IMG/VR virus record: IMGVR_UViG_2778261085_000007
Location: 1-9,274 of that record
Strand: one strand, 5' to 3'
Source of the DNA: a virus
Taxonomy: Duplodnaviria > Heunggongvirae > Uroviricota > Caudoviricetes
Length of the DNA: 9,274 nucleotides
Part shown: positions 1-9,274 of the stretch, piece after piece
How the letters are laid out: the number at the start of each line of letters is the position of its first letter
Numbering within the stretch: the stretch's first letter is position 1
Notes under the pieces: model-generated
The model's input: only the letters and a program-made list of their open reading frames with translations
What the model was told of the DNA's origin: nothing
Database searches by the model: none
Translations under genes and position numbers: made by a program

Positions 1-147
1 CTGGTTAAGGATATCTTCAGTGGTAAATGCACGGAATGTTATTCCCGGACATATGAAGTGGATGCCACGGATGAAGAAATTTCTGTTGAATGTGATCTTA
101 ACGCGAATATGGCGGAGATTGTAACAGCCACGTTGTTGCCTGTTTAA
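1..147 (+). CDS. 3' end of an unidentified ORF (C-terminal 48 codons, LVKDIFSGKCTECYSRTYEVDATDEEISVECDLNANMAEIVTATLLPV*), 5' end outside window
   Basis: Frame 1 is open from position 1 to TAA at 145-147; contains a CxxC pair. No homolog recognised. Absent from the ORF track because its start is outside the window. Confidence 0.3.
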   Translation: MVKDIFSGKCTECYSRTYEVDATDEEISVECDLNANMAEIVTATLLPV

Positions 148-174
148 TGAATGACAGGTGTTCTCATTTGTACG

Positions 175-181
175 GGTCCTT
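175..181 (+). other. cosQ-like element (GGGTCCT) about 22 bp upstream of cosN
   Basis: Segment tacGGGTCCTtccgg at 172-185 matches the conserved motif near the lambda right end at the equivalent distance from cosN (from memory of lambda). Confidence 0.5.
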
Positions 182-202
182 CCGGAGAGGGGGATAACCA
201 CG

Positions 203-214
203 GGGCGGCAGCGG
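203..214 (+). other. cosN, predicted terminase nicking site / 12-nt cohesive end (gggcggcagcgg)
   Basis: acg|gggcggcagcgg|cgcggattttcgctatttatgaaaat aligns with lambda acg|GGGCGGCGACCT|CGCGGGTTTTCGCTATTTATGAAAAT; lies 188 bp upstream of the nu1 ATG, as in lambda. Exact nick positions are inferred by homology only. Confidence 0.65.
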
Positions 215-390
215 CGCGGATTTTCGCTATTTATGAAAATTTTTCGGGGAAAAGTGTGTCGGTACTTCTCGTGTGTAACTCATTGTTTTTTCATCAATCA
301 CATCCGTAAAAGGTCCGACATGAAAGTGCCCGAAAAAGACGTTTTTGAGCACTTCCATGTCGGACCCTGCATTTGATATGGAAATGTTTT
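215..390 (+). promoter_or_regulatory. cosB, terminase small-subunit binding region with three R-like elements
   Basis: Inverted repeat ggtccgacatg (312-322) / catgtcggacc (356-366), plus a related same-orientation copy gtgtcggtac (256-265). Spacing from cosN (+53, +109, +153) matches lambda R3, R2, R1. An A/T-rich T6-containing spacer at 280-300 sits where lambda has the IHF site I1. Confidence 0.55.
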
Positions 391-939
391 ATGAAGGTTA
401 ATAAAAAGAAGCTCGCGGAAATTTTCAACGTGGATCCACGAACGATTGAACGCTGGCAGTCTCAGGGGCTCTCTTGTGTCTCTGGTGGTAGTAAGGGGGT
501 TGAATCTGTATTTGATACCGCCATGGCAATTCAGTGGTATGCGCAGCGCGAAGCCGATATTGAAAACGAAAAACTCCGCAAAGAGACCGAGGATTTGCGT
601 GCGGCTGCGGAATCAGATTTACAACCCGGCACCATTGACTATGAGCGCTACCGACTCACAAAAGCACAGGCTGATGCACAGGAACTGAAAAATGCCCGCG
701 AAGAAGGGCTGGTACTGGAAACGGAATTGTTTACCTTCATTCTGCAACGTGTGGCACAGGAGATTTCGGGGATACTTGTACGTGTGCCGCTGACATTACA
801 GCGTAAATATCCGGATATTTCACCGTCACACCTTGATGTGGTGAAAACTGAAATCGCAAAAGCCTCCAACGTTGCAGCTAAAGCTGGTGAGAACGTAGGC
901 GGGTGGATTGATGATTTCAGACGCACAGAAGGCAGCTAA
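391..939 (+). CDS. nu1: Terminase small subunit (gpNu1-like), 182 aa
   Basis: [27 protein letters not shown]... aligns with lambda gpNu1 (MEVNKKQLADIFGASIRTIQNWQEQGM...) over its whole length, including the N-terminal winged-HTH. ATG at 391 chosen over the ORF-track TTG at 373 because it matches the lambda N-terminus. Confidence 0.92.
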
Positions 940-2827
940 TGCAGCCGGTGCGATAGCAACAGGGCTTGTATCTCTCAATATTCCGGTACCACTGACGACA
1001 GTTCAGTGGGCTGATAAGCATTATTATCTGCCAAAAGAGTCTTCATATACTCCCGGGCAATGGGAAACACTGCCGTTTCAGGTTGCCATCATGAACAGCA
1101 TGGGGAATGACCGGATCCGCACCGTTAATCTGATTAAATCGGCGCGTGTTGGTTACACCAAAATGCTGTTGGGGGTGGAGGCTTATTTTATTGAACACAA
1201 ATCCCGTAACAGCCTGCTTTTTCAGCCGACAGATTCTGCGGCAGAAGATTTTATGAAATCCCATGTCGAACCAACGATAAGAGACGTTCCTGTATTACTG
1301 GAGCTGGCTCCGTGGTTTGGCAGAAAACATCGGGACAACACGCTTACCCTGAAACGTTTCTCCTCCGGTGTGGGATTCTGGTGTCTGGGCGGAGCTGCTG
1401 CCAAAAACTACCGTGAAAAATCTGTGGATGTGGTCTGCTATGACGAACTCTCCTCGTTTGAACCGGATGTGGAAAAAGAAGGCTCACCAACCCTGCTTGG
1501 CGATAAGCGTATCGAAGGTTCGGTATGGCCTAAATCCATACGCGGCTCAACGCCCAAAATTAAAGGATTTTGCCAGATTGAAAAAGCCGCGAACGAATCT
1601 GCACATTTTATGCGGTTTTATGTGCCATGCCCTCATTGTGGTGAAGCCCAGTATCTGAAGTTTGGCGATGATGCGACAACCTTTGGCCTGAAATGGGAGA
1701 AGGGCAAGCCGGAGACGGTGTATTACCTGTGTGAACATAATGGCTGTGTGATCCGTCAGTCGGAACTTGACCAGACCGACGGGCGGTGGATTTGTGACAA
1801 TACCGGGATGTGGACGCGTGACGGTCTGACATTTTACAGCGCCGGTGATGAGGAAATCCCGCCACCGCGCTCAATCTCGTACCACATCTGGACGGCATAC
1901 AGCCCGTTCACCACCTGGGTACAGATTGTTTATGACTGGCTTGATGCACTGAAGGATCCGAATGGCGTCAAGACGTTCATTAACACCACGCTGGGGGAGC
2001 CTTATGAAGAGGCTGTGGCAGAAAAACTGAGCTTTGAGTTGTTGCTGGAAAAAGTCTGCCACTATGATGCGCAGGTTCCCCTGCGGGTGGTTTACCTGAC
2101 CGCAGGGATCGACTCTCAGAAAAACCGTTATGAGATTTATGTCTGGGGCTGGGCTCCTGGCGAAGAAGCTTTTCTGATTGACAAGCAGATCATCATGGGG
2201 AGACCGGAAGATGAGGACACCCTTAAACGCGTTGATGCCGTGATCCGGAAAAAATACCGTCATGCAGATGGCACTGAAATTTCCATTTCCCGCGTCTGCT
2301 GGGATACCGGTGGTATTGACCAGGACATTGTGTATCAGCGATCCAGAAAACACGGCACTTTTTTTGTGCTCCCCATCAAAGGGGCGTCGGTGTACGGCAA
2401 GCCGGTGATCACCATGCCAAAAAAGCGAAACCAGCGTGGTGTGTTTTTGTGTGAGGTGGGTTCCGATACCGTCAAGGAAATGCTGTATGCGCGTTTTGCC
2501 CTGCCGGTGGTATCTGCCAGTGAAGTCGCACCGTATACCTTCCGTTTTCCGGATAACCCTGACATTTTTTCTGATGTTGAAGCTAAACAACTCGTGGCAG
2601 AAGAGCTGGTTGAAAAAGTTGTGAACGGGCGGGTGAAACTCCAGTGGGATGCCAGAAAACGGCGTAATGAAGCCCTGGACTGTCTGGTGTATGCCTATGC
2701 AGCGCTGCGCATTTCCGTTCAGCGGTGGCAACTGGATCTGGATGCACTGGCCCGCGCCAGAAGAGATGAACAGGACGACGATGAAATGACTATTGAAGAA
2801 ATCGCGGCTGCTCTGAGTGGAGGATAA
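911..2827 (+). CDS. A: Terminase large subunit (gpA-like), 638 aa
   Basis: Full-length alignment with lambda gpA; Walker A segment KSARVGYTK (nt 1136-1162) at the same residue positions as lambda KSARVGYSK; conserved CPHCGE and [13 protein letters not shown] segments. Start overlaps the nu1 3' end as in lambda. ATG 911 preferred over TTG 908. Confidence 0.95.
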
Positions 2828-2853
2828 GTGATGATTTATACGCATGAAATGCT

Positions 2854-3045
2854 ATGCGATGCGATGCCCGCCGGGCGTTACATGAACTGATGATCGGACG
2901 TGCTGTGGTTTCCGTCAGCAAGGACGGGCGTCAGGTTCAGTATTCGCGGGCGACAATTGGTGAACTGCGTCAGTATATTGAAGAGCTGGAAAGTGCGCTG
3001 GGTGTATCCGGACGGCGTCGTGGCCCGGCAGGAGTGTGGCTGTGA
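2854..3045 (+). CDS. W: Head-tail joining / head completion protein (gpW-like), 63 aa as written
   Basis: ...ARRALHELMIGRAVVSVSKDGRQVQYSRATIGELRQYIEELESALGVSGRRRGPAGVWL aligns with lambda gpW (...[59 protein letters not shown]). The ATG at 2854 has no Shine-Dalgarno; an SD-linked ATG at 2831 is out of frame (see findings). Confidence 0.75.
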   Translation: MRCDARRALHELMIGRAVVSVSKDGRQVQYSRATIGELRQYIEELESALGVSGRRRGPAGVWL

Positions 3046-4613
3046 ACGGTGAACTGGTGGATATTCATGGGCAGCCTTTACGGCAAAGCATGGGATATTC
3101 TGGTGGTGGTTCCGGGTTCGGTGGGCAAATGGCAGAATGGCTGCCTGCACCGGAAAGTGCCGACGTGGCGCTCTTACCTTCCATTCATCTGGGTAACGCC
3201 CGCGCGGATGATCTGGTCCGTAACAACGGTATTGCATCGAATGCAGTGGAAATTCATAAGGATCATATTGTCGGGCACATGTTTCGTCTGAGTTACCGTC
3301 CCAACTGGCGCTGGCTGGGGATGTCGGAAGCAGATTCACATGCTTTTATTGAAGATGTTGAGGCGGCGTGGATGGAATACTGCGATCCGGTGTTTGGTAC
3401 GATGGATGTAGAAGGGCGTCGTTCGTTTACCGAATTCATTCGTGAAGGGGTGGGGGTCCATACGTTTAACGGTGAAATTTTTGTCCAGCCCGTATGGGAT
3501 GCGGAATCCACGTCATTATTCCGGACGAAATTCAAAACCATCAGCCCGAAGCGTGTCAGTACACCCGGTTATGGTACCGGCGATCGTTTTATGCGTGCCG
3601 GGGTGGAAATAAACCGACACGGAAAAGCGCTGGCCTACCATGTTCAGGATGATGACTGGCCCGGCTACGGTGTCAGTAAATGGACACGAATTACGGCAAC
3701 ACTGCCTTCCGGACGACCGGGAATGATCCATGTGTTTCAGCCACAGGAAGACGGGCAGACCCGCGGGGCCAACCAGTTTTATTCTGTAATGGAGCGTCTC
3801 AAGATGCTCGACACACTGCAGGCCACGCAACTGCAGTCGGCGGTGGTTCGCGCCATGTATGCCGCCACGATTGAATCCACACTGGATTCGGAAAAAGCGT
3901 TTGAATATATCGCCGGGGTGGGAGATGGAGGTAAAAATCCCCTGAACACCATCATGAAAGGCTACGCGCGTTATTACGCCACCAATACGGTAAAACTGGG
4001 CGGGGTCCGTATTCCGCATCTTTACCCGGGAGATTCACTGAATCTGCAGACAGCCCAGAATGCGGATAATGGTTTTTCTGAACTGGAAAAGGCGCTGTTA
4101 CGTTACATTGCTGCCGGACTGGGTGTGTCGTATGAGCAGCTTTCCCGGGATTATTCACAGGTCAGTTATTCCAGTGCCAGGGCATCCGCCAATGAGTCGT
4201 GGCGGTATTTTATGGGAAAACGAAAATTTGTGGCCAGTCGCCTGGCGTCACAGATGTTTGCCTGCTGGCTGGAGGAAGCCCTTATTCGTGGTGTGATCCG
4301 TCCGCCGAAATCCCGTTTCTCATTCTGGGAGGCTCGTTCCGGGTGGTGCCGTGCCGAGTGGATTGGTGCCGGTCGTATGGCGATTGATGGCCTTAAGGAA
4401 GTGCAGGAAGCGGTGATGCGCATTGAAGGCGGCCTGAGTACATACGAGAAAGAGCTGGCCCTGATGGGGGATGACTATCAGGAGATTTTCCGCCAGCAGC
4501 TACGGGAAACTCAGGAGCGACAGGCTGCCGGTCTTCCGCGTCCGGTCTGGATAAAGGACGCGTTTCAACAGCAGATCCGACAGACAACGGGAGAAAAAGG
4601 CGATGCGCTGTAA
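3042..4613 (+). CDS. B: Portal protein (gpB-like), about 523 aa
   Basis: Full-length alignment with lambda gpB (GGGSGFGG, NARADDLVRNNG, QTRGAN, LLRYIAAGLGVSYEQLSR, GRMAIDGLKEVQEAVM and more). GTG at 3042 overlaps the W stop as GTGA (lambda has ATGA at this junction) with AGGAG 7 nt upstream; in-frame GTG at 3036 is an alternative start. Confidence 0.93.
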   Translation: MNGELVDIHGQPLRQSMGYSGGGSGFGGQMAEWLPAPESADVALLPSIHLGNARADDLVRNNGIASNAVEIHKDHIVGHMFRLSYRPNWRWLGMSEADSHAFIEDVEAAWMEYCDPVFGTMDVEGRRSFTEFIREGVGVHTFNGEIFVQPVWDAESTSLFRTKFKTISPKRVSTPGYGTGDRFMRAGVEINRHGKALAYHVQDDDWPGYGVSKWTRITATLPSGRPGMIHVFQPQEDGQTRGANQFYSVMERLKMLDTLQATQLQSAVVRAMYAATIESTLDSEKAFEYIAGVGDGGKNPLNTIMKGYARYYATNTVKLGGVRIPHLYPGDSLNLQTAQNADNGFSELEKALLRYIAAGLGVSYEQLSRDYSQVSYSSARASANESWRYFMGKRKFVASRLASQMFACWLEEALIRGVIRPPKSRFSFWEARSGWCRAEWIGAGRMAIDGLKEVQEAVMRIEGGLSTYEKELALMGDDYQEIFRQQLRETQERQAAGLPRPVWIKDAFQQQIRQTTGEKGDAL

Positions 4614-6219
4614 TTTATCACATATTGCCGCGATGGCATTTAATGAGCCGCTTTTACTGGAACCCGCCTATGCGCGGGTTTTCTTTTGCGCACTGGGTAA
4701 GGAGATGGGGGCGGGCAGCCTTGCCGTTCCGCAGCAGGCCGTTCAGCTTGACGCCGATGGTATGCAGCTGGCGGTTACCGATTATATGACTGGTGGTCCG
4801 CGTCCGGTAAAGAGTTACCAGGTGAAAAATGGTATTGCCATTCTGCCGGTGAGCGGCACGCTGGTACATAAAATGGGTACCCTGCGGCCATATTCCGGTA
4901 TGACCGGTTATGACGGTCTGACTGCCCGTCTTAAGTCAGCGGTGAACGACCCGGATGTACGCGGCATTTTACTGGATATCGACAGTCCGGGCGGTCAGGC
5001 TGCCGGGGCGTTTGACTGTGCTGACATGATTTACCGTCTGCGGGAACAGAAGCCCGTGTGGGCGCTGTGTAATGACATGGCCTGTTCAGCCGCCATGTTG
5101 CTGGCGGCGGCCTGTACGCGTCGGCTGGTCACGCAGACGGCAAAAATTGGTTCGATTGGTGTGATGATGGCGCACACCAGTTACGAGAAACAACTGGCAC
5201 AGGAAGGCGTGGATATCACGCTGATTTACTCCGGGCAGCACAAGGTTGACGGCAACAGTATTCAGGCATTGCCGACAGGTGTGCGTGCGGATTTTCAGCG
5301 CCGTATTGATGAGGCCCGCCGGATGTTTGTCGACAAGGTGGCACTTTATACGGGGCTGAGTTCAGAGGTGGTGATGAATACCGAGGCTGCCGTTTATGAC
5401 GGTCAGGCAGGCATTGATACAGGCCTGGCTGATCAACTGATTAATGCTGCAGATGCCGTTGATGTAATGGTTTCTGCTCTGAACGACTCTGTTACACAGG
5501 AGAATACGATGACAACAAAAAATCTCACCGTTGCTGAAGCGGTGTCCCAGGAAAATCAGCGCGTGATGGGGATCCTGAATTGTCAGGAGGCGAAAGGACG
5601 CGAAAAACTGGCGCAGATGCTGGCAGGTCAGCAGGGAATGTCAGTTGAGCAGGCAAAAACATTACTGGCGGCAGCACCGGTTGCCGGTACTGACAGCACA
5701 GGCAATCAGATTGTGGCACTTCCGGAAGCAAAAGGACGTGAACAACTGGCACGGACGCTGGCTGAACAGCCGGGAATGACGGTGGAGCAGGCGAAAACGT
5801 TACTGGCAGCGGCACCGGTTGCCGGTGCGGCAAGTACCGGCGAGCAGATTATGGCACTTCCGGAAGCAAAAGGGCGTGAACAACTCGCACAGGCGCTGGC
5901 TGAACAGCCTGGAATGACGGTGGAACAGGCGAAAATGCTACTGGCAGCGGCACCGGAAACCGGTACGGCAAGTACCAGCGATCAAATTATTGCGTTGCCG
6001 GAAGCAAAAGGACGCGAAAAACTGGCACAGGCGCTGGCTGAACAACCGGGAATGACAGTGGAGCAGGCGAAAACGCTGCTGGCAGCTGCGCCATCAGTAT
6101 CGCAACCGTCACAGGTAACACTTTTTGAGCGCTTCATGGCACAGCATGCCGCCAGTGCCGTTTCCGGTGGCGGAACTGCCGGGAACGGGGAAGAAGAACT
6201 GCTGATGAGTATGCCGTAA
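4603..6219 (+). CDS. C: Prohead protease (gpC-like, S49/ClpP-fold family) with a repeat-expanded C-terminal scaffolding domain, 538 aa
   Basis: HIAAMAFNEPLLLEPAYARVFFCAL..., PVSGTL, PYSGMTGY, LTQTAKIGSIGVMMAH and LIYSGQHKVDGN align with lambda gpC. ATG 4603 is preceded by a purine-rich Shine-Dalgarno-like run (GGGAGA, 4589-4594) and overlaps the B stop by 11 nt. About 100 aa longer than lambda gpC because of the tandem repeat. Confidence 0.93.
   Translation: MRCNLSHIAAMAFNEPLLLEPAYARVFFCALGKEMGAGSLAVPQQAVQLDADGMQLAVTDYMTGGPRPVKSYQVKNGIAILPVSGTLVHKMGTLRPYSGMTGYDGLTARLKSAVNDPDVRGILLDIDSPGGQAAGAFDCADMIYRLREQKPVWALCNDMACSAAMLLAAACTRRLVTQTAKIGSIGVMMAHTSYEKQLAQEGVDITLIYSGQHKVDGNSIQALPTGVRADFQRRIDEARRMFVDKVALYTGLSSEVVMNTEAAVYDGQAGIDTGLADQLINAADAVDVMVSALNDSVTQENTMTTKNLTVAEAVSQENQRVMGILNCQEAKGREKLAQMLAGQQGMSVEQAKTLLAAAPVAGTDSTGNQIVALPEAKGREQLARTLAEQPGMTVEQAKTLLAAAPVAGAASTGEQIMALPEAKGREQLAQALAEQPGMTVEQAKMLLAAAPETGTASTSDQIIALPEAKGREKLAQALAEQPGMTVEQAKTLLAAAPSVSQPSQVTLFERFMAQHAASAVSGGGTAGNGEEELLMSMP
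5509..6219 (+). CDS. nu3: Scaffolding protein (gpNu3-like), nested in frame within the 3' part of C, 236 aa
   Basis: Internal in-frame ATG at 5509 preceded by AGGAG (5498-5502) with a 6-nt spacer; product MTTKNLTVAEAVSQENQRVMGILNCQEAKGRE... aligns with lambda Nu3 (MTKETQ...AAENSRIMGILNCEEAHGREEQ...). Lambda has the same nested in-frame arrangement. Confidence 0.7.
   Translation: MTTKNLTVAEAVSQENQRVMGILNCQEAKGREKLAQMLAGQQGMSVEQAKTLLAAAPVAGTDSTGNQIVALPEAKGREQLARTLAEQPGMTVEQAKTLLAAAPVAGAASTGEQIMALPEAKGREQLAQALAEQPGMTVEQAKMLLAAAPETGTASTSDQIIALPEAKGREKLAQALAEQPGMTVEQAKTLLAAAPSVSQPSQVTLFERFMAQHAASAVSGGGTAGNGEEELLMSMP
5587..6093 (+). repeat. In-frame tandem repeat, 138-bp unit (46 aa), 3 full copies plus 1 partial
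   Basis: Units start at 5587, 5725, 5863 and 6001 (partial, 93 bp). Each encodes EAKGRE(K/Q)LA..LA(E/G)Q(P/Q)GM(T/S)VEQAK(T/M)LLAAAP..G..ST..QI.ALP. Copies differ at many synonymous positions, so the duplication is not very recent. Confidence 0.9.
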
Positions 6220-6259
6220 GCGGGGATCCGTGATTCAGATAAATCAGGAGACTGAGAAA

Positions 6260-6595
6260 ATGATTAAAACCACCACAGAAAAGCGCGCGGACGGGCGCAT
6301 TTTTGCCGGAAGCGATCCGGTATATACCGCAACAGGTACCAGTGGTATCAGTGCTGCCACGCCTTCACTGACGCCACTGATGCTGGATGACGCCAGCGGA
6401 AAACTGGTGGCATGGGATGGTCAGAAAGCCGGAACGGCTGTGGGGGTGCTGGTACTGGCGCTGGCCGGGACCGAGCCCACACTGACGTACTACAAAAGCG
6501 GTACGTTTGCCACCGAATCGCTGGTCTGGCCGGATTCGGTGGATGCGGTGAAAAAAGCCAACGCGTTTGTGGGAAGTGCCATCAGCCACGCCTGA
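6260..6595 (+). CDS. D: Head decoration protein (gpD-like), 111 aa
   Basis: ...TPLMLDDASGKLVAWDGQKAGTAVGVL...LTYYKSGTFATESLVWP...ANAFVGSAIS aligns with lambda gpD (...[27 protein letters not shown]...LTFYKSGTFRYEDVLWP...RTAFAGTAIS). ATG 6260 with AGGAG at 6246-6250 preferred over the ORF-track GTG at 6230. Confidence 0.88.
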   Translation: MIKTTTEKRADGRIFAGSDPVYTATGTSGISAATPSLTPLMLDDASGKLVAWDGQKAGTAVGVLVLALAGTEPTLTYYKSGTFATESLVWPDSVDAVKKANAFVGSAISHA

Positions 6596-6617
6596 TGGTG
6601 AAGTGATTAACTGAAAA

Positions 6618-6649
6618 AACGGGTCGTGATGCGGCCCGTTTGTGTTTTT
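6618..6649 (+). terminator. Stem-loop plus U-tract between D and E (possible partial terminator or RNA-stability element)
   Basis: aacgggtcg (6618-6626), loop tgatg, cggcccgtt (6632-6640), then tgtgttttt. Lambda has a hairpin plus T-run at the same D-E junction. Confidence 0.4.
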
Positions 6650-6664
6650 AAAGGAAAGTCAATT

Positions 6665-7693
6665 ATGGGGTTATTTACCACGCGTCAGTTGCTCGGCTAC
6701 ACCGAGCAGAAAGTGAAATTCCGTGCGCTGTTTCTGGAGCTGTTTTTTCGTCGTACGGTCACTTTCCATACTCAGGAAGTGATGCTGGATAAAATCACCG
6801 GAAAAACACCGGTTGCGGCATATGTGTCTCCGGTTGTGTCAGGTAAGGTACTGCGCAGTCGTGGTGGTGAAACCCGCGTGTTACGCCCCGGCTATGTTAA
6901 ACCAAAACACCGGCTGGATTATCAGCAGGCGGTGGAGCGTCTTCCTGGGGAAGATCCGGCCCGTCTTAATGACCCGGCCTACCGTCGTCTGCGTATTCTG
7001 ACTGACAACCTGAAACAGGAAGAACAGGCGATTGTGCAGGTGGAAGAAATGCAGGCGGTAAGCGCTGTTCTTCAGGGTCGGTACACCATGAGCGGAGAAC
7101 AGTTTGAGACGGTGGAAGTGGATTTTGGACGTTCTGCCACCAATAACATTACGCAGGCAGAGGGACGCAAATGGTCAGAACAGAATTCTGACACCTTTGA
7201 TCCGACGCATGATCTGGATGCGTACTGCGATTTTGCTTCCGGTACCATCAATATTGCGATTATGGACGGTACTGTCTGGCGTATGCTGAACGGTTTTAAG
7301 CTGTTTCGTGAAAAACTGGATACCCGCCGTGGCTCAAAATCTGAACTGGAAACCGCGCTGAAAGATCTGGGTTCCGTGGTTTCTTTTAAAGGTTATTACG
7401 GTGATCTGGCCATCATGGTGGCGAAAACAACGTATGTTGATGAAAACGGGGATGAGCAGCGTTATCTGCCGGAAGGCACACTGATTCTTGGAAACACTCA
7501 GGTGGAGGGTGTCCGTTGTTATGGCGCAATCCAGGATAACCAGGCGCTGAGTGAAGGGATCACCTCTGCAATTCGTTATCCGAAACACTGGTTAGAGGTG
7601 GGGGACCCGGGGTGCGAATATACCATGACGCAGTCTGCGCCGTTGATGGTGTTGCCGGATCCGGACGCGTTTGTGGTGGTTCAGGTGAAATAA
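6665..7693 (+). CDS. E: Major capsid protein (gpE-like), 342 aa
   Basis: Full-length alignment with lambda gpE (YVSPVVSGKV-RSRGG, PGYVKPKH, DPAYRR, VEEMQAVSAVL, KLDTRRGS-SELETA-KDLG, GNTQ, TMTQSAPLM). ATG 6665 with AAGGAAAG upstream; the ORF-track start at 6626 adds a non-homologous leader. Confidence 0.95.
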   Translation: MGLFTTRQLLGYTEQKVKFRALFLELFFRRTVTFHTQEVMLDKITGKTPVAAYVSPVVSGKVLRSRGGETRVLRPGYVKPKHRLDYQQAVERLPGEDPARLNDPAYRRLRILTDNLKQEEQAIVQVEEMQAVSAVLQGRYTMSGEQFETVEVDFGRSATNNITQAEGRKWSEQNSDTFDPTHDLDAYCDFASGTINIAIMDGTVWRMLNGFKLFREKLDTRRGSKSELETALKDLGSVVSFKGYYGDLAIMVAKTTYVDENGDEQRYLPEGTLILGNTQVEGVRCYGAIQDNQALSEGITSAIRYPKHWLEVGDPGCEYTMTQSAPLMVLPDPDAFVVVQVK

Positions 7694-7697
7694 GGTC

Positions 7698-7724
7698 AGG
7701 CGGGATATTCCCGCCTTTTTCTTT
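7698..7724 (+). terminator. Stem-loop plus T-tract just downstream of E (intrinsic-terminator-like)
   Basis: aggcggg (7698-7704), loop atatt, cccgcct (7710-7716), then ttttcttt. Begins 5 nt after the E stop codon. Confidence 0.45.
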
Positions 7725-7743
7725 ATCGAACAGGAGAGATGTG

Positions 7744-8124
7744 ATGACAAAAGAAGAAATAACAGCGCGTCTTCAGGATCTGGCGGCAGTACTCGGGCGC
7801 GATGCCGATATTTCAGGCTCTAAAGCTGATCTTGAACAACGCCTGGCGGAGTGGGAAGAAGAATTAAGTGATAGTTCAGACGGCCTGTATAAGGATGATG
7901 AAGAACCACAACAAAAAAACGAAACACGATCCGAACGTGGGGAGAGTGAGAACCGAAATTCTGTGGATATGGTCATGGTCAAAGCTGTGGTGATGTTACA
8001 TGTCAATGCACTCCACGCCACACGGGATAACCCCGTGGCATTTGTACGTCCGGGAGAAGTGTTTCGTGTATCTGCCGTGGTGGCAGCCAGCATGGCAGAA
8101 AGTGGCCTCGTGAAAATGTGTTGA
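7744..8124 (+). CDS. FI: DNA-packaging / head assembly protein (gpFI-like), 126 aa
   Basis: MTKEEITARLQDL... and C-terminal ...LHVNALHATRDNPVAFVRPGEVFRVSAVVAASMAESGL align with lambda gpFI (MTKDELIARLRSL... / ...LHTDALHATRDEPVAFVLPGTAFRVSAGVAAEMTERGL). AGGAG at 7732-7736, 7 nt before ATG 7744; the ORF-track start at 7612 lies inside E. Confidence 0.88.
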   Translation: MTKEEITARLQDLAAVLGRDADISGSKADLEQRLAEWEEELSDSSDGLYKDDEEPQQKNETRSERGESENRNSVDMVMVKAVVMLHVNALHATRDNPVAFVRPGEVFRVSAVVAASMAESGLVKMC

Positions 8125-8137
8125 ATGTGGGGGAAAG

Positions 8138-8512
8138 GTGGCAGATTTCTATAATCCGTTTGATGCCGCCGTCGCCATGGCTGACGAGGTCATTCTTTGT
8201 CATATGGGGATTACGGCGGTAATTACGTCCGGTCAGCTTGAAGGAAAAACACTCAGGGGTGTTTTTGATGATCCTGAAAAAATTTCGTTCGTTGCCGGAG
8301 GAGTACGGTTTGAAGATTCTTCACCGTCTTTGTTTGTGAAAACAGCAGATATTACGGGACTGCGCCGTCTGGATACGCTGGAGGTTGGCGGGGATCTTTT
8401 TCGGGTGGATCGCATTACTCCGGACGACGGGGGATGCTGTTATATCCGTCTGCAACGGTGTGACAGTTCCCGGGGGGATATCAGTACAGGGCGATATTAT
8501 GAAAGGTCTTGA
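8138..8512 (+). CDS. FII: Head-tail connector / head completion protein (gpFII-like), 124 aa
   Basis: MADFYNPFDAAVAMADE...RGVFDDPEKIS...SSPSLFVKT...RVDRITPDDGG aligns with lambda gpFII (MADFDNLFDAAIARADE...RGVFDDPENIS...SSPSLFVRT...WVDRVSPDDGG). GTG start, as in lambda. Confidence 0.88.
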   Translation: MADFYNPFDAAVAMADEVILCHMGITAVITSGQLEGKTLRGVFDDPEKISFVAGGVRFEDSSPSLFVKTADITGLRRLDTLEVGGDLFRVDRITPDDGGCCYIRLQRCDSSRGDISTGRYYERS

Positions 8513-9089
8513 AAACGCCATCCGCAATCTGAACAGCCTTGATACCCGTATGGTGCCACAGGCCAGCGCCTGGGCAATAAATCGTGTGGCACAGAAAGCC
8601 ATTTCTCAGGCGACCCGACAGGTTGCCCACGATACCGTTGCCGGTGATAACCAGGTGAAGGGGATCCCCCTGAAACTGGTCAGGGGGCGCGTCAGAATGC
8701 TGAGCGCCAGCCCTGCCGGAAAAATGTATGCCCGGATCCGCGTTAACCGCGGCAATCTTCCCGCCATCAAACTGAGCACAACGCGAAGGCGTGCCGGTGA
8801 CGGGCTGAGGGTGGGGAAATATTTTTTCCAGGGCGCGTTTATCCGGCAACTGGCGAATGGTCGCTGGCATGTTCTGAAACGCCTTCCTGAAGCGCGTTTT
8901 GCAACAGGGCGTGACCATCAGGGCAGGCCGAAAAAAAATCGCCTGCCTGTGGCGGTTGTGAAAATCCCGCTGGCCGGAGCGCTGACACAGGCATTTGAGG
9001 ATGCCCGTAAAAGCGTCATTGATAACGAGATGCCGAAACAACTGGGGTATGCCCTGAAACAACAACTGAGGTCATATCTGAACCTATGA
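8499..9089 (+). CDS. Z: Tail completion protein (gpZ-like), 196 aa
   Basis: MKGLENAIRNLNSLD..., INRVAQKAISQ..., RIRVNRGNLPAIKL, GAFIRQLANGRWHV, VVKIPLAGALTQAF and LGYALKQQLR align with lambda gpZ (MAIKGLEQAVENLS..., INRVASSAISQ, RIKVNRGDLPVIKL, GAFIQQLKNGRWHV, VVKIPMAVPLTTAF, LGYALQHQLR). Start overlaps the FII 3' end by 14 nt. Confidence 0.85.
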   Translation: MKGLENAIRNLNSLDTRMVPQASAWAINRVAQKAISQATRQVAHDTVAGDNQVKGIPLKLVRGRVRMLSASPAGKMYARIRVNRGNLPAIKLSTTRRRAGDGLRVGKYFFQGAFIRQLANGRWHVLKRLPEARFATGRDHQGRPKKNRLPVAVVKIPLAGALTQAFEDARKSVIDNEMPKQLGYALKQQLRSYLNL

Positions 9090-9274
9090 ACCGACACACA
9101 CAAATTCGTCAGGCCGTATTGTCGCGCCTGAAAACAACGTGCGGGGAAGATACCGTTTTGTTTGACGGTCTTCCTGCCTTTATTGATGCACAGGAGTTGC
9201 CTGCCGTGGCGGTGTGGCTGAGTGATGCTCAGTACACCGGAAAAATGACGGATGAAGATGACTGGCAGGCTGTT
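9086..9274 (+). CDS. U: Tail terminator protein (gpU-like), N-terminal 63 codons; continues past the window end
   Basis: MNRHTQIRQAVLSRL...FDGLPAF...LPAVAVWLSDAQYTG...DDWQA aligns with lambda gpU (MKHTELRAAVLDAL...FDGRPAV...FPAVAVYLTGAEYTG...DTWQA). ATG 9086 overlaps the Z stop as ATGA. Absent from the ORF track because there is no stop within the window. Confidence 0.85.
   Translation, partial: MNRHTQIRQAVLSRLKTTCGEDTVLFDGLPAFIDAQELPAVAVWLSDAQYTGKMTDEDDWQAV

Follow-up and report, generated by a model that had tools for sequence, protein, structure and literature searches.

The sequence analysed here, referred to as the window, is a 9,274-bp virus record from IMG/VR, a linear fragment of a prophage-derived contig with an estimated completeness of 20%. 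Over its 9.3 kb the window carries head genes from the left arm of a lambda-like phage. On the plus strand, the small terminase gene (TerS, gp1/Nu1; positions 391–939) matches the Pfam family Phage_Nu1 with E = 2e-83, and the overlapping TerL gene (gp2/gpA; 908–2827, plus strand) contains the Pfam domains GpA_ATPase and GpA_nuclease; both terminase genes are open and full-length. The predicted cos site occupies the 220 bp that precede the TerS gene. In a prophage of E. coli strain C5 the site is situated between the lysis and terminase genes, and RefSeq annotates the homologous stretch there as intergenic; for this reason, and because the stretch is covered by conserved non-coding subsites, the open reading frames over positions 151–376 were rejected as genes. 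A cos site of a phage-inducible chromosomal island was also considered and rejected, given the full terminase–portal–capsid block downstream and the phage-type R boxes.

The packaging-termination signal cosQ is found as GGGTCCT at positions 174–180 on the plus strand, identical at all seven bases to cosQ of lambda, phage 21, Gifsy-1 and all aligned relatives. The homologous place in phage 21 is covered by the 'R4' of the old annotation in GenBank entry M81255, and a conserved 7-bp cosQ upstream of cosN is one of the hallmarks by which lambda-like cos sites are recognized (Feiss et al. 2015). The nicking site cosN (201–216, with no strand assigned) aligns base for base with bp 1–12 in the records of phage 21 and lambda. 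With the nick positions placed by homology, GGGCGGCAGCGG at 203–214 is predicted to form the 12-nt 5' cohesive end, with CG flanking it on each side. The window has the features of cosN named by Feiss et al. (2015), namely significant identity to lambda, conservation of the left half and the flanking CG. In comparison to the end shared by lambda and phage 21, GGGCGGCGACCT, the window 12-mer is identical at 8 of 12 positions; bp 1–6 match throughout (6/6), and the differences fall at bp 8, 9, 11 and 12. A literature search on GGGCGGCGACCT returned single-molecule papers using lambda DNA and nothing else. The distance from cosQ to the predicted top-strand nick is 22 bp in the window versus 23 bp in lambda and phage 21, in which the spacer is 1 bp longer and unrelated in sequence. 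The 22-bp spacing is present in at least 55 related loci, where cosN has CCACG or TCACG as its left flank, and the 23-bp spacing in lambda, phage 21 and most others; both are common among relatives.

Downstream of cosN, a spacer on the plus strand (215–251) contains an I2-like A/T tract (234–248), and M81255 annotates I2 at the homologous place. Positions 215–249 are identical to lambda bp 13–47 at 31 of 35 bases, and bp 13–49 show a pairwise diversity of 0.08 among 39 distinct sites of the phage 21 type. As the stretch between cosN and R3 is free of insertions and deletions, R3 falls at bp 50–65, as it does in lambda and phage 21; the distance between cosN and R3 is critical (PMC9026076). The predicted R3, the critical TerS-binding box, is AAGTGTGTCGGTACTT at 252–267 on the plus strand and matches the phage 21 R3 (AATCGTGTCGGTACTT) at 14 of 16 positions. 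It is followed by the IHF site I1 on the minus strand (276–288; AAACAATGAGTTA), which has one mismatch to the IHF consensus WATCAANNNNTTR and lies exactly at the place homologous to the annotated I1 of phage 21, bp 74–86. The predicted TerS-binding box R2, AAGGTCCGACATGAAA, is on the minus strand at 310–325, inverted with respect to R3 and R1, and is identical to phage 21 R2 at all 16 positions; a 1-bp insertion between I1 and R2, common to other prophages of the 21 type, displaces it. R1, predicted to be an accessory TerS-binding box, is TTCCATGTCGGACCCTG at 353–369 on the plus strand, with 14 of 17 positions identical to phage 21 R1. The stretch thus has the make-up of a complex cosB: three R boxes, the middle one (R2) inverted, and an IHF site separating R3 from R2.

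The core ATGTCGGACC has exactly two copies in the 9.3-kb window, at 357–366 on the plus strand and at 312–321 on the minus strand, and these sit within an inverted repeat of 25 nt with 88% complementarity. The third element, the R3 core GTGTCGGTAC at 256–265, has 7 of 10 positions in common with ATGTCGGACC, the common part being TGTCGG. When up to two mismatches were allowed, ATGTCGGACC was not enriched in the window (8 occurrences found, 8.45 expected from shuffled sequence), and the case for functional boxes therefore rests on the exact inverted pair, the homology to phage 21 and the conservation footprint. The footprint was calculated from the 39 distinct sites of the 21 type. Pairwise diversity amounts to 0.07 for R3, 0.115 for R2 and 0.139 for R1, compared with 0.25–0.27 for the spacers between the boxes, and the conserved islands correspond to the R boxes, the I1 core, cosQ and cosN's left half. 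The order of conservation, R3 before R2 before R1, fits the published view of R3 as critical and R1 as accessory (PMC4669245, PMC9026076).

A first-pass annotation of the window, made from the sequence alone, had described a lambda-type cos architecture at 172–390, and cosQ, cosN and the series R3–I1–R2–R1 are all present there. It had placed three R-like elements at lambda-like spacing and orientation with the middle one inverted, which agrees with the boxes at 252–267 (plus), 310–325 (minus) and 353–369 (plus) apart from an R1 coordinate that was off by about 1 nt. Its statement that cosQ, cosN and the first ~35 bp of cosB are close to lambda applies well to cosQ (7/7) and to positions 215–249; for cosN it needs qualification, since 8 of 12 bases agree and the right half differs at four. 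Similarly, the core that it assigned to all three repeats is exact in R1 and R2 and approximate overall, given the partial match in R3. The core was correctly described as unlike that of lambda, whose R boxes have TTTCC where the window has TGTCGG.

For comparison with phage 21 we used GenBank entries M81255, X02501 and OL657228; two of the phage 21 records annotate cosN, R3, I1, R2, R1 and the IHF sites. Phage 21 has the same order of elements as the window (cosQ–cosN–I2–R3–I1–inverted R2–R1) and the same distance between cosN and R3. Its R boxes and TerS helix match those of the window, whereas its cosN differs at the four positions given above. Lambda also has the same architecture, spacing and orientation, and is identical to the window in cosQ and the cosN left half, and differs in the R-box core. 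Judged by sequence, the apparently different repeat core ATGTCGGACC is the R box of phage 21. Lambda and phage 21 discriminate against each other's DNA by more than 1000-fold (PMC4669245). Genetics has traced the discrimination to R3 bp 56 and 59 and TerS residues 20 and 24 (PMC4669245), and roles for these base pairs and for TerS residues 20 and 24 are described in PMC4669245 and PMC9026076. At bp 56 and 59 the window has G and G, as does phage 21, versus T and C in lambda; at residues 20 and 24 both the window and phage 21 have E and S, versus Q and E in lambda.

The TerS protein shares 94% identity with phage 21 gp1 and 53% with lambda Nu1, and is of the 21 type over its whole length. Its ten-residue recognition helix is identical to that of 21 gp1; the helix of lambda, RTIQNWQEQG, is different, which bears out by protein comparison what the first-pass annotation had noticed. 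The DNA-binding domain matches the chain in PDB entry 7LWR, the sequence of which corresponds to residues 1–54 of 21 gp1, at 49 of 54 positions; a literature search for the code 7LWR found no paper. TerL is 64% identical to lambda gpA and 81% identical overall to 21 gp2. The identity to 21 gp2 is unevenly distributed, with 90–99% over the first 240 amino acids and 66–80% beyond, in the nuclease and C-terminal part, so that the window TerL (908–2827) is mosaic relative to phage 21. In lambda, the N-terminus of TerL binds TerS. The 21-type C-terminal part of TerS is matched by a TerL N-terminus (residues 1–240) close to that of 21 gp2, so that by sequence the two subunits belong to one holoenzyme type.

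When 50,697 phage records were searched sensitively at the DNA level with the cos region of the window, the best phage matches were phage 21 and 21-like phages, at about 80% identity from cosN to the start of TerS; the lambda match was limited to the cosN-proximal 90 bp. The first-pass annotation had proposed a packaging specificity distinct from that of lambda, citing lambda versus phage 21 as an analogy. The R boxes and the helix are indeed not those of lambda; the predicted specificity is, however, phage 21's own type, and is neither merely analogous to it nor new. Among 5,426 complete E. coli genomes, 23 match at least 80% of the region, 21 of them at 95–97% identity and two at 82–85%, and the matching genomes are mostly bovine. 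In the two of these genomes that were examined the terminase annotations are intact.

Around 240 lambda-type cos loci were collected from two pattern scans of IMG/VR together with records from E. coli genomes and phage collections. In every one of these with a readable TerS start, the TerS helix and the R3 core are paired in the same manner: the helix found in the window occurs with R3 cores of the TGTCGGTAC type (in one locus AGTCGGTAC), RTIQNWQEQG with TTTCCGTTC, and the Gifsy-like RTITAWQSQG with AGATCCGTTC. A further pattern scan with ACGGGGCGGNNNNNNCGCRNNTTTTC across genome contigs totalling 596 Gb gave 14 real cos sites among the 120 matches listed, most of the others being chance matches in unrelated phyla; the pattern is too loose for a collection of that size and yields no usable taxonomic distribution.

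Several of the loci have features of their own. In two prophage contigs from IMG/VR (L014 and L060) the TerS protein is chimeric. The N-terminal ~65 residues are of the 21 type, including the helix, and R boxes of the 21 type are found upstream; the C-terminal ~115 residues are near-identical to lambda Nu1, and a lambda-type TerL then follows. These proteins are natural counterparts of the hybrid lambda–21 terminases made in the laboratory. A 13-kb viral contig (L073) has two facing cos sites about 900 bp apart, at 9628–9653 on the plus strand and 10573–10598 on the minus strand. Both have CAGACG as the cosN right half, one with R boxes of the 21 type and the other with the AGATCC type, and the arrangement could reflect two adjacent prophages or a misassembly. 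In a contig assigned to the cyanobacterium Raphidiopsis brookii D9 (L319, ACYB01000015.1), a cos site at about 2426–2451 is identical to lambda over the ~100 bp read, including a lambda-type R3, and most likely represents contamination with lambda or a cosmid vector. The TerS gene is interrupted early by a frameshift in L098 and by a premature stop in L191; the cos sites of both are intact, and they are likely to be decaying prophages.

Overall, we are confident that the region at 172–390 is where a lambda-like E. coli prophage has its cos site, and that this site carries the packaging specificity of phage 21. The R boxes, the specificity positions and both terminase subunits are all of the 21 type, and the packaging specificity is therefore predicted to be that of phage 21, a non-lambda specificity that is already known. 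We infer that TerS would bind the boxes, that the nicks would fall at the homologous positions and that the terminase of phage 21 would cross-package this DNA. In the mechanism that we envisage, the winged helix-turn-helix domains of TerS dimers would contact R3 and the inverted R2, with a bend induced by IHF at I1 between the two boxes, and R1 would act as an accessory site for TerS. The recognition helix, being the same as that of 21 gp1, would read the 21-type R box. TerS anchored in this way would position TerL to make staggered nicks at cosN, generating 12-nt 5' overhangs with the predicted sequence GGGCGGCAGCGG. The cosQ element would then give the signal for the terminal cut with which the packaging of each chromosome ends.

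The state of the prophage raises the question of whether the site is still in use. The gene for the head–tail adaptor W, immediately downstream of TerL, has its frame broken at window positions 2832–2890 by three tandem ATGCG units, of which one is extra. About 19 codons on, the frame meets a stop, and gpW-like sequence goes on in another frame. With W frameshifted in this copy, the cos site may not be in use in this isolate, and the completion of virions may be impossible although cos and the terminase are intact. The broken adaptor gene, and the fact that the record is an incomplete fragment, could conceivably indicate that the cos site is an unused relic of a defective prophage. We regard this as improbable, since every cos subsite is intact and canonically spaced, both terminase genes are open over their full length, and 21 complete E. 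coli genomes hold copies of the region that are 95–97% identical.

A site with the specificity of phage 21 is also to be weighed against a third packaging specificity, distinct from those of both lambda and phage 21, which would be the strongest version of what the first-pass annotation suggested. Four substitutions in TerS relative to 21 gp1 are located in or near the wing (S28P, V30A, G32K and V37I, with the window residue first and the phage 21 residue last). R3 differs from that of phage 21 at bp 52–53 (GT in the window, TC in phage 21), on the side of the proposed contact between the wing and the minor groove (PMC9026076), and R1 differs at 3 of 17 positions. On the other hand, TerS residues 1–27, the recognition helix among them, agree with phage 21 except for K7R, and K35, a proposed wing contact, is conserved. 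The entire R2 and R3 from about bp 53 to bp 69 are likewise identical to phage 21, the discriminating bp 56 and 59 included, and the 21-type sub-variants of both wing and R3 5' flank show free recombination among relatives. A third specificity appears very unlikely in light of these observations. There is a small chance that the differences in the wing, at R3 bp 52–53 and at the three R1 positions bring about a quantitative shift in affinity. The wing substitutions, the cosQ–cosN spacer and the extra base between I1 and R2 offer no positive indication that the specificity is new.

The right half of cosN also departs from phage 21. Among the 39 distinct sites of the 21 type, the left half GGGCGG shows a diversity of 0.00, and the right half (bp 7–12) a diversity of 0.46, which makes it the most variable block of the cos region. 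The nearest known end is that of the Salmonella phage Gifsy-1, GGGCGGCAGCGT, which is one base off that of the window, at bp 12; the predicted window end accordingly corresponds to the Gifsy-1 end plus T12G, and its right half is a Gifsy-1-like natural variant. The resemblance does not extend to cosB, as Gifsy-1 has R boxes of the AGATCC type and a different TerS helix. Differences at bp 7–12 are common in lambda-like phages and have been described at positions 9 and 12 for N15 and phiD326 and at 8, 9 and 11 for Gifsy-1 (PMC4669245). In the related loci the right halves found include CGACCT, AAGGCG, CAGCGG, CAGACG, CAGGCG, GAGCGT and several singletons, at least 12 different 6-mers altogether, with the counts applying to the matches listed and the frequencies biased by the search patterns used. 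The same 6-mers are seen with cosB of the lambda, 21 and Gifsy types and with various left flanks, and divergent right halves are also present in deposited phage genomes (AAGGCG in PhiR46_1, CGTCCG in mEp237).

A variant cohesive end might require a co-adapted TerL nuclease, which would amount to a cosN specificity atop that of cosB. Four of the six right-half bases in the window differ from lambda and phage 21, and the nuclease part of TerL is just 66–80% identical to 21 gp2. However, the TerL type of the window (99–100% identical) is found with CAGCGG, AAGGCG and GAGCGT, and lambda-type TerL with CGACCT, AAGGCG, CAACCT and CGACCG. The occurrence of one TerL type with several right halves argues against a co-adapted nuclease, which we consider highly improbable, and TerL–cosN co-adaptation is rejected. 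Genetic data on lambda point the same way: lambda terminase favours neither lambda cosN nor that of N15, and cosN shows functional asymmetry, with G2C causing a tenfold cost in yield and the symmetric change C11G being without phenotype (PMC4669245). Positions 7–12 of cosN have been described as free of selection, with changes tolerated (Feiss et al. 2015, PMC4669245). The enzyme tolerates changes at bp 7–12, probably because bottom-strand nicking depends more on anchoring at cosB than on local sequence.

In some pairs of loci the 35-bp left flanks are identical and the 200-bp right flanks 98–99% identical, and yet 4–5 of the 6 positions of bp 7–12 differ. Chromosomes with mismatched overhangs give both allelic types (Feiss et al., PMC4669245), in effect putting crossovers at the nicks; cutting from a mixed concatemer would produce such overhangs, and pairs with near-identical flanks that differ at bp 7–12 may for this reason be a natural outcome of cos biology. 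It is conceivable, though we think it rather unlikely, that bp 7–12 constitute a free-standing hypervariable 'cohesive-end cassette', the diversity of which is made and shuffled by the cos mechanism itself. Mixed concatemers would give rise to cut chromosomes with mismatched overhangs, and their resolution would put the crossovers precisely where the two nicks fall. Selection might keep such cassettes varied, in that unlike sticky ends would reduce productive end-joining between lambdoid prophages sharing one E. coli cell.

The site adds no new specificity, as the discrimination between lambda and phage 21 has already been dissected genetically and structurally. It appears instead as a natural variant in which a cohesive end resembling that of Gifsy-1 and a 22-bp spacing between cosQ and cosN come together with the cosB and terminase of phage 21. 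By prediction, packaging systems based on phage 21 should handle DNA of the window. Only the collection of right-half variants, which reassort freely, is mildly new, and it quantifies the published view of an unconstrained cosN right half. The sequence GGGCGGCGACCT should not be assumed by annotators for the end of every lambda-like phage.

Follow-up and report, generated by a model that had tools for sequence, protein, structure and literature searches.

In phage lambda, the start of gene W overlaps the stop of gene A. The W product, gpW, is a 12-mer adaptor that sits under the portal; its helices 1 (residues 4-22) and 2 make up a bundle whose hydrophobic contacts build the ring, while Arg32 clamps the DNA and the C-arm augments the beta-sheet of the portal (PMC10721106). 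The gene is essential: when it was targeted by CRISPRi, the efficiency of plating was 3e-5 (PMC10695390). Frameshifts that are caused by short repeats also have a described model, the textbook case being the slipped mispairing that occurs at CTGGCTGGCTGG in lacI (PMC11603525). Moreover, ribosomes that terminate at a stop inside an ORF are able to restart at the nearest AUG, UGAUG being the minimal overlap (PMC6728339).

The window, i.e., the whole stretch of 9,274 nucleotides that was analysed, is the head-morphogenesis block of a lambda-type E. coli prophage from a draft genome and carries Nu1, A, W, B, C, D, E, FI, FII, Z and U. Nu1 (391-939) is followed by the terminase large subunit gene, which is the homologue of lambda A (911-2827, plus strand; Pfam GpA_ATPase 185.7 bits, GpA_nuclease 231.9 bits), whose product is annotated as the terminase large subunit in relatives and whose stop codon TAA lies at 2825-2827. 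Downstream of W are the portal gene, which is the homologue of lambda B (3042-4613, plus strand; Pfam Phage_portal_2 320 bits; 523 aa in the gene calls), the S49 peptidase/gpC gene (4603-6219) and the genes of the decoration protein, the major capsid protein, FI, an FII-like protein, Z and U. The position of W, with a gpA-type large terminase upstream and a lambda-family Phage_portal_2 portal downstream, is the same as in lambda. The matches to sequenced phages were found only at the protein level (45-55% identity), hence no sequenced phage was usable as a close reference; a megablast search of positions 2700-3100 against 50,697 phage records gave no match. The portal gene probably starts at GTG 3042, judging from the start signals: this codon overlaps the W stop (GTGA) and has the Shine-Dalgarno (SD) sequence GGCAGGAG (-7.8 kcal/mol), while ATG 3090, which is the portal start given by PGAP in relatives, reaches -1.8 kcal/mol without an SD and would give 507 instead of 523 aa.

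Several features of the window lie outside W and its neighbours. A 138-nt tandem repeat (5586-6086; 3.6 copies, 84% matches) is located within the S49 peptidase/gpC gene, where it specifies units of 46 aa (PEAKGRE.LAQ.LAEQPGMTVEQAKTLLAAAP...); they lie in the C-terminal portion of gpC, which is scaffold (Nu3)-like by its position. At positions 1-275, homology to most of the complete-genome relatives starts at about 162 and the differences cluster at 186-275, which suggests a mosaic joint upstream of Nu1, near the expected position of cos. Additionally, the gene callers predicted a 43-aa ORF on the minus strand at 227-358 that had no family match.

According to the original prediction, the W start that is linked to an SD is out of frame with the body of the gene, and the elements of this arrangement were confirmed in the sequence. 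The SD of W, GGAGGA (2819-2824, plus strand), lies within the last codons of gene A and is kept in all of the relatives; its anti-SD duplex energy, -9.3 kcal/mol, was the strongest among the gene starts that were tested. It is followed by ATG 2831, the native W start, as the same ATG opens the annotated 69-aa gpW in relatives. In the window, this 5' end of W (2831-2890, plus strand) reads MIYTHEMLCDAMPAGRYMN and stops at TGA 2888-2890, which makes 19 codons in all; the W frame is kept for 11 of these codons (MIYTHEMLCDA) and then a +5 frameshift follows. The suggestion that the W start overlaps the end of gene A as it does in lambda held for the SD but not for the ATG, which sits 3 nt past the A stop. 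The conserved body of W lies, as had been predicted, in a frame different from that of ATG 2831, in a 63-aa ORF (MRCDARRALHEL...GVWL; 2854-3045, plus strand) whose ATG has no SD. This ORF scored 85.4 bits on Pfam PF02831 gpW (cut-off 22.5) and covers profile positions 8-65. It is exactly RefSeq WP_244580921.1, which is named 'phage head-tail joining protein' and bears no pseudogene or frameshift flag. The W frame also contains the Met19 codon (2890-2892, plus strand), which overlaps the stop of the 19-codon ORF (UGAUG); the 51-aa product read from it matches the gpW profile from position 17 and scored 69 bits. The anti-SD pairing energies were +0.4 kcal/mol before ATG 2854 and -2.7 kcal/mol before ATG 2890, and the mean over all of the 216 ATGs that were scored in the window was -2.8 kcal/mol.

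The two frames meet in the pentanucleotide tract ATGCT-ATGCG-ATGCG-ATGC (2849-2867, plus strand), which was recovered by Tandem Repeats Finder (period 5, 3.8 copies, consensus ATGCG) as the only period-5 array of the window and which was also delimited by the alignment to relatives. The perfect period-5 run comprises 14 nt (ATGCGATGCGATGC, 2854-2867). A lag-5 run as long as this was found in 14 of the 500 mononucleotide shuffles; by chance alone, such a run is slightly unusual, and a duplication accounts for it completely. Deleting one ATGCG unit fuses the frames, as the prediction had it, and gives exactly the 69-aa protein of the relatives, which scored 88.0 bits on PF02831 (cut-off 22.5) and matched PDB 1HYW at an E value of 2.2e-16. 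An uninterrupted ORF of about 68-69 aa from the SD-linked start is absent in the window, but its siblings and almost all of the 69 related loci described below have one.

An exact-sequence look-up with the S49 peptidase of the window gave ten near-identical contigs. One of them (L054; GCA_002548925.1 NOBH01000076.1, 9269 nt) has the same start and end bases as the window and lacks one ATGCG unit; at every other one of the 9274 positions, the two are identical. A second contig (L055) is likewise identical over 7602 nt, minus the ATGCG unit. The other eight have 2-10 substitutions or small indels each, with the exception of L053, which has more, mostly in one gap block near one end, and none of the eight carries the extra unit. 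The wider sample of related loci included E. coli chromosomes, 41 IMG/VR contigs, 11 metagenome contigs and 10 NCBI/Logan contigs. In this sample, the short tract was present in all 69 of the other loci that were fetched, being ATGCGA in 44 and TTGTGA in 25, and in nearly all of these loci the SD-linked ATG opens a 69-aa gpW. Besides the window, the long tract occurred in a single fetched locus, L004 (GCA_002521485.1 NOTU01000093.1), which has the same start base and is one base apart from the window, at 5861, inside the 138-nt tandem repeat. Relatives that combine a three-unit tract with a W protein starting at 2854 were looked for among these loci and were not found.

Similar observations were made in complete genomes, where the 401-nt W region matched 104 of the 5,426 E. 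coli genomes. Among the matches listed, all 40 complete-genome stretches were 5 nt shorter than the query, with the aligned gap in the tract. In strain EC11, the tract reads ATGCT-ATGCG-ATGCC, while more distant alleles read ATGCT-TTGTG-ATGCC; the genes of both types are annotated as a 69-aa 'phage head-tail joining protein' that starts from the SD-linked ATG. A 36-nt query spanning the three-unit junction had no match in the 5,426 complete E. coli genomes or in 72,556 PLSDB plasmids, and the 31-nt two-unit junction, which served as a positive control, was found in 19 complete E. coli genomes at 100% identity. A variable-gap pattern scan of one-genome-per-species contigs gave no match, the species representatives being without this prophage allele. 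In the public collection, only three contigs, of 5-10 kb, carry the exact 63-aa ORF; the intact 69-aa protein of the siblings (...GVWL) is encoded, as an exact match, by 137 contigs and its GVGL forms by at least 1000.

The relatives also indicate which frame is used at the 5' end of the gene. Over the first 15 W codons, they show four synonymous-site differences and one conservative I/V change. Because the differences are mainly synonymous, the frame of ATG 2831 is evidently the selected frame through the junction, and the pattern indicates that the N-terminal W residues are maintained, with 11 codons under purifying selection in the relatives. At the other end of the gene, a G>T polymorphism of the lineage at 3037 (codon 68 of the intact W) changes the C-terminus of gpW from VGL to VWL; the equivalent C-terminal residues of lambda gpW are FYV, in the portal-binding C-arm. 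Low sequence quality had been suspected from several G>T changes of the window relative to the complete-genome relatives, two of them (3037 and 3050) near W. The same changes are common to the ten near-identical contigs, and since they are shared by the sibling lineage, they are real lineage polymorphisms. W variants with an altered or truncated C-terminus were also encountered, of 111 and 124 aa (cluster members P0005 and P0014), as were variants of 80 aa and 54 aa, one each, among loci L005-L070; these represent rearrangements or fusions of other kinds, or effects of contig ends, among related prophages.

Based on these comparisons, we consider it probable, at roughly 80%, that the window carries a very recent, private 5-bp tandem duplication of ATGCG that arose by slippage in one isolate or a small clone and with which full-length gpW was lost. 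The duplication is unique among the sequences compared and the two-unit tract is the ancestral state. The aligner places the extra unit at 2854-2858 (plus strand), and any 5-nt register within 2854-2867 is equivalent, as the inserted ATGCG is an exact copy of the adjoining unit. The ancestral allele of the siblings, ATGCT-ATGCG-ATGCC, already has ATGC three times at a 5-nt spacing, with a perfectly periodic stretch of only 9 nt; this shortness, at a site that is not known to be a slippage hotspot, counts against the proposed origin. An exact copy of a neighbouring unit at a pre-existing ATGC repeat is the signature of Streisinger slipped mispairing, and we infer that the extra unit most likely arose through slipped-strand mispairing during replication at the direct repeat ATGC-N-ATGC-N-ATGC. 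Slipped-strand variation had been among the predicted explanations; one-off slippage agrees with the data, whereas ongoing repeat-number variation does not, since three units were found in none of the 69 loci and in none of the 5,426 genomes. Because the duplication was seen only once among the relatives examined, a mutational hotspot is unsupported here, and the duplication is an ordinary slippage frameshift that is mechanistically nothing new. The original interpretation as a whole was partly supported: by sequence comparison, the relatives prove the extra unit that separates the frames. Elsewhere in this prophage lineage, the only other slippage event seen is an in-frame loss in contig L052, in which one GAC of the GACGAC doublet at 2774-2779 is missing near the 3' end of gene A (637 compared with 638 aa).

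The alternative that survives best, although we regard it as unlikely, is that the extra unit is an artefact of sequencing, consensus calling, polishing or assembly and that the isolate really has two units and an intact W; a sequencing error had also been named in the original prediction and is disfavoured. Such an artefact would be consistent with a unit that is private to three small contigs, perhaps from one sample, and with a sibling contig, L054, that is otherwise identical to the window. However, the same comparison with L054 shows the remaining 9269 positions to be error-free, and the duplication recurs in a second record, L004, which is not byte-identical to the window. Moreover, the 63-aa ORF comes from both NCBI and Logan sources, the latter being re-assemblies from raw reads. 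To our knowledge, an exact 5-nt tandem duplication is not the kind of error that short-read platforms or de Bruijn assemblers usually make. The single difference between the two records suggests that L004 may be a separate assembly or isolate. Nevertheless, since L004 and the window share their start base and differ only inside the 138-nt repeat, they may not be independent, and all three contigs with the duplication may derive from one isolate or read set. It is because these contigs may come from one strain that we leave a small share of the probability to an artefact.

It is also quite unlikely that the frameshift is real but tolerated, with ATG 2890 being used for reinitiation, or ATG 2854 for de novo or back-scanning initiation, and with enough N-terminally truncated gpW being produced for the phage to remain viable. 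The new stop does overlap an in-frame AUG as UGAUG, which is the minimal arrangement for termination-reinitiation (PMC6728339), the 63-aa and 51-aa products keep 85 and 69 bits on Pfam gpW, and every gene of the window apart from W is intact and has the same sequence as in the sibling. However, an intact remainder is just what a very recent mutation would leave, and neither ATG has an SD. The 2890 product would lose the equivalents of lambda residues 1-17 from helix 1 (4-22), which forms the subunit interface, and purifying selection acts on the N-terminal 11 codons in the relatives. A conserved overlap between the stop of an upstream ORF and a downstream start was not found in the relatives either; there, positions 2888-2892 are internal W codons (L18-M19) with no upstream ORF, and the UGAUG of the window is thus an unconserved accident of the frameshift. 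Reinitiation at 2854, which the prediction had put forward, is unsupported, as this ATG lies 36 nt upstream of the stop of the short ORF and has no SD. Since restart after termination can take place at the closest AUG, any restart should prefer 2890 over 2854.

A productive role for the three-unit allele, in which the SD-linked 19-codon ORF would be a leader that feeds ribosomes via UGAUG into a functional truncated gpW, or in which frequent changes between two and three units would act as an ON/OFF switch of virion production in this prophage lineage, is very improbable. The weakest reading, a phase-variable contingency tract whose pentanucleotide repeat flips W and virion production ON and OFF at high frequency, has in its favour that the tandem repeat is located where an essential gene begins, at its 5' end, and that a one-unit gain is reversible in principle, but we dismiss it as having next to no probability, because known contingency loci have much longer, hypermutable tracts while this one is short (3.8 copies with one mismatch, 14 nt perfectly periodic; the duplication raised the number of perfect units from 1.8 to only 2.8), because other unit numbers were found neither in the 69 related loci nor in the 19 complete genomes that have the same allele, and because 25 related loci read TTGTG at the tract position, encode the same Leu-Cys-Asp and have no repeat there at all, so that, as judged from its length, its invariance and its absence in these relatives, the tract is no contingency locus.

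Returning to the private duplication, its consequences for gpW can be outlined. Ribosomes that start from the strong SD and ATG 2831 would shift frame after codon 11 and terminate after 19 codons; with such a frameshift and stop, no full-length gpW would be made. A residual product in the W frame would come from an SD-less restart at ATG 2890, which would give 51 aa without most of helix 1, or, less likely, from a start at ATG 2854, which would give 63 aa without about one turn of helix 1. The latter product, if translated, might fold and work. As the UGAUG is an accident of the frameshift, we expect, by analogy with lambda, that W function in this prophage is lost or severely reduced. Additionally, the loss of W translation through 2890-3042 may lower the coupled translation of the portal gene. 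The W adaptor would normally hold the packaged DNA and let the tail attach, and the expected phenotype would be that DNA is packaged with few or no infectious particles being formed. Exceptions could arise from a loss of the unit, i.e., reversion, from gpW supplied by a co-resident lambdoid prophage or from a partly active truncated product.

The main value of these observations lies in annotation and strain biology. WP_244580921.1 is listed as an ordinary head-tail joining protein, which makes the frameshift invisible in the annotation, and the prophage would be scored as intact though it is probably unable to make infectious particles. Furthermore, two contigs that differ in nothing but the duplication document, as a clean case from nature, how replication slippage would begin to inactivate a prophage.

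Among the known systems, lambda is the natural reference for this locus. The repaired 69-aa protein aligns over residues 5-68 of lambda gpW (PF02831, PDB 1HYW/8K38), the gene order terminase-W-portal is the same and the W stop of the window overlaps the probable portal start. However, the W proteins of lambda, N15 and HK225 have only about 45-48% identity to that of the window. Furthermore, the W ATG of the window lies past the A stop without overlapping it, which differs from lambda, and its W is split by the +5 frameshift. Systems of termination-reinitiation (UGAUG, AUGA) are similar in that the UGAUG closing the 19-codon ORF contains an AUG that is in the W frame and that the W stop and the portal start form GUGA. 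In contrast to an evolved coupling, it was the frameshift that produced the UGAUG at 2888-2892, which is unconserved and has no supporting SD. The locus also resembles those of cryptic or decaying prophages, as one lesion, which is private, affects an essential virion gene of a prophage module that is otherwise intact. It differs from them in having no second lesion within the 9.3-kb window, which would place any decay at its very first step. The lacI gene is reported to have a frameshift hotspot at CTGG-CTGG-CTGG (Farabaugh et al., 1978). The ancestral repeat of the prophage, with ATGC three times and differing spacer bases, is weaker than that of lacI, but the likeness to the CTGG hotspot is that one unit of a short repeat was gained in a coding region, giving a frameshift that is reversible by the loss of a unit (PMC11603525).

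Follow-up and report, generated by a model that had tools for sequence, protein, structure and literature searches.

Gene content and relatives

The window analyzed here, a stretch of DNA taken at its full length of 9,274 nucleotides, carries the head module Nu1-A-W-B-C-D-E-FI-FII-Z of an E. coli lambda-like prophage. All features described below lie on the plus strand. The gene order is the same as in the corresponding modules of phage 21 (genes 1-2-3-4-5) and Salmonella Gifsy-1 (Nu1-A-W-B-C), which are the nearest phages, with amino acid identities of 82–83% for A and 72–75% for B. The initial annotation described gpA and gpB as aligning closely with lambda. This is overstated, since the amino acid identities are 64% and 62%, respectively, and phage 21 and Gifsy-1 are closer. 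W, A and B were compared with all three of these references, and the comparison with lambda was made at the protein level.

The window shares with phage 21 and Gifsy-1 the 21-type portal signatures (LVDVHG-PLRES and FTEFIREG) and a long C/Nu3. It differs from them in the type of its terminase tail, W and portal clip loop, in the frameshift of its W, and in its C/Nu3, which contains 3.6 copies of a 138-bp repeat.

The C-terminal tail of the large terminase

Gene A (908..2827) encodes the 639-residue large terminase, identified from its open reading frame, two Pfam domains, and its identity to phage 21 gp2, Gifsy-1 gpA and lambda gpA. The protein has the ATPase domain (PF05876, residues 47–294, E=1.5e-54) and the nuclease domain (PF20454, residues 323–603, E=1.2e-68) of a lambda-type terminase. 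The 36 residues past the nuclease domain consist of a linker and a terminal motif, the arrangement expected of a tether. Lambda gpA is the same gene in the same position, and has the same succession of nuclease domain, last helix with RWQLDL, variable linker and terminal motif.

The linker (residues 612–627; 2741..2788) lies outside all Pfam domains and follows the conserved RWQLDL that closes the last helix. It varies in length from 14 to 21 residues across 77 distinct tails and has the highest entropy within the C-terminal half of A, and in the family to which the window belongs its dN/dS (0.16) exceeds that of any other segment. In the window the linker is strongly acidic (DEQDDDE), unlike that of lambda. 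The remaining residues (628–639; 2789..2824) form a putative portal-binding motif, assigned from a family motif and from homology to lambda. The family consensus, [TS]-L-[AE]-[DE]-[LYIM]-A-x-x-L-[SGA]-G, is present in 75 of the 77 distinct tails, lambda included, with leucine at position 9 in all 75 and alanine at position 6 in 70. The lambda counterpart of the window's motif is TLADYARALSGEDE, and the lambda protein reads TLADYARALSG-EDE in this region. After SGG the window has no extension, whereas lambda continues with EDE and phage 21 with VNGYSR.

Binding of the prohead portal with phage specificity by the gpA tail is known for lambda and phage 21 only, and the difference between these two phages in the tail was the original definition of the specificity domain. 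In lambda this prohead-binding specificity domain reportedly comprises the last ~32 residues, and its description is attributed to Frackman and colleagues in 1984, to Sippy and Feiss in 1992 and to Yeo and Feiss in 1995.

That the gpA C-terminus mediates docking in lambda, as the initial annotation pointed out, is already established. It is the prohead- and portal-binding specificity domain, and the mutant Aam42, which lacks the last five gpA residues, is abolished in prohead docking (PMC4856287). For the lambda large terminase, the final segment has also been called a 'portal binding tether' (PMC9026076), and the interaction is entered as 'A (C-term) - B' in table 2 of PMC3224144. PMC2366019 cites Yeo & Feiss 1995 for a mutation in the portal that suppresses a prohead-binding mutation of gpA. 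A comparison of the gpA sequence with the PDB detected no homologue, and the lambda-family terminase-portal complex is unsolved.

A frameshifted head-tail adaptor gene

Gene W (2831..3045), encoding the head-tail adaptor Ad1, follows A. It was identified by PF02831 (E=2.3e-24, profile positions 8–65 of 66 matched) and by alignment with five relatives. W is 44–48% identical to all three references, which makes it more divergent than either A or B. The gene is disrupted in the window. Intact relatives start W at the ATG at 2831, but in the window this frame stops at 2888–2890 owing to a 5-bp tandem duplication (ATGCG-ATGCG, 2854..2863) that shifts the frame after codon 9. The remaining open reading frame, 2854–3045, encodes 63 residues. 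The duplication is absent from five relatives (L063, L071, L073, L079 and L086) and from the best E. coli matches, in which 1096 nt align with the 1101-nt query. In an E. coli prophage that is 99% identical, RefSeq lists a 69-residue 'phage head-tail joining protein'. Judging from the frameshift, this prophage copy may not be able to attach tails to heads.

The last 15 residues of gpW, LGVSGRRRGPAGVWL (2998..3042), correspond to the C-arm, the putative portal-clip-binding part by homology to lambda, where the C-arm (residues 55–68) joins the beta-sheet of the gpB clip (PMC10721106). The endings of the C-arm track the portal type: GV[RGWM]L is found where the portal is of the 21/window type, and GFY[VA] where it is of the lambda type.

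The portal protein

Gene B (3042..4613) encodes a 523-residue protein of the portal family (PF05136, E=2.1e-95, residues 27–393) that is 62% identical over residues 12–519 to the lambda gpB chains of PDB 8k38 and related entries (E=1.2e-213). The GTG start codon at 3042 overlaps the stop codon of W (GTGA). An overlap of the form (A/G/T)TGA is found in 358 of 358 extracted loci, a figure that is partly built in by the filter. A Shine-Dalgarno sequence, AGGAG (3030..3034), can be read 7 nt upstream of the GTG and is conserved among family members, and one relative (L086) has ATG in place of the GTG. The codons that follow show a dN/dS of 0.075, indicating purifying selection, so the segment is translated and constrained. 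Together these observations uphold the start originally assigned to the portal (MNGELV...). In close relatives, automated annotation places the portal start at an ATG inside the gene, so that the N-terminal segment is left out.

The first 17 residues of the portal, MNGELVDIHGQPLRQSM (3042..3092), are a predicted propeptide. They align exactly with residues 1–22 of lambda gpB, the RefSeq leader peptide. A segment of 17–22 residues precedes G[YF]xGG in 259 of the 358 loci, namely those in which the motif search matched. Strong conservation in gpB begins exactly at the cleavage-site motif GYxGGGxGFGGQ, and the wing domain follows. This motif, GYSGGGSGFGGQ (3093..3128) at the start of the predicted mature portal, is invariant or nearly so at its positions in four reference portals and across the representatives.

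Lambda gpB is converted to gpB* by loss of its N-terminal 20–22 residues in prohead maturation, and the window has a homologous segment upstream of GYxGGGxGFGGQ. In lambda proheads some gpB may stay uncleaved. The gene for an S49 protease (C) lies directly downstream of B in the window, as it does in the case of lambda gpB processing. The predicted propeptide is shorter than that of lambda (17 versus 22 residues), and the two share only PLR(E/Q)x near the cleavage site. With a 17-residue segment before GYxGGG and the downstream protease gene, the window has the sequence prerequisites for removal of the peptide. Cleavage would be expected in this phage by analogy with lambda and other phages: the lambda peptide that is proteolytically removed is 21–22 residues long (PMC3224144), and in the lambda virion structure gpB residues 1–23 are absent and the wing domain begins at residue 24 (PMC10721106).

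Variability in the portal peaks elsewhere. Alignment to 8k38, with the domain limits of PMC10721106, places residues 283–318 (3888..3995) in the clip domain, where they correspond to lambda residues 288–324 and include the disordered loop 303–319. This segment has the highest entropy in the portal (1.5–1.7 bits) and is the deepest trough in identity relative to all three references. The clip of lambda gpB (residues 280–342) binds the adaptor gpW (PMC10721106), and the portal clip is a general terminase docking site (PMC10359639, PMC7617512). In the systems compared (HK97, T4, SPP1 and lambda gpW) the clip docks the large terminase and then the adaptor, and the window clip maps onto the lambda clip with 62% identity. 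Residues 283–318 are thus a candidate for the surface that determines terminase and adaptor specificity.

Divergence across the terminase-portal region

Relative to lambda, the last 30 residues of gpA are 37% identical compared with 66% for the remainder of the protein, and the first 20 residues of gpB are 25% identical compared with 64% for the remainder. These values confirm the lower similarity that had been reported for both segments. The same comparison with phage 21 and Gifsy-1 gives 47–50% for the gpA tail (84–85% for the remainder) and 40–55% for the gpB N-terminus (73–76% for the remainder). The divergence of the gpA tail holds overall, but it is not uniform, as the last 11–12 residues are the motif conserved in 75 of the 77 distinct tails. 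The two segments had also been placed at a single junction. They are in fact separated by gene W (2831/2854–3045), which the initial annotation lacked.

The gpA tail is exceptional in its divergence, which is equaled in just 1–4% of 25-residue segments of the protein body. The gpB N-terminus is not, with 7–12% of segments equally low, and four or five other segments of the portal vary at least as much. Troughs of equal depth are present at A1–25, A~365, A~521–545, B~97, B~283–292 and the B C-terminus. No sign of positive selection was found by dN/dS in any segment. All values are below 0.2, which points to relaxed purifying selection and not to an arms race.

At the DNA level, the region forms a single continuous trough from ~2740 to 3100, with 48–62% identity compared with 70–83% in the flanks.

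Covariation analysis

We extracted 358 related loci and used about 50 diverged representatives for a pooled partial-Mantel scan. Distances were also tested within lineages (the lambda-like group and the window's own) against empirical backgrounds. Fifteen pairs that appeared to combine the same clip with different tails turned out to involve loci whose gpA gene is frameshifted or truncated at its 3' end, and these loci (L255, L277, L302, L344 and L379) were taken out of the covariation set.

In the pooled data the tail covaries with the clip (r=0.24–0.27 overall, with 0.24–0.25 lying at the 96–98th percentile) to the same degree as the gpW C-arm does (r=0.25), which is a structurally proven contact. 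We considered this signal as potentially decisive, but the within-lineage tests and the empirical backgrounds reduced it. Within lineages the correlation between tail and clip is 0.14 and 0.10 (80th and 67th percentiles), and the pooled signal derives largely from one deep split between lambda-like and 21-like loci. With the tail as anchor, C 281–310 and A 570–590 score as high as the clip. The gpW C-arm/clip contact is itself undetectable within lineages, and the method therefore has little power. Among the representative pairs, none separates tail from clip in either direction. Taken as a whole, the covariation is weakly suggestive of a tail-clip relationship.

A different role can be proposed for the portal N-terminus, namely that the propeptide acts at the assembly stage, co-evolves with both the portal wing and the scaffold Nu3, and is shed once assembly is over. 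Its residual correlations are among the strongest in the pooled data, at r=0.37–0.48 for wing residues 111–140 (99.9th percentile) and r=0.31–0.36 for the C-terminus of Nu3 (99.4th percentile), and Nu3 is needed for incorporation of gpB into the procapsid (PMC3224144, table 2). However, these signals reflect one deep bipartition between lambda-like and 21-like loci, and thus one evolutionary event instead of repeated covariation. Within the two groups the Nu3 signal is gone (0.01 and -0.26), and that with the wing is 0.07 and 0.37. We consider such co-evolution unlikely.

It is less probable still that recombination brought in ~2740–3100 as a single cassette from a lambdoid phage farther removed, in which case its divergence would be due to separate ancestry rather than to faster evolution. 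The trough in DNA identity is unbroken and has sharp edges, and synonymous divergence within the family is somewhat raised in A548–611 and B3–90. Mosaic joints inside W do exist. The 5' part of the Gifsy-1 W is lambda-like (80–85% nucleotide identity versus 62–68% in the flanks), and its residues 11–50 are ~92% identical to lambda as judged by eye, even though the Gifsy-1 A and B are 21-like. However, the same segments are variable by entropy in every lineage examined, so that rate heterogeneity is sufficient. The nearest out-group relatives, L004 from Providencia and L090, have the window-type tail, W and B N-terminus, with divergence proportional to that of the gene bodies. Among the lineages examined, none is closer to the window inside the block than it is in the flanking sequence.

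The initial annotation proposed that the gpA tail and the N-terminal ~20 residues of the portal touch during docking and co-evolve, and that both diverge for this reason. Both segments are less conserved than their own proteins, and their coding sequences are ~215 nt apart and are co-inherited. Within the lambda-like group their distances are correlated (r=0.21, permutation p=0.0007), nominally above the value for tail and clip, yet against the within-group background that value ranks no higher than the 90th percentile. For the lineage to which the window belongs, the correlation is 0.06 (59th percentile). Pooled over ~50 representatives there is none, with partial r between -0.13 and -0.05 in the scan and r=-0.07, which falls at the 30th percentile when set against the empirical background, and 24 representative pairs have a similar B N-terminus with tails differing by at least 45%. 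The alignment comparison of gpA C-termini and gpB N-termini that had been suggested thus reveals no covariation beyond shared ancestry and linkage, within the low power of the method. The lambda literature, in which this peptide is removed and the virion portal chain starts in the wing (PMC3224144, PMC10721106), would also argue against exposure of the portal N-terminus to terminase; a peptide that is cut off during head assembly is an unlikely contact, the docking site in related systems is the clip (PMC10359639, PMC7617512), and other portal segments match its variability. A co-evolving interface between these two segments is accordingly unsupported, and we regard it as very improbable.

Implications for terminase docking

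We think it probable that 2740–3140 contains three adjacent but functionally separate elements that each evolve rapidly, instead of one interface. The first is the gpA C-terminal tether, with its variable acidic linker (residues 612–627) and short conserved motif, which by homology to lambda gpA would dock terminase on the prohead portal with phage-specific specificity. The second is the gene W adaptor, which would be the later occupant of the portal clip and is frameshifted in this copy by the 5-bp duplication. The third is the portal's N-terminal 17 residues, which correspond to the peptide cut from lambda gpB by the head protease during prohead maturation, and which evolve at a moderate rate like that of other variable portal segments. 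By analogy with lambda and other phages, the most likely contact for the tail is not the portal N-terminus but the clip domain, which is exposed on the outside and whose loop at residues 283–318 varies more than any other part of the portal.

What diverges here is a fast-evolving region of the usual kind for a lambda/phage-21-type prophage, and the biology is already known. The supported part repeats a 40-year-old result, that the gpA C-terminus is a phage-specific prohead-docking domain, and the interface proposal can be set aside, since at its N-terminus the portal has a predicted propeptide. The practical gain is modest. The tail can be split into a variable linker and an 11-residue motif conserved family-wide. 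The terminase-portal interface of the lambda family still awaits a structure, and as the hypervariable portal surface is the clip loop, this loop is the right target for chimera and AlphaFold-Multimer experiments.

We tentatively raise the possibility that a single three-way specificity module is formed by the tail's variable positions, the C-arm of gpW and the disordered loop of the clip (residues 283–318). If so, this would explain why tail and clip types are never separated in the phages sampled despite recombination joints within W. Terminase and adaptor would then be rivals for one hypervariable surface on the clip and would need to diversify in step.

Head module and relatives

Within its 9.3 kb, the window carries the left-arm head genes of a lambda-like phage. 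ORF calling placed Nu1 (373-939), the large terminase gene A (908-2827), W (2831/2854-3045), the portal gene B (3042-4613) and C/Nu3 (4603-6219), followed by D, E, FI, FII and the first part of Z. Pfam confirms the GpA ATPase and nuclease domains of A, gpW, the lambda-family portal and the S49 peptidase of C/Nu3. Among annotated phages, phage 21 and Salmonella Gifsy-1 are closest, with ~77% nucleotide identity across the A-B region and protein identities of 82-83% for A and 72-75% for B; lambda is more distant (64% and 62%). Near-identical prophages occur in E. coli: 24 of 5,426 complete genomes, mostly from bovine isolates, have at least 95% identity over window 2400-3500.

Lambda-family head modules form two deep supergroups, lambda-like and 21/Gifsy/window-like, between which the type of the predicted portal propeptide (B aa 1-17), the wing motif (B aa 108-142), the Nu3 C-terminus type (C C-terminus) and the length of C co-segregate. 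Lambda-like lineages have a B N-terminus ...LLGPDG.T.LREYA, a wing ...TFTMMIREG and a C protein of ~430-450 aa, while the other lineages have ...LVDVHG-PLRES, ...FTEFIREG and ~490-540 aa. At 538 aa, C is longer in the window than in other lineages (422-512 aa) owing to a tandem repeat in its scaffold part (window 5586-6086, aa ~329-495) of 3.6 copies of a 138-bp (46-aa) unit, ...EAKGREQLAQ.LAEQPGMTVEQAKTLLAAAP..., and repeat number may set scaffold length differences. Portal loci identical to lambda were also found on low-coverage contigs in assemblies of unrelated bacteria, including Pseudomonas, Shewanella, Oceanobacillus, Chromatium and Kitasatospora (among them loci L018, L019, L021, L022, L024, L025, L038 and L046, some on contigs of ~48.5 kb). 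Their source is almost certainly lambda control DNA that contaminates public assemblies.

Divergence and selection

The initial annotation held that the gpA C-terminus and the gpB N-terminus diverge from lambda at the same junction, possibly as a co-evolving terminase-portal interface. The divergence itself is borne out: the last 30 residues of gpA are 37% identical to lambda compared with 66% for the body, and the first 20 of gpB 25% compared with 64%. Both troughs also appear against phage 21 and Gifsy-1, and DNA identity forms a single unbroken trough from about 2740 to 3100. The two segments do not share a junction, as gene W lies between them; W is less conserved than either A or B (44-48% identical to each of lambda, phage 21 and Gifsy-1). 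The gpA tail is indeed statistically unusual, ranking among the lowest 1-4% of windows of 25 aa, but the gpB N-terminus is not (lowest 7-12%), and troughs of equal or greater depth occur at A1-25, A~365, A~521-545, B~97, B~283-292 and the B C-terminus. Among 89 distinct relatives, portal variability is greatest at aa 286-315, where entropy reaches 1.5-1.7 bits compared with 1.1 bits at the N-terminus.

A second hypervariable patch of gpA lies inside the nuclease domain at aa 530-547 (window ~2495-2550; entropy 1.84). Residues 1-25 of gpA (908-985) are divergent from lambda and Gifsy-1 but not from phage 21; this N-terminus is the known TerS-binding region.

All segments are under purifying selection in 20 sequences of the window's own family, and none shows a sign of an arms race in dN/dS. 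The tail has the highest value (0.16), followed by 0.14 for the B C-terminus and 0.13 for A530-547; the B N-terminus (0.075) is level with the clip segment (portal aa 283-318; 0.074) and other variable portal parts. In this pattern, it is linkers, termini and surface loops that are under relaxed constraint.

The terminase tail

gpA extends past its Pfam nuclease domain, which stops at aa 603. Sequence and family comparison showed that a conserved ...RWQLDL is followed by a 16-aa acidic linker (2741-2788, + strand) and a 12-aa terminal motif (2789-2824, + strand). The family plan consists of a variable linker of 14-21 aa, a motif [TS]-L-[AE]-[DE]-[LYIM]-A-x-x-L-[SGA]-G and an extension of 0-8 aa, and is shared by 75 of the 77 distinct tails in the 358 loci complete among the matches listed. 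With this plan conserved, the linker, the extension and a few positions of the motif account for the low identity of the tail. No solved structure of any gpA homologue was detectable by sequence search.

The role of the tail as a prohead or portal docking element, which formed half of the earlier interpretation, is already textbook for lambda. There the gpA C-terminus is the prohead-binding specificity domain, and the Aam42 mutant, which lacks the last five residues, cannot dock (PMC4856287). The C-terminal end of TerL has been termed a 'portal binding tether' (PMC9026076), the interaction is listed as gpA C-terminus with B (PMC3224144), and a gpA docking mutation is suppressible by a portal mutation (Yeo & Feiss 1995, cited in PMC2366019).

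In six loci (L047, L255, L277, L302, L344 and L379) the 3' end of gene A is frameshifted or shortened and the portal-binding tail is gone; these prophages are probably decaying. Loci with such damage produced apparent tail/clip 'recombinants' in a first covariation pass, which were false.

The portal N-terminus and clip

The portal is annotated by PGAP (RefSeq) in a 99%-identical E. coli prophage (L408) from an internal ATG (L408 2186, window 3090), omitting 16 upstream codons. The 15 codons upstream of this ATG have a dN/dS of 0.075 (pS 0.37) and clear homology to the phage 21 N-terminus, and are therefore coding. An AGGAG lies 7 nt upstream of GTG 3042, which overlaps the W stop as GTGA, the counterpart of ATGA in lambda. 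Among related loci, L086 has ATG at this position and L079 is without the internal methionine. Conservation, dN/dS, the Shine-Dalgarno and the overlap indicate that GTG 3042 is the true start.

The divergent part of the portal N-terminus is residues 1-17, with an abrupt onset of conservation at GYSGGGSGFGGQ. The homologous 21-22 N-terminal residues of lambda gpB are proteolytically removed (PMC3224144), and RefSeq gives aa 1-22 as a leader peptide. Residues 1-23 are absent from the lambda virion cryo-EM model, in which the wing domain begins at residue 24 (PMC10721106). By alignment, window portal 283-318 corresponds to lambda 288-324; the lambda clip spans 280-342, of which 303-319 is a disordered loop, and binds the gpW C-arm (PMC10721106). 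In HK97, T4 and others, the clip is the docking site of the large terminase (PMC10359639, PMC7617512).

Covariation

A-W-B(-C) loci were gathered from genomes and IMG/VR, 258 of the complete loci being distinct, and 50-59 representatives (>3% divergence) were compared by pooled partial Mantel tests controlling for body divergence, with quadratic terms included. The tail did not covary significantly with the B N-terminus (partial r -0.13 to -0.05). Signals (each p = 0.0002) were found for the tail with the clip segment (0.24-0.27), the tail with the W C-arm, the last 15 residues of gpW (0.17), and the W C-arm with the clip (0.23). Against an empirical background of 1,713 non-adjacent window pairs, the tail and B N-terminus ranked at the 30th percentile (r -0.07), and tail-clip (0.24-0.25) ranked at the 96-98th, as did the structurally proven contact of W C-arm and clip (0.25). 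An unbiased 20-aa scan placed the portal peak for the tail at B 291-310; B 1-20 scored -0.04. A similar B N-terminus accompanies different tails in 24 representative pairs; no pair separates tail from clip among representatives of the loci listed.

However, the pooled signals owe mostly to the one deep split between the supergroups. Within the lambda-like (n=31) and 21/window-like (n=20) lineages, respectively, values fell to 0.14 (80th percentile) and 0.10 (67th) for tail-clip, 0.21 (90th) and 0.06 (59th) for the tail and B N-terminus, and 0.14 (81st) and 0.09 (65th) for the known contact of W C-arm and clip. The covariation data thus lend no support to the proposed coupling of tail and portal N-terminus, and they do not establish tail-clip coupling either. 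The predicted propeptide also gave a strong pooled signal with the Nu3 scaffold and portal wing, which for Nu3 was gone within lineages (0.01 and -0.26).

Gene W

In intact relatives W is 69 aa long and begins with an ATG 4 nt past the stop of A. The window carries a 5-bp tandem duplication, ATGCG ATGCG, at 2854-2863; the native frame stops after 19 codons (2888-2890), and the remaining 63 aa are readable only from the duplication-created ATG 2854, which has no obvious Shine-Dalgarno. The duplication is absent from five close relatives by alignment, and the best E. coli matches, which align over 1096 nt of the 1101-nt query (window 2400-3500), appear from these lengths to lack it as well. It reflects either a defective prophage or a sequencing error; if the frameshift is real, heads may be unable to join tails.

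Between phages, W shows mosaicism. In Gifsy-1, the 5' two-thirds of W resembles lambda, at 80-85% nucleotide identity compared with 62-68% in the flanks (Gifsy-1 locus L003 3783-3986, lambda locus L001 2633-2839), while Gifsy-1 A and B are phage-21-like. The ending of the W C-arm (GVRL or GFYV) tracks the portal type. Two G-to-T differences from an otherwise identical locus, L063, lie near the W/B overlap (window 3035-3055); one replaces Gly by Trp at the penultimate position of W (GVGL to GVWL), and the other is synonymous in B.

Candidate partner of the terminase tail

The portal N-terminus is unsupported as a co-evolving partner of the terminase, its lambda homologue being removed (PMC3224144) and absent from the virion model (PMC10721106). 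The case against it rests mainly on this lambda biochemistry and structure. The observed divergence is real yet is ordinary rate heterogeneity within a known module. The plausible partner of the tail is instead the portal clip loop; while this is no new kind of system, the tail-clip pairing merits testing.

Follow-up and report, generated by a model that had tools for sequence, protein, structure and literature searches.

Known protease and scaffold systems

Tandem repeats in the scaffold part of a lambda-like head protease have a precedent in phage 21, whose head-tail preconnector gp5 and scaffold gp6 were reportedly described by Smith & Feiss in 1993 in Gene 126:1. The GenBank record of this phage (M81255.1) marks three boxes in gene 6, Tri1, Tri and Tri3, as repeat_region with the comment 'function unknown', and no description of the Tri boxes or of what the Nu3 C-terminus does was found in the literature searched. 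The corresponding cores lie at aa 326, 376 and 423 and share 18-19 of 31 residues with each other; the repeat is clear in the peptide, while at the DNA level Tandem Repeats Finder (TRF) does not detect it. A three-copy array with the same architecture is carried by the Gifsy-1 protein STM2605, a prohead protease homologous to lambda gpC, in which the three copies are diverged, and by many Salmonella prophage homologues. Lambda has a nested in-frame scaffold gene. It encodes a single homologous module (EAHGRE...LAAAP), which is flanked by the helices ENSRIMGIL and TALDRLM and separated from the protease by a 64-aa low-complexity spacer.

Nested or fused proteases and scaffolds are also known from herpesvirus UL26/UL26.5 and phage P2 gpO. 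In these systems the two products share a C-terminal capsid-targeting region, the capsid protein is bound by the extreme C-terminus and the protease removes the scaffold. Neither has a sequence relationship or a detectable fold relationship to the system described here, and we know of no tandem module array in herpesvirus or P2-type nested systems.

The prohead protease gene and its putative nested scaffold reading frame

The window, that is, the whole stretch of 9,274 nucleotides that was analysed, is from a lambda-like E. coli prophage. Its head genes follow the order terminase, W-like, portal, C, D (HDPD), E (Phage_cap_E), FI and FII, as do those of annotated relatives, and the gpC homologue follows the portal gene and precedes the genes for the decoration and major capsid proteins, as in a lambda-like head module. 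The features of this region are as follows.

3036..4613, + strand: portal protein (lambda B homologue), from the ORF list and annotated in relatives
4603..6219, + strand: gpC homologue, S49 prohead protease with C-terminal scaffold region, 538 aa plus stop
5323..5325, + strand: candidate alternative in-frame internal ATG, with GAGG 8 nt upstream
5498..5502, + strand: Shine-Dalgarno sequence AGGAG, 6 nt upstream of an internal in-frame ATG
5509..6219, + strand: putative nested Nu3/gp6-type scaffold ORF in the gpC frame, 236 aa, 24.3 kDa, pI 4.9
6260..6595, + strand: head decoration protein (lambda D / phage 21 Shp homologue), Pfam HDPD, E=1e-22, annotated in relatives as a 336-nt gene
6665..7693, + strand: major capsid protein (lambda E homologue), Pfam Phage_cap_E, E=9e-64, the presumed partner of the scaffold

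The first 11 nt of the gpC homologue are shared with the 3' end of the portal gene. Its protease part is well supported: Peptidase_S49 (Pfam PF01343) matches aa 146-290 above the cut-off (E=3e-33), SppA structures match aa 76-289 (8e-17), and the protein falls into PHROG 53, head maturation protease. Ser162 (NDMACSAA) aligns with lambda Ser166 (NDMNCSAG), which Medina et al. reportedly found to be catalytic in 2010, and the invariant Lys214 in HKVD is the equivalent of lambda Lys218.

A separate Nu3/gp6-type scaffold is probably made from the internal start at 5509, as judged from the start region and its homologues. By homology the ATG corresponds to the start annotated for gene 6 of phage 21 (MPQLTAT), and the AGGAG ahead of it is the positional equivalent of the annotated gene 6 ribosome-binding site and is kept in two relatives (H19 and H20). 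The predicted product has 236 aa, compared with 200 aa in phage 21. Lambda's annotated Nu3 start lies 70 codons further upstream, within the protease domain, and the candidate ATG at 5323 is 6 codons downstream of that position. PHROG 8940 (lambda Nu3-type 'capsid assembly protein') and PHROG 8399 (head scaffolding protein) each match in four stretches, with E values of 4e-43 and 4e-52, respectively. [quoted passage not shown]

The repeat array

The array and its surroundings can be divided as follows.

5542..5586, + strand: leading helix segment SQENQRVMGILNCQ ahead of the first core (AF2 helix 8-23)
5587..5724, + strand: repeat unit 1, 46 aa, made up of a 31-aa core EAKGREKLAQMLAGQQGMSVEQAKTLLAAAP and a 15-aa linker
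5725..5862, + strand: repeat unit 2, 46 aa, with a core 28/31 identical to those of units 3 and 4
5863..6000, + strand: repeat unit 3, 46 aa
6001..6093, + strand: repeat unit 4, 31-aa core only, followed by the unique tail
6094..6216, + strand: unique C-terminal tail SVSQPSQVTLFERFMAQH...LLMSMP, from the sequence and the AF2 model

The earlier note had described three full copies and one partial copy of a 138-bp (46-aa) in-frame unit at 5587-6093, which is exactly what TRF and frame analysis returned. TRF reports a single array at 5586-6086 (period 138, 3.6 copies, 84% matches, 0% indels, score 652). Identity at a lag of 138 is 0.84, against 0.39 at the best other lag. Outside the array no position of the window exceeds 0.31, and the maximum reached in 2000 codon shuffles was 0.41. 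The four cores begin at aa 329, 375, 421 and 467 of the gpC homologue. Their pairwise nucleotide identity is 74-91%, and the differences are mainly synonymous; units 2-4 are homogenised, with cores 28-29/31 identical in residues and 86-91% in nucleotides. The leading segment is the counterpart of the 'xQIMALP' stretch ahead of each later core, and its E, N, R, V, M and I columns are invariant. The tail contains a conserved helix with invariant F and M (F508 and M512) and a conserved terminal LLxxxP, and its length of about 41-55 aa is kept irrespective of copy number.

AF2 predicts that each 46-aa period forms a small three-helix module, with helices 'QIMALPEA', 'REQLAxxL' and 'VEQAKTLLAA', and that the modules are joined by flexible linkers rich in Ala, Gly, Ser and Thr, like beads on a string. 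The models are of moderate confidence (mean pLDDT 70.5 and 59.1), and modelling full-length gpC added nothing to the Nu3-only model. The PDB copy searched held no solved structure containing the module and none of Nu3 or its capsid contact; fold searches with the module returned nothing beyond generic matches without significance. Known systems counted as close also include three-helix bundles arranged in tandem, for example the domains of staphylococcal protein A, the streptococcal GA module and the Ebh/Embp repeats. No Pfam or NCBIfam domain was found for the repeat apart from repeat-inflated matches to unrelated helical families (T2SSK, HU N-terminus, HTH_15, DUF732); where T2SSK, Bac_DNA_binding and HTH_15 reach the whole-protein cut-off at all, they do so because the scores of the repeats add up, and no single stretch passes. 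The helix-hairpin-helix family had no Pfam match, and RuvA, ERCC1 and Pol beta appeared only at Foldseek E values of 1.9-9.5. A helix-hairpin-helix or DNA-binding identity was dropped, as no stretch was individually significant. The repeat likewise showed no sequence or fold similarity to the C-terminal helix-turn-helix of P22 gp8.

Comparison with phage 21, Gifsy-1 and lambda

The locus shares with phage 21 the gene position, the S49 protease with nested scaffold (putative here), the short spacer of 25-28 aa, the tandem in-frame module and the tail, and overall identity to gp5 is 64%. Unit 1 is the positional orthologue of Tri1, with 25/31 identical residues against 16-17/31 to Tri2 and Tri3. 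The number of copies differs: phage 21 has exactly three and the window has four. The Gifsy-1 protein is 65% identical to the window protein. Lambda gpC (J02459) is 54% identical over aa 4-359, a stretch that covers the protease, and each of the four cores has 17-21/31 identities to the single lambda module. The segment that the earlier note had given for lambda, EAHGREEQARVLAETPGMTVKTARRILAAAP, is encoded by J02459 exactly in that form and is present once. Some characterised lambdoid Nu3 proteins do already carry three copies, but lambda does not.

Copy number among relatives

Copy number varies among relatives, as the earlier note had thought worth checking. Of the 120 homologues that are closest in the database, most have three copies (75 with three, 40 with four and 3 with five), and alleles of all three sizes coexist among close relatives. 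A set of 5,426 complete E. coli genomes contained the four-copy allele about 100 times, with the array co-linear and of equal length. An assembly stutter is thereby excluded, in agreement with the earlier reading. No near-identical isolated phage was found by megablast against 50,697 phage records, and tblastn of phages returned three-copy matches only of the phage 21, Gifsy-1, PhiR12 and ev017 types, besides the single-copy lambda type. Across the wider family the module is present as a single copy in 135 of 150 representatives.

Deeply diverged lineages, namely phage 21, Gifsy-1, Salmonella, Edwardsiella and P0128, have kept the three-copy state; between them the cores are just 15-26/31 identical. 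No case of a return to a single copy was seen in this clade among the 120 closest homologues. Because the closest characterised relatives already have three copies and three is the mode among the closest homologues, the step in this lineage is, as far as these comparisons indicate, from three copies to four rather than from one to four. The array had been judged an unusual expansion against lambda, which overstated the case, given three copies in phage 21 and Gifsy-1 and a common four-copy allele.

The spacer between the protease and the first module is 28 aa here and 25-28 aa in multi-copy proteins, the shortest in the family, compared with 37-141 aa in single-copy proteins, which suggests that the added units took over part of the role of this region. 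The idea that total scaffold length is constant, with repeats replacing spacer, turned out to be only partly true, since the total rises with copy number (145, 204, 238 and 278 aa).

Selection and copy-number change

Across the four cores, internal ones included, dS ranges from 0.24 to 1.67 and dN/dS from 0.04 to 0.19. Every core is under purifying selection and the duplication is old; the age had been proposed earlier from the many synonymous differences between copies, which indeed predominate. Between related prophages, dS is higher in the array than in the flanks (0.62 vs 0.24), and the array and the protease part have the same dN/dS (0.12 in each). Positive selection or an arms race acting on the array was accordingly set aside. 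The three-copy relative PapRG-04-4 has units 2 and 3 fused into one hybrid unit. Hybrids of this kind show that copy number shifts through unequal homologous recombination between units. Within arrays the units are partly homogenised, and gene conversion is the proposed cause. No Chi sites were found in the window.

Possible roles of the array

The explanation considered probable is that the array represents four signature helical modules of the lambda-type Nu3 scaffold, which would act as a multivalent contact element and be expressed in nested form. The tandem Nu3 modules lie at the C-terminus of the S49 prohead protease, and the same region would be made separately from the internal start. 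Each module would be a working scaffold contact that binds the major capsid protein on its inner side, further scaffold chains or both, and may also tether the protease inside the prohead. An array would make one chain longer and multivalent, and gpC would degrade the scaffold once the shell has assembled and before DNA is packaged. Unit number changes by the unequal recombination discussed above, with gene conversion as the proposed source of partial homogenisation. Throughout the family, the module is all that is conserved downstream of the protease. That the array changes scaffold valency or length, as the earlier note suggested, is a plausible consequence of this model.

The alternative that survives best, though it is the less likely one, holds that the repeats serve mainly for self-association or length setting (contacts among scaffold chains or with the portal, or a spacer that keeps the protease at a fixed distance from the shell) and that the capsid is bound by the tail. 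Since nested herpesvirus and P2-type pairs as a rule bind the capsid protein through a tail at the extreme C-terminus, the tail at 6094..6216 could be the capsid contact here, with the repeats left for self-association or spacing. The conservation of the tail (F508, M512, LLxxxP) and its constant length at any copy number fit this alternative. In lambda, Nu3-Nu3 dimerisation occurs and Nu3 is needed for portal incorporation (PMC3224144). On the other hand, a profile search across distant clades recovers the core and not the tail, and the alternative differs from the multivalent-contact explanation in the binding partner only.

A third possibility, which we regard as doubtful, is that one module or the tail does the work and the extra units are tolerated filler whose number drifts by unequal recombination. 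A single copy suffices for lambda and is usual in the family (135 of 150 representatives), so T=7 assembly does not require the extra ones. Post-protease length ranges from 94 to 278 aa even among single-copy proteins and thus seems loosely constrained, and the title of a 2011 paper by Medina is said to call lambda gpNu3 intrinsically disordered. The side-by-side occurrence of three-, four- and five-copy alleles in close relatives also agrees with drift. Nevertheless, filler is difficult to reconcile with purifying selection on all four cores at dS of up to 1.67, with the retention of three copies over deep divergence without reversion, and with the shortest spacers occurring in the multi-copy proteins.

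Diversification of the number and sequence of units through conflict with a host defence that senses the scaffold or the prohead protease is highly improbable. T1-like phages escape Type I CBASS through mutations in the scaffolding domain of a prohead protease fusion, and this domain triggers CBASS-dependent toxicity (bioRxiv 10.1101/2023.05.21.541620). That case, however, concerns a different, non-homologous scaffold. The faster divergence of the array than of its flanks would also suit immune evasion, but it is synonymous and explained by unit shuffling, and the equal dN/dS of array and protease leaves the array without a sign of positive selection.

Finally, an assembly artefact or a DNA-level element of protein-binding 'boxes', for which the repeat_region label in the phage 21 record might speak, can be dismissed as far as sequence data go, as the array is co-linear in about 100 complete genomes with diverged units, the 9-26% nucleotide differences between cores are mostly synonymous with the peptide conserved, and the phage 21 boxes emerge as peptide repeats only.

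Implications for the lambda-like family

The four-copy array is an ordinary and common allele, the repeat itself having been marked in phage 21 thirty years ago, and a specialist would not be surprised by it. The finding is useful for annotation because such proteins are now labelled just 'S49 family peptidase', and the array marks a place where short-read assemblies, the source of three-copy clusters such as P0003, might collapse.

How scaffold valency, length and flexibility control capsid assembly is poorly understood for lambda. The natural one-, two-, three-, four- and five-copy alleles, including near-isogenic three-, four- and five-copy prophages, provide a series for testing scaffold valency. 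A more speculative reading, to which only a small probability is given, is that unequal recombination works as a dial on the number of independent modules per chain, whether these bind the capsid or associate with one another, and so tunes how fast or how faithfully proheads nucleate, take in the portal or load the protease. It would encompass the range of one to five modules across the family and the independent duplications in distant clades, and the tuning would possibly answer capsid-protein variants or scaffold-sensing host systems. If this were true, the natural three-, four- and five-copy alleles would be a ready allelic series for studying how T=7 assembly depends on scaffold valency.

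The repeat array and its host gene

Using Tandem Repeats Finder (TRF), a single strong array was detected at 5586-6086 (period 138 bp, 3.6 copies, 84% matches, 0 indels, score 652). Its unit starts keep the frame of the lambda gpC homologue, and both the position and the count of three full copies and one partial copy proposed in an earlier note are borne out. The region contains the following features:

4603-4613: 11 nt shared by the end of the portal gene and the start of the gpC homologue
4603-6219: gpC homologue, ORF of 538 codons
5311-5325: GAGG and, 8 nt downstream, in-frame ATG 5323
5497-5511: AGGAG and, with 6-nt spacing, in-frame ATG 5509
5525-5833, minus strand: antisense ORF inside the array, 102 aa, Pro/Val-rich
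5587, 5725, 5863 and 6001: starts of units 1 to 4

Each repeat unit comprises a 31-aa core (EAKGRE...LAAAP) and a 15-aa linker; unit 4 is the core alone, ending at 6093, with a unique tail directly after it. Identity at lag 138 is 0.84, compared with 0.39 at the best other lag, 0.31 at best elsewhere in the window and a maximum of 0.41 in 2000 codon shuffles. The antisense ORF is a by-product of repeated GC-rich codons, and no evidence for its status as a gene was found.

The host ORF carries a Peptidase_S49 domain (aa 146-290, E=3e-33, Pfam), matches solved SppA structures over aa 76-289 as well as PHROG 53 'head maturation protease', and is flanked by the portal gene and by genes with lambda D (HDPD) and lambda E (Phage_cap_E) domains. 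In tblastn, its protein shares 54% identity with lambda gpC (aa 4-359) and 64% with phage 21 gp5 (aa 1-497); Ser162 (NDMACSAA) aligns to lambda Ser166, and the HKVD lysine is invariant. The overlap with the portal gene, found likewise in annotated relatives, suggests that B and C may be translationally coupled.

The array region is 98.6-99.2% identical to prophages of mainly bovine E. coli, and matches of at least 98% identity are mostly from cattle isolates. The closest relative is a complete lambdoid prophage of E. coli C311 (NZ_CP062204.1, 2699843-2740673), which adjoins truncated ompW and yciE/yciF and carries hokD, a Doc-family toxin, a DNA methyltransferase and an Ail/Lom gene.

Probable nested scaffold product and its predicted structure

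In phage 21, the Nu3 analogue is gene 6, and ATG 5509 with its AGGAG is the counterpart of the annotated (putative) gene 6 start and RBS. The predicted product (236 aa, 24.3 kDa, acidic) matches PHROG 8399 'head scaffolding protein' and PHROG 8940 (lambda Nu3 type) in four stretches each, and we infer that ATG 5509 is used as the scaffold start. The other candidate start, ATG 5323, is close to where Nu3 is annotated to begin in lambda. Lambda itself (J02459, around 2395-2410 in the coordinates of the compared locus) has a strong SD and ATG (tcAGGAGGgcgaATG) at gpC codon 309, positionally equal to the gene 6 start and ATG 5509; the annotated Nu3 of lambda nevertheless begins at codon 239 (MDATRQ...).

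AlphaFold2, given the 236-aa product and an alignment of 50 homologues, returned a model with mean pLDDT 70.5 and pTM 0.27. Thirteen helices are predicted, namely an N-terminal helix, four three-helix sets with a 46-aa period and a tail helix, pLDDT being 75-83 within units and lower at linkers. A model of the full-length gpC homologue has the same helix pattern.

Copy number in relatives

Lambda encodes exactly the segment given in the earlier note, EAHGREEQARVLAETPGMTVKTARRILAAAP, once. In phage 21 (M81255.1), gene 6 is annotated with three repeat_regions, 'Tri1 box', 'Tri box' and 'Tri3 box' ('function unknown; putative'), which on translation are three diverged copies of the window-type module; TRF found no DNA-level repeat in them. 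Gifsy-1 also has three copies. Core counts for the 120 best homologues in the database were obtained using a small HMM.

Core copies in the 120 best homologues
3 copies: 75
4 copies: 40
5 copies: 3
remaining 2: P0048 (lambda-type, single core) and a truncated protein without core

Arrays of the phage 21/Gifsy-1 clade therefore normally hold several copies, and the window's lineage has gone from three to four. The earlier interpretation is supported in part: lambda does have a single copy, while describing the array as an expansion relative to lambda overstates it.

The 538-aa four-copy form includes clusters of 470 and 826 member sequences, and a near match occurs in 106 of 5,426 complete E. 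coli genomes, nearly all co-linear at four-copy length. The PapRG-04-4 array is exactly 138 bp shorter than the window's. A few spans are 9 bp shorter. In OkiPb bovine E. coli strains (matches H151-H155, e.g., NZ_AP042548.1 1496533-1497346), the span is 9 bp below that of the query (814 vs 823 bases), consistent with 43-aa units whose linker is shorter, such as those of homologues P0031 and P0002; linker length is thus polymorphic too. None of 50,697 deposited phage genome records matched at the DNA level (megablast).

Some relatives are irregular. P0044 (657 aa) has a 156-aa duplication covering the protease-domain end, Tri1 and Tri2, P0043 (610 aa) is fused after unit 3 to baseplate-V-like sequence, and P0048 (743 aa) has a large N-terminal extension; all three are probably products of frameshift, assembly or recombination. 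In the unannotated record of Escherichia phage 204576 (CP025907.1, nt ~1554-1990), the gpC homologue is frameshifted within the second Tri box, its three cores falling in frames 3, 3 and 1, through either a sequencing error or a pseudogene. In E. coli CFIAFB20180511 (NZ_CM143727.1 2704309-2705138, matches H24/H114), the array lies under a 'phage portal protein' annotation, not S49 peptidase, suggesting a portal-C fusion call from a frameshift or misannotation.

A four-unit profile search of 1.84 billion cluster representatives returned 183 proteins at E <=0.001. Among the best 150 of these, a broadened HMM found one core in 135, two in 10 and three in 4, with two-copy arrays in clearly different lineages (e.g., P0143, P0203). 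The architecture is constant: protease, spacer, n x (short helix + core) and a tail of ~41-55 aa.

Spacer before the first core and median post-protease length
1 copy: spacer median 64 aa (37-141); 145 aa
3 copies: spacer 25-28 aa; 204 aa
4 copies: spacer 25-28 aa; 238 aa
5 copies: spacer 28 aa; 278 aa

One copy is thus the ancestral and usual state. Duplication of the module arose more than once, and three or more copies are fixed in the enterobacterial clade.

Evolution of the array

Purifying selection acts on every copy: core pairs in the window show 74-91% DNA identity, dS of 0.24-1.67 and dN/dS of 0.04-0.19, and linkers are less constrained (dN/dS 0.19-0.65). Unit 1 matches Tri1 at 25/31 residues and is its positional orthologue. 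Units 2-4 share 28-29/31 residues with each other versus 18-22/31 with the phage 21 boxes, a likeness that indicates homogenisation or younger duplication.

Copy number varies via recombination between units. In three-copy PapRG-04-4, the second core resembles window unit 2 at 97% and unit 3 at 95%, a hybrid that is the signature of unequal crossing-over. Units 1 and 2 are identical in STEC309 (at the protein level) and in Cronobacter P0018; P0002 and P0027 have five copies of 43-aa units, and P0105 and P0108 are of phage 21 type, each with one more unit, a Tri3/Tri2 hybrid. Between the window and STEC309, positional dS reaches 0.62 for the array against 0.24 for the protease part, dN/dS being 0.12 in both, which is consistent with unit shuffling, not positive selection.

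Possible role of the repeats

The module is the conserved signature of the lambda-type Nu3 scaffold family. Lambda Nu3 is the scaffold, and portal incorporation depends on it; it associates with itself, interacts with C and gives a two-hybrid signal with E (PMC3224144). C and Nu3 are reported to overlap in frame (Shaw & Murialdo 1980, as cited in later literature). The module is probably the contact element that binds capsid protein and/or scaffold and would tether the protease inside the prohead. Four copies would lengthen each chain and render it multivalent, and the repeat region would be degraded once assembly is done. Alternatively, the conserved tail may be what binds capsid, and the repeats would then act in self-association or as spacers. 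Extra copies may also be largely neutral; the selection data speak against pure neutrality, though not for any one binding partner. Defence evasion as the driver of array variation is conceivable, given that in T1-like phages a scaffold domain without homology to this one is sensed by type I CBASS (bioRxiv 10.1101/2023.05.21.541620), but finds no support in the present data.

The window array is a four-copy, partly homogenised case of the already noted phage 21 'Tri box' Nu3 scaffold type. E. coli prophages commonly carry this four-copy form, labelled there only as 'S49 family peptidase', and its recognition allows better annotation of these proteins. The natural series of one to five copies offers a handle on scaffold valency.
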